Part shown: piece after piece, positions 1 to 64,000 of the stretch
Numbering within the stretch: the first letter of the stretch is position 1
Layout: each line of letters opens with the position of its first letter
NCBI GenBank assembly: GCA_041393775.1
Contig: JAWKJM010000004.1
Location: 384,701 to 448,700, forward strand
Direction of reading: 5' to 3'
Length of the DNA: 64,000 nt
From: Candidatus Nanopelagicales bacterium
GTDB lineage: Bacteria > Actinomycetota > Actinomycetes > S36-B12 > UBA10799
Notes under the pieces: model-generated
Told to the model about the DNA's origin: nothing
The model's input: only the letters and a program-made list of their open reading frames with translations
The model's database searches: none
Translations under genes and position numbers: made by a program

Positions 1-1005
1 CTCGGACTCGTGGTCGTCGACGAACAGCACCGATTCGGTGTCGAACAACGGGCGGCGTTGCTGGAGCGAGGGTCGGAGGGCAACAAACCGCATCTGCTCG
101 TGATGACGGCGACCCCGATTCCCCGGACCGTGGCGATGACCGTGTTCGGTGACCTGGATGTGACGACGTTGCGGGAACTGCCGAAGGGCCGCGCCGGTGT
201 CAGTTCGTTCGTGGTCGACGAGATCGGGGCCCCACGCCACGCGGAACGCACGTGGGAGCGGGTCGTCGAAGAGGTGCGGCAGGGACGCAAGGTCTACGTC
301 GTCTGCCCCCAGATCGGCGACGGGACCCCGTACGAGCCGTCCGCGGAGCTCCCCGCGGACCTCGCCGAACTCGACTTCGCCACCCCGGAGGGCACTCGTG
401 GGGTGCTGCGAACGGCGGAGGAGTTGCGCGAAGGGCAGCTGGCGCAGGTGCGAGTCGGCGTGATGCACGGGCGCATGCACTCGACCGAAAAGGCTGATGT
501 GATGCGGCGGTTCGCCGCGCCCTCCAGCAACGATGATGCGATCGACGTGCTGGTGGCGACCAGTGTCATCGAGGTCGGGGTCGATGTTCCCACCGCCACG
601 ATGATGGTCGTGCTCGACGCCGAGTCGTTCGGGGTTTCCCAGTTGCACCAGTTACGCGGCCGGGTCGGTCGTGCACAACTGCCCGGCCTGTGTCTGCTGT
701 CCACTCGCAAGCCCGAGGCCGTGGAACGCCTGGAGAAGGTGGCGGCCACCAATAACGGGTTCGATCTCGCCCGCATCGATCTCGAGCAGCGCAAGGAGGG
801 CGATGTCCTGGGTACCGCGCAATCCGGCAGGCTCACCCGGCTGCGGGTGCTGCGGGTGATCCGCGACGAACAGGTGATCGAGCACGCGCGCGAGGACGTC
901 GCCGACCTGCTGACGCGTGATCCCGGCCTGTCCGAACACCGCTCGCTGCGAGCCACGGTCAACCGATGGCAGACCGAGCAGACCGATTTTGTCGAGAAGA
1001 CGTGA
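1..1005 (+). CDS. recG: ATP-dependent DNA helicase RecG, C-terminal part (5' end outside window)
   Basis: The reading frame is open from base 1. It carries the DEQH box (VVDEQHRFGV), TATPIPRT and QLHQLRGRVGR helicase motifs. Confidence 0.9.
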   Translation, partial: LGLVVVDEQHRFGVEQRAALLERGSEGNKPHLLVMTATPIPRTVAMTVFGDLDVTTLRELPKGRAGVSSFVVDEIGAPRHAERTWERVVEEVRQGRKVYVVCPQIGDGTPYEPSAELPADLAELDFATPEGTRGVLRTAEELREGQLAQVRVGVMHGRMHSTEKADVMRRFAAPSSNDDAIDVLVATSVIEVGVDVPTATMMVVLDAESFGVSQLHQLRGRVGRAQLPGLCLLSTRKPEAVERLEKVAATNNGFDLARIDLEQRKEGDVLGTAQSGRLTRLRVLRVIRDEQVIEHAREDVADLLTRDPGLSEHRSLRATVNRWQTEQTDFVEKT

Positions 1006-1571
1006 CCCGGATCATCGCCGGTGAGGCCCGGGGCCGCCGCTTGAAAGTACCTGCGGCGGGGACCCGTCCCACTTCCGACCGGGTGCGGGAATCGCTGTTC
1101 TCCGCGCTGGACGCGCTCATCGAGATTGCGGGATCGGATGTGTTGGACCTGTACGCCGGATCCGGGGCGTTGGGTCTGGAGGCCTTGTCGAGGGGAGCGA
1201 GCAGGGTCGTGCTGGTGGACAGTTCGGTCGCCGCGGTCAGCGTCGTCGAGGCCAACGTCCGGGCCGTGGGCCTGCCCGGGGCGGTCGTCATCAGGTCGGG
1301 GGTGCGCGACTACCTGCGGCGCACTCCCAGCCCCGTTGATCTGGTCTTGATGGATCCTCCTTACGACCTGCCGGCAGCCGGGGTCGGGGACGTCCTCACC
1401 GCCCTCTGCGAGGGGTGGCTGGCACCGCAAGCAGTGGTTGTCGTAGAACGCGCTGCCCGCGAACCGCTGTTGGAGTGGCCGCCCGGCTTCGGACCAACCT
1501 GGAATCGCCGGTTCGGGGACACCCGGTTGCAGCGAGCGGTTTGGTACGGTCACGAGCAAGATCCCAGCTAG
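1002..1571 (+). CDS. rsmD: 16S rRNA (guanine966-N2)-methyltransferase RsmD
   Basis: AdoMet-binding motif [19 protein letters not shown] and the DPPY motif are present. GTG 1002 overlaps the recG stop (GTGA); the longest ORF would start at 966. Confidence 0.85.
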
Positions 1572-1590
1572 CCACACATCCGAGGAGCCG

Positions 1591-2076
1591 ATGGTGCGCA
1601 GAGCGGTATGCCCAGGGTCGTTCGACCCTGTGACCAATGGTCACCTCGACATCGTGCACCGTGCCTGCCACTTGTTCGATGAGGTGACCGTGGCGGTGCT
1701 GATCAACAAGAAGAAGCAGTCGATGTTCACGGTCGAGGAGCGGATCGGACTCCTGCGCGAGGTCACCTCCGACATCCCCAATGTGGTGGTGGACTCCTTC
1801 CACGGCCTGTTGGTCGACTTCTGCCGCGACCGTGAGATCCAGGCGATCGTCAAGGGGCTGCGCGCCGTCAGTGATTTCGACTACGAACTGCAGATGGCGC
1901 AGATGAACTACCAACTCTCCGGCGTGGACACGGTGTTCGTCTCCACGAATCCCGAGTACTCGTATCTGTCCAGCAGCCTGGTCAAGGAAGTCGCGACCTA
2001 CGGCGGCGACGTCTCGAACCTATTGCCCGGCGTGGTCTTCGACCGTTTGCGCGAGCGTGTGACTAATACTGGGTGA
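1591..2076 (+). CDS. coaD: phosphopantetheine adenylyltransferase
   Basis: 161-aa ORF with the N-terminal [16 protein letters not shown] nucleotidyltransferase signature. Confidence 0.95.
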
Positions 2077-2093
2077 AACAGGAGGAGGCCCGC

Positions 2094-2774
2094 ATGGAGG
2101 TCTACGAACGGCTGGACGACCTGGTCGATCTGGTAGAGGGAGCACGTGGTGTTCCACTGTCCGACTCATGTGTCGTCAATCGCACGATCACCTTGGAACT
2201 GCTCGAAGCGGTGCGCAGTCTGATGCCTGCCTCACTGCGCGATGCGGCGACCATCCTGGCCGACCGCGACGACGTGCTGGAGGACGCCGCGCGAGAGGCT
2301 GAGTCCCGGGTAGCGGCAGCACAGGACGCCGCCGACGCCACGCTGTCCCGGGCCGAGAACGAGGCCGCGGCAATCGCGGCCCAGGCCCAGGCCGACGTGG
2401 ACCAGATGCTCGCCCAAGCGCAGTCCGATGCGGCCAGGACCGTGGATCGTGCCCGGGCCGAGGCCGAACGGCTCGTGGCGGCAGACACTGTCCGGCTGGA
2501 GGCCGAACGGCAGGCGAAGTCGGTGCGGGAACAAGCGGAGTCCGACGCGGCACGCGTGCGGGCGGAAGCGGACATCTATGTCGACAAGCGGTTGGCCAAT
2601 CTCGAAGACACACTGCGTGCAGCACTCGATCAGATCGGGCGGGGCAGGCGTCGCTCGAATGCGTCCGCCCCCAGCGCGCCGGCCGCGGACGTTCGCGACG
2701 GCGTCTACGACTTCACCCAGGATCCTGAGGTGGCCGGTGATCTCGTCGGTGGGCGGCGCCGCTCGGCACGCTAG
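2094..2774 (+). CDS. Ala/Glu/Arg-rich coiled-coil protein (ATP-synthase-b/DivIVA-like low-complexity), function unknown
   Basis: GGAGGAGG at 2081-2088 precedes ATG 2094. The sequence has long AEAERxxA-type heptad-like repeats. The ORF track gives a longer version starting at 2073. Confidence 0.6.
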   Translation: MEVYERLDDLVDLVEGARGVPLSDSCVVNRTITLELLEAVRSLMPASLRDAATILADRDDVLEDAAREAESRVAAAQDAADATLSRAENEAAAIAAQAQADVDQMLAQAQSDAARTVDRARAEAERLVAADTVRLEAERQAKSVREQAESDAARVRAEADIYVDKRLANLEDTLRAALDQIGRGRRRSNASAPSAPAADVRDGVYDFTQDPEVAGDLVGGRRRSAR

Positions 2775-2876
2775 CCGTTGATACCCTGAGAGGCGTGGTG
2801 TAACGCCACCATTTTTGGTGTGCCCTGTCGCGACGCGTCGGGTGCCCCTGAGTCGACGAGTTCAAGGATCGCGCAG

Positions 2877-3449
2877 ATGACAACGAGTGCTGGTGCGCCG
2901 TTCGTCTTCGACGTGCGCGATTTGATCGGCAGACCGGGTGGCTACGACCGGGTGGACGTCACCGAGTCGGCGGGCCCGGGCGTGCGTACCGACGTGGTCT
3001 CGGTCCCGGAAGATGCTCCCATCCGGGTCCAGGCGATGCTGGAGTCGGTGCGAGAAGGAGTTCTCGTGACCGGTACTGCTACAGCTGCCGGCGAGGCCGT
3101 GTGCAGTCGCTGCCTGGATCCGGTCACTGTGGACCTCGACGCCGCACTGCAGGAGTTGTACGTGTGGACCGCTGACGAGGCCGAGATCGACGATCTCGGG
3201 GAGCGTGCACCCCACCTGGACGGTGAACTGCTCGATCTGACGGCACCTGTGCGCGATGGGCTGATCCTCGAGATGCCTCTGGCGCCTTTGTGCGCCGATG
3301 ACTGCCCGGGTCTGTGCCCGCAGTGCGGGATCCGCCTCGCCGACGAGCCAGACCATCAGCACGACGTTTCCGACCCCCGCTGGGCGGCACTCTCCGCCCT
3401 CAAGAACGACCTGCTCAGCGAGCAGGCGCAATCATCCAAGGAGAAGTAA
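2877..3449 (+). CDS. YceD/DUF177 family protein (large-subunit ribosome-associated, precedes rpmF)
   Basis: Cys pairs CSRCL...CPGLCPQCG are typical of DUF177, and the gene sits in the conserved position directly upstream of rpmF. ATG 2877 lies within the ORF 2820-3449. Confidence 0.8.
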
Positions 3450-3623
3450 GTGGCCGTTCCCAAGCGCAAGAAGTCGCGCAGCAACACCCGTGCCCGTCGC
3501 GCCCAGTGGAAGACCTCGGCGCCCAACCTGGCCACCTGCAAGCAGTGCGGTGAGCCGAAACTGCCGCATGCGGCGTGTTCGGTGTGCGGCACCTATGCCA
3601 AACGCCGAGTCCTCGACGTCTAG
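3450..3623 (+). CDS. rpmF: 50S ribosomal protein L32
   Basis: GTG 3450 lies directly after the yceD stop and translates to [21 protein letters not shown]...CKQCG...CSVCG. At 57 aa it is below the ORF-track size cut-off. Confidence 0.9.
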
Positions 3624-3630
3624 GCCCGAG

Positions 3631-4344
3631 ATGCCGTCGTCGGCACGGCGGCAGGACTTGACCGAACTGGTGGACCGGCTCGGTCTGTCGGCGATGCCCG
3701 CGTCCTTGCCGTTGGCGATGGTGCACCGTTCGTTCTCCTACGAGAACGGCCGGATCCCCACCAACGAACGACTGGAGTTCCTCGGGGATTCCGTCCTCGG
3801 CCTGGTGATCACGGACCATCTGTACTCGACGTTCACCGACTTGCCGGAGGGCCAGCTGGCGAAGATGCGCTCGGCGATCGTGAACGCGCAGTCGCTGGCC
3901 GGTGTCGCCCGCGAACTGGGGGTGGGGCGGTTCCTGCAACTCGGCCGCGGCGAAGAGACCACGGGCGGTCGTGAGAAGGCTTCGATCCTGGCCGATGCGA
4001 TGGAGGCCGTCATCGGGGCGGTCTACCTGGAGGAGGGCCTTGACGGGGCTCGCCGCTTCATCCTCGAGAGGTTCGCCGCGCTGATCGAGTCCGTGCCGCT
4101 CCTAGGCGCCGGACTCGACTGGAAGACCAGCCTGCAGGAACTGGCTGCGCAGGCCGGGCAGGGCGTGCCGGAGTATGTGGTCACCGGCGAGGGGCCCGAC
4201 CACGCGCGCATGTTCACCGCACGGGTACGGGTGGGCGACCAGTTGTACGGGCGGGGCCAGGGCAGGACCAAGAAGCAGGCGGAGCAGGAGGCGGCTCAAA
4301 CCGCGTTCGAGCAGGTTCGGCGACTGCTCGCCGCCGATGCCTGA
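3631..4344 (+). CDS. rnc: ribonuclease III
   Basis: RNase III signature [13 protein letters not shown] and a C-terminal dsRBD ([16 protein letters not shown]). ATG 3631 lies within the longer ORF 3298-4344. Confidence 0.92.
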
Positions 4345-5167
4345 ACTCCCCGAGGTCGAGGTCGTCCGGCGCGGGCTGGAGCATTGGAGCGCCGGTCGCA
4401 GGATCGAGCAGGTCCAGGTGCTGCATCCCCGGGCGGTACGCCGGGACCCTCGCGGCGGCCAGGGGTTCGCAGACGCGTTGCGGGGTCAACCGCTCTCGGC
4501 CGTGCGTCGCAGGGGGAAGTTCTTATGGTGGCCGCTGGCAGGTGAGTCTGCGCTGATCGGGCATCTGGGGATGTCCGGACAATTCCGGGTCGATGCCGAT
4601 CGCACCGAGCACACACGCATCATCTTCGAGCTCGACGGGCGAGTTCTGTTGTTCGACGACCAGCGCACGTTCGGGGGCATGTGGCTCGACGCCACGGCCG
4701 ACGGGGTGCCGCGGACCTTGGCGCACATCGCCCCGGACACGTTCTCGCCGGCCTATGACCGGCGCAAGGTCGTGCGGACCATCCGGGCCCGGCGGGCACC
4801 CATCAAGTCCCTGCTGCTGGACCAAGGCGTGGTTTCGGGGATCGGGAACATCTACGCCGACGAGGCACTGTGGCATTCGAAGGTCCACTGGCGCACGCCG
4901 GGATGCGAATTGAGTGCGCGCAAGGTGGGACAGGTGCTCGACGCGGCCCACGGCGTGATGCAGGCGGCGATCGAGGCCGGCGGCACCTCGTTCGACAGTT
5001 TGTACGTCAACGTAAATGGCAGCAGCGGCTACTTCCAGCGCGACCTGTGCGCATACGGTCAAGCCGGGCTGCCCTGCCCGCGGTGCGGGACCCCGATCCT
5101 GCGCGAGCCGTTCGCCAACCGGTCCTCGTTCCGATGCCCTCGGTGCCAGCGGCCGGGTGCGAGCTGA
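4337..5167 (+). CDS. mutM: formamidopyrimidine-DNA glycosylase
   Basis: N-terminal MPELPEVE catalytic motif and a C-terminal zinc finger [25 protein letters not shown]. The gene overlaps the rnc stop by 8 nt. Confidence 0.92.
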
Positions 5168-5199
5168 GGAGGCACCCGAATCATCGGGCGCGAACCTCG

Positions 5200-5313
5200 T
5201 GTGACGAAGTTGCGGTGGCGAACCCTCGATTGTCACGAAGGTGTGCTGTCTCGAGCGCTCAGACCGCGCACCTTCGTGACACTGCGCGGGGCGGGCCACC
5301 AGCTTCGTCACAA
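5200..5313. repeat. Family B nested-palindrome element, copy B1
   Basis: TGTGACGAAGTTGCGG..TTGTCACGAAGGTGTGC..GACCGCGCACCTTCGTGAC..CTTCGTCACAA. It begins 32 nt after the mutM stop. Confidence 0.9.
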
Positions 5314-5514
5314 TCGTGTCCGCCGGGGATGTGCTGACGGGTCTGTTCGGCACTCGGATGAGCGAACACGCGGCGTCCAGACGGGTGTGTTCGCTTGACG
5401 CGCATCGCAGCGTTATGTCAATCTGATATATAGATGCGGCATCCCGTATCAAGAGGCAGCGCATCCATGCGGACGGTTTCGCGGAGCGCATGTGCATGGT
5501 TGTGGAGGACTCAG

Positions 5515-5694
5515 ATGGCCAAGGCGGTCTACACCCCTGGCGTTCATTTCGACCCCCGGCTCATGGCTGAACTGGTGGCTCTGCGCGCCCGGGTCACCGA
5601 ATTGGAGCGCGAAGTCAGTGCGCTGCGGGTCGAGCAGGCTTCGTTCGAGGACGAGGTCATGACCTTGTCGTCCCCGCCTGCCGTTCTGGCGTAA
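5515..5694 (+). CDS. small hypothetical coiled-coil protein (59 aa)
   Basis: GGAGGA lies 6 nt upstream of ATG 5515. The sequence MAKAVYTPGVHFDPRLMAELVALRARVTELEREVSALRVEQ has high GC3. I recognise no homolog. Confidence 0.35.
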   Translation: MAKAVYTPGVHFDPRLMAELVALRARVTELEREVSALRVEQASFEDEVMTLSSPPAVLA

Positions 5695-5863
5695 TCCGCC
5701 GGTCCGCGGTTTCAGTACGAGCCTGGGCGAACTCCGGCCGATTTCCTCCTTTCGTGTCGCGTGGCGCAGACCGCAGTCCCCGGTCGCGCGGGTTACGCTG
5801 ACACTCTTCCCCGACTGCCGGATCGACCGACCCGTGCAGTGTTTCGTGGCAGGAGGCACTTGA

Positions 5864-8800
5864 GTGCATCTGAGGAGTCTGACCCTTCGCGGTTTCAAGT
5901 CTTTCGCTTCTGCGACGACCATCGACCTCGAGCCTGGGATCACCTCTGTGGTCGGTCCGAACGGTTCGGGCAAATCCAACGTGGTCGACGCGATCGCCTG
6001 GGTCATGGGCGAGCAGGGGGCCAAGAGTCTGCGCGGCGGCAAGATGGAAGACGTCATCTTCGCGGGCACAGCGGGCAAGGCACCGCTGGGTCGCGCCGAG
6101 GTCGAACTCACCATCGACAACTCCGATGGCGCGCTGCCCATCGACTACACGGAGGTGACGATCCGGCGGACGTTGTTCCGCAGCGGAGGCTCCGAGTACG
6201 CGATCAACGGCCAGACATGCCGACTGCTGGACGTCCAGGAACTGCTGGCCGATTCAGGCATCGGCCGGGAGATGCACGTCATCGTCGGGCAGGGGCGACT
6301 GGACGCGATTCTGCGTGCGAGTCCGGAGGACCGGCGCGGTTTCATCGAGGAGGCCGCCGGGGTGCTGAAGCACCGTCGTCGCAAGGAGAAGGCCCTGCGG
6401 AAGCTGGAGCAGATCCAGTTGAACCTGCAGCGGCTCACCGATCTCGCCTCGGAACTGCGCCGTCAGCTCAAGCCGCTCGGACGCCAGGCCGAGGTCGCCC
6501 GTCGAGCCGTGACCATCCAGGCCGACGTGCGGGATGCGCGGCTGCGTCTGCTGGCCGACGACGTCGCCGGGGTCCAGCACGATCTCGCCCAGGAACAGGC
6601 GGATGAGAGCGCCGCGAAGGCCGAACGCGAAAGTGTTGAGGCGCAGCTCGAAGAGGCCCGAGCGCTTGAGGCCCGGCTGGAGCGACAACTGCAGGAGGTC
6701 GCCCCGCAGCTGCACGCTGCACGCACCCGGTCACTGGACCTGACCCGGCTGCGCGAGCGCACCAGCGGTCTGGTCGCACTCATCGTGGAGCGGCGCCGAT
6801 CGCTCGAACGTGAGCAACTGGAGTTCAGCTTCGGTGTGGACCCCGAGGATCTTCAGCGACAAAGTGAAGCCGTGGCGCAGCAGGTCGTCGACCAGGCGGC
6901 GGCAGCGCAGGAGGCTCAGCGCCAGTTCGAATTGGCCCGGACCCAGGCAGAGGAGATCGCTGCGCGTGTGCGCGATGAGCAGGCGAAGGTGATGACTGCG
7001 GAGAAGGCGCTGACCGAGTACCGCCAGCAAGTGGCGGCCGTCGAGCAGGCAGTCTCCGGAGGGCAGCGACTGGTCGAGGCGACCCAGATCCGGGCATCCC
7101 GGCTCGCGCAGCAGCAGGAACCCGCGCAGCAAGAGGCGCAGGACGCCGCTGCCGCGCTGGCCGCCCTTCCGACCGAGGAGACGCCGACCGAACAACTCGA
7201 CATGACGGCCGCCGACCAGGCGATGAGTGCTGCCGAGGAAGCCGTCGAACTGGCACGAGCCGAGTTGTCGACGCAGGAGCAGCAGCGCGCATCGCTGACT
7301 GCCCGCTGCGAGGCCCTCCGGGCCGCTGTCGCACATTCGCCGGAGCACTCCCTCGCCGCGGAGGTCCAGGAGGGGTCCCTGGACGGTCTGATCCGGGTCC
7401 GCCCCGGCTACGAGAAGGCAGTCGCCGTTCTGCTGGGGGCGCATGCCCGGGCGACTGTTCTGCGAGCAGGGGTCTCGTCCCTCGAGATCCTGGAGGCCGC
7501 CGGCGCCGACGTGGCCCTGCGGCTGGTGGTGCCGAGCCCGGTGTGGTCCGGCCAGGCCGGCCCGGAGGCGGCCTTGTCGTTCATTGAGGCACCCGAATCC
7601 CTGCGCGGCGCATTGAGTCAGATGCTGGCCAAGTGCGTGATCGTGGCCGACCTGGATGCGGCGTCGGCAACGGTCGCCGACGATCCCGAGGTGCTCGCCG
7701 CGACCGTGGACGGTCAGGTGGTCGGGCGCGGCATGGCCTGGCAGGGCTCTGACGGCGCGAACGTCATCGCCCTGCGCAACGCACTCGAGCAGGCCACCGA
7801 CGAGTTGGTGACCACCGAGTCCTGCTGGCGCCGAGCCGTGGATCATGTGGCGCGGGTGGAGGCCGAGGCCGCAACCAGCCGTGCCCATCGCGATGAGGTG
7901 CGCAACGCGGTGGCCCAGCAGCAGGCCCAGGCGGCAGCGGCCGCCGAACGCGACGTCCATGTCCGCAAGCGGGCCGCGGAGACCGCTCGTCGGCTCGAAC
8001 TCCTGGAGTCGGAGCAGTCGGAGGTGGCGCAGGCACTTACCGAGCAGCAGGCCGACGTGAAAGCGGCGGGGGACCGACTCGAACGGTTGCGCGAGGCCGG
8101 CGCTCCGGATGTCGATCGCTCCGCCTTGACCGAGCTGCTGGGCGGCCAGGAGCGAGCTCGTCAGGTGCATCACGAAGCGAGCCTGTCGGCACGATCAGCG
8201 CACGAGCGGCACGACAGCGTCCAGGCCAGACATGCGGAACTGCTCCAGCAGACTGAGCAGGCGCGGGAGGCCGTTGAGGCGGCAGTTCGCCGTCGGGTCC
8301 AGCGTGAGCAAGCGCTGACCACCTTGGGCCGCCTCGAGGAACTCGCCGGTCGAACAGCGGTTCTGGTGGACCAGGACGCTGCTGTTGCGGAGACCGACCT
8401 GTCGGTGCTCGAACGCGACCAGTTGCAGGTGCAGGCCGATCACGCGCGGGCCCGCGAGGCGACGCTGGAACTCGCAGAGCATGTGCAGCGACTGACCCAG
8501 GACGTCCACCGCGACGAGGTGCTTCGCGCCGGCAAGCGCGCAACGCTGGAGCAACTCACGGAGAAGGCGCTCGAGGAGTTCGGACTGACCATCGAGAACC
8601 TGGTGGGTGAATACGGCCCTGAGCAGATGATCGCCGGTGCCGACGGCGAGATGATCGCCTACGACAGGGGGCAGCAGCAGCGCCGGCTGAGAGAGGCAGA
8701 GCGGGGCCTGGCCCTGCTGGGCAGGGTCAACCCGTTGGCGCTCGAGGAGTTCGCCGCTATGGAGGAGCGTCACACCCACCTCGTCACCCAGATCGAAGAC

Positions 8801-9322
8801 GTCAAGAAGAGCCGGGAGGATCTGCTCGACCTGATCGCGGACGTGGACAACCGGGTGCAGCAGGTTTTCTCCGAGGCGTACGCCGACGTCGCGCGGGAGT
8901 TCGAGTACACGTTCTCGCGGCTGTTCCCGGGCGGGCAAGGACGATTGGTCCTCACGGATCCCGAGGACTTGCTGGTGACCGGTGTGGAGGTCGAAGCCCG
9001 GCCGCCCGGGAAGAAGATCAAGCGACTGTCACTTCTGTCCGGTGGTGAGCGCAGCCTGACGGCGGTGGCTTTCCTGGTCGCGTTGTTCAAGGCCCGACCC
9101 TCACCGTTCTACTTGCTGGACGAGGTCGAGGCGGCTCTGGACGATGTCAACCTGGGGAGGCTGATCGGCTTGCTCGAGGAGCTGCGGGAGACCTCGCAGT
9201 TGCTGGTGATCACTCACCAGAAGCGCACCATGGAGATGGCCGACGCCCTGTACGGGGTGACCATGCGGGCCGGGGTGACCGAGGTGATCAGCCAGCGGAT
9301 GCGGCAACTCCAGCCAGTCTGA
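5864..9322 (+). CDS. smc: chromosome segregation protein SMC
   Basis: 1152 aa with the Walker A motif GPNGSGKSN, long coiled coils, a hinge, the C-terminal LSGGE signature and Walker B LLDEVEAALD. AGGAGG precedes GTG 5864. Confidence 0.97.
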   Translation: MHLRSLTLRGFKSFASATTIDLEPGITSVVGPNGSGKSNVVDAIAWVMGEQGAKSLRGGKMEDVIFAGTAGKAPLGRAEVELTIDNSDGALPIDYTEVTIRRTLFRSGGSEYAINGQTCRLLDVQELLADSGIGREMHVIVGQGRLDAILRASPEDRRGFIEEAAGVLKHRRRKEKALRKLEQIQLNLQRLTDLASELRRQLKPLGRQAEVARRAVTIQADVRDARLRLLADDVAGVQHDLAQEQADESAAKAERESVEAQLEEARALEARLERQLQEVAPQLHAARTRSLDLTRLRERTSGLVALIVERRRSLEREQLEFSFGVDPEDLQRQSEAVAQQVVDQAAAAQEAQRQFELARTQAEEIAARVRDEQAKVMTAEKALTEYRQQVAAVEQAVSGGQRLVEATQIRASRLAQQQEPAQQEAQDAAAALAALPTEETPTEQLDMTAADQAMSAAEEAVELARAELSTQEQQRASLTARCEALRAAVAHSPEHSLAAEVQEGSLDGLIRVRPGYEKAVAVLLGAHARATVLRAGVSSLEILEAAGADVALRLVVPSPVWSGQAGPEAALSFIEAPESLRGALSQMLAKCVIVADLDAASATVADDPEVLAATVDGQVVGRGMAWQGSDGANVIALRNALEQATDELVTTESCWRRAVDHVARVEAEAATSRAHRDEVRNAVAQQQAQAAAAAERDVHVRKRAAETARRLELLESEQSEVAQALTEQQADVKAAGDRLERLREAGAPDVDRSALTELLGGQERARQVHHEASLSARSAHERHDSVQARHAELLQQTEQAREAVEAAVRRRVQREQALTTLGRLEELAGRTAVLVDQDAAVAETDLSVLERDQLQVQADHARAREATLELAEHVQRLTQDVHRDEVLRAGKRATLEQLTEKALEEFGLTIENLVGEYGPEQMIAGADGEMIAYDRGQQQRRLREAERGLALLGRVNPLALEEFAAMEERHTHLVTQIEDVKKSREDLLDLIADVDNRVQQVFSEAYADVAREFEYTFSRLFPGGQGRLVLTDPEDLLVTGVEVEARPPGKKIKRLSLLSGGERSLTAVAFLVALFKARPSPFYLLDEVEAALDDVNLGRLIGLLEELRETSQLLVITHQKRTMEMADALYGVTMRAGVTEVISQRMRQLQPV

Positions 9323-9415
9323 CCCCGCGGCGGGCAAGGGTCTTCGCGTGCCGGAAGACCTCGGGCGGACTGCTGGATCGCACCCGATGTCCAGGTTGCG
9401 ATGATGCCGGTCTGA

Positions 9416-10588
9416 ATGGCCGCAGGACCCGTCGGTCACACTGGAGTCGTGGATCTGATCGCTTACGTCGTTGTCGGCGTCGTCTTGCTCGTTCTCGTCG
9501 TCGTCCTCGCTGTCCGCTTGGTCTCTGGGCGACGGACGAAGGCCGTCGCGCCGCCGGAGGTCATCCCGGGTGTCGGGGATGATGCCACCGAGCCCCGGGA
9601 CACTGCGCTGCCCACCATCGAGGACGTGGTCCTGCCTGAACAGCCCGGCGCACCCACCATCGAACTTGAGCGGCCGAAGCCGACCAAAGGTCGCCTGGCG
9701 GCGCTGAAGGCCCGCCTTGCGCGATCCAATTCGGCGATCGGGCGGGGTCTGCTCGCTCTGCTGAGCAGCGACAGGATCGACGAGGCCACCTGGGAGGAGA
9801 TCGAGGACACGCTGATCATGTCCGATCTCGGGGTGGAGGCGTCCGGCGATCTGGTGGAGCGACTGCGAACCAGGCTTCGTGTCGACTCGGACGTCGATTG
9901 GCAGTCCGCGCTGCACGAGGAGTTGTTGGCTCTGGTCGGCCCGGACACGGATCGTTCACTCACGGCGGCGCGACAGGGCGACCGCCCCGCCGTGATCATG
10001 GTCGTCGGTGTCAATGGAACGGGTAAGACCACCACGACCGGCAAACTCGCCCGGGTACTGGTCGCCGACGGTCACACGGTGGTGCTGGGTGCTGCGGACA
10101 CATTCCGGGCTGCCGCCGCCGATCAGTTGCAGACGTGGGGCGACCGGGTCGGGGCCAGGGTTGTGCGGGGTCCCGAGTCCTCCGACCCTGCGGCCGTGGC
10201 GTTCGATGCCGTCGCCGAGGCCAACGCCGAGCAGGCCGACTGTGTTGTCATCGACACCGCCGGTCGGCTCCACACCAAAGTCGGTCTCATGGACGAACTC
10301 GGCAAGATCAAGCGGGTCGTGAACAAGCAGGGTCCGGTCGACGAGGTGCTCCTGGTGCTCGACGCAACCACCGGTCAGAACGGGCTCGCACAAGCCCGGG
10401 TGTTCAGCGAGGTGGTCGATGTCACCGGTGTCGTGCTCACGAAACTCGACGGCACGGCCAAGGGCGGGATCGTGGTGGCCGTGCAGAACGAACTCGGAGT
10501 CCCCGTCAAACTCGTGGGCCTCGGTGAGGGACCGGACGACCTGGCTCCGTTCGATCCGGACGCCTTTGTGAGTGCCCTGCTGGACTAG
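9416..10588 (+). CDS. ftsY: signal recognition particle receptor FtsY
   Basis: N-terminal TM segment followed by an NG domain with GVNGTGKTTT, DTAGR and TKLDGTAKGG motifs. Confidence 0.95.
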   Translation: MAAGPVGHTGVVDLIAYVVVGVVLLVLVVVLAVRLVSGRRTKAVAPPEVIPGVGDDATEPRDTALPTIEDVVLPEQPGAPTIELERPKPTKGRLAALKARLARSNSAIGRGLLALLSSDRIDEATWEEIEDTLIMSDLGVEASGDLVERLRTRLRVDSDVDWQSALHEELLALVGPDTDRSLTAARQGDRPAVIMVVGVNGTGKTTTTGKLARVLVADGHTVVLGAADTFRAAAADQLQTWGDRVGARVVRGPESSDPAAVAFDAVAEANAEQADCVVIDTAGRLHTKVGLMDELGKIKRVVNKQGPVDEVLLVLDATTGQNGLAQARVFSEVVDVTGVVLTKLDGTAKGGIVVAVQNELGVPVKLVGLGEGPDDLAPFDPDAFVSALLD

Positions 10589-10682
10589 CCTGACGGCTTC
10601 ATGATCCTGATTTGGTCTGGTCCTAATGGATCGGTCGTGGCGCTCGGGACCGGTTGCGGGTTGCGGGCAGATACTTCGGCCA

Positions 10683-10920
10683 GTCCGAGAACGGCTCGTG
10701 TCCGCGGTGGTCGCCCGCGAGGTTAGAGAACGTGCACGAGGTTAGAGAATGCACGTGTGGCTTCTCTAACCTCGTGCACGTTCTCTAACGCGAGCGACTT
10801 CCGCCCGGCATTTCCCGGGCTGAACGCCGCGGCCGGCCACGGCCATGGACGACTAGCGCGAGCGATTTCCGCCCGGCATCTCCCCGCCTGAACGCCGCGT
10901 TCGCGGATGACGAACGCGGA
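10683..10920. repeat. Family A modular palindromic element, copy A1 (core hairpin 10721-10789)
   Basis: Core GGTTAGAGAACGTGCACGAGGTTAGAGAA-TGCACGTGTGGC-TTCTCTAACCTCGTGCACGTTCTCTAAC. It is followed by about two ~66-bp units (GCGAGCGAyTTCCGCCCGGCAT..CTGAACGCCGCGGCCGGCCACGGCCATGGACGACTAG). Confidence 0.9.
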
Positions 10921-11162
10921 ACCGCTCCCACACGTCAGCGCGCGAGCGCTTCGTCCCCGCGAACACCGGGCCAGCGCCGCACCCACCTCGTGAAACGACG
11001 AGAACAGATCTGCGGGGTTCCGGGGCCCTGGTCTGCCCTCGGCTGCCGAGTCGGGCAGTTGAAAGCGGGCGCTGCGCAGGGGGATTCGGTGCGGTGACCC
11101 GACCCCATGGGCCTCATCGACGCGCCCCTATGAACGGCGTTCCGGACGCCGGATGACGCGCC

Positions 11163-11279
11163 ATTGTCACAGAGTCGAGGGGTTCGGAAGGTGCCTTGTC
11201 ACGAAGGTGGGGGTGCGGCAGGCGTAGAGCGCGCACCTTCGTAACACAGTCGGCCGGGGTGCCTGTACCTTCGTCACAA
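11163..11279. repeat. Family B nested-palindrome element, copy B2 (left outer arm disrupted)
   Basis: ATTGTCAC[agagtcgaggggttcg]GAAGGTGCC TTGTCACGAAGGTGG...GCGCACCTTCGTAACAC...CCTTCGTCACAA. Confidence 0.85.
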
Positions 11280-11414
11280 AGGGCGGGCGGGAGCGTTGGC
11301 CCGCAACCCGCGGGTCGTCACAGCTGCACCTGAGGCTGACGGGCACATCGCCGCCCTGTGTCGCCGAGCAGGCCCTGTTGACGAAACACATTGTTAACGT
11401 GAACCCCCGCATCC

Positions 11415-11430
11415 GTCACACTGCTGAAAC
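11415..11430 (+). promoter_or_regulatory. candidate GlnR box upstream of amtB-glnB-glnD
   Basis: GTCAC-ACTGCT-GAAAC matches the Streptomyces GlnR half-box gTnAc-n6-GaAAc exactly and lies ~90 nt upstream of the amtB ATG. A second tandem half-box is not clearly present. Confidence 0.4.
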
Positions 11431-11519
11431 CTCGACACGCAGATTGCGTAACAGAGCCGGGTGAGGCTTCTTGCATCCCGAGGGAGAGACCCGATGGGGA
11501 GAAAAGGAGACGCGCGACG

Positions 11520-13180
<1,661 letters not shown>

Positions 13181-13250
13181 TCCACGGCGTGGCGGCGGCT
13201 CCGGGGGAGGGCCGCCGCCATGTCGTGTTCGGGGTCCGAAGGAGGCAAGG

Positions 13251-15572
13251 GTGAGTGTGGTCTCGAACGACTTCATGGCAACGCGCGCGGACCTGATCGC
13301 GCGCCCCGGCTTCGGTCCCTCGCGCCGGCATGCCTTGACCGGCCTCACTGACGACTGGCTCAGCGACCTTTTCGACGCATCCGGGGCCAAGGAACTCGGA
13401 TGCGCGATGGTCGCCGTGGGCAGTTACGGCCGCGGCGAACTGGCCCCGGCCAGCGACGTCGACGTCCTGCTGCTGCACCCCTCGGCGGTCCCGGCTGCGG
13501 ATGTGGCCGCAGTGGCCGACCGGATCTGGTACCCGATCTGGGACAGCGGATTGCGGCTCGACCACAGCGTCCGGACCCCCGCCCAGGCTCGGAGGATGGC
13601 CGGGCAGGACCTCAAAGTGGTGCTCGGGTTGATGGATGCTCGCACCGTGGTGGGCGATGACCGGCTCACGGTCGAGACCAGGTCCAGTGCGCTGGGGGAC
13701 TGGCGGGCCATGGCCAAGGCGCGCCTGGACGAGTTGCGGGCGGGGGTCGAGGAACGAGCCGAGATCCACGGGGAACTGGCCTACCTGCTGGAGCCCGACT
13801 TGAAGGAGTCCTACGCGGGGTTGCGCGATCTCACGGTGCTCCGGGCACTCGCGGCGAGCTGGATCATCAGCCCGCCGCAGAGTTCGTTGAGCGCGGCCAA
13901 ACTCACTCTTCTCAACGCGCGCGACGCGCTGCACCTGGTCACGGGCCGAGCCACCGACCGGTTGACCCAGCAGGAACAGCCGCAGGTCGCCCAACTGCTC
14001 GGCTACGCCGACGAGGACGAGTTGCTGCGTGCCGTCTGCGCTGCCGGTCGAACGATCGCCTTCGTGAGTTCCGTCGCATGGGGCCGGGTCCGTCGGCAGA
14101 TCAAGCGCAAGTCGTTGCCGCGCCTGCGGAAGATCCGCCGCACCGGGGAACGCGCACCGCTGGCAGAGGGGGTCGTGGTCCAGGATGCAGAGGTAGTGCT
14201 GGCGGCCGAAGCCCGCCCGGATCGCGATCCCGTCCTCGTCCTGCGGACCGCTGCCGCAGCCGCCCAGGCGGGCCTGCGCGTTTCGGTTCACACGGTCGAC
14301 CGCCTGACGCAGGAATCGGCACCGATGCCCGTGCCGTGGCCGCGCCAGGCGCGGGAGAGCCTGGTGAGCCTGCTGGGTGCGGGCAGGGCGACCGTGCCTG
14401 TCTGGGAGGCCCTCGATCAAGGCGACCTGATCACACGCCTGATCCCCGGCTGGGATGTCGTGCGGTCGGCCCCGCAGCGCAACCCCGTGCATCGCTACAC
14501 CGTCGATCGTCATCTGGTGGAGACAGCGGTGGCGGCGGCCCAACACACCCGAAAGGTTTCGCGCCCGGACCTGCTGCTGGTCGGCGCTCTGTTCCACGAC
14601 ATCGGCAAGGGACGCGCCGGTGACCACACCCAGGTAGGTGTGGGCCTGGTGGCCGATATCGCACCCCACCTGGGCTTCGACCCCGCCGACACCCACACAC
14701 TCATGCAGATGGTGCGACACCACCTGCTGCTCCCCGACGTGGCCACCCGCCGCGACATCGATGACCCAGCGGTTATTGACGCAGTGGGTACGTCGGTGGA
14801 GACCCCGGAGACGCTGGAGTTGCTGCACTGGCTGACGGTCTCGGATGCCGCGGCCACGGGTCCGGCCGCATGGAGTCCCTGGAAAGCCAATCTGGTGGAC
14901 ACGCTGGTGCGCCGGGTCGCGGCGTCATTGGCGGGTGCGGAGGTTGTGATCGAGCCTCCGCTGGAGGATGTCCCGGATTCGATGTGGTCGGGGTCCGAGG
15001 TCGATGTGCTGATCGAACCCGTTGAGGAAACCGAGGTGAACATCACGATCGGGGCCAGCGATGCTGTCGGTCTCTTGAGCCGCTGCGCCGGAGCCCTGGC
15101 GATCAATCGGCTCAGCGTCCGAGAAGCGGCCAGCCGTACCGAGAACGGGCGGGCGGTGATCCGGTGGACGGTCCAGACACAATTCGGGGAACCGCCGGCG
15201 GCGGACCGACTGGCCGCCGACCTGCGCCGTGCGATCAGTGGTGAGATCGATCTGGGCCGCAGGCTAAGCGAGCGCGAGCGGGCTTACGCCAATGCGGAGG
15301 ACCCACGTCCTGAACCCACGGTCTCGCTGATCCCGGACGCCTCGAGCCGCGCCACAGTCCTTCAGGTCAGGGCGCACGACAGGGCCGGGCTGCTCTATTG
15401 GGTGACCTCGGCATTGGCCAACGCCGGTGTCAACGTCGATGGGGCCAAGGTGTCCACGTTGGGCTCGGAGGTGGTCGACGTGTTCTTCCTGACCGACGCG
15501 TCGGGGGGGCCGCTGTCCGAGAAGCGGGCCACAGCGGCCCTGCAGGCGGTGCGCCGCGCCCTACGAGGGTGA
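13251..15572 (+). CDS. glnD: [protein-PII] uridylyl/adenylyl-transferase GlnD
   Basis: Nucleotidyltransferase motif GSYGRGELAPASDVDV, HD domain (HRYTVDRH...LFHDIGKG) and C-terminal ACT repeats. GAAGGAGG precedes GTG 13251; the longest ORF starts at 13056 inside glnB. Confidence 0.9.
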   Translation: MSVVSNDFMATRADLIARPGFGPSRRHALTGLTDDWLSDLFDASGAKELGCAMVAVGSYGRGELAPASDVDVLLLHPSAVPAADVAAVADRIWYPIWDSGLRLDHSVRTPAQARRMAGQDLKVVLGLMDARTVVGDDRLTVETRSSALGDWRAMAKARLDELRAGVEERAEIHGELAYLLEPDLKESYAGLRDLTVLRALAASWIISPPQSSLSAAKLTLLNARDALHLVTGRATDRLTQQEQPQVAQLLGYADEDELLRAVCAAGRTIAFVSSVAWGRVRRQIKRKSLPRLRKIRRTGERAPLAEGVVVQDAEVVLAAEARPDRDPVLVLRTAAAAAQAGLRVSVHTVDRLTQESAPMPVPWPRQARESLVSLLGAGRATVPVWEALDQGDLITRLIPGWDVVRSAPQRNPVHRYTVDRHLVETAVAAAQHTRKVSRPDLLLVGALFHDIGKGRAGDHTQVGVGLVADIAPHLGFDPADTHTLMQMVRHHLLLPDVATRRDIDDPAVIDAVGTSVETPETLELLHWLTVSDAAATGPAAWSPWKANLVDTLVRRVAASLAGAEVVIEPPLEDVPDSMWSGSEVDVLIEPVEETEVNITIGASDAVGLLSRCAGALAINRLSVREAASRTENGRAVIRWTVQTQFGEPPAADRLAADLRRAISGEIDLGRRLSERERAYANAEDPRPEPTVSLIPDASSRATVLQVRAHDRAGLLYWVTSALANAGVNVDGAKVSTLGSEVVDVFFLTDASGGPLSEKRATAALQAVRRALRG

Positions 15573-15754
15573 GCTGGACCGGACTGCATGTCGACTCGTC
15601 GCCTGTCACCCAGTGTGGCGAAGTCGCCGCGACACCCTGGCGTGTCCCCGTAACTCCGCAACAATGGCGGCGCGCCACCGAGAAGGCGGACCGCGGGCGG
15701 TCGAGGCCCGCTTGGCCGCCGGTTACCCTTGGAACCTGACCCCAGGAGTGATGC

Positions 15755-17275
15755 ATGTTCAATTCCCTGTCCGATCGCTTGGCGGCGACCTTCAAAGGTC
15801 TGCGCGGCAAAGGGCGGCTGTCCGAGGCGGACATCGACGAGACTGTCCGGGAGATCCGCAAGGCACTGCTCGAGGCGGACGTCTCGTTGCCGGTGGTGCG
15901 CACATTCACGGCACGGGTCAAGGAGCGGGCCTCAGGCGCCGAAGTCTCGGCAAGCCTCAACCCGGCCCAACAAGTCGTCAAGATCGTTCACGAGGAACTG
16001 ATCGAGATCCTCGGCGGGGAAACCCGGAACCTGCGGCTGGCCAAGAAGCCCCCGACAGTGATCATGCTGCTCGGCCTGCAGGGATCCGGCAAGACGACGC
16101 TGGCGGGGAAGCTGGCCAGGTACCTCACCACCAAAGGACATCAGCCCGTCCTCGTGGCCGCCGACCTCCAGCGGCCCAACGCCGTCAATCAGTTGCAGAT
16201 CGTCGCAGAGCGCGCCGGCGTGGCGTGCTACGCGCCGCAACCGGGTAACGGTGTCGGGGATCCGGTGACCGTTGCTCGCGACTCGATCCGGTTCGCCGAG
16301 CAGTCCGTGCACGACGTGGTCATCGTCGATACCGCCGGCCGCTTGGCGATCGATGCCGACCTCATGGAGCAGGCCGCGGGGATCCGGGATGCGGTCAATC
16401 CTGACGAGTTGCTCCTGGTGATCGACGCCATGATCGGGCAGGACGCCGTCGCGACGGCCGCCGCCTTCCAGGAGGGGGTCGGCGTGGATGGGGTAATCCT
16501 CACCAAGCTCGACGGTGACGCCCGGGGCGGTGCGGCCCTGTCGGTCCGGGAGGCGACAGGTGCCCCGATCATGTTCGCGTCGGTGGGTGAGAAGGTCGAG
16601 GACCTGGAGGTCTTCCACCCCGACCGGATGGCGTCGCGGATTCTCGACATGGGTGACGTGCTGACCCTGATCGAGCAGGCCGAACGGGCTTTCGACGCCG
16701 ATCAGGCGCAACGGATGGCCGACAAGGTCGCGCGTGGGGACGCCTTCACCCTTGAGGAATTCCTCGAGCAGATGCAAGCCGTCAAGAAGATGGGCTCCCT
16801 TGGCAAGTTGTTGGGGATGCTGCCTGGGATGGCCGAGGCCCGCAAGCAACTCGAACAGGTCGATGACCGCGAACTGGACCGGGTGGCGGCCATCATCCAT
16901 TCAATGACCCCTGCCGAGCGTCGTGATACGAAGATCCTCAACGGCTCCCGGCGTGCCCGGATCGCGAAGGGGGCCGGTGTCCAGGTCAGCGACGTGAACT
17001 CCTTGGTGGACCGTTTCACAGAAGCCCAGAAGATGATGAAGCAGATGCGTTCGGGGGCCGGGATGCCGCCGGGGATGCCAGGCATCGGCGGGATGTCGAA
17101 GAAGAGCAAGGCGAAGGCCAAGGCGTCCCCGAAGTCGAAGAAGGGGCGAAGCGGCAATCCGGCCAAAAGAGCCGCCCAGGCCGCTGAGCAGCCGGCGCCG
17201 ATCGAAGCCGCCCCCGAGCCGTTCTCAGCAGACCAGTTGCCGGACGAGTTCAGCAAGTTGTTCGGCGAGAAGTAG
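15755..17275 (+). CDS. ffh: signal recognition particle protein Ffh
   Basis: GLQGSGKTT, DTAGR and TKLDGDARGG motifs, followed by a Met-rich M domain and a Lys-rich tail. Confidence 0.96.
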   Translation: MFNSLSDRLAATFKGLRGKGRLSEADIDETVREIRKALLEADVSLPVVRTFTARVKERASGAEVSASLNPAQQVVKIVHEELIEILGGETRNLRLAKKPPTVIMLLGLQGSGKTTLAGKLARYLTTKGHQPVLVAADLQRPNAVNQLQIVAERAGVACYAPQPGNGVGDPVTVARDSIRFAEQSVHDVVIVDTAGRLAIDADLMEQAAGIRDAVNPDELLLVIDAMIGQDAVATAAAFQEGVGVDGVILTKLDGDARGGAALSVREATGAPIMFASVGEKVEDLEVFHPDRMASRILDMGDVLTLIEQAERAFDADQAQRMADKVARGDAFTLEEFLEQMQAVKKMGSLGKLLGMLPGMAEARKQLEQVDDRELDRVAAIIHSMTPAERRDTKILNGSRRARIAKGAGVQVSDVNSLVDRFTEAQKMMKQMRSGAGMPPGMPGIGGMSKKSKAKAKASPKSKKGRSGNPAKRAAQAAEQPAPIEAAPEPFSADQLPDEFSKLFGEK

Positions 17276-17421
17276 CCACCGGGGAGTCTGAGCACACGCG
17301 TCTGGCACACTAGGAACAGTTCCCGCCCTCTCACCGGGAGCGATCGACTTACCGGTTCGTTCCGGCATGTCCCCACATGCCTGGTCGGGCCGACATAACG
17401 ACTACAGGAGATACATCCGCA

Positions 17422-17916
17422 GTGGCAGCCAAGATCAAGTTGAAGCGGCTCGGCAAGATCCGCAATCCGCAGTACCGAGTTGTGGTGGCTGACGCCCGCA
17501 ACAAGCGTGATGGGCGCGCGATCGAGGAGATCGGGTTGTACCACCCGAAGGAGCAGCCGTCGCTCATCCAGATCGACTCCGAGCGTGTGCAGTACTGGCT
17601 CGGCGTCGGAGCACAGCCCACCGACGCGGTCATGGCCCTGTTGAAGGTGACCGGCGACTGGCAGAAGTTCAAGGGTCAGCCCGGGGCCGAGGGCACGCTG
17701 CAGACCCGCGAGGAGAAGGCGGACCGCAAGTCGGTGTTCGCCGCGGCCGCGGCAGAGGCCGCTGGACTCAAGGAGGCTGAGGCCGCTGCGCCGAAGCCGA
17801 AGAGCAAGCCGGCCAAGGCCGCCGAGGAGCCCGAGCCGACCGTGGACAACGAGGAGACCCCGGCCGCCGAGGCGCCCGTGGCAGAGTCGGCCGCCGAGAC
17901 CCAGGCTGATGGCTAG
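17422..17916 (+). CDS. rpsP: 30S ribosomal protein S16 (with Ala/Glu-rich C-terminal extension)
   Basis: [43 protein letters not shown] lies 11 nt upstream of GTG 17422. Confidence 0.9.
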
Positions 17917-18160
17917 GCCACTGGCCGAGGCCCTCGAGCACTTGGTCGCGGGTATCGTCGACAACCCCGAGGACGTCACGGTCCGGGAGAAGGCGGCCCG
18001 TGGCCGCGGAACTCTGCTGAAGGTTGTGGTCAACCCCGACGACCTCGGGCGGGTGATCGGCCGCGGGGGTCGCACCGCTAAGTCCTTGCGAACGGTCGTC
18101 AACGCCATTGCCGGCGGTGGCGGGGTGCGTGTCGACTTCGTGGATGTGAACGGCCGCTGA
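17909..18160 (+). CDS. KH-domain RNA-binding protein (YlqC family)
   Basis: KH GXXG motif [15 protein letters not shown], in the conserved position between rpsP and rimM. Confidence 0.85.
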
Positions 18161-18666
18161 CCGCCCAACGGGTCGCGGTCGGAAGGATCGGCAAACCGCA
18201 CGGGGTGCGGGGTTGGGTCACCGTCACGGTCGCCACCGACGAACCCGAGCGACGTTTCGCCGCCGGGAGTGTGGTGTATCTGGATGACCTCGCGTGTGAG
18301 ATCGCGCAGTCGCGGCTCAACGGAACACGGGTCGCACTGCGGCTCGACGGGTGTACGGATCGCACGCAGGCCGAATCTCTGCGCGGATCATGGTTGTACG
18401 TCGATGTTGGGGATGAGGGGCCGATGGACCCCGACGAGTTCTACGACCACCAGCTCGTCGGGCTAGACGTCCAGGTGGAGGGCCGTAGCGTCGGCGCGAT
18501 CAGCGAGGTTCTCCATCTTCCGGGGCAGGAAGTCCTCGCGGTGGATCTCGCATCGGGACGCCAGGTGCTCGTGCCCTTCGTGAAGCCGATCGTCCCCGTG
18601 GTCGACTTGTCCGCACGGATGGTCGAAGTGGTGGCGATGGAGGGTCTGCTCGACGATGCGGATTGA
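18157..18666 (+). CDS. rimM: 16S rRNA processing protein RimM (start uncertain, possibly CTG 18157)
   Basis: PRC-barrel/RimM similarity. The conserved N-terminal motif VGRIGKPHGVRGW is encoded at 18175-18213, upstream of the first canonical start (GTG 18205). Confidence 0.8.
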   Translation: MTAQRVAVGRIGKPHGVRGWVTVTVATDEPERRFAAGSVVYLDDLACEIAQSRLNGTRVALRLDGCTDRTQAESLRGSWLYVDVGDEGPMDPDEFYDHQLVGLDVQVEGRSVGAISEVLHLPGQEVLAVDLASGRQVLVPFVKPIVPVVDLSARMVEVVAMEGLLDDAD

Positions 18667-19345
18667 TGTCATCTCCATCTTCCCGGACTATCTGCGGCCG
18701 CTGCGTCTGTCGTTGATCGGTAAGGCGATCGATCGCGGTCAGGTCAACGTGGAGGTGCGTGACCTGCGGTCCTACACCACTGATCGCCATCGCACCGTGG
18801 ACGACGCTCCATACGGCGGGGGACCGGGCATGGTGATGAGTCCGCAGCCCTGGGGAGACGCGCTCGACGACACGATTTCCGACGAGACCGTCTTGATCGT
18901 TCCGACCCCATCCGGCGCCCCGTTCAGCCAACCGATGGCGCAGGAACTGTCAGGTCGCCGGCATCTGGTCTTCGCCTGTGGCCGGTACGAGGGCATCGAT
19001 GCGCGGGTCGTCGACCACTACCGGGCCAGGGTGGATGTTCGCGAGGTGAGCATCGGCGACTACGTGCTCGCTGGTGGCGAGGTGGCCACGTTGGTGATGT
19101 GTGAGGCGATCGTCCGGCTGCTGCCCGGCGTGCTCGGCAATCCCGAGAGCGCGATCGACGACTCCTTCAGCCGTCCGGACGAACTGTTGGAGGGCCCGGT
19201 GTACACCCGGCCACCGACGTGGCGCGGGCTGAGCGTGCCGGAGGTGCTGCTTTCGGGCGACCACGACCGCATCCGCCGATGGCGGGCCGAACGAGCCCTT
19301 GAGCGGACGATCGCGTTCCGGCCGACTGGCCCTGAGCCGATCTGA
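18656..19345 (+). CDS. trmD: tRNA (guanine37-N1)-methyltransferase
   Basis: MRIDVISIFPDY... and the SPOUT-knot motif SIGDYVLAGGEVATLV. Confidence 0.95.
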   Translation: MRIDVISIFPDYLRPLRLSLIGKAIDRGQVNVEVRDLRSYTTDRHRTVDDAPYGGGPGMVMSPQPWGDALDDTISDETVLIVPTPSGAPFSQPMAQELSGRRHLVFACGRYEGIDARVVDHYRARVDVREVSIGDYVLAGGEVATLVMCEAIVRLLPGVLGNPESAIDDSFSRPDELLEGPVYTRPPTWRGLSVPEVLLSGDHDRIRRWRAERALERTIAFRPTGPEPI

Positions 19346-19699
19346 TCCTTCCGCACCTGTCCCTGGATGTCCGCGGTTCCAGCCCGGCGGACCAGAGACG
19401 GAGGGTCGGTCGACCGGCCGGAAGTGATCGCGCGTTGAAGCCGGCAGGGCCAGTGATCCCAGCGTGCTCAACGGGGCAGGAGCGTAGGTGCTGTGGTGTT
19501 GCTGCACGTCCGGCTTCGGCGGATCGCGCCGGTGCGGACCGGCCCACCCGCCCCGAATGCGGCCCTCGACGTGTGGCACACTGGATTGGTTCCGTACGCC
19601 ACCCGCCACAGGGGGACACGCTGCGGGGCCAGACGGATTCATTGCACACGCAACCACCGACCACCTGCGTTCGACCTGTGGCGAATGCGAGGAGTAATC

Positions 19700-20056
19700 A
19701 TGCACACGCTCGACGCGGTTGACGCGGCCAACCTTCGCGACGACATCCCCGCCTTCCGTCCCGGCGACACGGTCAAGGTCCACGTCAACGTCGTGGAGGG
19801 GGAACGAAAGCGTGTCCAGGTCTTCCAGGGTGTGGTCATCCGTCGTCAGGGCGGTGGGGTCCGTGAATCCTTCACTGTCCGCAAGGTGAGCTTCGGGGTC
19901 GGCGTCGAGCGCACGTTCCCCGTGCACAGCCCGATCATCGACCACATCGAACTGGTCACCCGCGGCGACGTGCGGCGCGCCAAGTTGTACTACCTGCGCG
20001 AGTTGCGGGGCAAGGCCGCCAAGATTCGTGAGAAGCGGGACAACACCTCCGCGTGA
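19700..20056 (+). CDS. rplS: 50S ribosomal protein L19
   Basis: [35 protein letters not shown] precedes ATG 19700; the longer ORF from 19493 is unlikely. Confidence 0.93.
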
Positions 20057-20751
20057 CCGAGACCTCCACCTCCAGTAACGCTGGAGTAGTTCTGTGGCGC
20101 TTCGTCAAGGAGATCGTCATCATCCTGGTGGTGGCCCTTGGTCTGTCGTTCCTCGTGCGTACCTTCATCGTGCAGGCGTTCTACGTCCCGAGCCAGTCGA
20201 TGGAGAACACGCTGATGCCCAACGACCGGATCCTCGCCTCGAAGATCACCACGCGATTCGCGGGGGTCGACCGTGGCCAGATCGTGGTGTTCCACGACCC
20301 CGGCGACTGGCTGGACGCCTCCCAGAAGAGGTCCGCCGATGGCCTTCCCGGAGTCCTGGAGTGGATCGGTCTGCTGCCGAGCAACACGGGTGACGATCTG
20401 GTCAAGCGCGTCATCGCCGTGGGGGGTGATCACGTTCGATGCTGCAGTACGGACGGGCGCATCGTCCTCAACGGGGTGCCGTTGACCGAGCCCTACGTGA
20501 AGCCGGGCGACACCAGCGACGACGTGCGGTTCGACGTGACTGTGCCCCAGGGACGCATCTTCGTCATGGGCGACAACCGCAACGCCTCGGCGGATTCCCG
20601 CTACCACCTCAACGACAAGCAGGGCACCGTCCCGCTCGACAACGTCGTCGGACGGGTCGTGCTAACGGTGTGGCCGTTCTCCGCATTCAGCACCCATCCC
20701 GTCCCCGCAGTTCCTTTCGACGACCCCCGGCTTGACGATCAGACGAAGTAG
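20053..20751 (+). CDS. lepB: signal peptidase I
   Basis: TM anchor, catalytic Ser box (PSQSMENTL), and [13 protein letters not shown] box E. GTGA overlap with rplS. Confidence 0.92.
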
Positions 20752-20827
20752 TCGCGCGGGTGGACACGCTGGGGCCAACCCGGGCGGCGTCGGCTGATCG
20801 GTTAGGGCCGGAGCATAAGGTTGGTCT

Positions 20828-21484
20828 GTGGTCGGTCCGGATCCCTTGCCTGTTCCGCGCAAAGGCGCAGGTCTGTACGCATTCGACAACGCCGTGCGCA
20901 AGGCGGGTTTCGAACTGGTCGCCGGCCTCGACGAGGCGGGACGAGGCGCCTGCGCCGGTCCTCTCTACGCGGCTGCGGTGATTCTGCCACCGAACACGCG
21001 GATCGCCGAACTCGCCGATTCCAAGTTGCTCACACCTGCTGCCCGGGAACGGGTGGAGGCGCGGGTGAAGCGTCTGGCGTTCGCCTGGGCTGTCAGCGCC
21101 GTCGATGTCGCCGAACTCGACGCAGTGGGTTTGCACAGGGCGAATCTGCTCGCGTTCCGGCGGGCATGGCAACGACTGGGCCAGACCCCCGACTACGCCC
21201 TGTGCGACGGCTTCGTGCCAGGGGGCCTCGGTCGCCCCGAACTGGCCGTCTGGAAAGGCGATCAGGTGTCGGCCACGATCGCCGCCGCCAGTGTGCTCGC
21301 CAAGTGTGCCCGGGACCGCCACATGGTGGCCCTGCACGGCCAGTACCCCGGCTACGGGTTCGACGAGCACAAGGGCTACACGACCGCAGCCCACCGACGA
21401 GCGCTTGCCCTTCTGGGGCCGTGCGGCATCCATCGACACCGCTTCATCACTGTCCGCCGAGCAATTCGAGAGGGAGCCGCATGA
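20828..21484 (+). CDS. rnhB: ribonuclease HII
   Basis: GLDEAGRGACAGPL active-site motif and DSKLLT. Confidence 0.92.
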   Translation: MVGPDPLPVPRKGAGLYAFDNAVRKAGFELVAGLDEAGRGACAGPLYAAAVILPPNTRIAELADSKLLTPAARERVEARVKRLAFAWAVSAVDVAELDAVGLHRANLLAFRRAWQRLGQTPDYALCDGFVPGGLGRPELAVWKGDQVSATIAAASVLAKCARDRHMVALHGQYPGYGFDEHKGYTTAAHRRALALLGPCGIHRHRFITVRRAIREGAA

Positions 21485-21786
21485 GCGTTGACGACCTGCA
21501 GCGGTACGAAAGTGAGGTCGAACTCGACCTCTACCGGCAATACCGTGAAGTGGTGGGGATGTTCCGCCACGTGGTGGAGACGGAACGCCGCTTCTACCTC
21601 GCCAACGATGTGGATGTGCAGGTTCGCAGTACTGACGGTGGCGAGGTGTTCTTCGAAGTCAATCTGCGCGACGTGTGGGTGTGGGACATGTACCGCCAGG
21701 GCCGCTTCGCCCGAGCCGTTCGGATCCTGACGTTCAAGGACGTCAACGTAGAAGACCTGCCCGTTGGGGACAACCCGAGCGCCTGA
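21481..21786 (+). CDS. DUF2469 family protein
   Basis: MSVDDLQRYESEVELDLYRQYREVVGMFRHVVETERRFYLAN matches the actinobacterial protein conserved after rnhB. ATGA overlap with rnhB. Confidence 0.8.
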   Translation: MSVDDLQRYESEVELDLYRQYREVVGMFRHVVETERRFYLANDVDVQVRSTDGGEVFFEVNLRDVWVWDMYRQGRFARAVRILTFKDVNVEDLPVGDNPSA

Positions 21787-21795
21787 TCCACAGAG

Positions 21796-22650
21796 TTGCC
21801 GGACGGGCCCGATCTTGTCGGGGGCTCAGGTCAGGATCGGTCCATGGATCTCTTGCAGAGCGCTCTCGTCGTTCTCAGTGGCGCAGGTACTGATGGCCAC
21901 GTCGCGGACCCGGTGAGACTCGCGTCGGGCATCGTGGGACCAGACTGCGTGAAGCCCGCCGGGGAGGCCCTGGCGCAGCCGTGGCTCGACGCCGGAGGGC
22001 GGATACTCAGCGCTCGGGACCAGGAGTGGCCCGATGGTCTGCGTTCACTGGGTGCTGCGGCCCCGCTGCTTCTGTGGACGCGCGGCACTGTTCCTCGCGC
22101 TGCGGCGCAGATGGTGGCGATCGTGGGCGCGCGCCATTGCACGGCGTACGGGCGTGAAGTGACCGGGTCGCTGGCGCGCGTCGTCGGCGAACAGGGTCGT
22201 CATGTCGTGTCGGGGGGTGCCCACGGCATCGACCGGGCCGCCCACACGAGTGCCCTGGACTCGGGTGCTGGAACCGTCGTGGTTGCCGCAGGTGGTGCCG
22301 GTCGTGTCTATCCACCCGGGCACGAGCAACTGTTCGAGCGCGCAACCGGGCACGGCGCAGTGGTCTGGGAGTACCCACCCGGCACGCGCCTGACCCAGCG
22401 CGGTTTCCTGCACCGCAATCGACTGATCGCAGCGATGGCATCGGTCACGGTCGTGGTCGAGGCGGCTGAGCGTTCCGGGGCTTTGAACACCGGTCGGTCC
22501 GCTGCTGACCTGGGCCGTCTCGTCTTCGGTGTGCCGGGCCGGCTGGACAGTCCGGCCTCGGCCGGTGTGCATCGCGCGATCGCGGACGGTTGGGCGGCAC
22601 TGCTCCTCGGACCGGAGGATCTGTCGCAGATGACGGGGTCGGCGGCGTGA
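21796..22650 (+). CDS. dprA: DNA-processing protein DprA (short form, Rossmann domain only)
   Basis: VAIVGARHCTAYG...VVSGGAHGIDRAAH...FLHRNRLIAA...VVVEAAERSGALNTG. Confidence 0.85.
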   Translation: MPDGPDLVGGSGQDRSMDLLQSALVVLSGAGTDGHVADPVRLASGIVGPDCVKPAGEALAQPWLDAGGRILSARDQEWPDGLRSLGAAAPLLLWTRGTVPRAAAQMVAIVGARHCTAYGREVTGSLARVVGEQGRHVVSGGAHGIDRAAHTSALDSGAGTVVVAAGGAGRVYPPGHEQLFERATGHGAVVWEYPPGTRLTQRGFLHRNRLIAAMASVTVVVEAAERSGALNTGRSAADLGRLVFGVPGRLDSPASAGVHRAIADGWAALLLGPEDLSQMTGSAA

Positions 22651-22813
22651 TCGCCTGCTGCCGGGCCCCTCCCGGCCTTTGGCCCGTGTCTTCGAGGGTG
22701 TTGTCCGGTGGGGTTTGCGGGGCTTTCGACCGGCAGCGGCACTGCGTGGATTCTTGTGGCGGTTGCGCCCAGTCCGTTTGACTAGGGGGTCTCGTGCGGG
22801 CAGTCTGACAACC

Positions 22814-23725
22814 GTGCGGGGACGTGTCGCGATTGACGAGCGCGGTGCCTCGCTGCTGCGCGCCTCGCTTCCGGGGTTCGAGGCCTACTTGCGCTCAGAA
22901 CGCGGATTCTCCGAGCACACCGTTGTCGCCTATCGCGGGGATGTGGCGGACCTGCTGCAAGGGCTCGGTGATGGTCCGGTCACGACGCCCGGTATCCGCA
23001 GATGGCTGGCAGATGCCCGTCAACGGGGGGCGGGGTCGCCCACCGTGGCCAGAAGAATCGCAAGCGTCAAGTGCTTCGCACATTGGGCGGTTCGACAGGG
23101 GCTCATGGGAGAAGATCCGACGCTGCGCTTGAGGACCCCGCGGGTGACAGCCGACCTGCCCCGTGTGGCCGATAGCGAACGGCTGAACGAGGCCCTGGAC
23201 AGTCTGGGCCGGCTCGCCGATGACCCTGTGGCACTCCGGGACGTCGCGCTCGTGGAGCTGCTCTACGGCAGCGGACTGCGCGTGAGCGAAGTGTGCTCGA
23301 TCGCAGTCGATGACGTGGACCTGGGAAGGCGCACGGTGCGGGTCACAGGCAAGGGCGCCAAGCAGCGGGTGGTCCCGATGACGGCTTCCTGCGTCAAGGC
23401 TGTCGAACGCTGGATGTCGGTGCGATCCGAGGTCGCCCTCCCCGGTGAGGTCGGACTCCTGGTGGGCGCCAGGGGCCGGGCGCTGGACGTGAGGGTGGCG
23501 CGCCGCGTGGTGCACGACGTAACGGCCGGCTTCGCCGAGATTCCCGACCTCGCCCCGCACGGGCTCCGGCACAGCATGGCCAGCCACGTGTTGGAGGGTG
23601 GCGCCGATCTTCGGTATGTGCAGCAGTTGCTCGGGCATGCGAGTCTGGCGAGCACGCAGATCTACACACATGTCTCGGCTGAGCGGCTGCGATCCGCCTA
23701 CGAGAATGCGCATCCCCGTGCCTGA
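22814..23725 (+). CDS. xerC: tyrosine recombinase XerC (start uncertain; longest ORF from 22679)
   Basis: Catalytic region [39 protein letters not shown] and an N-terminal SAM-like core-binding domain. Confidence 0.88.
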
Positions 23726-24539
23726 GTCCGGACTGCTCGATGAGGCCACGATCGCCGAGCAAGAAGCTGCTGCCAACGCAGCCGATCTCGCGCAGATGTG
23801 GGAGAACTACAAGCGCACCGACGACCGCGTCTTCCGTGATCGGCTGATCCTGCACTATGCGCCGCTTGTCAAGTACGTCGCCGGCCGCGTCCGGTCCGGT
23901 CTGCCGAACAATGTCGAATCGGCCGACCTGGTCTCGTACGGCATGTTCGGGCTCATCGACGCCATCGACAAGTTCGACATCGGCCGACAGATCAAGTTCG
24001 AGACGTACGCGATCAACCGCATCCGGGGCGCCATCATCGACGAACTGCGGTCCTTGGACTGGGTGCCTCGGTCGGTGCGGTCGAAAGCCAAAGAGCTTGA
24101 GCGTGCACACGCCGCGCTGGAGGCCGAACTCAAGCGATCGCCGACCGAGACCGAACTCGCCGAGAAGATGGGTCTCAGTCGCGCGGAACTCGCCAAACTG
24201 ATGAGCAAGGTGTCTTTCACCAACGTTGTCGCGCTCGACGAGGTCACGCATGGCGGAACCGATCGTGGGGACAAGATGACCCTCGGTGACCTGCTGGAGG
24301 ACCCCAGGGCTCCTGACCCTGAAGCGGAGTACGAGACCGAGGAGATGAAGATCCTGCTCGCCGAGCAGATCGCCGCCCTGCCGGAGCGGGAGAAGGTCGT
24401 TCTCACCCTCTACTACTACGAGCGTCTGACGCTGGCGGAGATCGGGTCAGTGCTCGGAGTCACGGAGAGCCGTGTCAGCCAGATCCACAGCAAGTCTCTA
24501 CTGGATCTGCGGGCCAGGCTCTCCCAGATCGGGATCTAG
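23706..24539 (+). CDS. FliA/WhiG-family RNA polymerase sigma factor
   Basis: Region 2 ([18 protein letters not shown]), region 3, and region 4 HTH ([25 protein letters not shown]). ATG 23706 overlaps the xerC end. Confidence 0.88.
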
Positions 24540-24667
24540 TGAGCCTGCGAGCCCCGGTCTGGCAGTCTCACGTGCGGTCTACTGCCCGCGCACGGGGCTA
24601 GAATGGGCCAGGGAGCCGGGATGAACGTTGGCGTGCAAGTAGCAGGGGATCCGTAGGGACACGGATC

Positions 24668-25444
24668 ATGACACCGAGTCTTGCCTTCCTGCTGGCACTT
24701 TTTGCTGGTTCGACGACCATGCTCGGGTGGCTGATCGCCACATCCGGCCGTCCTTGGTCGCCGAGGGTGTTCGGGGTGACTCTCCTGGTCGTCGCCGTGG
24801 CGATGACCCTGATCAGCAGTCTGGAACTGATCCCGACCGCGGTCAGCAGTGGCCTGTCTGTCGGTGCCACGACGGCTCTGGTGCTGGTGGGCGCAGCGAT
24901 CGTGGTCGGGATGCAGTTCGTGGTTCACGGTGGCCGGCCCGCTGGGAGGACCCTGGCCGGCAGCGCCGCACTGATCGCAGTGGCGATCGGTCTGCACAAC
25001 ATCCCAGAAGGCGGCGCGACGGCCGCGGCGGCCCTGCTGTCGGTACAAAGCGGACTCGTGACGGCGGCCGCTGTGGGTCTGCACAACGTGCCAGAGGGGA
25101 TTGCGGTGGCGGCACCGGTCATCGCCAGCGGTGGCAGCCGGATGCGGGCATTCTGGTACACGGCCGTGGCCACGGCTGGGGAAGTGCTCGGGGCCGCGTT
25201 GGTGTTGGGTCTGGCCGATGTCCTGACCGAGACCCGGGTCGGGGGCCTGCTCGCGGCGGTGGCGGGGATCATGATCACGCTCAGCCTCGTCGAGATAGTC
25301 CCGTCCGGCCTGATGATGCTGCGTGCACCCACCGCTACGGCCGTGGATCCCATGATCGGGGCAGCGGACTGCCCGGCAGCGGGCGGGGACGACCTGACCG
25401 TCGCGCACCGCGGGCGAGTGAGTGGGAGATCGCCGGACCCGTGA
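24668..25444 (+). CDS. ZIP-family divalent metal (zinc) transporter, ZupT-like
   Basis: Polytopic protein with duplicated GLHNIPEG / GLHNVPEG motifs. Confidence 0.85.
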   Translation: MTPSLAFLLALFAGSTTMLGWLIATSGRPWSPRVFGVTLLVVAVAMTLISSLELIPTAVSSGLSVGATTALVLVGAAIVVGMQFVVHGGRPAGRTLAGSAALIAVAIGLHNIPEGGATAAAALLSVQSGLVTAAAVGLHNVPEGIAVAAPVIASGGSRMRAFWYTAVATAGEVLGAALVLGLADVLTETRVGGLLAAVAGIMITLSLVEIVPSGLMMLRAPTATAVDPMIGAADCPAAGGDDLTVAHRGRVSGRSPDP

Positions 25445-25471
25445 TTGTGCCGGCAGTGCCACACCAGCCGC

Positions 25472-25885
25472 TCATGGATGGAAAGGCTTGAGTACGGGTC
25501 GCTCTCGTGGCAGGAAGGACAGCGGATCGACGTAGGTGCCATCCACCTTGGCTCCCCAATGCAGGCAGGTCGAACCGCAGTGGCCGCCCGTGCCCACGCG
25601 CCCGATCACCTCACCTCGGTCGACGGCGGCGCCCACGGATCTGACAGCCCTGACAGGCTCGAAGGTGAGCCGGACACCGCGCCAGCGCATCACCACGACC
25701 GGCCGATCGGCTATCCGGCCGGTGAAGACGATCGTGCCCGGCCCAGGGGCAAGGACCCGCTGGCGGGTGTGAGCGCGCAGGTCCACCCCGCGATGGGCCG
25801 GAAGCCATGCCTGCACGGCCGGCGTGAATCCGCGCGATACGACAGCTGGCGTTAGGGGGGCGACCGGCGGGGGATGGGCCAACAT
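25472..25885 (-). CDS. M23 family metallopeptidase (small, single domain)
   Basis: HRGVDL...G.V.F.G........V...H......Y.....CLHWG motif order of LytM/M23. The position upstream of rpsB matches Streptomyces. Confidence 0.8.
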   Translation of the reverse strand: MLAHPPPVAPLTPAVVSRGFTPAVQAWLPAHRGVDLRAHTRQRVLAPGPGTIVFTGRIADRPVVVMRWRGVRLTFEPVRAVRSVGAAVDRGEVIGRVGTGGHCGSTCLHWGAKVDGTYVDPLSFLPRERPVLKPFHP

Positions 25886-26176
25886 CCTTCCATCTCACGT
25901 TTCGTCCCAGCCGGTGGCAAGGCCGGGAACTGATCTGTGCGCAACCGTCGATCGCCGTCCACAGGTGACCCGATAGACTGACTTCATCGCGCGCCGATCA
26001 GGCTGCATGCATCCGGTGAGGCGCGCGAAATTCGCACACCGTACGTCGCACGATGCCTGGCATCGGACGACCTTCCAAGTCCAGTCCCACGGGCCGCGAG
26101 GAAGCCGGTGTCAGGGCGTCGATCGCCGATCGGCGCGTCAAACTGGACAGCGCCGCAGCGCGCGAAAGGAACCACC

Positions 26177-27124
26177 ATGGCAGTCGTGACCATGCGACAG
26201 ATGCTGGAGTCGGGCGTCCACTTCGGACACCAGACCCGCCGCTGGAACCCCAAGATGAAGCGATTCATCCTCACCGACCGCAACGGGATCTACATCATCG
26301 ATCTCAACCAGGCCCTCGGGTACCTGGACAACGCCTACGAATTCGTCAAGGAAACGGTCTCCCATGGCGGGACCATCCTGTTCATCGGCACCAAGAAGCA
26401 GGCTCAGGAGGCCGTGGCGCAGCAGGCACAACGCGTCGGCATGCCGTACGTGAACGAGCGCTGGCTCGGCGGGATGCTCACCAACTTCCAGACCGTCCAC
26501 CAGCGCCTGCAGCGGCTCAAGGAGCTCGAGGAGATCGACTTCGAGGACGTCGCGGCCAGCGGCATGACCAAGCGCGAACTGCTCGGTCTGCGTCGTGAGC
26601 GCGACAAGCTCGAGCGCGTGCTCGGTGGTATCCGGTTCATGAACAAGGTGCCCAGCGCGGTGTGGATCGTCGACACGAACAAGGAGCACATCGCCGTCGC
26701 CGAGGCGAAGAAGTTGGGTATCCCGATCGTGGCGATCCTGGACACCAACTGCGACCCCGACGATGTCGACTACCCGATCCCCGGCAACGACGACGCGATC
26801 CGCGCGGTCGGGCTGCTGACCCGGGTCATCGCGGACGCCGTGGCCGAGGGCAAGATGGCCCGCGCCGGCGCGAACGAAGACGGCGACGCCCAGGAGATGC
26901 CGGAATGGGAGCGCGAACTGCTGGAGCAGCAGGCCGCCGCCGAGCAGGAGGGCTCAGCCGTGCAGGCGACTGATGCGCCCAGCGCCGCGGAGGATGTCCC
27001 GGCTGCCGAGACTGCGGCCCTCACCGCGTCCGCGGACGCGCCCGCGGAGGACGTCCCGACTGCCGAGCAGGCCGAGCCGGTGCCCGGAACCCCTGAGACC
27101 ACGAGCAACGAGGAGAACAACTGA
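26177..27124 (+). CDS. rpsB: 30S ribosomal protein S2 (with acidic Ala-rich C-terminal extension)
   Basis: [31 protein letters not shown]. Confidence 0.96.
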
Positions 27125-27957
27125 TGGCTGTCAGCGCAGCTGATGTCAAGCGATTGCGTGATATGACCGGTGCCGGAATGCTCGACTGCAAGAACGCCTT
27201 GCAGGAAGCCGATGGCGACTTCGACAAGGCCGTCGAGATTCTGCGGGTCAAGGGTGCCAAGGGTGTCACGAAACGGGCCGAACGGACCGCCTCCAACGGT
27301 CTGGTGACCTCGCACCTCGAGGGTACTCAGCACGGAGTCCTGCTCGAGCTGAACTGTGAAACGGACTTCGTCGCGAAGACCGAGGACTTCCAGCGCATGG
27401 CCGCGGACGTTTCAGCGTTCGTCGCCGCGAAGCAGCCGGCGGATGTCTCAGGTCTGCTCGAACTCGAGATCGAGGCTGACAAGACGGTTGCCCAATTACT
27501 CGACGAGGCCAACGCCTCCATGGGCGAGAAGATCGAGATCCGTCGTTTCGAGCGGTTCGCGGACGGTTTCGTGACCGTGTACCTGCACAAGCACGATCCC
27601 GCGTTGCCGCCGAGCGTCGGTGCGCTGGTGGAAACCGACGTGGACAACGAAGAGGTCGCCAAGAACGTCGCGCAGCATATCGCCGCGATGTCACCGCTCT
27701 ACCTCGCACGCGAGGACGTTCCCGAGGACGTAGTCGCCAACGAGCGCCGCATCGCCGAGGACACCGCCCGCGAAGAGGGCAAGCCGGAGCAGGCCATGCC
27801 CAAGATCATCGAAGGGCGGCTCAACGGGTTCTTCAAGGATGTCTGCCTCCTGGAGCAGCCCTGGGTGCGCGACAGCAAGAAGACCATCCGGGCTTACCTC
27901 GACGAGAGCGGCGTCACCGTGACCCGCTTCGCGCGGTTCAAGGTGGGCCAGGTCTAG
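27124..27957 (+). CDS. tsf: elongation factor Ts
   Basis: [37 protein letters not shown]-like N-terminus. Confidence 0.96.
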
Positions 27958-28695
27958 GTGGCTCATCGCTGGGAGTCGGTGCCCGACGGGGGCTGGCGTC
28001 GCATCCTGCTCAAGTTGTCCGGCGAGGCCTTCTCGGGGGGGACCGGGCTCGGTGTGGACCCGGACGTGGTTTCATCGATCGCCGCCCAGATAGCCGAGGT
28101 GGTCTCCGACGGCCGCGAGGTGGCTGTAGTGATCGGCGGGGGCAACTACTTCCGCGGTCCCCAATTGTCCGAACGGGGGATGGACCGGGCACGCGCTGAC
28201 TACATGGGCATGCTCGGGACCGTCATGAACTGCTTGGCGCTTCAGGACTTCTTGGAGAAGGCGGGCGTCGAGACCCGGGTGCAGACCGCGATCGCGATGG
28301 GTCAGGTCGCCGAACCTTACGTACCGCGCCGGGCGATCCGGCACCTGGAGAAGGGCCGTGTCGTCATCTTCGGTGCCGGGCTCGGGGTGCCCTTTTTCTC
28401 CACGGACTCGTGTGCTGCGCAGCGTGCCCTGGAGATCGGCTGCCAAGTGGTGCTCATGGGTAAGAGTGGGGTCGACGGTGTCTATGACGCGGATCCCCGC
28501 ACCACCCCCACGGCCGCACGGTATGCACGGCTGTCCCATTCGGAAGTCCTCGCCCAGAACCTCAAGGTGGCTGACGGTACCGCCATCAGTCTGTGCCGGG
28601 ACAACGGGCTGCCGTTGGTGGTCTTCGATCTCATGGCCGACGGTCACATCCGGCAGGCCGCTGCTGGCGAACAGGTCGGCACGCTGGTCGCCTGA
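27958..28695 (+). CDS. pyrH: UMP kinase
   Basis: [10 protein letters not shown]...[11 protein letters not shown]...[11 protein letters not shown]. Confidence 0.95.
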
Positions 28696-28833
28696 CGTCC
28701 GCTGGCGTGACTACCGGAGAGGCGGGGCCGCCGGTGGCGATGAAGCGCTCACAACCTCGGGTCTCGGAAGCGGCTTCGGCCCGTCGGCGCGTGACTCGGG
28801 CTGCCGATCGGCGGCGTTGAGGTGCGTCACAGG

Positions 28834-28852
28834 TTAGGTTGCCCTAATCTCG
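28834..28852. promoter_or_regulatory. candidate IdeR/DtxR-type iron box upstream of feoA
   Basis: TTAGGTTGCCCTAATCTCG matches 13-14 of 19 positions of TTAGGTTAGSCTAACCTAA. It is embedded in the palindrome AGGTTAGG-ttgc-CCTAATCT, ~20 nt upstream of the feoA start. Confidence 0.45.
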
Positions 28853-28870
28853 ATCTGGTAGCGTTGGTGT

Positions 28871-29098
28871 GTGACGATGCCGCTGGACCAGCTGACCGGT
28901 CCGGTCACGGTTTCGCAGGTGGGCGGCACCCCCGCGATCCGCCGTCGTCTCGCGGAGATGGGTGTGCGGCCCGGAAGTCACATTCGAGTCCTGTACCGCA
29001 CCACCGGCGGTGGTCGGGTAGTGGCCGTGGGTGGTGCCCGGGTCGCGTTGGATTCCGGCTTGGCCTCTGCCATCCAGGCTGAGCGCCGCGATGACTGA
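28871..29098 (+). CDS. feoA: ferrous iron transport protein FeoA
   Basis: 75 aa SH3-like FeoA: LDQLTGPVTVSQVGG..IRRRLAEMGVRPGSHIRVL. Confidence 0.88.
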   Translation: MTMPLDQLTGPVTVSQVGGTPAIRRRLAEMGVRPGSHIRVLYRTTGGGRVVAVGGARVALDSGLASAIQAERRDD

Positions 29099-31052
29099 CA
29101 CGTCGGCTCCCCGGCTGGCGTCGTGCCATTCCGATGCCGCCGGTCCGCTCGCCGCCAAGGGGGCGCCCGTGGTTGCCGTCGTCGGGGCGCCCAATGTCGG
29201 GAAGTCGACTCTGTTCAACAGCCTCACCGGTGCCCGGCGTCAGGTCGGCAACTGGCCGGGAACCACGGTGGAGGTCGGTCGGGCCCAGTGGACGCTGCCA
29301 ACTGTCGCCGATGGACTGCGAATCGCCCTGTTGGACCTTCCCGGCGCTTACAGTCTCGATGCCCTCTCTCCGGACGAGGAGTTCACACGCTCCCTGCTGA
29401 TGACTGAGAGCATCGCCGACCGGCCTGATCTGGTCGTCGTTGTGGTGGACGCGTCGCGCCTGGCACGCTCGCTCTACCTCGTGGCGCAGATCCGGGAGTC
29501 CACAGGTCGCGTCGTGGTGGCTTTGACGATGTCGGACGTCGCTGCCCGCCGCAACATCGAGGTGGACACCGAGGAGTTGAGGCAGCAACTCGGGGTGCCC
29601 GTCGTCCGCGTGGATGCCAGGCATGGAGTCGGTGACGCCGACCTGGCGCGAGCGGTCGCCGAATCACTGGACTCGCCGGCTGCCCCGCCGCGCGGACAGG
29701 GTGACGTCGCCGACGACGAACTGGCCCGGGCCGACGAGCGGTTCGTGTGGATCCAGAGGGCCATCGACGCGGCCACCGTCACGCCTGAACACGAGAAGAG
29801 GACGTGGTCCGACCGCATCGACCGCTGGGTCACCGCGGCCTGGGTCGGGCCAGCCATCTTCCTGGGCGTCATGTGGGTGGTCTTCCAGTTGACGACCACA
29901 GTGGCAGCCCCCTTGCAGGACGGCCTGGATGCGTTGTTCTCCGGTCCAGTGAGCTCGGCGACCAGTGCTGTGCTCTCGGCCGTGGGACTCGGAGGATCGT
30001 GGGTCGAGGGATTCGTCCTCGACGGATTGATCGCGGGCGTGGGCATGCTGCTCACGTTCGTACCGCTGATGGCGATCATGTTCGCCCTGCTGGCTCTGCT
30101 CGAGGACTCCGGCTACATGGCCAGGGCTGCAGTCGTCACTGACCGGACCATGCGTTTCATCGGTCTACCGGGACGAGCTTTCCTGCCGCTCATAGTCGGA
30201 TTCGGCTGCAACGTGCCCGCGATCAGCGCCACTCGAGTCCTTCCCGACGCTCGGCACCGGGTGCTAACGGCGCTGCTGGTGCCGTTCACCTCGTGTTCGG
30301 CTCGGCTGGCGGTCTACGTGATGCTGGCCGCGACCTTCTTCCCTGACAGTTCCGGCAACGTGGTCTTCGCCATGTATGTGATCTCCATCCTCTTCGTGGT
30401 GGTGGTGGGGCTGGCGCTCAGGAAGACTCTGTGGCGGACCATGGGGCGGGATTCGCTGCTCCTGGACCTCCCCGCCTACCAGATGCCGCACCTGCGGATC
30501 CTCGGGGTCGTGACCTGGGGCAGACTGAGGGGTTTCCTCAGGACTGCATCGGGCATCATCGTGGCCACTGTGGCAGCAGTCTGGTTGTTGCAGTCGATCC
30601 CCGTTAATGGTCAGGGGTCGTTCGCCGATGTACCCGTCCAGGACAGCGCGTACGCAGCCGGTGCCGAGGCGTTGACGCCGGTGTTCGCGCCCACGGGGTT
30701 CGGCAACTGGGAGGCGGTCGGCGCACTCACGGTCGGATTCATCGCGAAGGAAGCGGTCATCTCCTCGTGGGCGCAGACCTATGCGGTGGAAGAACCAACG
30801 GACCCGAACGCACCCGGGGGCCTCGGTGAGGCGGTGCAAACCGACTTCGAGCAGTCGTCTGGCGGCTATCCGACTGCGGCGGTCTGGGCATTCCTCATCT
30901 TCTTGCTGGCATACACCCCATGCGTGGCCACGCTCGCGACGCAGTGGCGCGAAATCGGCAGGCGCTGGACCCTGTTCGGCCTGGCGATGCAATTGTCGGT
31001 TGCCTGGGTCGCTGCCGTTGCCGTCTTCCAAATCGGACGGATGGTCTCATGA
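29091..31052 (+). CDS. feoB: ferrous iron transporter FeoB
   Basis: G-domain GAPNVGKSTLFN and DLPGAYSL, followed by a polytopic gate domain. ATG 29091 overlaps the feoA stop. Confidence 0.93.
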   Translation: MTDTSAPRLASCHSDAAGPLAAKGAPVVAVVGAPNVGKSTLFNSLTGARRQVGNWPGTTVEVGRAQWTLPTVADGLRIALLDLPGAYSLDALSPDEEFTRSLLMTESIADRPDLVVVVVDASRLARSLYLVAQIRESTGRVVVALTMSDVAARRNIEVDTEELRQQLGVPVVRVDARHGVGDADLARAVAESLDSPAAPPRGQGDVADDELARADERFVWIQRAIDAATVTPEHEKRTWSDRIDRWVTAAWVGPAIFLGVMWVVFQLTTTVAAPLQDGLDALFSGPVSSATSAVLSAVGLGGSWVEGFVLDGLIAGVGMLLTFVPLMAIMFALLALLEDSGYMARAAVVTDRTMRFIGLPGRAFLPLIVGFGCNVPAISATRVLPDARHRVLTALLVPFTSCSARLAVYVMLAATFFPDSSGNVVFAMYVISILFVVVVGLALRKTLWRTMGRDSLLLDLPAYQMPHLRILGVVTWGRLRGFLRTASGIIVATVAAVWLLQSIPVNGQGSFADVPVQDSAYAAGAEALTPVFAPTGFGNWEAVGALTVGFIAKEAVISSWAQTYAVEEPTDPNAPGGLGEAVQTDFEQSSGGYPTAAVWAFLIFLLAYTPCVATLATQWREIGRRWTLFGLAMQLSVAWVAAVAVFQIGRMVS

Positions 31053-31321
31053 GTGCCGGACCGCTGCGTCAAGTCCTTTCCGCCGTGGAAGGCGGAGCGT
31101 TGACCAGCAACGACATCCAGGGGGCCACCGGATTGTCCATGGACATGATCCGCACATCGTTGGAACAACTCGTCCGCATGGGCCGGCTCTCGGCTGAGTC
31201 GCTGGCCACGGGCTGCCCACCGAGCGGGTGCGGTAGTTGCGGGAGCGCCTCGGTCCAGACCGGTACTTGCTCGGCCGGACCCGTACTGGTTGGACTGTCA
31301 CTGACCCGGCGTGCGAGTTAG
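31049..31321 (+). CDS. FeoC-like winged-helix protein with C-terminal Cys cluster
   Basis: ATGA overlap with the feoB stop. The 90-aa product reads LRQVLSAVEGGALTSNDIQGATGLSMDMIRTSLEQLVRMGRL followed by CPPSGCGSCGSASVQTGTC. Confidence 0.6.
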   Translation: MSAGPLRQVLSAVEGGALTSNDIQGATGLSMDMIRTSLEQLVRMGRLSAESLATGCPPSGCGSCGSASVQTGTCSAGPVLVGLSLTRRAS

Positions 31322-31354
31322 GTCGGCGGTTCCGTCTCACTGGAGATCGCCGGA

Positions 31355-31715
31355 GTGTGGCGGGCACCTGCGGCCGGTTGAGGGCCAGGCGGAAATCGCT
31401 CGCGTTAGTCGTCCATGACCGTGGCCGGCCGCGGCGTTCAGGCGGGCAAATGCCGGGCGGAAACCGCTCGGGTTAGAGAACGTGCACGAGGTTAGAGAAG
31501 CCACACGTGCGTTCACTAACCTCGTGCAGGTTCTCTAACCTCGCGACCATTCTCTAACCTCGCGGCCCACTTCTGCGGCGACCGGGTACACGCGGCATTT
31601 TCGGACTAGAGAACGTGCACGAGGTTAGAGAAGCCACACGTGCATTCTCTAACCTCGTGCAGGTTCTCTAACCTCGCGGCCAACTCCTTCGCCGAGTACA
31701 CGAGCCGTTCTTGGG
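31355..31715. repeat. Family A element, copy A2 (two hairpin cores: 31471-31560 and 31607-31674; opposite orientation to A1)
   Basis: One and a half L-units, then core 1 (with a third arm copy CTCGCGACCATTCTCTAACCTCGCGG), an R-unit, core 2 and an R-like unit. Confidence 0.9.
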
Positions 31716-31846
31716 GTTAGCCCATAGACCGAACGCGAACACGCGTCGTCGCGCGATCGAAGCATCCAGCCACTGCTCAGTGTCCGGTCGTCCGACGCCA
31801 CCCGTTCAGCGAACTGAGCCCCTGACGGGGCCGACTGTTGCGGCAT

Positions 31847-32926
31847 TCACCAGAGGACGTCCTGGTTCTCCACCACCCCGGGCAACCGTGCAATGGTCAG
31901 GGACTCACCGGCCAGGTCGATACTCCCGCTGAACTCACCAACCGGCTGCAGGAACTTACTGCGCACCACGCCCAGGTTCAGGGACTCGCGGTGGACCCCG
32001 ATCGGTGTGAACAGGAGGTCCACAGTTCCGTCGGAACTGCGGACCTGCCACGGGTTGTTCGGGTTGTCGGCGTCGTAGTCGATGGTGGCGTCGGGATCGA
32101 TCGCGTGCAGAGTGCCGTCCAGCCATACCGAGTTCTCGCGCGCGCATCCGGGTAGGCCTGAGAAGTCGGCTGAGAGGTTGAAGCCGATCACGCGGCCGTC
32201 CTCGAGTGCTCCGGTGAAGTACGCCCAGCGCCAATGCGTGTGGCGCGGCAGGTTCCCGCTGGTGTAGTCGAAACCACCGATGGCATCGGAGAAGTCGAAG
32301 GCGTGCAGCAGCCCGCCCTGCCGTACCGCGACCCTGCCGGTCACCGGCAGCCCCGCGTTCTTGCCCGTCGTGGAAACCAGGCGGGGGTCGGTGTCGAGGT
32401 CGGAGATCACGGTCAGAGCCGGTTGGGCGGTGATGTCGAAATCGAGATCGATCTCGACCGCCGGCTTGCCGATCGCGGGCAGTCCGATGGGGGAACCTAC
32501 GCGGGCACGCACGTTCAGCACGCCGTCCTCAGTGCGCATCGTGACATCCGATCCCGGCATCCGGTAGCGGCTGCGGTGACCGTTCCCGGGGTGGTCGTTG
32601 ACCGAAACCATCGGCCTCATCCCGCCCGGTCGACTGATGTCGGCGAGAAGCTTCCCAGTGCGCCGATCGGCCACCGTGATGAACGTCGTGCCGGTGGGGC
32701 CGGCGTCGACGATCGCGGCGGTCACAAGGATGTCGTCGTTGGCCGCGAATGTGTACATCCAGCGCTTGTGGCGGAGGAACTGGCTCAAGTGCCGCTGGCC
32801 GGGCAGGCCCTCCGCCACCGGGGGCTGCAGGGAGGGACTGAGTCCTTGGTAGTCGCCGAAACGAGGTCCGCGAGGGCCGATGACCTGCATCGGAGCGGTG
32901 TGGCGAACGGTGGTGGGGGATGCCAT
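31847..32926 (-). CDS. DUF2804-like hypothetical protein
   Basis: 359 aa with motifs HWRWAYF and a C-terminal PGVVENQDVLW that I associate with DUF2804. The family call is from memory and has not been searched. Confidence 0.55.
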   Translation of the reverse strand: MASPTTVRHTAPMQVIGPRGPRFGDYQGLSPSLQPPVAEGLPGQRHLSQFLRHKRWMYTFAANDDILVTAAIVDAGPTGTTFITVADRRTGKLLADISRPGGMRPMVSVNDHPGNGHRSRYRMPGSDVTMRTEDGVLNVRARVGSPIGLPAIGKPAVEIDLDFDITAQPALTVISDLDTDPRLVSTTGKNAGLPVTGRVAVRQGGLLHAFDFSDAIGGFDYTSGNLPRHTHWRWAYFTGALEDGRVIGFNLSADFSGLPGCARENSVWLDGTLHAIDPDATIDYDADNPNNPWQVRSSDGTVDLLFTPIGVHRESLNLGVVRSKFLQPVGEFSGSIDLAGESLTIARLPGVVENQDVLW

Positions 32927-33023
32927 ACCCCCAACCTAATCCGAAAACGACGCTCTTGTGGTGGGTCACTGCAGGCGGATGATCCCTCGTGAGAACCACC
33001 GGTCGTCAGGGTAGGCAGGACTG

Positions 33024-33268
33024 GTCCGAATACGGTTGGTGTATCCGCTTGCCGAGCAGTTGGCCGCGAGGTTAGAGATCGTGCACGAGGTTAGAGAACG
33101 CACGTGTGGCTTCTCTAACCTCGTGCACGATCTCTAACGCGAGCGATTTCGCCCGGCATTTTCCCGCCTGAACGGGCGGCCGGCCACGGCCATGGACGAC
33201 TAACGCGAGCGATTTCGCCCGGCAATACCCGCCTGAACGCGCGACCGGCCACGGCGGGGGGTGACTAA
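33024..33268. repeat. Family A element, copy A3 (core 33070-33138, two L-units)
   Basis: GGTTAGAGATCGTGCACGAGGTTAGAGAA-CGCACGTGTGGC-TTCTCTAACCTCGTGCACGATCTCTAAC followed by 2 x ~66-bp units. The last unit ends on the tesB stop codon. Confidence 0.9.
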
Positions 33269-34173
33269 TCCCTGGGTGTGTCGCGCATGAGGATCTCCTG
33301 GGCCGCCGAGGAGACCAGGGTCCCGTCGGGGCGATAGAACTGCCCGGTCGCGAAGCCGCGACCGCCGCCGGCGACAGGACTCGAGGTGATGAAGAGAAGC
33401 CATTCGTCGGCCCGGAACGGAGCGTGGAACCACATGGCGTGGTCCAAGGACGCGATATCGAGATTCGCTCGGTTGTCGTACCCGCCGTGGTGTCCCATCA
33501 CCGTTCCCACCATTGTCAGATCGGAGAAGTACGTCATCGCGCAGACGTGAAACAGCGACGGGTCGGGCAGTATCTGGTCGGCTCGCACCCACGCCATCCG
33601 GTCGAACTTCCCGAGCGAGATCGCTGCGACTTCGTCGCTCCCCACGAACCTGATGTCGACGAAGTCCTGTTCCGGCAATCCGGTGTGTGCGGAGCCGGCG
33701 GCTTGATTCAGGCGGTTGAGGATGTCCGACCGGGGCAGGTCGTCCGGACGTGGCACCCGGTCGATCCACCCGGTGTCAGGTATTGCGCTGACCGCGTGTG
33801 ACGGGCCGATCAGGTCCTGGGCATACGACGCGGACATCGTGAAGATTGTCTTGCCGTACTGGACTGCGCGTACCCGTCGGGTCGAGAAGGAGCGGCCATC
33901 GCGGGGCCGGTCGACCATGTAGACGATGTGGTCGGTCGTCGACCCAGCTCGCAGGAAGTACGCGTGCAGGGAATGCACCACGCGGCCCGGCTGGTCGACC
34001 GTTGTGCCCGCGGCCACAAGCGCCTGCGCTGCCACTTGCCCTCCGAACGCGCGCAGCGGGGAGCCGGCGTGGCACCACCCGATGAAGATGTCGCGATCGA
34101 TCTGGTTGAGCGTGAGGCGTTCGAGGAAGCCTTGATCCCTGGGAGGCAGATCGCCGAGGTCGATGACTGTCAT
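33265..34173 (-). CDS. tesB: acyl-CoA thioesterase II
   Basis: 302 aa double hot-dog fold: FGGQVAAQALVAA...HSLHAYFLRAG...VQYGKTIFTMSASY. Confidence 0.85.
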   Translation of the reverse strand: MTVIDLGDLPPRDQGFLERLTLNQIDRDIFIGWCHAGSPLRAFGGQVAAQALVAAGTTVDQPGRVVHSLHAYFLRAGSTTDHIVYMVDRPRDGRSFSTRRVRAVQYGKTIFTMSASYAQDLIGPSHAVSAIPDTGWIDRVPRPDDLPRSDILNRLNQAAGSAHTGLPEQDFVDIRFVGSDEVAAISLGKFDRMAWVRADQILPDPSLFHVCAMTYFSDLTMVGTVMGHHGGYDNRANLDIASLDHAMWFHAPFRADEWLLFITSSPVAGGGRGFATGQFYRPDGTLVSSAAQEILMRDTPRD

Positions 34174-34423
34174 GTCTGGCAGCGTATTGCCCGAGGGCGG
34201 TGTGTTCTCGCCGTCTCGTTGGGGTCTTCACCTCGCCGGTGCCGCCTTGTGGGGCGCAGGTCCGGCCCCCGTCGCTTTGCGGGGGCCAGCGCCTCGCCAG
34301 GGCCGCCTTGCGGGGTCCGGAGCCCCGGTTGTTGCGAAACTACCCGGACACCCCGGCGTCTTCGCCGTGACTTCGCGACAACCGGGGGAAGTGGCGTCGG
34401 AGCGGCGGCCCGAAGCGGGAGGG

Positions 34424-35335
34424 CTACTCGTGTGCCCCGTGTTCGTGCTCCCAGTGATCGGTGGGCTCCACCTGGAACGTGGTGTGTTCGATCTCGAAGC
34501 ACTTCCTCGCGCAGGCCTGCAACTGATCCAGCATGGAGGCCGGCCCGCAGGCGTCCAGGGTCGCCCGGTCCACCACCACATGCGCCGTCAAGGCCGGCAC
34601 TCCCGAGGTGATGGTCCACACGTGAACATCGTGGACATCGACAACGCCCGGCACCCCCGTGAGATGCTCGCGGACATCGGCGACGTCCAGATCTTCCGGT
34701 GCGGCTTCCATGAGGATTCGCAGGGCATCGCGCAGTAGGCGCATGGAGCGGGGGAGGATCAACCCCGCGACGACCAGACTGGCAATGGGATCAGCGCGCT
34801 CCCACCCGGTCGTGACCATGACGACCGCCGCCGCGACGACCGCCGCCGAACCCAGCAGATCCCCCAGGACCTCCAGGTATGCGCCCCGGACGTTGATGGA
34901 TTCGTCCTTGCCGGCGGTCAGGATCCGCAAAGACACGAAGTTCGCGGCCATCCCCAGGCCTGCCACCACCAGCATGAGCCCGGCCTCCACCGGTTGCGGG
35001 TCGATGAGCCGGCGCACGGCCTCGATACCGACGTAGACACCTACGCCTATCAGCAGCAGTGCGTTCACTGCGGCGGCGATCACCTCGAGGCGCTGCCAGC
35101 CGAAAGTCCTCCGGTAACTCGGGGGACGTTGTGCCATGGTCGCCGCGACCAGGGCGAAGCCGACCCCAAACATGTCGGTGAACACATGACCGGCGTCGGC
35201 GAGCAGCGCGATCGAACCGGTGAACCATGCGCCGAGCAGTTCCATGACGAAGACCGTGGCCGCGATCGAAAGCGCGACCGCCAGACGTCCCCGGTGTTTG
35301 CCACCGGCCGTGACGACACCGTGATCGTGGCCCAT
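34424..35335 (-). CDS. cation diffusion facilitator family transporter (CzcD/ZitB-like)
   Basis: His-rich N-terminus MGHDHG, SIALLADAGHVFTDM and the HxxxD motif of TM5, plus a C-terminal cytoplasmic domain ending HEHGAHE. The longest ORF extends to 35410. Confidence 0.88.
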   Translation of the reverse strand: MGHDHGVVTAGGKHRGRLAVALSIAATVFVMELLGAWFTGSIALLADAGHVFTDMFGVGFALVAATMAQRPPSYRRTFGWQRLEVIAAAVNALLLIGVGVYVGIEAVRRLIDPQPVEAGLMLVVAGLGMAANFVSLRILTAGKDESINVRGAYLEVLGDLLGSAAVVAAAVVMVTTGWERADPIASLVVAGLILPRSMRLLRDALRILMEAAPEDLDVADVREHLTGVPGVVDVHDVHVWTITSGVPALTAHVVVDRATLDACGPASMLDQLQACARKCFEIEHTTFQVEPTDHWEHEHGAHE

Positions 35336-35451
35336 GACCTCCAGTGTGGCCCAGGAGCGACGATGGTGGTCAAACTGCCCTGTGTGACCTCGAGCGCCCA
35401 AACCCCACATCAGGCAATAGGCTGCTGAGTAGTTTCCTTAGGAGGTTCCAG

Positions 35452-36009
35452 GTGATCGACGACATCCTGCTCGAAGCGGAAGAGAAGATGGAGAAGGCCA
35501 TCTCGGTTGCCCGGGAGGATTTCGCGGCCTTGCGCACCGGCCGGGTCAACCCGGCGATGTTCTCGAAGATCATGGTCGACTACTACGGCGCTCCGACACC
35601 GCTGAACCAGTTGGCCTCGTTCCACGCCGCCGAGGCGCGCATGATGCTCATCACCCCCTTCGACCGCAACTCGATGCACTCGGTGGAGAAGGCGATCCGG
35701 GACTCCGATCTGGGCGTGAACCCGGCGACTGACGGCAACGTCATCCGGGTGGTCTTGCCGCAGTTGACCGAAGAACGGCGTAAGGAGTACATCAAGGTCG
35801 CTCGCACGAAGGCCGAGGACGCCCGGGTCAGCATCCGCAGCATCCGGCGCAGCGCGAAGGAGGCGCTGGAGAAGATGAAGAAGGACGGTGATGCGGGCGA
35901 GGACGATGTCAAGCGCGGCCTGGCGCACCTGGAGGACGTGACCCACGAGCAGGTGGCGCATGTCGACGAGATTCTCAAGCACAAAGAGGAAGAGCTGCTC
36001 GAGGTCTGA
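35452..36009 (+). CDS. frr: ribosome recycling factor
   Basis: VIDDILLEAEEKMEKAISVAREDFAALRTGRVNPAM. GGAGG precedes GTG 35452. Confidence 0.95.
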   Translation: MIDDILLEAEEKMEKAISVAREDFAALRTGRVNPAMFSKIMVDYYGAPTPLNQLASFHAAEARMMLITPFDRNSMHSVEKAIRDSDLGVNPATDGNVIRVVLPQLTEERRKEYIKVARTKAEDARVSIRSIRRSAKEALEKMKKDGDAGEDDVKRGLAHLEDVTHEQVAHVDEILKHKEEELLEV

Positions 36010-36851
36010 TGAGCAGCACCCAACCGGCACCCGTGGAGCCGGCATCTGGCCGCGCCGGGCGCAACCTTCCCGTCGCGATTCTTGTCGGGGTCGCTCTCGG
36101 GGCGATGGTGATCGCGTCGTTGGTCTTCTACAAGTACCTCTTCGCCGTCGTCGTCACCGGCGCCATGCTCATCGCGGTCTGGGAACTGTACAACGCATTC
36201 CTGCACAATGACATCCGGGTCGCCCGAACGCCTTTGTACGTGACGGCGCTGGTCAGCCCGACCCTGGCCTATCTGTTCGGCGTCACCGCGCACATGGCGG
36301 TGTTCGGGACCTTCGTGGTCATCGCATTGATGTGGCGGATCCGGCGCGGCACGGACGGGTTCGTGAAGGACGCGACCGCTTCGCTGTTCGTGGCCTTCTA
36401 CACGCTGTTCATGGTCGGTTTCGTGATGTTGATGCTGCGCGAGGACGACGGGGTGACACGGATCATCGCGTTCATCGCCATCACGGTGTGCAATGACATC
36501 GGGGGGTATTTCGCTGGGGTGGCGTTCGGCAAGCACCCGATCGCCCCGCAGATCAGTCCGAAGAAGTCCTGGGAAGGGTTTGCCGGATCGGTGGCCCTGC
36601 AGGTCGCTGTCGCCATTCCCATCTTCATGGTCGGATTCGATGCACCGTGGTGGCAAGGAGCCGTCTTCGGTGTCGTCATGACCGTCACGGCCACGGCCGG
36701 CGACTTCATCGAGTCGGCCGTCAAGCGCGACCTCGACGTCAAGGACATGTCCAACCTTCTTCCCGGCCACGGCGGGCTCATGGACCGGCTCGACTCACTG
36801 ATCCCCAACGCCTTCGTCGCGTGGGCGTTGCTGGGCTGGTTCATCGGATGA
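36009..36851 (+). CDS. cdsA: phosphatidate cytidylyltransferase
   Basis: Polytopic protein with the C-terminal signature [28 protein letters not shown]. Confidence 0.93.
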
Positions 36852-37942
36852 CCTCGCTGCCGCTGGTGATGGAGGCGCCGCGCCGTGGCAAGCCGCCTCG
36901 ACACCTGTTGGACCTGGACATGGCCGAACGCAAACAGGCGGTCCTCGAGTTGGGCAGCGCTGCGTTCCGGGCCGCACAACTCAGCCGTCAGGTCCTGGTG
37001 CGTCACATCGATTCGGTCGATGAGTGCACCGACCTCGCGGCCGCCGACAGGCGGCGCCTCGCGCCGCTGTTGCCGAACCTGCTCACCGCCTCGACCGTCC
37101 AGACCTGCGACGACGACGCGACCCGAAAGATCTTGTGGAGACTGCACGACGGAGCGCTGGTGGAGTCGGTCGAGATGCGATACCCGCGCAGGGTGACGCT
37201 GTGCCTTTCCTCGCAGGCCGGCTGCGGGATGGCCTGCCCGTTCTGTGCGACGGGACAGGGCGGGCTCCAGCGCAACTTGAGCGTGGCGGAGATCCTCGAG
37301 CAGGTCCGTGTGGCCGCGCGCGACGCCGAGGCCGGCGTGCTCGGTCGTCGGGCGCGGCTGTCCAACGTGGTGTTCATGGGCATGGGTGAGCCGCTGGCCA
37401 ACTACAACACGGTGGTCACGGCCGTGCGGCGAATGATCGCCGAGCCACCCGAAGGGTTCGGGATGAGCGCCCGCGGGATCACCGTATCCACGGTGGGGCT
37501 GGTGCCGCAGATGCGCCGACTCGCGCACGAAGGGCTGCCCGTCACGCTCGCCTTGTCCTTGCACGCGCCCGACGACACGCTGCGCAACGACTTGGTGCCG
37601 ATCAACAACCGGTGGCAGGTCTCGGAGGTGCTCGACGCCGCCTGGGAATACGCTGACACGACCCGGCGGCGAGTCAGTATCGAATACGCACTGATCCGCG
37701 ACATCAACGACCAGGACTGGCGTGCCGATCTGCTGGGCGACATGCTGCGGGGCCGGCTCGTCCACGTCAACGTGATTCCGCTGAACCCGACTCCGGGGAC
37801 GAAGTGGACGGCCTCGACGCCACAGCAGGAGGAATCGTTCGTGGCCCATCTGCGTGACAAAGGCGTGGCTGTGACTGTGAGGGACACCCGTGGTCGCGAG
37901 ATCGACGGTGCATGCGGACAGTTGGCGGCGACGGAGAGATAG
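36848..37942 (+). CDS. rlmN: 23S rRNA/tRNA (adenine-C2)-methyltransferase RlmN (radical SAM)
   Basis: [18 protein letters not shown] radical-SAM cluster. ATGA overlap with cdsA. Confidence 0.93.
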
Positions 37943-39094
37943 ATGCGTGACATCGTCATCCTTGGCAGCACCGGGTCCATCGGCACGCAGGCCCTGGATG
38001 TGGTGGCGCGCAATCGCGACCGGTTCCGGGTCGTGGGTCTGGCCGCCGGTGGTTCGGATGTGGCGCTGCTGCGTAGCCAGGTCGAACAGTTCGGCGTGGC
38101 GCATGTGGCGGTAGCCGAGCCCGCCGCAGCAGATGCCTTGGCGGGGGCGGGTGCCACCGTTCACGTGGGTCCGGAGGCTGCCGCGGAGGTCGCCGGCCTC
38201 GGGGTCCACACCGTGCTCAACGGGATCACCGGAGCCGTAGGTCTGCGGCCGACGCTGGCAGCACTGGCCGGCGGCAGCATGCTGGCGCTTGCGAACAAGG
38301 AGTCCCTGATCATCGGGGGAGAACTGGTCACCTCGGCCGCGCGACCGGGACAGATCGTCCCCGTGGACAGCGAGCACTCCGCGATCGCGCAATGCCTGCG
38401 GTCGGGCTCGGCTGCAGAAGTGAACCGCCTGGTCCTGACGGCCAGCGGGGGTCCCTTCCGGGGGCGTACGCGTGCCCAGCTGGAGGACGTCACCGTCGAG
38501 CAGGCACTTGCACATCCCACCTGGGACATGGGCCCGGTGGTGACCATCAACTCGGCCACGCTGATGAACAAGGGCCTCGAACTCATCGAGGCGCACCTGT
38601 TGTTCGACCTGCCACTGGACCGGATCCAGGTGGTGGTGCACCCGCAATCCGTGGTTCATTCCATGGTCGAGTTCGTCGACGGCAGCACGATCGCACAGGC
38701 GAGTCCGCCCGACATGCGGCTGCCGATCGCGCTCGGCCTGGGCTGGCCCGACCGGGTGCCGGCGGCCGCGCCTGCCTGCGATTGGACTGAGGCTGCGGCA
38801 TGGGAGTTCTTCCCGCTCGACGAAGATGCCTTTCCCGCTGTGGGTCTGGCCGCCGGGGCTGCTGATGCCGGCGGGGTCGTCCCGGCGGTGCTCAACGCCG
38901 CGAATGAGCAGGCTGTCGGGGCCTTCCGGGGCGGCCGGATCGGGTTTCTTGCCATCGCCGACCTCGTGGCGCAGGTGATTCGCGAGGCCCCCTCTGGCGC
39001 GAATGGCACCGGCCGGGTGACACTGGAGGAGGTTCTGAACGCTGACGCGTGGGCACGCAGCCGTGCCCGCGAGTTGATCGAGGAGGATGCATGA
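37943..39094 (+). CDS. dxr: 1-deoxy-D-xylulose-5-phosphate reductoisomerase
   Basis: [15 protein letters not shown]...LANKESL...DSEHSAI. Confidence 0.95.
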
Positions 39095-40368
39095 CGCTGG
39101 TCGGGATCGTGGCGCTTGTGCTTGCGCTGGTCTTCTCGATCGCGCTGCACGAACTCGGGCACATGGTTCCGGCCAAGAGGTTCGGCGTCAAGGTCACCCA
39201 GTACATGATCGGCTTCGGTCCGACGCTGTGGTCGAAGAAGTCCGGTGACACCGAGTACGGCGTCAAGGGCGTTCTGCTCGGCGGCTATATCAGGATGATC
39301 GGGATGTTCCCCCCGGGACCTGACGGCAAGATCAAGGCGAGCAGTACAGGGCGGCTGGGCACCCTGGTCGAGCAGGCGCGTGAGGAGTCCGCCGCCGAGA
39401 TCGTCGAACCGGGCGATGAGAAGCGTGTGTTCTACCTGTTGTCCGTTCCGAAGAAGATCGTCGTCATGATGGGCGGACCGGTGATGAACCTGGTCATCGC
39501 GATCGTGCTGTTCACGATCGTGTTCGCCGGTTTCGGAACCCCGACGCCGACCACGACCGTTTCGACCGTGACCGCGTGCGTGCCCACCGCGACCGACCCT
39601 GAGGGTACTTGCGTCAGCGGTGCGGGCGGACCCACCGGTGCCGCAGAAGCTGGGCTCCAGCCGGGTGACCAGATCGTCGCCTGGGACTCCGTGCAGGTCG
39701 CCGAGTGGCCCGGACTGAGCCAGGCGATCAGGGACTCGCAGCCCGGCTCCCACGCGGTGACGGTTATGCGGGATGGCCGCGAAGTCACCCTCGAAGTGCC
39801 GTTGACCACCATCGACGGCAGCCTGCTGGGCGAGAGTGCGTCTCCCCGCGGGTTCCTGGGGGTTTCGCCACAGGTCGAACTGCGCCCCCTGCCGATCAGC
39901 GCGGTGCCTGGGCAGATGTGGGACATTTCGATCCGGTCCGGACAGGCGTTGCTGAGCTTCCCCGCCAAGATGGTGGGTCTGACTGAGGCCGCCTTCACCG
40001 ATCAGGCACGTGACCCGGATGGCCCGGTCGGGGTCGTGGGCGTTTCCCGCATCAGCGGTGAGGTGGCCTCGGCTGACGCGCCGCCGAGCTGGCGGATCGC
40101 GCAGTTCCTGGCGATCGTCGCCTCGCTGAACCTGTTCCTGTTCTTGTTCAACCTGCTGCCCATACTGCCGCTGGACGGCGGGCATGTGGCAGGTGCGCTC
40201 TACGAAGGCAGCCGCCGGCAGGTCGCCAAGTTCCGCGGCCGCCCTGATCCGGGTCCGGTCGACGTCGCCCGCATGCTACCCGTGGCCTACACCGTGGCGC
40301 TGGTGCTGATCGCGATGAGTGTGATCATCCTCTGGGCCGACATCGTCAAACCGATCCGGCTCGGGTAA
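39091..40368 (+). CDS. rseP: M50 site-2 zinc metalloprotease (RseP/Rip1-like)
   Basis: HELGHM zinc motif, a PDZ region and the C-terminal [12 protein letters not shown] motif. ATGA overlap with dxr. Confidence 0.9.
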
Positions 40369-40379
40369 CGCCGGGGCGA

Positions 40380-40494
40380 TTGTGACGAAGGTGCGGACGT
40401 CCACCCTGCTTCGTCACGAAGGTGCGCGGTCGCGAGCGCTTAGACCGCGCACCTTCGTAACGCGGCGCCGGGATGGGCCGCACCTTCGTCACAA
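40380..40494. repeat. Family B nested-palindrome element, copy B3 (best preserved)
   Basis: TTGTGACGAAGGTGCGGAC...CGTCACGAAGGTGCGCGGTC-gcgagcgcttag-GACCGCGCACCTTCGTAAC...GGCCGCACCTTCGTCACAA. It starts 12 nt after the rseP stop. Confidence 0.92.
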
Positions 40495-40564
40495 TCGGGT
40501 CGGTCAGCCCCGGCCGCCCGCCGGCGGAGCGGGCGGGTTTGACCCCATGGGCGATAATTGACCC

Positions 40565-41716
40565 ATGACCGTTTCGTTGGGTATGCCTGCCGGGCCGCCG
40601 CCAACATTGGCAACCCGCCGACCGACTCGCAAGATCACTCTGCGGCATCCGCACCACCCGGTCGAGGTCGGCGGCGATGCGCCGATCAGTGTGCAATCGA
40701 TGACGACCACGCTGACCGCCGACGTGAACGCCACCCTGCAGCAGATCGCTGAGTTGACCGCGGCCGGCTGCCAGGTGGTCCGGGTCGCGGTGCCGAGTCA
40801 GGACGATGCCGAGGCCTTACCGGCCATCGCCAAGAAGGCCGACATCCCGGTCATCGCGGACATCCACTTCCAGCCCAAGTACGTCTTCGCGGCCATCGAC
40901 GCCGGGTGTGCGGGCGTGCGCGTCAACCCGGGCAACATCAAAGCCTTCGACGACAAGGTCGGCGAGATCGCCAAAGCCGCCGGGGACGCAGGCATCCCGA
41001 TCCGGATCGGAGTCAATGCGGGGTCGTTGGACAAGCGCCTGCTGGAGAAGTACGGCAAGGCGACGCCTGAGGCGCTGGTCGAAAGTGCGCTATGGGAAGC
41101 GTCGCTGTTCGAGGAGCACGATTTCCGCGACATCAAGATCTCGGTCAAGCACCATGACCCGGTCGTCATGGTCCAGGCCTACCGGCAGTTGTCGGCGGCG
41201 TGTGAGTACCCCCTGCACCTCGGCGTGACGGAGGCCGGTCCCGCCTTCCAGGGAACGATCAAGTCGGCAACCGCCTTCGGCGCGCTGCTCAGCGAAGGCA
41301 TCGGCGACACCATCCGCGTGTCCCTTTCGGCCCCGCCGGTCGAAGAAGTGAAGGTCGGCCTTCAGATCCTCGAATCGCTCAACCTGCGCGAGCGCGGGCT
41401 GGAGATCGTATCGTGTCCCAGTTGCGGCCGGGCGCAGGTGGATGTGTACACCTTGGCCGAGCAAGTCACCGCGGGACTGGAGGGCCTCGAGGTCCCGCTG
41501 CGGGTCGCCGTCATGGGCTGTGTCGTCAACGGGCCGGGGGAGGCGCGGGAGGCGGATCTGGGTGTCGCCAGCGGCAACGGCAAGGGTCAGATCTTCGTGA
41601 AGGGCGAGGTCATCAAGACCGTTCCGGAAGCGGCCATCGTCGAGACGCTCATTGAAGAGGCCATGCGCTTGGCCGAGTCCATGGAAGTTGGCGAACCGAC
41701 CATCTCGGTCGTGTGA
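40565..41716 (+). CDS. ispG: 4-hydroxy-3-methylbut-2-en-1-yl diphosphate synthase
   Basis: PISVQSMT..., VRVAVP, and the SCPSCGR...GCVVNGPGE Fe-S cysteines. Confidence 0.95.
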
Positions 41717-42546
41717 GCGGCACGGTACGTCTTCTCACCGGTGCCGACGCGCCGGATTTCCGCAGGTTGCTGCACTCCGACCCGGTGTCCTACGCGATGG
41801 TGTCCGAGCGCATGCAAGTGGTCGGACTCGGGGCGTCGCTGGGCGCGGAGGTGTGGGGGTGGTTCCCCGGCGAAACCCTTACGGCGGCCCTGTTCCTGGG
41901 GGCCAACGTCGCGCCTATCGCAGCCGACCAGGCCGCTATCGAGGCGTTCGCGGGGCGCGCCCGGCTCACACCCCGACGATGTTCGTCCATCGTCGGTCCG
42001 GCGGACGCGGTGGTCTCGTTCTACCGGCTCGTCAGACCCACATGGGGCTCGGCGCGGGAGGTCCGGGAGCAACAGCCCATGTTGGTGCTCGACGACGATC
42101 CGCACATCGACGCTGATCCGCGGCTACGTGCGGCCACGATGGACGACATCGACGTGTTGTTCCCCGCGTGCGTCGCGATGTTCACCGAGGAGTTGGGGGT
42201 CAGTCCGCTGCAGCACGACGGCGGGGCGGCCTACCGGCGACGGATCGCGCAACTGATCCGGCAGGGCCGGGCCCTGTTGATCACCGAGGGCGATCGCGTG
42301 TTGTTCAAGGCAGAGGTGGGAGTCGTCGCCGACGACGTTGCCCAGATCCAAGGGGTCTGGGTGGATCCGTCCCGTCGCGGCCACCATGTCTCCGAGCCGG
42401 CGATGGCGGCGGTGGTTCGATTGGTGCAGCGGGAGTTCGCGCCGATCGTGAGTCTGTACGTCAACGAGTTCAACCATGCGGCCCTGGCCTCCTATGCGCG
42501 CGTCGGCTTCCGGCAAGTGGGTGAGTTCGCGACAGTGTTGTTCTAG
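41713..42546 (+). CDS. GNAT family N-acetyltransferase (DUF4081-GNAT type found after ispG in actinobacteria)
   Basis: C-terminal GNAT core [24 protein letters not shown]...[22 protein letters not shown] overlap with ispG. Confidence 0.75.
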
Positions 42547-42770
42547 GCTCGACATCCACCCAATGGGTGCCGGACGGGTCTGGATGTGCGACGGCGCCCT
42601 GTTGGTGCCGGATTCCAGGTTCTGTGGACACTCGGGATCGGCTGTCTGGAAGGCACCTTGCAGGTGGAGCACCTCGGCGGAGGGCTGCCCTGTCACGAGG
42701 ACCTTCAACCAGCGCGAGGCTCGGTGGTGCCTAGCCCAGAAGAATCCTGGACCTGGTGACGACGGCAGCC

Positions 42771-43082
42771 GGTTAGCGTTAGAGATCCACGGCGTTCAGG
42801 CGGGAGAATCCGGGGCGCAGACCGCTCGGGTTAGTGGTCCATGGCCGTGGCTGGCCGCGGCGTTCAGGCGGGGAAATGCCGGGCGGAAACCGCTCGGGTT
42901 AGAGAACGTGCACGAGGTTAGAGAAGCCACACGTGCGTTCACTAACCTCGTGCACGATCTCTAACCTGGCGACCATTCTCTAACCTCGCGGCCCACTTCT
43001 GCGGCGACCGAGTGCACCGGGCCATTTTCGGACCAGAGAACGGCCAACTTCTGCGGCGACCGAGTATGCGAACCGTTTCCAG
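42771..43082. repeat. Family A element, copy A4 (core 42897-42985; two L-units, two R-units)
   Basis: Most complete copy: L-variant, L-unit, a hairpin core with a third arm, then 2 R-units (GGCCCACTTCTGCGGCGACCGAGTGCACCGGGCCATTTTCGGACCAGAGAAC / GGCCAACTTCTGCGGCGACCGAGTATGCG..). Confidence 0.9.
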
Positions 43083-43117
43083 GCCTATGGCCGACCAAAT
43101 GTCTAGCCGGAACCCGA

Positions 43118-43492
43118 ATGCGAGGACCCAATGGGAACCCCAACCGGAACCAGGCCGAAGGTTCGCTGACCCGTTCGGTGGGAGTCCCGTTTCCGCCTCG
43201 GGCACCGTGGCGTGGCCGGATTCCTGCTGTCTACTTCCAGGTGTTGCGGTACCTCGGCGGCGCCGAGCAGTACATGCGCCTGCAGGTGTACGTGCGGGAA
43301 GGACCCCAGGCCCATCGGGACTTAGGGCGGCGGGCACCATCGGCGCTGTTCGAGTCGCTCTGGACCGTTACAGCCGCCGCCATCTCGCGCGCGCCCTGCT
43401 TCGACTACGCATTCAAGCGCGCGCTCATGTGGGTCCTCTTCTCCGAAGCTTCCGGGTATCACCAGGGCGGGCTCCGTAGGCTTGGGGCATGA
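43118..43492 (+). CDS. possible small hypothetical protein coupled to the TPP enzyme (true start unclear: GTG 43241 or ATG 43274 possible)
   Basis: The stop overlaps the downstream ATG (ATGA). The C-terminal ~85 codons are GC3-rich by eye (..LRYLGGAEQYMRLQVYVREG..FDYAFKRALMWVLF..). I recognise neither an RBS nor a homolog. Confidence 0.3.
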   Translation: MRGPNGNPNRNQAEGSLTRSVGVPFPPRAPWRGRIPAVYFQVLRYLGGAEQYMRLQVYVREGPQAHRDLGRRAPSALFESLWTVTAAAISRAPCFDYAFKRALMWVLFSEASGYHQGGLRRLGA

Positions 43493-45207
43493 ACGGAAGC
43501 CAATACCTGGTGGAGGCGGTCCACGCCCAGGGTGTCGACCACTGCTTCATGGTCCCCGGTGGCCTCGACGACGCGTTCATGGGACCGATGACGGCTACCG
43601 ATGGCCTGCGCACCGTCGTGGCCGCGTTCGAGGGGGGCGCCGCATACCTGGCCGACGGTTACGCGCGGGCCTCCGGTCGCCTCGGCGTGGCCTTCGGAAT
43701 CGGTGGGCCGGGCGTGCTCAACATGGCCACGGCCCTTGCCGCGGCCCGCGCAGACCGGACCCCCGTGCTGGCTGTCAGCGGGGAGGTGCCTACGAGTTGG
43801 GAGGGGCTGGGCGGATTCCAGGACGCCTCCGGGGCCGCACTCGACGACACTGCGGCACTGCGACCCCTTACCGGCCTATCACTGAACGTGTCGGCGCCCC
43901 AGCTGCTCCCCCACCACCTGCGTCAGGCCGTTACCCACGCCCTGGTCGAACGGGAGCCGGTCCACCTGGCCGTCCCGGTCGACGTCCAGAAGGCGACCGT
44001 CGACACGCCGTGGGCGCCGGTGCCCGAGCGCCTGTGGTCTCCGCACCACCTGGACCAGGACGCCTTCGACCGCATCCTCGATCTGTTCGGCCCCGCCGAC
44101 CCGGCCCGAAACGTGGTGCTGCTGGTGGGACCGGGGATCCAGTGGGCCGACGCCTTCGACGACCTGGTCCGCGTCGCCGAGCGCTACGAAATCCCGGTGG
44201 CCACCACGCTGGCGGGCAAGGGCGTGTTCCCCGAAGACCATCCCCTGGCCTTGGGGGTGTTCGGCTACGGCGGATCGCGCTGGGCCATCGACGCCCTGCT
44301 CGACCCGTCCGTCGAGGTTCTGGTGGTCCTGGGGACCGGGCTGTCCCAGCGCGACACCCTGCAGTGGGACCCGAAGATGCTTCCCTCCCGTGCGATGGTG
44401 CACGTCGACGCCGACCCGCTGGTGATCGGGCGGACGTGGCCGAGCGAACTGCCCGTGGTCGGCGACTGCGGCACGGCGCTGCGCCACCTGCTCGAACTGG
44501 ACGGGGACCTCGAGCGGGGACTCGACGCCGGGCGCCGCACCCGCAGGGAGTTCCTGGCCGCCATCCGGTCGCGCGGTCCAGCCTGCTACGCACCCGGGGA
44601 CCGGGGCAGTGACGCCCTACCCATGCACCCGGCCCGGGTCGTCTCCGAGCTGCGGGCCGCCTGCCCCCGGGACACGATGCTCAGCGTCGACTCCGGCGCG
44701 CACCGGGCGTGGTTCGCCGAGTACTGGGACGCCTACGGCCCCCGGACCCACTTCTCCTTGACCAACCTCGGCCCCATGGGTGGGGCCATCCCCCTGGGGA
44801 TCGGCGCCAAACTGGCCCGCCCAGAGGCACCCATGGTCATCGCCACCGGCGACGGCTGCATGCTCATGCACGGCATGGAACTCCACACGGCGGCCCGCGA
44901 GGGGGTGCCGGTGGTGGTCGCCCTCATGGACAACCGGTCTTACGGCAACATCTGGTACCGGGCCCACCCGATGGGACCCGGACCCGAGGCCCTCACCGAC
45001 ATTCCCGGCATGGACTGGGTGGGCTTCGCCCGCTCCGTCGGCGCGGAGGGGGAGGTCGTGGAGCGACCGGACCAGATCGCCGCCGCACTGCGTCGGGGGC
45101 TCGATGCCGGCGGTCCCTACCTACTGGATCTGCGCATCGACAAGCACTTCACGACGCCGGTAAGCCCGTGGCGACAGGCGGTCAAGGAGTGGGAGGACGA
45201 CCACTGA
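43489..45207 (+). CDS. thiamine-diphosphate-dependent enzyme (acetolactate-synthase-large-subunit-like)
   Basis: N-terminal Pyr domain (GGPGVLNMATALAAA) and the TPP motif GDGCMLMHGMEL...ALMDNRSYG. Confidence 0.85.
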   Translation: MNGSQYLVEAVHAQGVDHCFMVPGGLDDAFMGPMTATDGLRTVVAAFEGGAAYLADGYARASGRLGVAFGIGGPGVLNMATALAAARADRTPVLAVSGEVPTSWEGLGGFQDASGAALDDTAALRPLTGLSLNVSAPQLLPHHLRQAVTHALVEREPVHLAVPVDVQKATVDTPWAPVPERLWSPHHLDQDAFDRILDLFGPADPARNVVLLVGPGIQWADAFDDLVRVAERYEIPVATTLAGKGVFPEDHPLALGVFGYGGSRWAIDALLDPSVEVLVVLGTGLSQRDTLQWDPKMLPSRAMVHVDADPLVIGRTWPSELPVVGDCGTALRHLLELDGDLERGLDAGRRTRREFLAAIRSRGPACYAPGDRGSDALPMHPARVVSELRAACPRDTMLSVDSGAHRAWFAEYWDAYGPRTHFSLTNLGPMGGAIPLGIGAKLARPEAPMVIATGDGCMLMHGMELHTAAREGVPVVVALMDNRSYGNIWYRAHPMGPGPEALTDIPGMDWVGFARSVGAEGEVVERPDQIAAALRRGLDAGGPYLLDLRIDKHFTTPVSPWRQAVKEWEDDH

Positions 45208-45232
45208 TGGACACCACCGAGCGGAGGTTCTG

Positions 45233-45793
45233 ATGGCCCAGTTGCCCGACCCGACCGATCGCCTCGACCCCGAGCAGCGGGCCGAGATGCAGCGCATGGG
45301 GGCGGCCCGCGCCGCCGCCGACGGCAAGTCCGCGCTCGCCCAGGTCTACGTCCGCATGTTCAACCACCCGGATCTGGCCCCGGCGGTCGGCCACCTCGGC
45401 GAGGCCATCCGGTTCCACGGCGTGTTGCCCGACGACGTGCGGGAACTGGCCATCATGTGGTTCTCTGCCCGCACCCGGTCCCCCTACGAGTGGTCGCACC
45501 ACGTTCGACCCGCCCACCTGGCCGGCCTCGGCGAAGACGTGCTGACCGCCGTCGCCGAACAGCGGATCCCGGAGGGGCTGCGCGACGACCAGCGGGCGGT
45601 GGTGGACGCGGTTAACGCGGTGGTGGCGGGACAGTCGATCCCGGCGGGGGTTCAACAGGTCCTGGTGGACGCCCATGGCGAGGCCGGGGCGGTGGAGGTG
45701 GTGGTGCTGTGCGGGCTCTACAGCATCATGAGTTACACCTGCCGATCCTTCGACATCGACGTTGAGCCCGGCTACCCCGCCGCACCGTTCTGA
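45233..45793 (+). CDS. carboxymuconolactone decarboxylase (AhpD-like) family protein
   Basis: 186 aa with RELAIMWFSARTRSPYEWSHH typical of the CMD family. Confidence 0.7.
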   Translation: MAQLPDPTDRLDPEQRAEMQRMGAARAAADGKSALAQVYVRMFNHPDLAPAVGHLGEAIRFHGVLPDDVRELAIMWFSARTRSPYEWSHHVRPAHLAGLGEDVLTAVAEQRIPEGLRDDQRAVVDAVNAVVAGQSIPAGVQQVLVDAHGEAGAVEVVVLCGLYSIMSYTCRSFDIDVEPGYPAAPF

Positions 45794-46268
45794 GCGGGTC
45801 GCCTCATCAACCCGACTCCCGGCGGGTGACAGGTGCCTCGCCCACCAGTCACGCAGCGTCTTCTTCAGTGTGGTCTGTCGGGTGACCATGTCGTGCGCCG
45901 GCGGACTGGGGCGACTCTCCGGCGAAGCCCGGCCAGTCGTGCACAGGCGGACTGGTCGGCTCGCATGGCCTACTGCTGCTTCGAGCCGCCGGACCTGAAC
46001 GCGTCTCATCGAGACGCCTCACACCTCCACCGGTCGACCGCCGCGGGCACGGCCACGAGGCCCTCCGTAGCAGGGGATCGAGGCCAGCCGGGACTTGTTG
46101 CAGCCCCCGGCCGTGGGAGCGCATTCCTTGCACCGCGTTCGGCATGCCGTCAGTGTGGCGAGGTCGACCATTTGACGGCTGCCCCTGTCACTGCGCTTGG
46201 CCGACGTACCCCAGACAGGCCGTCCACGCCTCACCAGGCACCGCCCGTAGGCTGTCCTAGTGCTGAGA

Positions 46269-48014
46269 ATGTCCACGCTGTTCCTGCGCACCCTGCGCGA
46301 AGACCCGGCCGACGCCGAAGTGCCGAGCCACAAGTTGCTGGTGCGCGCGGGTCTGGTCAGAAGGGTCGCCCCCGGAATCTTCACCTGGCTGCCTCTGGGC
46401 TTCCTGGTGTACCGCAACGTCGAGCGCATCGTGCGGGAGGAGATGGATGCCGCCGGCTTCCAGGAGGTTCACTTCCCGGCGCTGCTGCCGCGCGAGCCGT
46501 ATGAGGAGACCGGCCGCTGGACGGAGTACGGCGACACCTTGATGCGGCTGAAGGACCGCCGGGGCTCGGACTACCTGCTCGGCCCGACCCACGAGGAGAT
46601 GTTCACTCTGCTGGTGAAGGGTGAGTACTCGTCGTACAAGGACCTGCCTCTGGTCATCTACCAGATCCAGACCAAGTACCGCGACGAAGCCCGGCCCCGC
46701 GCGGGCATTCTGCGGGGCCGGGAATTCGTCATGAAGGACTCGTACTCCTTCGACATCGACGACGAGGGCCTGCAGCTGTCCTACGACCGCCACCGTGAGG
46801 CATACATCAAGACGTTCGATCGGCTGGGACTCGACTACGTGATCGTGTCCGCCATGTCGGGAGCGATGGGTGGTTCGGCCAGCGAGGAGTTCTTGGCGCC
46901 CTGCGCATCCGGTGAGGACACCTTCGTACGTTCCGACGGGGGCTACGCGGCCAATGTCGAAGCTGTCGTCACGGTACCGCCACCGGCAACACCGTTGGAG
47001 GGGTTGCCTGCTGCTCATGTCGAGAACACGCCGGACACGCCCACCATCGAGACCCTGGTCGCGGTGGCCAACGCCGAACACCCGCGCGCTGATCGTGCCT
47101 GGACCGCCGGCGACACCTTGAAGAACGTCGTGCTGAGGCTCGACTATCCGGACGGGACGCAGCGCCCACTGATCATCGGACTGCCTGGCGACCGCGAAGT
47201 GGACATGAAGAGGCTGGAGGCGCAAGTGGCGCCCGCGGTGCCGTCACCGTTCGACGAGAGTGATTTCGCCAAGTATCCCGTACTGGTCAAGGGCTACATC
47301 GGCCCGCAGGTTCTGGGCAAGGACTCGCCTTCCGCCATCGAGTACTTGGTCGATCCACGAGTGGTGAGCGGCACCGCGTGGATCACCGGCGCGAACGAGT
47401 CGGGGCGCCACGTGTTCGATCTCGTCTGCGGGCGCGACTTCACCCCCGATGGCACGATCGAGGCGGCCGAGGTGCGCGACGGCGACCCGGCGCCGGATGG
47501 CTCAGGTGCGCTGCACACCGCCCGCGGCATCGAGATCGGTCACATCTTCCAACTGGGACGCAAGTACGCCGAGGCTTTGGATCTCACCGTGCTCGATGAG
47601 AACGGCAAGTCCCGGGTCGTGACGATGGGTTCGTACGGCATCGGCGTCTCGAGGGCTGTGGCCGCGATCGCCGAGCAGCATCACGACGACAAGGGACTGA
47701 TCTGGCCGCGCGCGGTCGCTCCCGCTGACGTGCACATCGTCGCGACCGGCAAGGACGCTGCCGTGTTCGAGGCCGCGGAGGAATTGGGATTGGCGCTCGA
47801 GGACGAAGGGCTCAGGGTCCTCTACGACGACCGGAAGGCCTCCCCAGGGGTGAAGTTCAACGATTCCGAATTGCTCGGGGTGCCCACGATCGTGGTCGTC
47901 GGCAAGCGTTTGGCAGACGGCGTGGTGGAGATCAAGGACCGTGCGTCGGGACAACGGCAGGAGGTCCCGCTGGCCGGTGCCGTGCCGGTGCTACTCGAGA
48001 TCTGTGGGCGGTAG
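46269..48014 (+). CDS. proS: proline--tRNA ligase
   Basis: [28 protein letters not shown], class II motifs and an INS editing domain. An alternative GTG start is at 46260. Confidence 0.95.
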
Positions 48015-48118
48015 TGTGCAGTGCTGTCCATGGTCGGGACTTGGTCAGGAACTGGGCCGGGTGGACCTCGCGTGGCCGCCGGGCCCGCTGATCAGCACCC
48101 GCCCGTCTGCGTTGGCAA

Positions 48119-48343
48119 CCGGTTAGCCTCAGGCGTTCGTGTTGGACGTTCTTGAGTCCGAAAAGGGCTCGCGTACTCGGTAGCAGCAGGAGTTGGCCGC
48201 GAGGTTAGAGGTTGTCCACGAGGTTAGAGAAGCCACACGTGCATTCTCTAACCTCGTGCACGTTCTCTAACCCGAGCGTTCCCGCCCGGCATTTTGTCCG
48301 CCTGAACGCCGCGGCTGGCCACAGCCGCGGATGAGCAACGGGA
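48119..48343. repeat. Family A element, copy A5 (core 48203-48271; loop inverted relative to all other copies; left arm degenerate)
   Basis: GGTTAGAGGTTGTCCACGAGGTTAGAGAA-GCCACACGTGCA-TTCTCTAACCTCGTGCACGTTCTCTAAC followed by one L-unit. Confidence 0.88.
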
Positions 48344-48365
48344 ACCCCGGGTCCACCGGAAGCCA

Positions 48366-49469
48366 TCACCCGGGCAGTTGAACGTCGAGGATCCGGTCGT
48401 CGCCGGATTTGGGTTCGCCCCGGCCGTCGGTGTTGTTCGTCACAAGCCAAAGCGACCCCTCGGGGGTCTCCACCACATCCCGCAAGCGGCCCAACTCGCC
48501 GCCGAACCACGCCCGGGGCTTGAGCGCGCGGTCGCCGTCGAGGGGAACCTGGTACAGGGTCTCGCCCCGCAGGGTTGCCACCCAGGCGGAACCGTCCACG
48601 ATTGCCAGGCCGCTCGGGGACGCCGTCGACGTCGGTGACCAGGTCGCCTTCGGGTTGGTCATGCCACGGATGTCGCAAGGGCCCTCGCAACGCGGCCAGC
48701 CGTAGTTCTTCCCCGGCTCGATCAGGTTGAGTTCGTCGACGTCGTTCTGGCCGAACTCGCTGGCCCACAGCTGTCCTTGGGTGTCCCAAGCCAGTCCCTG
48801 GACATTGCGGTGCCCGTAGGACCAGACCGGCGACTTCGGATCGGGGTTGCCCGGCGCCGGCTCGCCCTTGGTCGTGATGCGCAGGATCTTGCCCCCCAGC
48901 GAACTTCGCTCCTGCGCCAGTTCTGGTTGACCGGTTTCGCCCGTCGCGACGTAGAGGAAGCCATCCGGGCCGAACGCGATGCGGCCGCCATTGTGGATGA
49001 ATCCCTTCGGAATCCCGCTGAGAACTGTCCGTTCGTTGCTGAGGCGCTGGCCGTCGAAGTCGAGCGCCACCACGCGGTTGTCAGTGGCCGAGGTGTAGTA
49101 AGCGAACACCCTGTCGGCCTGCGGCGAAGCCATCGCCAGGCCCAGAAGCCCACCCTCACCTTCGGCCGCCACCTCAGGGATGTTGCCGGCCACTGCGGTC
49201 TTGCCCTCGACGAGCAGCAGGATGTCGCCGGAGTTGCGCTCGCTCACCAGCGCTTTGCCTTTGGCCAGAGGAAGCACGCTCCACGGAGCGGCCAGGTTGT
49301 CCGCGACGGTCGCTGTGACGGTTGGTTCGGTGACGGTTGGTTCGGTGACGGTCGGCGAGGATGACGGGGAAACGCTCGTGGGGGCGGGGGACGTCGGCTC
49401 GGGAGCTTGGTCAGCGCCGCAGCCAGCGAGCAGTCCCAAAGCCACGACCACCATGAAGATCCGCCCCAT
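48366..49469 (-). CDS. PQQ-dependent sugar (glucose/sorbosone) dehydrogenase-like lipoprotein
   Basis: Lipobox MGRIFMVVVALGLLAGC and beta-propeller motifs GGRIAFGPDGFLYVATGE, SYGHRNVQGLAWD and GKNYGWP. The longest ORF extends to 49583. Confidence 0.8.
   Translation of the reverse strand: MGRIFMVVVALGLLAGCGADQAPEPTSPAPTSVSPSSSPTVTEPTVTEPTVTATVADNLAAPWSVLPLAKGKALVSERNSGDILLLVEGKTAVAGNIPEVAAEGEGGLLGLAMASPQADRVFAYYTSATDNRVVALDFDGQRLSNERTVLSGIPKGFIHNGGRIAFGPDGFLYVATGETGQPELAQERSSLGGKILRITTKGEPAPGNPDPKSPVWSYGHRNVQGLAWDTQGQLWASEFGQNDVDELNLIEPGKNYGWPRCEGPCDIRGMTNPKATWSPTSTASPSGLAIVDGSAWVATLRGETLYQVPLDGDRALKPRAWFGGELGRLRDVVETPEGSLWLVTNNTDGRGEPKSGDDRILDVQLPG
49315..49359 (-). repeat. 3 x 15-bp in-frame tandem repeat (PTVTE)3 in the lipoprotein linker
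   Basis: GTGACGGTTGGTTCG GTGACGGTTGGTTCG GTGACGGTCGGCGAG on the + strand. Confidence 0.85.
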
Positions 49470-49525
49470 GGGTTCAGCCTCGGCAATGGAAGCCGGTCTG
49501 TCAAAAGGAGAGTCCGTCGGCCCCC

Positions 49526-49948
49526 TCAGGCCGGTGCGGCAACACCCTCGGGCCATGGGAAGGCCTGGCCCGAGGCCCCCCACGCCTGCGCGCGCAGGGC
49601 GCTGTTCCGAATGGCCCGGATGGACCAGTTGAGCCTTGTCGGTACCGCGCGCTGATCCCCGACCAGCTCTGTGAACAACGGGATCAGCCGCAATTCAACT
49701 GTCGCGAGAAGGGACCGCGCCGAGGCGTTGCCGTTGACCGGGGTGGGCAGGGCGTAGGCCGGGGCCGGTGGCGCCGGATCCACCCCGTCCTGCATCAGCC
49801 ACGCCCGTAGTTGGTCCCGAGCCAGCCGGTGCGTGGCGAGGTCATTCAGCGCAACGTCCTGATCCGTCGTCAACCGGGCTCCTGCCCGGCCGTAAGCGTA
49901 GATGGCTGCATATTCACCGTCGAGGGCGGCCTGCAGTGCCTCGCTCAC
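49526..49948 (-). CDS. DUF4439 (ferritin-like) domain protein
   Basis: LQAALDGEYAAIYAYGRAGARL. GTGA overlap with the upstream lipoprotein gene. Confidence 0.65.
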   Translation of the reverse strand: MSEALQAALDGEYAAIYAYGRAGARLTTDQDVALNDLATHRLARDQLRAWLMQDGVDPAPPAPAYALPTPVNGNASARSLLATVELRLIPLFTELVGDQRAVPTRLNWSIRAIRNSALRAQAWGASGQAFPWPEGVAAPA

Positions 49949-50385
49949 GTCGCCTCCAGACTGACGAGGTGCTGGGCTTCGGATGCGGCGATCAGGGCCA
50001 GGATCTGGGCGAGATCGGAATCGTCGGTCGTCCGAGCAGCTTGAGTTCGCAATCGAATCGCGCGACGTTCCGCGACTATCAGGTCGTTCCGCTTCACCGC
50101 GTCGGTCGAAGGCTGTGCGGCAGTGACGTCGTCCCAGCCGAGTGCGTGCAGGTGCGCCGCGTGTTCATCGCGGATCCGCTGGTACTGCGCGGCGCGCGAC
50201 GTTCCCGCATTCGCGATCGCGGCATCGTATGCGGCGATCAGTGCCAATTCGTCGGACTGTTGGTCGTCGGGTGTGGCAGGTGGTGCAGATGGGTTCGCCT
50301 GATCCTCCCGCCCGCAACCGGGCAACGCCGCGAGCCCGAGCCCGGCCACGCCCGCGACCTGCAGCACAGTCCGGCGGTCCACCAT
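49945..50385 (-). CDS. hypothetical Tat/lipoprotein (ferritin-like partner of DUF4439 protein)
   Basis: MVDRRTVLQVAGVAGLGLAALPGCG signal/lipobox. The longest ORF (to 50715) runs antisense into rimP and is unlikely. Confidence 0.6.
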   Translation of the reverse strand: MVDRRTVLQVAGVAGLGLAALPGCGREDQANPSAPPATPDDQQSDELALIAAYDAAIANAGTSRAAQYQRIRDEHAAHLHALGWDDVTAAQPSTDAVKRNDLIVAERRAIRLRTQAARTTDDSDLAQILALIAASEAQHLVSLEAT

Positions 50386-50436
50386 GAATGCACAGCCTAC
50401 GCATGCGTAATCTGGGAGGTCAGCAGGGAGGCCGAC

Positions 50437-50901
50437 ATGTCGGATACGCGCGAGCAGCAGATAGCCGAATTGGTGGAACCGATCGTGGGTGCTGCCGGGG
50501 CGGACGTTGAATTCGTGACCCTGCGCAGGGCTGGCCGTCGCACAGTCGTCGTGATTGCAGTCGACGCGGATGGCGGGATCTCGCTGGACGAGGTGGCCGC
50601 GTTCTCGACCGAGATCTCGGCGGCCCTGGACGCGGCGGATGTGATGGGTGAGTCGCCCTACACATTGGAAGTGACCTCTCCGGGCGTCCACCGTCCGTTG
50701 ACCCTGCCCCGGCACTGGCGTCGCGCGGCGACACGCCTGGTCAGAGTGCAGATGACGGACGGCACCACCTTCGAGGGCCGGATCGCCGATAACGACGAGA
50801 GCCGCGTGCGCCTCGACGACGGTGGTTCCCTGCGGGAGATCGAGTTCTCAGACATCGACAAAGCCGTTGTGCAAGTCGAGTTTCCGAAGGAGTCAGGCTG
50901 A
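50437..50901 (+). CDS. rimP: ribosome maturation factor RimP
   Basis: [12 protein letters not shown] motif, located directly upstream of nusA. Confidence 0.9.
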
Positions 50902-51869
50902 TGGACATCGACATGGCAGCGCTCAAAGCGGTCGTGCTCGACAAGGGACTGAGCCTGCAGACCGTGGTCGGGAGCATCGAACAGGCATTGCTGGCCGCCT
51001 ACCACCACACTGAGGGCCATCAGCAGCAAGCGCGAGTGGAACTGGATCGCAAGACCGGGCACGTCACGGTGCTGGCCGCCGAACTCGACGAGGATGGCGA
51101 GACCGTCGGGGAGTACGACGACACCCCAGCAGACTTCGGGCGGATCGCGGCAACCGTGGCCAAGCAGGTGCTCATGCAGCGGCTTCGGGAGGCCAGCGAC
51201 GACGTGACCTTCGAGGAGTTCTCGGCGCGCGAGGGCGACCTGGTGTCGGGCGTTATCCAGCAGGGCAACGACCCGCACCTCGTATACGTACAACTCGGGT
51301 CGGTGGAGGGCGTGATCCCGCCTGCCGAGCAGGTGCCTACCGAGTCCTACGGGCACGGTGAGCGGATCCGGTGCTACATCGTCTCCGTGCGCCGCGGCAT
51401 CAAGGGTCCGGCGGTGACACTGTCGCGCACCCACCCAGACTTAGTCCGCCGTCTGTTCGCCATGGAGTCCCCGGAGGTCGCCGAGGGGGTCGTCCAGATC
51501 GCCGCGTTGGCCCGGGAGGCCGGATATCGCACCAAAATCGCCGTCCACGCCAGGTCGCCACAGGTCAACGCCAAAGGTGCCTGTATCGGTCCCATGGGCC
51601 AGCGGGTGCGTGCGGTGACCTCGGAGTTGCAGGGCGAGAAGATCGACATCGTGGACTACGACGAGGATCCCGCCGTGTTCATCGCGGCGGCCTTGTCGCC
51701 GGCGCGGGTGCAGAAAGTTGAGATCGTGGACGAGTCCGCCCGGGCGGCGCGGGTCACGGTGCCCGACTACCAACTCTCGTTGGCGATCGGCAAAGAGGGG
51801 CAGAACGCGCGCCTCGCAGCTCGGCTCACAGGCTGGCGGCTGGACATCCATCCCGACAACGAGGGCTAG
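50901..51869 (+). CDS. nusA: transcription termination/antitermination factor NusA
   Basis: S1 domain plus two KH domains: [24 protein letters not shown]. Confidence 0.96.
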
Positions 51870-51970
51870 TCACCGAGAGCCCGGATGTGGCGCCGGTCCA
51901 ACAACGAGGGTTCATTACCGGGAGTTCTGGGCGGACGAGAGCCCCGGGCGCGGCGCTCCATGCGCCCTTG

Positions 51971-52084
51971 TGTGACGAAGTTGCGGGGGCCGAACGCGCA
52001 TTGTCACGAAGGTGCGCGGTTGCAGCTGTTCGGACCGCGCACCTTCGTAACACAACGCCCGGGTGACCGGCTACTTCGTCACAA
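51971..52084. repeat. Family B nested-palindrome element, copy B4 (inside the nusA-ylxR-infB operon gap)
   Basis: TGTGACGAAGTTGCGGGGGCC...TTGTCACGAAGGTGCGCGGTT-gcagctgttcg-GACCGCGCACCTTCGTAACAC...CTACTTCGTCACAA. Confidence 0.9.
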
Positions 52085-52202
52085 ACGTGACCGCTGGGCC
52101 GACTCGCATGGATCACGCGGGCATCCACCTGAATCCGCCGCCAGCGAACGCATTGTCGCCGCCGTTGACGGGCCACGCTAGACTTGTCCCTGGATTGCCG
52201 CG

Positions 52203-52493
52203 ATGAATGTCCATGTCGAGAAGCCCGGTGTGTTAGCGCCATCTCCTCGGCGGCCGGTGCGCACATGTGTGGGTTGCCGGACTAGGGCCCATCAAGGTGA
52301 TCTGCTCAGAGTAGTTCTCAGTCAGGGTCGGCTGCTGCCAGATCCTCGCAGGGAACACTCCGGCCGCGGTGCCTACGTACACCCCTCACGGGAGTGCGTC
52401 ACGGCTGCCATCGCTCGGAAGGCGTTCGGCAGGGCACTACGGTCCGGTGGGCCGCTGGATCCTCGTGATCTGGTGGACTTTGCGCAACCATGA
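52203..52493 (+). CDS. YlxR/DUF448 family RNA-binding protein
   Basis: PVRTCVGCR...GRGAYVH motif, located between nusA and infB. Confidence 0.85.
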   Translation: MNVHVEKPGVLAPSPRRPVRTCVGCRTRAHQGDLLRVVLSQGRLLPDPRREHSGRGAYVHPSRECVTAAIARKAFGRALRSGGPLDPRDLVDFAQP

Positions 52494-52600
52494 CCGAACC
52501 GAACGTTGGGAGCGTCGGGATGACAACCCGATGAGCAGTCAGCGATGAAAGCGTCGTCAAACAACTAGGTCCGGCCAACCCGGGCCAAGACAGGAGAGAA

Positions 52601-55357
52601 GTGGCCAAGGTCCGGGTCTATGAACTCGCACGCGAGTTGGGCGTGGAGAGCAAACAGCTCATCACACAACTGGCTGATATGGGCGAGTTCGTCAAGTCCG
52701 CATCATCAACGATCGAAGCCCCGGTCGTGCGCAAACTGCGCGATGCCGCCAAGTCGGCACCGGCGAAGGAGGCCGCGTCGGGGGCGAAGAAGGCTCCCGC
52801 CAAGCCGGCGCCGCGGCCGGCCAAGAAGGCTGTCGAAGAACCCTCGGCGCCGACTGCTCCTGCGTCGGCTCCCGCGGCACCAAAGCCCGCAGCTCCCGCC
52901 CCGCCAAAGCCCACGCAGCAGCCGCAGGCTCCTGCCGCACAGGCCCCCACTCCCGCCGCCCCCAAGCCCGGCCCCCGGCCCGGCAACAACCCGTTCGGCT
53001 CCCCGGCCGCGCCCCGTCCCGGCAACAACCCGTACGGCTCGCCGGCGCCTCGCCCGGGCAACAACCCGTACGGCGGCGCAGCTCCTGCTGCCCGCAGTGG
53101 TGGAGTCCCAGGGGCACCGCGGCCCAACCCCGGCATGATGCCGCCGCGCCCGCGACCGGCCCCGGCACGACCAGGTGGACCCGGTCGTCCGGGCGGTGCG
53201 CCCGGCGGTAGGGTCCGTCCCGGCGGACCCGGTGGCCCTGGGCGTCCCGGCGGCCCCGGCGGTTTCGGCGGTCGCCCTGGCGGTCCCGGTGGCGCCGGTC
53301 GTCCTGGCGGAGCGCCTGGCGGAGGGGGTGGTTACCGTCCAGGTGGCGCCCCGGGCGGTGGCGGTCGCCCCGGCGGCCCGGGTGGGCCTCCCGGCGGTGG
53401 TTTCGGTGGGCGTCCCGGCGGTCCCGGGCGGCCCGGCGGCCCGGGTGGTCGAGGCCGTCCCGGCGGCAAGTCGCGCGCCCGCAAGAGCAAGCGCGCGAAG
53501 CGCCAGGAGTTCGACAACATGGAGGCCCCGACGGTCGGTGGCGTGCGGATTCCGCGTGGTGACGGCCGTACGGTGCGACTTCCGCGTGGCGCGACCCTGA
53601 CCGACTTCGCGGACAAGATCGATGCGAACCCCGGTTCGTTGGTGCAGGCCCTGATCACCCTGGGAGAGATGGCCACCGCCACCCAGTCGCTGTCCGACGA
53701 CACACTGATGCTGCTCGGCTCGGAGATGAACTTCAAGGTCGAGGTCGTCTCGCCTGAGGACGAGGACCGCGAACTGCTCGAGAGCTTCAACCTCGAATTC
53801 GGTGAGGACGAAGGTGGCGACGAGGCGCTGGAAAAGCGGCCCCCGGTCGTGACCGTCATGGGTCACGTCGACCACGGTAAGACGAAACTGCTCGACGCGA
53901 TCCGTCACACCAACCAGGTGGCACGCGAGGCTGGAGGCATCACCCAGCACATCGGCGCCTACCAGATCCAGGCCGACATCGATGGTCAGGACCGCGCGAT
54001 CACTTTCATCGACACGCCCGGTCACGAGGCGTTCACCGCCATGCGTGCGCGAGGCGCCAAGGTCACCGACATCGCAGTGCTAGTTGTCGCAGCTGACGAC
54101 GGAGTCAAGCCGCAGACGATCGAAGCGCTGAACCATGCACAGGCCGCAGAAGTGCCGATCGTGGTCGCGGTCAACAAGATCGACAAAGAGGGTGCTGACC
54201 CGCAGAAGGTCCGCGGGCAGCTCACCGAGTACGGCCTGGTTGCCGAGGAGTTCGGCGGCGACACGATGTTCGTCGACGTCTCGGCCAAGAGTCAGATCAA
54301 CATCCATGAGTTGCTGGAAGCGGTGGTGCTCACCGCGGACGCCTCGCTGGATCTGCGGGCCAACCCCGAGCAGGACGCCCAGGGTGTCGCGATCGAGGCA
54401 CACCTCGACAAGGGCCGCGGCCCGGTGGCCACAGTCCTGGTGCAGCGGGGAACGCTCAAGCACGGTGAGAGCATTGTGATCGGCGAGGCTCACGGCCGGG
54501 TCCGGGCGATGCTGGACGAGAACGGCGACCCCGTGGACGAGGCCCTGCCGTCACGACCGGTCCAGGTGCTGGGCCTGACCGCCGTTCCGGATGCAGGTGA
54601 CACGTTCCTGGTCGTGTCCGAGGACCGGATCGCCCGTCAGATCGCCAACATCCGGCAGGCGCGCGAGCGCAACGCCGAGCTGGCGGCACGTCGTGGCCGG
54701 CGCACGCTCGAGGACATCCTGCAGGGCCTGGAGAAGGGTGAGACCGGCACGCTGAACCTGATCATCAAGGGTGATGTGTCGGGTTCGGTGGAGGCGCTCG
54801 AGGATGCCCTCCTGAAGCTGGACGTGGGCGACGAGGTCGACCTGCGGGTCATCCACCGAGGGGTGGGCGCCATCACGCAGAACGATGTCAACCTGGCCAC
54901 GGTGGACAACGCGATCATCATCGGCTTCAACGTCCGCACCGCCGAGCGCGTCGCGGAACTCGCCGAACGCGAAGGAGTGGACATCAGGTACCACTCGGTC
55001 ATCTACGCGGCGATCGACGAGGTGGAGCAGGCACTCAAGGGCATGCTCAAGCCCGTATACGAGGAAGCTGCGCTGGGGACCGCCGAGATCCGGGAGGTCT
55101 TCCGCTCCAGCAAGGCCGGCAACATCGCCGGTTGCCTGGTGCGCACTGGGACGATCCGGCGCAACTCCAAGGCGCGGGTCATCCGTGACGGCGTGGTCGT
55201 CGCGGACAATCTCACCATCGACTCGCTCAAGCGTTTCAAAGACGACGCGACCGAGGTCAAGGACGGCTACGAGTGCGGTATCGGACTCGGTTCGTTCAAC
55301 GACATCAAGGTCGATGACGTCATCGAGACGTTCGAATTGCGGGAGAAGGCGCGCTAA
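52601..55357 (+). CDS. infB: translation initiation factor IF-2
   Basis: 918 aa. G-domain [20 protein letters not shown] and NKID motifs. AGGAGAG precedes GTG 52601. Confidence 0.97.
52970..53470 (+). repeat. low-complexity Pro/Gly codon-repeat tract in the IF-2 N-terminal region
   Basis: ([12 protein letters not shown])x3 followed by many GGPGRPGG-type units. It generates spurious ORFs in other frames. Confidence 0.8.
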
Positions 55358-55371
55358 GGCGGGATCGTGGC

Positions 55372-55668
55372 ATGTATGCCGGTGTGATGTCCGTCGATCT
55401 GCTGCTGGAGTCGCGCTCTTTGAAGCAGAAGCGTTCAGTAGTGCGGCCGCTCGTCTCGCATCTGCGCCGTGAGTTCGCGGTGGCAGCTGCGGAGGCGGGC
55501 CACGTCGAATTGCTCGGACGAACCCAGATCGGGGTGGCTGCGGTGGCTCCTGACATGGCACATTGCCGTGATGTGCTCGACACTTGTGAACGCTGGTTGT
55601 CCGACGAACCGCACGTTCAGTTCCTCGAGGCCCGCCGCACGTACGTCAGCGATGAGGAGACCCGATGA
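55372..55668 (+). CDS. DUF503 family protein
   Basis: 98 aa in the conserved position between infB and rbfA: [18 protein letters not shown]. Confidence 0.8.
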
Positions 55669-56108
55669 GTGAGCAGCGCGCCAGGAAGCTGGCCGATCGG
55701 ATCCAGGTGATCGTCGCTGAGATGCTGGAGCGGCGGATCAAGGATCCACGCTTGGGGTTCGTCACCGTCACAGATGTGCGGGTGACCGGTGACTTGCGCG
55801 AAGCGACGGTGTTCTACACAGTGCTTGGCGATGCGGTGGAACGGGAGTCGACGGCGGCAGCGCTCACCTCGGCCACCGGTGTGATCCGTAGTGAGGTGGG
55901 CAAGCAGACCGGGATCAAGTTCACGCCCACGATCGCGTTCGTCGCCGATGCGATACCTGAGTCGGCCCAGCACATCGAGGACCTGCTGCGGGAGGCGAAG
56001 ACCCGTGACGCCGAGGTGGCCGGGCTGGCGGCCGGCGCGACATTCGCCGGCGATCCGGATCCGTACAAGTCCGAGAACGAACCCGCCGACGAACGCGACG
56101 ACTCGTGA
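55665..56108 (+). CDS. rbfA: ribosome-binding factor A
   Basis: [47 protein letters not shown]. Confidence 0.95.
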
Positions 56109-57070
56109 ACTCCCGCTGGGACCCCGTGCTGGAGGCCATCGCGCCTGCGCGCCGCGTCCTGTTCGTCGCCCACGCCAACCCAGATGCTGATGCCCTGGGA
56201 TCCGCTCTGGCCGTGGGCATGGCCATGGAGGCGAGTGGCAAGGCCATTCAGGTGACGTTCCCGGATGAGCCGTTCGAGGTGCCCGCCGGACTGCGTTTCC
56301 TGCCCCGGCAGGATCTGGTGGTGTCGCCGGATGCGGCCTCGCGCCCGGATCTGGTCATCTCGATGGATGCGTCGTCGGGAGACCGGATCGGACGGTTGTT
56401 CCCTGTCGGGCAGGCGGCGCCACGATTCATCGCAGTGGACCACCACGCGTCGTTCACCCCGTTCGCGGACATCAACGTGGTCGACGCGGCAGCGCCTGCG
56501 ACCGGACTGCTGGCTCTTGAACTCATCGATCTGCTCGGAGTCCCGCTCACCCGGGATATGGCGGCGTGCCTTTACGCGGCGATCAGTTCGGACACCGGGT
56601 CGTTCCGGTACGCCGCCACGACCCCGGACACGTTGCGTGTAGCGGCTCGGCTCATGGAGACGGGTATCGACTTCGCCGGGCTTTCACGCTCGATGTTCGA
56701 TACCAAGTCGATCGGATTCCTGGCCCTTCAAGCCGAGGCGGTGAACAATCTCGAACTGCTGGAAGCGGGGGGAGTCTGGGTCGCGGTCGCGAAGATCGGC
56801 ATCGCGGAGCGGGAACGCCACGGGGTCACCTTCGCTGCGGTCGAGTCGCTTATAGACCTGGTGCGCACGGTTGACGAGGCAGACGTCGCGGTTGTGCTCA
56901 AGCAGGACGATGCCGGGGTCTGGCGGGTGTCGACCCGGTCCAAGGGCGCCATAGACGTGGGCGCCGTGTGCACGGGATTGGGCGGCGGGGGGCATCGGCT
57001 CGCTGCTGGTTTCACCGGGACAAACGATGCTGATACCACGTTGGCCGCCCTGGTGGCGGCACTGGGATGA
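56105..57070 (+). CDS. nrnA: DHH-family phosphoesterase (NrnA-like oligoribonuclease/pAp phosphatase)
   Basis: [11 protein letters not shown], the DHH motif (AVDHHAS) and DHHA1 [10 protein letters not shown]. Confidence 0.85.
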
Positions 57071-57086
57071 GGCCGTCCGCGTCCCC

Positions 57087-57959
57087 ATGCACGAAATGAT
57101 CTCCGGGTTCGCGCTGATCGACAAGCCGCCGGGCTGGACCAGCCACGACGTCGTCGGGCGGTTGCGCCGGCTCTACGGGCAGAAACGGGTCGGTCACGCC
57201 GGCACCTTGGACCCCATGGCTACCGGTGTGCTCGTCGTGGGACTGGGAAGCGCCACCCGGTTGCTGCGTTTCGTGCAGGGACTTCCCAAGACGTACGAGG
57301 CCACCGTGCGGCTGGGATCCGGCACAGTCACCGACGACGCCGAGGGGGAGGTCACGACCAGCCCGGGGTGGGAATGGGATCCGTCGGGATTGTCGGCGGC
57401 CCTAGCAGGGCTCACCGGAGTGATCCAGCAAGTGCCGAGTGCGGTCTCGGCGGTGAAAGTGGACGGAGTGCGCTCTTACGCACGGGTTCGCGCCGGGCAA
57501 GATGTGGAACTGGCCGCACGAACCGTCAGGATCGACCGGTTCGACGTGGTCGGCCCGCCCCGCGCTGCAGGCGCCGGCTGGGACTTCGATGTGGTCGTCG
57601 CATGCAGCAGCGGAACCTATGTCCGCGCGCTGGCCCGTGATCTGGGCGCCGCACTGGGAACAGCCGGGCACCTCAGGGCACTGCGGCGCACGGCGATCGG
57701 TCCGATCGGGGTGGTGCAGTGCTCAGTGCTGGACGAAGAGCTGCCACCGGTGGTGGCGATCGAGGACGTGATCGGCCGTGTCATGCCGGTCCTGACTGTG
57801 GACGGGCCGACAGCACAGGCATTGCGAAATGGGCAGAAGGTGCACCTCGACGCCGCCGATGGTCTCCACCTGGTCCTCGACGATGCCGGCACCTGGGTGT
57901 CGGTGGTCACTGTTGCCGGGTCCGTGCCACACATAGAGGTGAACGCACCGACAGGGTGA
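57087..57959 (+). CDS. truB: tRNA pseudouridine(55) synthase
   Basis: IDKPPGWTSHDVV...GHAGTLDPMATGVLVVG. Confidence 0.93.
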   Translation: MHEMISGFALIDKPPGWTSHDVVGRLRRLYGQKRVGHAGTLDPMATGVLVVGLGSATRLLRFVQGLPKTYEATVRLGSGTVTDDAEGEVTTSPGWEWDPSGLSAALAGLTGVIQQVPSAVSAVKVDGVRSYARVRAGQDVELAARTVRIDRFDVVGPPRAAGAGWDFDVVVACSSGTYVRALARDLGAALGTAGHLRALRRTAIGPIGVVQCSVLDEELPPVVAIEDVIGRVMPVLTVDGPTAQALRNGQKVHLDAADGLHLVLDDAGTWVSVVTVAGSVPHIEVNAPTG

Positions 57960-58023
57960 GTACGCGGCCGGACGGACCCCGACAGTCGGGCGAAATCCCA
58001 CTTGTCGGGACTAGATTCGAGCA

Positions 58024-59130
58024 GTGAGTCCACTCGCTTTGGTCCATGAGCGATTCACGGATTTCGCAGGCTCCGAGATGGTCGTGCAGCAGTTCAGCGT
58101 CATCTGGCCGGAGGCTTCCATCCACGCGCCGATCGTGGACCCGTCTGTTCTCCCGCCGGGCATGCGGGTCGAAGCCACGCTCCTGAACCGTCTGTACCGC
58201 CACGGGGGTTACGCGTATTTGATGCCTCTGCTGCCGACGGCCATGCGCAGGATGCGCCTGCCGGCTGTGGACGCTGTGCTGGTGAGCCACCACGCATTCG
58301 CGAACCAAGTCGTCTGGGCCACGGACGCGCCGGTCGTCTCATACGTCCATTCTCCGGCGCGATGGATGTGGGACCCCGCCATGCGCGCTGGAGAGTCCGG
58401 TGGTGTGGTTGGCGAGGGGGCGCTGGCGGTGTTCTCGGCGCTGCAGCGCCACCGCGACTTCGCCGCGGCGCAGATGGTGCGCAGCCTGATCGCGAATTCC
58501 AATGCGGTGGCCGAGCGGATAAGCCGCTGGTGGCGTCGCCGGAGCTCGGTGATCTTCCCCCCTGTCGACACCTCCTTCTACACGCCTGACCCCGCGATCC
58601 CACGTGAGGACTTCGTGTTGGTGGCTGGTCGGCTCGTGCCGTACAAGCGCCCCGAAGTGGCCATCGAAGCTGCCGAACGGGCCGGGATTCCTGTGGTTGT
58701 GGCCGGGGATGGCCGAGCCCGGCGGGCATGCGAGAAGGTCGCGGGTGCGGGCACGACATTCCTCGGCAGAGTCACCGACGAGCAGATGCGGGATCTGTAT
58801 CGCCGGTGCCGGTGCCTGGCCATGCCCGGGGAGGAGGACTTCGGAATCATCACCGTCGAAGCGCAGGCCTGCGGGGCGCCCGTGGTGGCACTTGGTGCGG
58901 GCGGCGCGTTGGATACCGTCGTGCCGGGGGTCACAGGAACTCTGTTGGTGAACCAGGCCGACCGGGCCGAACAGATCGCGGGGTTCGCGGCGGCGTTCCA
59001 GGGGATCGACCCCACGCAGTTCGATCCCGGAGTCCTTCGTAGTCACGCAGAGTCGTTCTCACGAGATGTGTTCCGGGAAAGGATCAGGCAGCACGTTCGC
59101 GCTGTCCTCGCCGATCGCGACGTCGCCTGA
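58024..59130 (+). CDS. GT4-family glycosyltransferase
   Basis: C-terminal GT-B motif EDFGIITVEAQACGAPVVALGAGGALDTV (E-x7-E). Confidence 0.8.
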   Translation: MSPLALVHERFTDFAGSEMVVQQFSVIWPEASIHAPIVDPSVLPPGMRVEATLLNRLYRHGGYAYLMPLLPTAMRRMRLPAVDAVLVSHHAFANQVVWATDAPVVSYVHSPARWMWDPAMRAGESGGVVGEGALAVFSALQRHRDFAAAQMVRSLIANSNAVAERISRWWRRRSSVIFPPVDTSFYTPDPAIPREDFVLVAGRLVPYKRPEVAIEAAERAGIPVVVAGDGRARRACEKVAGAGTTFLGRVTDEQMRDLYRRCRCLAMPGEEDFGIITVEAQACGAPVVALGAGGALDTVVPGVTGTLLVNQADRAEQIAGFAAAFQGIDPTQFDPGVLRSHAESFSRDVFRERIRQHVRAVLADRDVA

Positions 59131-59154
59131 AAGGCCGGGCCGCTGCCCCCGTCC

Positions 59155-60063
59155 GTGTCCGTGATTTTCAGCGTCTGGCAATCTGGACGGGTGGGAAGAG
59201 TCTTGACGATCGGGGTCTTCGACGGTGTGCACAGGGGGCATCAGGCGCTGGTGGCCGAGACCGTTGCGCAGGCGGCACAGTGGGAGGCTGAAGCGTGGGC
59301 AGTGACGTTCGACCCCAACCCCATCGAGGTGCTGCGGCCTGACCTCGCTCCAGCCCGACTGTGCAGCGTGAGTCGCCGTGTCGAGTTGTTGCTTGAACTC
59401 GGCCTCGACGGAGTGGAGGTTCTGGCTTTCGACGAGGTCCTCTCGCAGATGCCCGCCGACGAGTTCGCCCGAGACGTGTTGATCGGTCGATTCGGCGCCG
59501 TCGGTGTCGTGGTCGGCAGCAATTTCCGGTTCGGTCACAAGGCGGCAGGTGATGTGGTCGTGCTGGAGGACGCCGGGCTGAAGGTCGTGGAGTTCAGTCT
59601 GCTGGAAGGCGCCGATGCGCCGATCTCGTCGTCCAGGATCCGCGCGGCGGTCGACGACGGTGAGGTGGAACTGGCGGCAGCCCTGCTCGGTCACCGGCAT
59701 GCCGTGGAAGGGGAAGTCGTCCGGGGACATGGTCGTGGGCGCGACTTGGGCTACCCGACGGCGAATCTTGCCCTGTCGCCCCGTGCGGCGATCCCCAAGG
59801 ATGCGGTGTACGCCGGGGAGGTCTTCTGGCCGGATGGACACCGGATCGCCGCCATCAGCGTGGGAACCAATCCCACCTTCGGCGACGGACAGCGTTCGGT
59901 TGAGGCTTTCCTCCTGGATTTCGATGGCGAGTTGTACGGCAAGCAGTTGCGCGTGGAATTCGGGCACTTGCTGCGCCCCATGGCGACGTTCGAAGGGGTC
60001 GAAGGGTTGATACGTCAGATGTCCGCGGACGTTGCGCGAACCCGTGCCCTGATGGGTGGCTAG
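59155..60063 (+). CDS. ribF: bifunctional riboflavin kinase / FMN adenylyltransferase
   Basis: GVFDGVHRGHQ, and in the kinase domain GYPTANL and PTFG. Confidence 0.94.
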   Translation: MSVIFSVWQSGRVGRVLTIGVFDGVHRGHQALVAETVAQAAQWEAEAWAVTFDPNPIEVLRPDLAPARLCSVSRRVELLLELGLDGVEVLAFDEVLSQMPADEFARDVLIGRFGAVGVVVGSNFRFGHKAAGDVVVLEDAGLKVVEFSLLEGADAPISSSRIRAAVDDGEVELAAALLGHRHAVEGEVVRGHGRGRDLGYPTANLALSPRAAIPKDAVYAGEVFWPDGHRIAAISVGTNPTFGDGQRSVEAFLLDFDGELYGKQLRVEFGHLLRPMATFEGVEGLIRQMSADVARTRALMGG

Positions 60064-60084
60064 AAGGCTGCCCTTCGGTTGCCA

Positions 60085-61137
60085 ATGCCCGGACGTTCGA
60101 CGCTAGGCTCGGGGGCTGTGGACGCAGGAACCTTTGCTCGGAACATCGGTACTCACCTGCGTGGCGTCCTGCTCGGCTCGGTGTTGCTGGGCTTGCTCGC
60201 TATCGCCCCGACTCTCCTCCTGCCGCCCACCTATGCGGCCCAGTCCGTCGTGCGCGTCGTGCCACCACAAGGGCAGGATTTCGTCGACGCCGACTCGCTG
60301 GACACCGCCGTGGAGTGGTACATGGCACTGGCCGATGTTCCTTCTGTGTTGCAGCAAGTGGCCCTCGGGATGCGACCTCCCATGTCCTCCGACGAGGTAC
60401 GCGAACAGACCAACTTGGTCCCAGGGGATGGACCAGGGGAGGTGGCCGTTCGTGCCACTTCCCGTGACGCAGACGAGGCGGTATCCCTCAGTGACGCCAT
60501 GGCTGAGGCGGTCGTGTCAACCGTGCAGGATGACAAGGCCTTGCAGGTCGGATCGACCAGTCTCAGGACGCTGCTGCCGGCACAGCCCGCGAAGCGGGTC
60601 GGGACTGGCCCTGTCGCACTTTTCGTCACAGGTTTCCTGCTGGGATTCGCTCTGTTCGCGACCGGAGCCGCTTTGCTCCACCGGCACCTGAACTGGCGCT
60701 TGTCTTCTCGCATGCTTGAATCCGTGGGCGACGAGGCGGGTGTCCCGGTGATAACACGCCGGGACGAGTTGGCGGCCTTTCTCACTCTCAAAGGCACCGA
60801 GGAGCCTCAAGCCTGGCTAGCCACGACGTCGGGAGTGCCGCAGACGTGGTGGCGGGACCTGCGCGAGCGCATGCGTGCCCTTGGGGGAGCCGGCGAAGTG
60901 GTATCAATCGGCGCGGGAGAGACGATAACTGCGCAGCCGGCCGCCGGCATCGTGTACGTGCCTGACCCCAATGACGGCCACGCGTCGACTGTGGGCGCGG
61001 TCGCGGCCACAGGTGCGCCGGCGCTGCTCGTGTGCTCTCGTGGGCAGCGGGCCCGTGGCCTGCGCCGGATGCTGGCGCAACTCGCCGAATTCGGAGTGCG
61101 TCCACTGGCTATCACGATCGTCGACAAGGACCGCTAG
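60085..61137 (+). CDS. Wzz-like polysaccharide chain-length-determinant (PCP) protein, no recognisable kinase Walker motif
   Basis: Topology TM1 - PPTYAAQSVVRV - soluble domain - TM2 (PVALFVTGFLLGFALFATGAALL) - ~150-aa C-terminal domain. The start is uncertain (TTG 60079, ATG 60085 or a later GTG). Confidence 0.55.
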   Translation: MPGRSTLGSGAVDAGTFARNIGTHLRGVLLGSVLLGLLAIAPTLLLPPTYAAQSVVRVVPPQGQDFVDADSLDTAVEWYMALADVPSVLQQVALGMRPPMSSDEVREQTNLVPGDGPGEVAVRATSRDADEAVSLSDAMAEAVVSTVQDDKALQVGSTSLRTLLPAQPAKRVGTGPVALFVTGFLLGFALFATGAALLHRHLNWRLSSRMLESVGDEAGVPVITRRDELAAFLTLKGTEEPQAWLATTSGVPQTWWRDLRERMRALGGAGEVVSIGAGETITAQPAAGIVYVPDPNDGHASTVGAVAATGAPALLVCSRGQRARGLRRMLAQLAEFGVRPLAITIVDKDR

Positions 61138-61248
61138 CCTCGCCGGTTCACACAGAACACGGTGATCTCCACTCGCACCAACGCGACACTGGTTGCGGCA
61201 ACGTCCTCGGGGAATCCGGGGCTAGACGCTTTGAACATACCCCGGGCC

Positions 61249-61458
61249 TAGTCCGAAAATGGCTGGTGTACTCGGTCGCCGCAGAAGTGGGCCGCGAGGT
61301 TAGAGAATGGTCGCGAGGTTAGAGATCGTGCACGAGGTTAGTGAACACACGTGTGGCTTCTCTAACCTCGTGCACATTCTCTAACCCGAGCGATTTCCGC
61401 CCGGCATTTCCCACCTGAGCGGGCGGCCGCCACGGCCATGGATGACTAACGCGAACCC
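61249..61458. repeat. Family A element, copy A6 (core with third arm 61298-61385; one R-unit, one L-unit)
   Basis: TAGTCCGAAAATGGCTGGTGTACTCGGTCGCCGCAGAAGTGGGCCGCGAG-GTTAGAGAATGGTCGCGAGGTTAGAGATCGTGCACGAGGTTAGTGAA-CACACGTGTGGC-TTCTCTAACCTCGTGCACATTCTCTAAC-L unit. Confidence 0.9.
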
Positions 61459-61558
61459 TTCGGCCCACACCCGTTCGTCTGCGTCACATGACCCGTTCTG
61501 CCCGGCAACCCCCGGCAGTCTGTGCCCAGCCGGATGAAGCCGTGAGACCGGTCAGACG

Positions 61559-62647
61559 TCAACGCCTGCGGGGTTTGGGCTTGAGCAGTCCTTCCAAGGT
61601 GTAGGCCGCTAGTTTCGGCGTGAAGTCGACTCGGAGGAATCCGAGGTTCTCCGACCACTTGCTCGGGTCGACCCCCCGGTCACGTCCGCTGTAGAAGAAC
61701 AGCGGACCAACCCAGCGCCAGCGCTTCTGACCCCGGATGCCCTGGACGTAGGTACGCGCCTGTCTGCGCTCGCTCACGGATTTCTCGCTGGTCCCGGTGG
61801 GCGCCCCGAATTCAGTGAGCCAGATCTTCTTGGAGGCGTCTGCGTGACGGACCATCACTCGGCGGACAAGTGGCAGTCTTTGGAAGGCGTTCCAGTCCCC
61901 GGTGTTCGGCGTCGACGGCAAGGCTGGGAAGCAATAGGGATGGACTGAGATGGCGTCGAAGCTCCTGTCGGCACCGTACTTGTAGAGCAGTGCGGTGAAG
62001 CGACTGGGCGAAACGTCCTTCCCACCTGCCACGTCGAGTGCCGGGCCCAGGTTTCCCGCGATGATCTTGGCGGTCGGATCGGCTCGTCGGATCGATCGGG
62101 CTGCCTTGATCAGCATGCGCGCGTAAAGACGGGGTTGAGGAGCCGGATACCAGAACACTTCGAGGTTCGGTTCGTTCCAGATCTCCCAGTGGCGCACACC
62201 GGTCGGCCCGTACCTCTTGACCGCGGCTTTCAGGAACCTTGTGAAGGCGCTGAGGTGTTTGGGGGGGGCTTTGCTCTCGCCCGGGACACGGGTCGCCCAC
62301 AGTGGGCTGTGTGCGGGTACTGCCAGCACCCGCAATCCGTGTCGGTGCGCCGCTGCCACGATCCGGTCTGGCCCACTCCAGTCGTACCGGCCGGGAGTCT
62401 GCTCGATCGCGGCCCAATTCAGGTCGACGCGAAGCCACTTGACCCTCAAGCTCGAGTAGATGTCGAGTTCGCGCTCAAGATCCTGGTCGGAGAGCAAGAA
62501 CACGTCGTACCCCTGTGAGATGCCCACGTTCGGGTCCGACGATGCGCGCGCAGTAGGCGGGCTCAGGGCCACGGCAGCGATCAGGGCCGGGATCACGAGG
62601 GCCCACGCGCGCAACCGTCGCAGGGCGCTGGTCGGACAACTCGTCAT
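61559..62647 (-). CDS. secreted clan GH-A (TIM-barrel) glycoside hydrolase, GH5/GH39/PslG-like
   Basis: Signal peptide, acid/base motif HWEIWNEPN and nucleophile motif IWLTEFGAP. The longest ORF (to 62830) overlaps the neighbouring gene. Confidence 0.75.
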   Translation of the reverse strand: MTSCPTSALRRLRAWALVIPALIAAVALSPPTARASSDPNVGISQGYDVFLLSDQDLERELDIYSSLRVKWLRVDLNWAAIEQTPGRYDWSGPDRIVAAAHRHGLRVLAVPAHSPLWATRVPGESKAPPKHLSAFTRFLKAAVKRYGPTGVRHWEIWNEPNLEVFWYPAPQPRLYARMLIKAARSIRRADPTAKIIAGNLGPALDVAGGKDVSPSRFTALLYKYGADRSFDAISVHPYCFPALPSTPNTGDWNAFQRLPLVRRVMVRHADASKKIWLTEFGAPTGTSEKSVSERRQARTYVQGIRGQKRWRWVGPLFFYSGRDRGVDPSKWSENLGFLRVDFTPKLAAYTLEGLLKPKPRRR

Positions 62648-62651
62648 CGAA

Positions 62652-63800
62652 TCACGCACGCCGCTCCGCCGCGCCGCCGATTCCGATTGCCCAGGCACGT
62701 GCTGACTCGCCTCGGGTGGGGGTGGGGTTTGTGGATAGGGCGGTGGTGAGGGCTGCTCGGGCGGGTTTGGGGGTGAAGTTGTGGCGGACGAAGCCGAAGT
62801 TCTGTTCGCGGTCGGTGGGGTCGGTGCCACGGTCGCGGCCGCCGTAGAAGAATAAGGGGCCGGTCCAGGGCCAGGTGTCGGCGGCGGTGATGCCGGCGGT
62901 GAGCAGGACGGCTTGGGTGGTTTCGCTGACGGCGCCGGTGTCGGTGCCGGTCGGGGCGCCGTATTCGGTCAGCCAGATCTGCTTGGCGGTGTCGCCGTTG
63001 GCGGTCATCGCGTCGTGGATCAGTGGTAGTTGTTGGAAGGTGTTCCAGCCGGCGGTGGTGGTGTCGTCGGGCATTGCCGGGTAGCAGTAGGGGTGCACGG
63101 ACAGGGCGTCGAAGTGGGCTTTGGCGCCGTTGGCGTACATCTTGGTGGTGAACACCGTCGGGGACACCTGGGAGCCGTCGGCGGGGTCGGTGGCCGGTGA
63201 GAGGGCCCCGGCCAGGACGGTGGCGGTGGGGTCGACGGCTTTGATGGCGGGGTAGGCGGCTTTGAGCAGGGCGGTGTAGGCGGCCGGGTTGGGTTTGGGT
63301 GCCCAGAAGTTGTTCAGGTTCGGTTCGTTCCAGATTTCCCAGGCTTTGACACCTAGTGGTGCGTAGCGGGCGGTGGCTTTGGCTACGAAGGTGGCGTAGT
63401 CGGCCGGGCTGGTCGGCCCGGCGTGGGTGTTGCCCGGCACCGAGGTGGCCCAGTTCGGGCTGTAGGTGGGCAGTGCCAGGATCTGCAGCCCGCGGCTGTT
63501 GGCGGCGTTGACGACCCGGTCGGTGCTGCTCCAGTCGAAGGTTCCTTTGCGGGATTCGATGCTCGGCCAGTCAAAATCGACCCGCACCCAGCTCATGCCG
63601 GTGGCCTTGTACAAATCCAGTTCGGCTGCCAGATCGCTGTTGGACAACCACAACAGATCCGCCCCCGGCGAAATACCGATCTCCGGGCGATCTTCGGCGT
63701 GCGCGGTCGAGGGCGTCACGGTGGCAGCGGCGAGGAGGGCTGGGACGGTGAGGGCTTGGACAACCAGTCGTCGAAGCGGGTTCGCAATCCTGCCCATCAT
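62652..63800 (-). CDS. secreted clan GH-A glycoside hydrolase, tandem paralog of 61559-62647
   Basis: Signal peptide ending AHAEDR, AWEIWNEPN and IWLTEYGAP motifs, colinear with the neighbouring gene throughout. Confidence 0.75.
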   Translation of the reverse strand: MMGRIANPLRRLVVQALTVPALLAAATVTPSTAHAEDRPEIGISPGADLLWLSNSDLAAELDLYKATGMSWVRVDFDWPSIESRKGTFDWSSTDRVVNAANSRGLQILALPTYSPNWATSVPGNTHAGPTSPADYATFVAKATARYAPLGVKAWEIWNEPNLNNFWAPKPNPAAYTALLKAAYPAIKAVDPTATVLAGALSPATDPADGSQVSPTVFTTKMYANGAKAHFDALSVHPYCYPAMPDDTTTAGWNTFQQLPLIHDAMTANGDTAKQIWLTEYGAPTGTDTGAVSETTQAVLLTAGITAADTWPWTGPLFFYGGRDRGTDPTDREQNFGFVRHNFTPKPARAALTTALSTNPTPTRGESARAWAIGIGGAAERRA

Positions 63801-63844
63801 GTTCCCGACGATACGTCGAATGCCCGGTGCCCGCGACCAACGCA

Positions 63845-63955
63845 CTAGTCATCCCGGGCCGTGGAGGGCCGGCCGTTCAGGCGGGAAAAGGTCTGGCGGA
63901 ATCGCTCGCGTTAGTCGTCAATGACGTTCGGGCGGGTAATGCCGGGCGGAAACTG
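63845..63955. repeat. Family A flanking L-units only (two units, no hairpin core visible before the window end), copy A7
   Basis: CTAGTCATCCCGGGCCGTGGAGGGCCGGCCGTTCAGGCGGGAAAAGGTCTGGCGGAATCGCTCGCG TTAGTCGTCAATGACGTTCGGGCGGGTAATGCCGGGCGGAAAC. Confidence 0.8.
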
Positions 63956-64000
63956 AGGTGCGTCTGACTTAGCGAGGGGTTTCCGGGAGGAAACACCCAG

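Follow-up and report, generated by a model that had tools for sequence, protein, structure and literature searches.

The window, a 64,000-nucleotide stretch of DNA from a Candidatus Nanopelagicales bacterium with a G+C content of 66.7%, contains four copies of a non-coding repeat of approximately 115 bp, here called family B. The four copies (B1 to B4) are all intergenic and have a single orientation. With NCBIfam-confirmed neighbours, B1 lies between fpg and smc, B2 together with a family A element between ftsY and amt, B3 between rseP and ispG, and B4 between nusA and ylxR(rnpM)-infB. The distance from the upstream stop codon to the copy is 32 nt for B1, 11 nt for B3 and 101 nt for B4. A sequence-only reading of the same DNA had described four copies of about 115 bp, three of them starting shortly after the stop codons of mutM, rseP and nusA, and both the copies and their gene context are as described there, with B2 starting at 11164.

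5200-5313, plus strand: B1, fpg/smc spacer (nhmmer 100.9 bits); 13-mer cores start at 5200 and 5231 (forward) and at 5269 and 5300 (reverse)
11164-11279, plus strand: B2, ftsY/amt spacer, 3' of the family A element (nhmmer 88.6 bits); cores start at 11166, 11197, 11234 and 11266
40380-40494, plus strand: B3, rseP/ispG spacer, the best-preserved copy (nhmmer 101.6 bits)
51971-52084, plus strand: B4, nusA/ylxR(rnpM)-infB spacer (nhmmer 105.4 bits); cores start at 51971, 52002, 52040 and 52071

Copy B3 is composed of the following segments.

40380-40396, plus strand: outer-left motif, TTGTGACGAAGGTGCGG
40397-40409, plus strand: left linker, kept in length and not in sequence, non-complementary to the right linker (duplex z -0.24)
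40410-40431, plus strand: inner-left motif with extension, TTCGTCACGAAGGTGCGCGGTC
40432-40442, plus strand: apical spacer between the inner motifs
40443-40462, minus strand: inner-right motif, inverted, GACCGCGCACCTTCGTAACG
40463-40477, plus strand: right linker
40478-40494, minus strand: outer-right motif, inverted, CCGCACCTTCGTCACAA

The alignment of the four window copies spans approximately 135 nt, with a mean column identity of 79%. Each is built from a non-palindromic motif of about 17 bp, TTGTSACGAAGKTGCGG, present twice in direct and then twice in inverted orientation, with start-to-start spacings of 31, 37-38 and 31-32 nt. This is the layout of two direct and two inverted motifs that had been read from the sequence, with two corrections: the inner-left motif of B3 reads TTCGTCAC and not TTGTCAC, and the linkers, previously put at about 12 and 20 nt, measure 13 and 15 nt in B3 after removal of the arms of 17-22 nt. 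The 14-mer GTSACGAAGGTGCG, allowing at most one mismatch, matches the window 12 times, always within B1 to B4, whereas shuffled sequences are expected to yield 0.07 matches and none of 100 shuffles attains 12. At up to three mismatches there are 31 matches, against 13.65 expected. The most degenerate of the window copies is B2, in which the outer-left motif has decayed. In B3 the inner pair opposes GTAAC and GTCAC, resulting in a C·A mismatch that is common to B2, B4 and the copies L006b and L007 outside the window. The element is polar, as all pairwise comparisons of the linkers and loops of the four copies score higher forward than reversed. The orientation that had been proposed as shared by B2, B3 and B4 is indeed plus for all three, and on the basis of the linker and loop similarity it extends to B1.

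Several other features were observed near the window copies. Just 5' of ispG, the stretch 40541-40567 (GGTTTGACC...GATAAT-N6-ATG) is conserved in relatives with ~80% identity, as is the stretch ~52165-52200 just 5' of ylxR (TTGAC..CACGCTAGACT). Both stretches are possibly promoters, the one of ispG being of a leaderless type, and in both spacers the family B copy lies upstream of the promoter-like stretch. Between B3 and the promoter-like stretch of ispG, at 40514-40536, a small G+C-rich hairpin (CCGCCCG/CGGGCGG with a 9-nt loop) is followed by GTTTG; it is a weak terminator candidate, which the terminator scan did not call. Further downstream of B4, direct repeats within infB (52960-53470) encode a Pro/Gly-rich N-terminal region (PGGPGGRPGG-like).

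When one genome per species was scanned for the inner inverted pair, only two relevant genomes emerged, both of them metagenome-assembled genomes (MAGs) of uncultured Actinomycetota, and a scan of metagenome contigs recovered the organism of one of them, HK-STAS-ACTI-17 (HK), again. The MAG MFD00905.bin.1.260 (MFD) contains at least six family B copies on five contigs, and HK contains at least three matching copies on three contigs, with a fourth (L006a) adjoining one of these; the numbers are lower bounds, as the scans demanded exact inner motifs. The total amounts to four copies in the window and about ten in the two MAGs. The sequence-only reading depended on the repeat being enriched beyond the window, and in both MAGs it is present with identical geometry. 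Inner pairs detected in a Streptomyces coding region (L005) and in low-GC metagenome DNA (L010 and L012) were rejected as chance occurrences. For IspG of the window, the best homologues have 96% identity and are encoded by MAGs that probably belong to Candidatus Nanopelagicales, an order of actinomycetes.

The spacing of 31-32, 37-38 and 31-32 nt is fixed in 11 copies from the three genomes. Motif identity is 0.82-0.86, within genomes and between the three alike, a value that for the inner motifs of the MAGs is partly inflated because the copies were selected by an exact inner-motif pattern. The identity of linkers and loops is 0.49-0.56 within genomes and 0.39-0.44 between them, with 0.31 expected by chance. 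The conserved features are the motif and its spacing. The copies from MFD have an additional conserved left flank. At L009 (4731-4890) a family B copy carries a third inverted motif (2+3), approximately 37 nt past the outer-right motif, and has a polarity opposite to that of most copies. At L002 a tandem duplication of ~2.86 kb (1589-2450 and 4455-5310) comprises a TetR regulator, an MFS transporter and a family B copy 5' of the regulator; the duplication may be genuine or may have arisen as an artefact of the assembly.

The genes beside the copies have no common function; they include fpg, smc, ftsY, amt, rseP, ispG, nusA and ylxR, the pair rplA and rplJ, and genes for TetR, LysE, TauE and thiolase. 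Among the window and the two MAGs no intergenic site with family B was found to be common to two genomes, and the related or orthologous genes that a transcription-factor operator would be expected to have downstream across genomes are not present. The lack of any relation between the flanking genes makes a role as operator of a regulon, one of the functions initially suggested, unlikely. To our knowledge, and on informal comparison, the motif shows only 5-6-nt resemblances to the DnaA box, the CRP half-site, the GlnR and MtrA boxes, the PafBC (RecA-NDp) motif and the NrdR boxes, and these candidates were set aside.

Comparison of orthologous spacers, which the sequence-only reading had put forward as a check, shows that the presence of family B is variable. 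Relatives with 78-80% nucleotide identity (L014 to L018) are without family B at both the rseP/ispG and the nusA/ylxR site. In the HK species a methyltransferase gene has a family B copy on either side (L006), and neither copy is present at the orthologous sites of the close relatives L031 and L035, the neighbouring protein in L031 being 85% identical to that of HK and L035 falling in the same 90% cluster. These comparisons of presence and absence are between species, not strains. The possibility that L031 holds a diverged homologue of an HK copy is not supported, the local alignment z being only 1.2. Ten strain-level contigs carry identical HK copies, which thus give no sign of current activity.

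Two of the copies, at L001 and L003, are interrupted after the inner-right motif, so that the outer-right arm is located 1.7 kb and 0.5 kb away, respectively. Within the L003 copy, the insert contains an element of family E together with a piece resembling family D. At L001 (split copy at 5252-5333 and 7015-7047) the 1.7-kb insert encodes a protein of 593 residues that has a signal peptide but no match in Pfam, and a family E motif (6971-6984) lies beside the displaced arm. An insert of ~930 bp was also observed inside a family D element at L015 (9000-9930); it contains truncated IS3-family transposase fragments on the minus strand, comprising an HTH, a leucine zipper and the start of a DDE domain. 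Absence in relatives, nesting and the presence of several families per genome are habits of mobile DNA.

The flanks of 14 aligned copies share no direct repeat that could represent a target-site duplication; instead, the inverted symmetry continues for about 5 nt past the terminal TG...CA (GCGAT before TGTCAC and ATCGC after GTCACA; GTCTT before TGTGAC...). When the empty and filled sites of HK are compared, a tip-like sequence (CAAAC versus CAAC) adjoins the right junction. No transposase was found beside or between the copies, either at the window copies or at the MAG loci inspected. Candidates for a partner were rejected in each case: L002 is a tandem duplication of TetR and MFS genes, L006 contains a methyltransferase, L001 encodes a secreted protein without a Pfam match, the IS3-family fragment of L015 is truncated and sits within a family D element, and the window ORFs that were tested are housekeeping or metabolic. 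A search for direct motif pairs in viral contigs gave nothing relevant, the matches being chance hairpins or a pentapeptide-repeat gene, and blastn of B3 against the PLSDB plasmids and INPHARED phages gave chance fragments or nothing.

The window and the related loci contain further repeats of comparable design, which were assigned to families A, C, D and E.

10716-10790, 31468-31570, 31601-31690, 33067-33140, 42894-42995, 48200-48280 and 61295-61395 of the window: family A
L014 9560-9850 and L018 9590-9850, rseP/ispG spacer: family C (ACAGCCGTTAGC, two tandem elements)
L016 and L017 9860-9960, rseP/ispG spacer: family D (GTGCAGTTGGTTGACG, 1+3)
L003 844-960, L014 and L018 11991-12110: family E (GAGTGTTGCRCCGTTG)

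Family E has the same 2+2 layout as family B, with a spacing of 31-33 nt, and all four of its motif copies match one another. Its motif GAGTGTTGCGCCGTTGCGG is identical to the family B motif GATTGTGACGAAGGTGCGG at 13 of 19 positions (binomial tail 9e-4); outer and inner motifs are alike within B and alike again, with a different sequence, within E. Family A is a continuous palindrome of CGAGGTTAGAGAA, with a unit of 19 nt in 2+2 or 2+3 copies. It occurs in both orientations and is often joined to repeated modules CTAACGCGAGCGA...CCGCCCGGCA...CTGAACGCCGCG, which are 68 nt apart. The earlier statement that families A and B have the same architecture is correct for the direct-then-inverted design, but not for the 19-nt unit and the continuous palindrome of family A. 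Families A, C and D have the 19-nt unit and a GTRCA...GTTAG-like core in common. Like family B, families A, C, D and E all consist of n+n direct-then-inverted copies of an intergenic motif of 13-19 nt; unlike family B, families A, C and D show the 19-nt unit, continuous palindromes, often an extra inverted copy, and other motifs.

Different families coexist in one genome, with A and B in the window, B, E and a D-like family in the MFD MAG, and C and E in L014. In addition, different families occupy the same spacers in relatives. The rseP/ispG spacer holds family B in the window, C in L014 and L018, and D in L016 and L017, where the C and D copies are the only ones of their families in the 21-kb loci. 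The spacer after the gene for a DUF4081 acetyltransferase holds family A in the window (42790-43070) and family E in L014 and L018, starting 4-5 nt past the stop codon. Such occupancy of shared sites may reflect permissive or preferred targets, or retention for a function; few loci are involved, and the excess over chance is marginal.

To understand what the arrangement of family B may represent, the repeat was compared with known systems. In the IS21 family, the terminal inverted repeats are made up of two direct repeats each (L1/L2 and R1/R2). Both repeats are required, and they are bound by a tetramer of IstA, with the catalytic subunits on the outer and the structural subunits on the inner repeat (PMC10122671). 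The same study draws parallels of the IS21 ends with those of Mu and Tn7. As in family B, such ends contain two direct repeats per end that are inverted between the ends, providing four sites for four protomers (PMC10122671). The ends of IS21 and of family B further share non-palindromic sites (~20 bp in IS21), a fixed spacing, and TG...CA at or near the tips (TGTGAC...GTCACA in family B). At the sequence level, 11 family B copies show this pattern of two direct motifs per end. Unlike IS21, however, family B has no istA, istB or other transposase gene between its ends or nearby, the whole element measuring 115 bp, and no target duplication of 4-8 bp is seen, the inverted symmetry extending about 5 nt beyond TG/CA. 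The spacing is different as well, with 31-32 bp from start to start in family B, whereas the direct repeats of IS21 are separated by 23 bp (PMC10122671). Family B would appear to resemble IS21-type ends in architecture only.

[quoted passage not shown] The copies have terminal inverted repeats, with outer arms of 17-20 nt that are 78.8% paired over 12 copies; they measure ~115 bp, are non-coding in that they lie outside called genes, are dispersed, and are variably present at orthologous sites. Bacterial MITEs such as the Correia elements are likewise small, non-coding, intergenic and multi-copy, with terminal inverted repeats, variable presence and nesting. In contrast to these, each arm of family B contains two spaced motif copies instead of one terminal inverted repeat, and neither a target-site duplication nor, beside the copies or in viral contigs, an autonomous partner was found. 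Keyword searches of the literature on actinobacterial MITEs and REPs gave nothing applicable, and a full-text search for the motif strings returned unrelated primer sequences only. The sequence of family B is new, but the general kind of element to which it belongs is familiar; its arrangement is, as far as the searches reach, without prior description for bacterial miniature repeats.

From these sequence features we infer, with about even confidence, that family B represents a dispersed DNA element of the MITE type, non-autonomous and composed of four protein-binding sites, in an uncultured high-GC actinomycete lineage. The four ~17-bp motifs would be double-stranded-DNA sites for one sequence-specific protein, most probably a transposase supplied in trans, which would bind as a tetramer to two sites per end. 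Motif starts that are 31-32 bp apart would be separated by about three helical turns. Transposases with bipartite DNA-binding domains more typically recognise non-palindromic sites of ~17 bp than dimeric regulators do. The element would insert into permissive intergenic DNA, often just past stop codons, and then persist, and the nested-hairpin folding would follow from the inversion of the sites without itself being selected. Both the four-binding-site and the foldback-MITE mechanisms of the sequence-only reading survive here, merged into one, whereas its terminator or stabiliser roles and its emphasis on the nested hairpin are not supported. Several points weigh against the MITE interpretation. 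In an element of 115 bp the inner sites are only ~25 bp apart, which gives little room for synapsing both ends of one copy. Furthermore, no target-site duplication is definable, and no autonomous element or transposase with such ends was found beside the copies or in the viral contigs. Finally, the motifs are equally conserved between and within genomes, which would also fit selection at the level of the host.

The last point touches on a different explanation, in which selection on the host maintains the copies as binding arrays between transcription units. Each array would be bound by a dimer of dimers of a chromosomal protein, for example a nucleoid-associated or insulator-type factor or a transposase that has been domesticated. 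Such an array is an unlikely explanation, although it would account for motifs that keep their identity between genomes while the linkers are near chance, for the strictly fixed spacing, for copies that are fixed in a population (the 10 strain-level contigs of HK), and for spacers that hold different families in relatives (B, C or D at rseP/ispG; A or E after the DUF4081 gene). However, this model would call for several cognate host proteins, as unrelated motif families coexist in each genome. At the same sites close relatives manage without the element, and copies decay, as in B2, or suffer splitting insertions, as at L001 and L003. The co-occupancy of spacers is itself only marginally unexpected, as by a rough estimate ~5 of ~12 spacers in the shared 21 kb are filled by the window. 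A broader proposal appears quite unlikely: that families B and E, with a unit of 31-33 nt, and families A, C and D, with a unit of 19 nt, together constitute an undescribed class of actinobacterial intergenic elements, each consisting of n+n copies of a single protein-recognition motif with a fixed spacing, and that the repeated occupancy of sites reflects selection for a host role. Members of this class might act as protein-bound insulators between transcription units, or as sites for domesticated transposase-like proteins that co-evolve with the motifs.

The folding properties of the repeat are relevant to the remaining alternatives. Predicted folds range from -66 to -92 kcal/mol, and neither strand folds consistently better. 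B1, B3 and B4 fold far better than shuffled sequences on both strands (z -5.5 to -11), and the degenerate B2 does not (z -0.9 and -2.4). Complementarity of the 18-19-nt linkers is at the shuffled level (duplex z mean -0.06, 11 copies), and the apical segment has no significant structure (mean fold z -0.22). In a 12-copy alignment of the two helices, 81.1% of the cells are paired, compared with 78.7% after shuffling of the 3' partners among the copies, and thus the pairing is owed almost wholly to the conservation of the motif; covariation in this alignment is modest (0.122 versus 0.081). The GTSAC centre is mismatched in 8 of 12 outer and 5 of 12 inner pairs. Non-Watson-Crick cells comprise 15 G·T, 18 A·C and 66 other mismatches, and the absence of an excess of G·T over A·C argues against RNA-level selection on either strand. 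In addition, the outer motif has the same sequence as the inner one, a likeness that is needed by a protein that binds four times, but not by a hairpin. The double nested hairpin, which the sequence-only reading had emphasised, appears to be incidental, with weak covariation beyond the motif and non-complementary linkers.

These observations bear on the possibility that family B is a hairpin element like those of the REP/REPIN or IS200/IS605 type, in which the inverted motifs would fold in DNA that is single-stranded during replication, and be recognised and moved by an HUH (Y1) transposase such as RAYT. In REP/REPIN families the unit is an imperfect palindrome of 20-40 nt that can fold alone, the copies number more than 100 per genome, and a RAYT gene of the same genome is flanked by them. 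The REP, REPIN and BIME repeats resemble family B in forming intergenic, species-specific families, often 3' of genes, inverted, and with several per genome (PMC3733652). REPs of the CGTC family have a stem of 8-9 bp, a loop of 4-5 nt and an unpaired tag at one end of the hairpin, and the text of the same paper contains no mention of Actinobacteria, Mycobacterium, Streptomyces or Frankia (PMC3733652). Family B differs from these repeats in its orientation, with two forward motifs followed by two reverse motifs and no alternation, and in its non-complementary linkers. The motif TTGTSACGAAGKTGCGG is not self-complementary, only GTSAC being quasi-palindromic, and pairing occurs solely between distant inverted copies. 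GTAG is absent, CGTC is found only inside the outer-right motif (TTCGTCAC) and is not terminal, and the stems measure 13-22 bp with loops of 11-25 nt. Membership of the REP/REPIN families was rejected because the self-folding palindrome with a GTAG or CGTC tag is missing (PMC3733652); family B is not a REP, and the match to a described REP or MITE family that would have undermined the original claim of novelty was not found among those compared. A single-strand mechanism is considered decidedly improbable on these grounds, although the dispersed intergenic copies have a strong fold potential on both strands, the lack of a target-site duplication is as expected for Y1 transposases, the inner pair alone forms a stem of 13-19 bp with a loop of 12-25 nt, and REPINs are inverted doublets (PMC3116915). 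Against it also stand the mismatches that are tolerated at fixed positions of the stems with weak copy-specific compensation, and the identity of outer and inner motifs, which it leaves unexplained.

A function in the RNA of 3' or 5' untranslated regions, where the nested hairpin would attenuate transcription, terminate it without a U-tract or stop 3' exonucleases, is highly improbable. In its favour, the window copies B1, B3 and B4 begin 11-101 nt past a sense-strand stop codon, the predicted folds are stable, and ~8 of 13 copies have the orientation of the upstream gene. Other copies, however, are found between divergently transcribed genes (L006a, flanked by LysE and methyltransferase genes, and L009) or antisense to their neighbours (L002 and L007), neither the linkers nor the G·U count (15, versus 18 A·C) indicates a selected RNA helix, and a strong terminator would be costly at B4 inside nusA-ylxR-infB or at L004 between rplA and rplJ. 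The terminator and mRNA-stabiliser roles suggested earlier are disfavoured by the same evidence. A G+C-rich hairpin followed by a U-tract and oriented with the upstream gene, the signature of an intrinsic terminator, is not seen; none of the four window copies is followed by a T-tract, and a terminator scan of 40200-40700 gave no terminator-like site. A search of the whole window against Rfam gives no match that reaches a gathering threshold; relaxed to E≤10, it yields nothing but generic models of long hairpins, which score far below threshold.

The repeats have practical consequences for the analysis of these genomes. They enlarge spacers in housekeeping operons such as nusA-infB, rplA-rplJ and rseP-ispG, pass for strong RNA hairpins when terminators or sRNAs are predicted, and could be used as lineage markers to bin MAGs and type strains. 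That different families repeatedly occupy the same spacers raises the question of target choice versus function. If the interpretation as a MITE-type element of four protein-binding sites is correct, family B would mark an unseen transposase, or a domesticated relative of one, in poorly known Actinomycetota related to Candidatus Nanopelagicales, and would represent a natural miniature element made solely of the four sites that tetrameric DDE transposases need.

Follow-up and report, generated by a model that had tools for sequence, protein, structure and literature searches.

Interspersed repeats that form hairpins are, to our knowledge, well studied in proteobacteria (REP, REPIN, BIME) and hardly at all in uncultured Actinomycetota. 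The BIMEs of E. coli and the BOX elements of pneumococci are intergenic mosaics of a few modules that occur in variable number and form long stem-loops. At the ends of Tn7, Mu, Tn5090 and Tn402, several direct transposase sites of ~19-22 bp are found per end, with the two ends being inverted, and in the case of Tn402 the site is said to have a length of 19 bp. REPINs are doublets of REP sequences that form hairpins and are mobilised by RAYT transposases, for example in Pseudomonas fluorescens SBW25 (PMC3337134, PMC3116915).

The repeat family described here was found in a stretch of 64 kb (the window) from an uncultured "Candidatus Nanopelagicales" MAG, and related arrays exist in HK-STAS-ACTI-17 (GCA_020636995.1), a MAG of a sister genus. 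Like REPINs, the elements are hairpins of ~80-100 nt with two inverted halves around a short spacer, they are intergenic, abundant and lineage-specific, and complex tandem and nested arrangements occur as well. Unlike in REPINs, each half is not a single imperfect palindrome but consists of 2-6 phased 19-nt units with a 9-bp box, the host is an actinobacterium, and no RAYT was seen in the window, in a second assembly of the species (L056) or among the recurrent ORFs at 27 loci of HK-STAS-ACTI-17. In the latter genome the unit (GGTTAGAGATCGGCATCC) has no palindrome, whereas the spacer of the window family contains CGTGCACG, and the inner stems are not complementary. As in BIMEs and BOX elements, a few modules vary in number and combination, the position is intergenic and the stem-loops are long, but there is no sequence relation, and neither the common GTTAG/CTAAC box nor the strict 19-nt phase kept in both genera has a counterpart there. 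The likeness to the ends of Tn7, Mu and Tn402 is one of layout only (phased direct sites, inverted ends, unequal site numbers of 3 versus 2), as the two "ends" are here only 12 nt apart, and no TnsB/TniA/MuA-type gene, 5'-TG...CA-3' termini or 5-bp duplications were seen. Compared with MITEs of the IS481/IS3 type (rve), the arrays of HK-STAS-ACTI-17 can lie in units of 250-440 bp with 25-bp terminal inverted repeats and rve remnants, whereas the window family has no such terminal repeats or remnants, and the boxes are not IS terminal repeats; a related autonomous IS with the same ends was not found in the window or in the HK-STAS-ACTI-17 sequences examined. The kind of element is known, and what is new is the phased-box architecture that is conserved across genera amid differing surroundings. 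We consider it probable, at roughly 0.55, that the family is a lineage-specific, non-autonomous foldback mosaic mobile repeat of the MITE/REPIN/BIME kind, in which the phased boxes are putative protein-recognition sites.

Genomic context

The ProS encoded in the window is identical to MEZ5185693.1, a protein of a "Candidatus Nanopelagicales" MAG. The host is therefore not a mycobacterium, which the set of repeats named for comparison (MIRU and the like) had implied. The window is a conserved housekeeping stretch with a GC content of ~0.665 that includes recG, rnc, mutM, smc, ftsY, amt, glnD, ffh, rpsP, rimM, trmD and rplS, and further lepB, dprA, xerC, rpsB, feoB, ispG, proS, nusA, infB and ribF. 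As the original prediction had said, there is no transposase in these 64 kb: the substantial ORFs that were scanned are all housekeeping genes except for one XerC-type gene, which is the only recombinase of the window and has its usual place beside dprA. The whole window has no tRNA genes and no match to an Rfam family at gathering score (0 matches).

Architecture of the repeat family

Allowing at most one mismatch, the sequence GAGGTTAGAGAA is found 22 times in the 64-kb window, with 0.05 matches expected and none of 100 shuffles reaching that number, and all 22 matches are confined to six intergenic loci. These belong to composite elements in which R-units, two or three direct 19-nt units (GAGGTTAGAGAACGTGCAC), a 12-nt loop, two or three inverted units, and L-units follow each other (Table 1). 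The loop is GCCACACGTGCR or its complement (also written TGCACGTGTGGC or complement) and has CACGTG inside. Within the units, the boxes are separated by the spacer CGTGCACGA, which contains the 8-bp palindrome CGTGCACG; in the window, 16 of the 26 distances from one GTTAG to the next amount to 19 nt, and inverted GGTTAG/CTAACC boxes are at least 24 nt apart. L-units have 65-68 nt and occur once or twice per element, R-units have ~45-53 nt and occur up to two times, and all modules of the window family begin or end with the common GTTAG/CTAAC box. When the L and R modules were mapped by blastn-short and the seven loci laid out in one polarity, varying combinations became apparent, with zero to two R-units, two to three direct and two to three inverted units, one or two L-units, and tandem double cores. 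The copies are present in both orientations, differ among themselves by substitutions as well as by module number, and amount to ~1 element per 8-9 kb.

Count and layout thus bear out a modular, palindromic, interspersed repeat with variable module number, and the anatomy of the core that had been proposed from the sequence (direct 19-nt copies, inverted arms, a 12-nt CACGTG loop, L- and R-units, both orientations) is what was found. Of the seven composite loci that had been listed, six carry cores; locus 7 has only L-units in the window. Some extents needed correction, as locus 3 begins already at ~32940 with a decayed R-unit and the repeat at the focus locus (locus 4) runs to ~43110, and at locus 2 the repeat is present with not one but two complete cores.

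Table 1. Repeat elements in the 64-kb window and modules of the element at the focus locus
Feature	Position	Strand	Composition and remarks
Spans of GAGGTTAGAGAA matches	10719-10773, 31488-31675, 33068-33122, 42914-42987, 48220-48255, 61296-61369		
Locus 1	10683..10925	+	Degenerate R; core with two units in either arm; two L-units, one of them truncated and the other full
Locus 2	31355..31715	-	Two complete tandem cores (31468-31568 and 31601-31682), L-units, one shared R-unit
Locus 3	32940..33268	+	Decayed R, R, core, two L-units
Locus 4 (focus locus), whole composite element	42771..43110	-	R-to-L polarity on minus strand
Locus 4, outer end	42771..42829	-	Two GTTAG boxes 6 nt apart (GGTTAGCGTTAGAG), then degenerate L-unit
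Locus 4, complete L-unit	42830..42896	-	Reverse complement, 94% identical to L consensus
Locus 4, arm 1	42897..42925	+	Two direct boxes GGTTAGAGAA (42897-42906, 42916-42925)
Locus 4, 12-nt loop	42926..42937	+	GCCACACGTGCG with CACGTG; loop polarity marks element orientation
Locus 4, arm 2	42938..42987	+	Three inverted boxes TTCACTAACC, ATCTCTAACC, TTCTCTAACC, 19-nt period
Locus 4, R-units	42988..43066	-	R-unit (42988-43033, 96% identical to consensus) and partial second R-unit (43041-43066)
Locus 5	48119..48343	+	Terminal CCGGTTAGCC box, R, core, variant L
Locus 6	61249..61449	+	Complete and canonical: R, three units, loop, two units, L
Locus 7	63846..63953	-	Two degenerate L-units only, in the window

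The element at the focus locus is situated between a DUF4081/GNAT gene that ends at 42546 and a gene of a TPP enzyme that starts at 43489. The boxes of its arm 1 are 19 nt apart, with the family spacer CGTGCACGA between them, and the third box of arm 2 has no partner in arm 1. Locus 1 lies between ftsY and amt, locus 2 between the convergent feoB and DUF2804 genes, locus 5 between the convergent proS and GSDH genes, and locus 6 inside a 421-bp spacer between a gene for a 339-aa protein and a glycosidase gene. Altogether three of the seven loci are found between convergent genes and the remaining ones at gene ends, and at locus 3 the thioesterase gene has its stop codon in the last CTA of the element (33265-33267). 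In the one core of locus 5, the polarity of the loop is reversed relative to the flanking R and L.

It is the whole composite that constitutes the foldback and not the core alone, with R pairing with L around the core. The composite is predicted to fold as RNA with -100 kcal/mol (z = -5.8); as DNA, the arms of locus 6, which are inverted around the 12-nt loop, give z = -8.1, and the focus element, which folds as one long foldback, z = -4.3. The ends of the whole composite read TAGTC...ATGGCC and GGCCAT...GACTA, which is a short match that lies inside repeated modules. Every core contains stop codons in all six frames, as compared to 0.4% of random 80-nt windows taken from the same sequence, because the TTAG/CTAA of the box recurs every 19 nt (1 modulo 3), and these stops may simply be a consequence of the box sequence. 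Due to them, an insertion at a gene end would be unable to create a read-through fusion. The transcript hairpins and the six-frame stops are likely by-products and not the reason for the existence of the family.

Copying of the composite and empty orthologous sites

Over 214 nt spanning L, core and R, the sequence at 31388-31601 matches that at 42814-43027 with 92% identity, and loci 2a, 4 and 6 share derived states, namely a third left unit with the spacer TGGTCGC and the box variant GTGAA. It is therefore the composite as a whole that propagates. Homologues of ProS and RibF led to relatives whose DNA is collinear with that of the window (~78% nucleotide identity), with the breaks between alignment blocks falling precisely on the elements. 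The junction of the DUF2804 and thioesterase genes (locus 3) has 22 bp in L051 and 338 bp in the window, and between proS and the GSDH gene (locus 5) there is a 4-bp gap or an overlap in L050, L053 and L054, as opposed to 351 bp in the window. At locus 6, the closest relative (L057, RibF protein 85% identical) has 7 bp in place of the 421 bp of the window, an excess that includes ~110 bp per side that are not recognisably repeat. In six related genomes, searched over 5-22 kb of syntenic DNA each, no GGTTAG array was detected.

Orthologous loci do vary, with empty sites in the relatives at loci 3, 5 and 6. The idea that six of the seven loci mark synteny breaks with accessory genes is not supported, as at these three loci the relatives have the flanking genes side by side, and in the window nothing but the element and its immediate flanks comes between them; only locus 4 adjoins a variable gene block. 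At ~78% DNA identity, the empty sites could be due to gain in the window lineage or loss in the relatives, which are not separable at every locus. Both junctions of locus 3 read CTAATCC as compared to the empty site AACCTAGCC in L051, with part of this being the element's own ends, and neither loci 3, 5 and 6 nor the surroundings of the IS-derived units of HK-STAS-ACTI-17 yielded a clean target-site duplication.

L056 (GCA_041393795.1), the other assembly of this species, is 99.965% identical to the window over 8.6 kb. It reproduces locus 6 identically, and its locus 7 continues into two full cores, forming a double-core composite; the family is therefore not an artefact of a single assembly. 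That metagenome assembly created or misplaced the repeats in general is hardly credible. The two assemblies do diverge at window position 63953, inside an L-unit, as such an artefact would have it, but, besides the identical locus 6 in an independent assembly, related arrays exist in other MAGs and in raw metagenome contigs, and the copies are not the same in substitutions and modules.

Related arrays in the sister genus and in metagenomes

The relaxed pattern GGTTAGAGA-N10-GGTTAGAGA detected at least 27 loci in one genome, HK-STAS-ACTI-17. This MAG had seemed distant from paralogue comparisons (26-31% identity), which were misleading, as its ProS is 90% identical to that of the window. It holds at least 29 arrays, which are located at sites other than those of the window, and among the arrays listed none lies in the region syntenic to the window. 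The arrays consist of two to six direct units (GGTTAGAGATCGGCATCCY), a centre (GGTTAGCCCTATACGGCCGTGGGACTCTAACC), and then inverted CTAACC boxes in the same phase; among the arrays listed, 134 of 143 box spacings are 19 nt (100) or 20 nt (34). Common to window and HK-STAS-ACTI-17 are thus the 9-bp box GGTTAGAGA and the 19-nt phase. The GGTTAG core of the box is near-invariant in both, and the AGA that follows is invariant in the window (94-100%) and the majority form (~69%) in the HK-STAS-ACTI-17 arrays listed. The 10-nt spacer, in contrast, is wholly different (CGTGCACGA in the window versus TCGGCATCC in HK-STAS-ACTI-17), and the L and R modules of the window are absent from the HK-STAS-ACTI-17 sequence searched. 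As the centre of the HK-STAS-ACTI-17 arrays is identical to the tail of the window L-unit in ~19 of 23 positions (manual alignment), the two families are taken to be homologous.

Most metagenome matches to the two-box pattern turned out to be unrelated tandem repeats and no members of the family. The contig L006 carries the array type of HK-STAS-ACTI-17, and an unrelated contig, L014, has two decayed core-only copies of the window type; L and R are therefore not needed for the core to exist and spread.

In both families the two outer units are fully complementary to each other, although the spacers of one family are not those of the other. In the inner unit pairs of HK-STAS-ACTI-17, boxes and phase are kept and the spacers are not complementary, and in the window the nearly invariant right arm has no changes that would compensate left-arm variants such as GTGAA. 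Because of these unpaired inner spacers and uncompensated variants, selection appears to act on the box and its spacing, which would mean protein recognition, more than on the stem.

A large part of the HK-STAS-ACTI-17 arrays is associated with an insertion sequence. Of the 29 arrays listed, 19 adjoin a decayed rve-type transposase with the same sequence (...CAGATCCTGACCGACAACGGG...) after the array, 16 have the right-hand 25-bp terminal repeat GTGACCAACCTCCCTGGACAGAAC nearby, and 8 have also the matching left repeat TGTTCTGTCCAGACAGGTTGGTCAC, which results in the 250-440-bp units. Between the repeats, frame-shifted pieces translate into ILTDNG, YRP..TNGNVERFQRTLIHEW and TNLPGQN, and the IS-derived copies carry differing internal deletions. 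A Pfam search with the remnants alone gave a weak match to rve (E = 0.11), and a homology query stitched from the remnants, in which some residues had been filled in after transposases of the IS481 type, retrieves only integrase-core proteins of the rve/rve_3 type. The remnant transposase is likely IS481-like, a label that depends in part on these filled-in residues. Just outside the terminal repeats, the sequences GTCTGAG, GTCAGAG and CTCTGAC are box-like, and IS-derived units and arrays are therefore nested in each other. Some arrays of HK-STAS-ACTI-17 (in L016, L017, L021 and L034) have no IS flanks. In the window, the IS481-like terminal repeats have 0 matches at up to 3 mismatches, and there are no transposase remnants of the HK-STAS-ACTI-17 kind.

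Search for known families and partner genes

The family is previously undescribed when set against Rfam, plasmids, phages and the searchable literature, in agreement with the original prediction. The focus element had no blastn match in plasmids and phages, the box pattern had none in viral contigs, and the focus locus gave only chance-level matches to Rfam under permissive settings (E >= 0.65). The exact hairpin GAGGTTAGAGAA-N12-TTCTCTAACCTC has 0 matches in 185,579 species genomes, a collection that evidently does not contain the genome of the window. In full-text literature searched by sequence, the box matched unrelated primers only, and keywords for actinobacterial MITE, REPIN or IS481 repeats led to nothing relevant. 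AGGTTAG had also been noted as a half-site of IdeR/DtxR, which can be dismissed, as the corresponding 19-bp palindrome (TTAGGTTAGSCTAACCTAA) has 0 matches in the window at up to 3 mismatches, all boxes are inside arrays, and inverted boxes are separated by 24 nt or more and not by 1 nt. An intrinsic terminator was considered as well, and 0 sites with a GC-rich hairpin and a T-run are present in 42400-43600; a sigma-70-like promoter pattern was not found at the focus locus either.

No gene family recurs next to the arrays when 284 ORFs from the window and the 27 HK-STAS-ACTI-17 loci are clustered, and the window, a further 10 kb next to it and ~216 kb of HK-STAS-ACTI-17 revealed neither an autonomous partner nor a candidate for the binding protein. 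One gene that is flanked by two arrays (L017) looks DUF559-like, as judged by eye only.

Proposed mode of propagation and alternatives

The working part of such a mobile repeat would be the two inverted arrays, in which the 9-bp box GGTTAGAGA recurs in a 19-bp phase on either side of a short centre, the layout of two multi-site transposon ends back to back. The boxes may be recognised by a protein acting in trans, for which a transposase or recombinase with its gene at another place in the genome is the most likely candidate, and this protein would drive the mobility. The whole composite of R-units, core and L-units would be copied to new intergenic sites, often gene ends, with new copies landing in or beside older ones, and the unit number would then change by slippage or unequal recombination, while the centre could invert between the arms. 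In the HK-STAS-ACTI-17 genus, the same box array would have been amplified mainly together with an IS481-like defective insertion sequence. That boxes bind a protein, that this protein moves the element, and of which kind it would be, is inferred, whereas the anatomy, the copying of the composite as one piece, the empty sites in relatives, the box and phase common to both genera, and the IS481-like association in HK-STAS-ACTI-17 are observed. A more far-reaching reading, which we regard as unlikely, is that the phased GGTTAGAGA array could serve a clade-specific DNA-binding protein or recombinase as a recognition cassette that is portable and stands by itself, in effect a transposon of which just the two multi-site ends are left, with 12 nt between them. 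This cassette would persist across genera, swap its surroundings, and attract nested copies and IS481-like insertions.

The elements could also be moved like REPINs by a single-copy HUH/Y1 transposase (IS200/IS605-like) that acts on the hairpin arms in single-stranded DNA. The GTTAG head of the box is similar to GTAG, the head of classical REPs. Inverted halves around a short spacer, near-perfect hairpins with a DNA z of -8, the palindrome CGTGCACG in the window spacer, the inversion of loop or centre in some copies, and the intergenic, species-specific and abundant occurrence would all be in line with it and fit the description of REPINs (PMC3337134). Such a mechanism is nevertheless doubtful, as each arm has 2-6 phased boxes in place of one palindromic REP, the boxes of the inner HK-STAS-ACTI-17 units are kept although these units are not complementary, left-arm variants like GTGAA are not compensated, and a Y1 transposase is found neither in the window nor in L056 nor among the recurrent ORFs of the 27 HK-STAS-ACTI-17 loci. 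If, on the other hand, the stable RNA folds, the six-frame stops in every core, the position between convergent genes or at gene ends, the stop codon that locus 3 supplies to a gene, and the box conservation across genera are taken as signs of a host function, the elements might be platforms for a nucleoid-associated or regulatory protein, or RNA terminators, mRNA stabilisers or translation insulators, and be retained because of this role. This we think improbable, since the sites are not conserved between relatives, the elements have both orientations relative to transcription, the focus locus has no U-tract or terminator pattern and no Rfam family, 22 of 22 boxes lie inside arrays with no isolated ones near promoters, and arm mismatches are uncompensated. 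It is quite improbable, too, that the box array is just a passenger, i.e. cargo that grows by slippage on unrelated vehicles, which would be IS481-derived in HK-STAS-ACTI-17 and the R/L foldback in the window. The rve remnants and terminal repeats next to the HK-STAS-ACTI-17 arrays, the unit number that ranges from 2 to 6, and the species-specific L and R agree with a passenger, but arrays without IS flanks and the core-only copies on L014 do not, inert cargo would not readily keep box and phase constant across genera, and the box-like sequence that flanks the IS-derived units suggests that the IS inserted into arrays and was not their carrier.

Implications

For the genomes of these bacteria, a foldback repeat of this type has practical consequences. 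With ~1 element per 8-9 kb, the family breaks synteny and probably underlies contig breaks as well as disagreements between assemblies of these MAGs, of which one is located at the end of the window. Gene calls are affected, too, as the elements can provide gene ends with stop codons and strong hairpins. For the family itself, box and spacing that remain constant between genera, with spacers, flanks and sites changing, point to a specific protein partner. If the array should indeed be a self-standing recognition cassette, it would represent a separate class of mobile DNA in bacteria, or a "landing pad" in the genome, and not another MITE. If a cognate enzyme exists, it would constitute a new transposase-to-end pairing in a little-explored phylum.

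Architecture and variation of family A copies

In family A, the phased-box foldback repeat, every core (e.g. window 42894-42994) contains stop codons in all six reading frames, compared with 0.4% of random 80-nt windows, and this is because the TTAG/CTAA boxes recur with a period of 19 nt, which is 1 modulo 3. The orientation of the loop or centre against its flanks is reversed in a minority of cases, namely at locus 5 (window 48232-48243) and in two sequences of HK-STAS-ACTI-17, the sister-genus MAG (L045 and L021). Such reversals would be expected if the DNA between the two inverted arms were able to flip. The unit variant GTTAGAGGTTGT of locus 5 also occurs in one of the two core-only copies on the metagenome contig L014.

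At locus 7, the point at which the two assemblies of the same species diverge lies inside an L-unit (window 63953-64000, L056 8639-8900), and the assemblies are 99.965% identical over 8.6 kb. Beyond this point the second assembly, L056, continues with two full cores, followed by a gene with a 966-bp copy that is 99.9% identical to window 62714-63679, whereas the window beyond 63953 continues with unrelated sequence. Either the strains are polymorphic or rearranged at the repeat, or one of the MAGs contains an assembly join here.

At locus 6, what is absent from the closest relative L057, which has a 7-bp spacer there, includes not only the element but also some 110 bp of sequence to its left and to its right (window 61138-61248 and 61450-61558). 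These flanking stretches contain only the weak box-like pieces CCGGTTCACAC, GGCTAGAC and GGTCAGACG, and they may be the remains of an earlier, degenerate copy that served as the insertion site of the present element.

Other repeats and neighbouring genes

Three unrelated metagenome contigs with a GC content of about 0.6 carry GGTTAGAGAATGCAGGATG in tandem, immediately following ...CTTACTATATG, and both the 10-mer and the 19-nt period are those of family A. This agreement may be a coincidence, or it may be a distant use of the family A box.

The window also contains another interspersed repeat, family B, which is unrelated to family A and consists of a GC-rich hairpin surrounded by the box GTCACGAAGGTG / CACCTTCGTSAC in direct and inverted copies. 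Both families are built on the same plan, with multiple boxes placed in inverted arms.

Coordinates of repeats and neighbouring genes
Feature	Sequence	Position	Strand	Upstream of
Family B copy	window	5170-5350		smc
Family B copy	window	40351-40531		ispG
Family B copy	window	51941-52121		infB region
Family B copy	window	11190-11330		amt
GGTTAGAGAATGCAGGATG tandem, 3-4 copies	L002	5917-5992		
GGTTAGAGAATGCAGGATG tandem, 3-4 copies	L011	198-254		
GGTTAGAGAATGCAGGATG tandem, 3-4 copies	L012	274-330		
Two adjacent GH5/GH39-like glycosidase paralogues	window	61559-63845	minus	
Tandem repeats in infB	window	52950-53470		
335-aa ORF	L017 (sister MAG)	3545-4552		

The predicted ORFs of the two glycosidase paralogues overlap, and segments of them are 83% identical. 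The tandem repeats within the N-terminal region of infB are Gly/Pro-rich, which is an ordinary feature of actinobacterial IF-2. In the sister MAG, a 335-aa ORF is flanked by two arrays in the same orientation, and its C-terminus (…VEFDGLIKY…VVRVLW…) looks, as judged by eye, like that of DUF559 endonuclease-like genes, which are common in actinobacteria.

In another syntenic relative, L051, the spacer between proS and GSDH carries a different hairpin repeat, GCGACCAACCTCCGGA...TCCGGAGGTTGGTCG, two times (L051 11900-12120), and different repeat families have therefore colonised the same intergenic site in different relatives.
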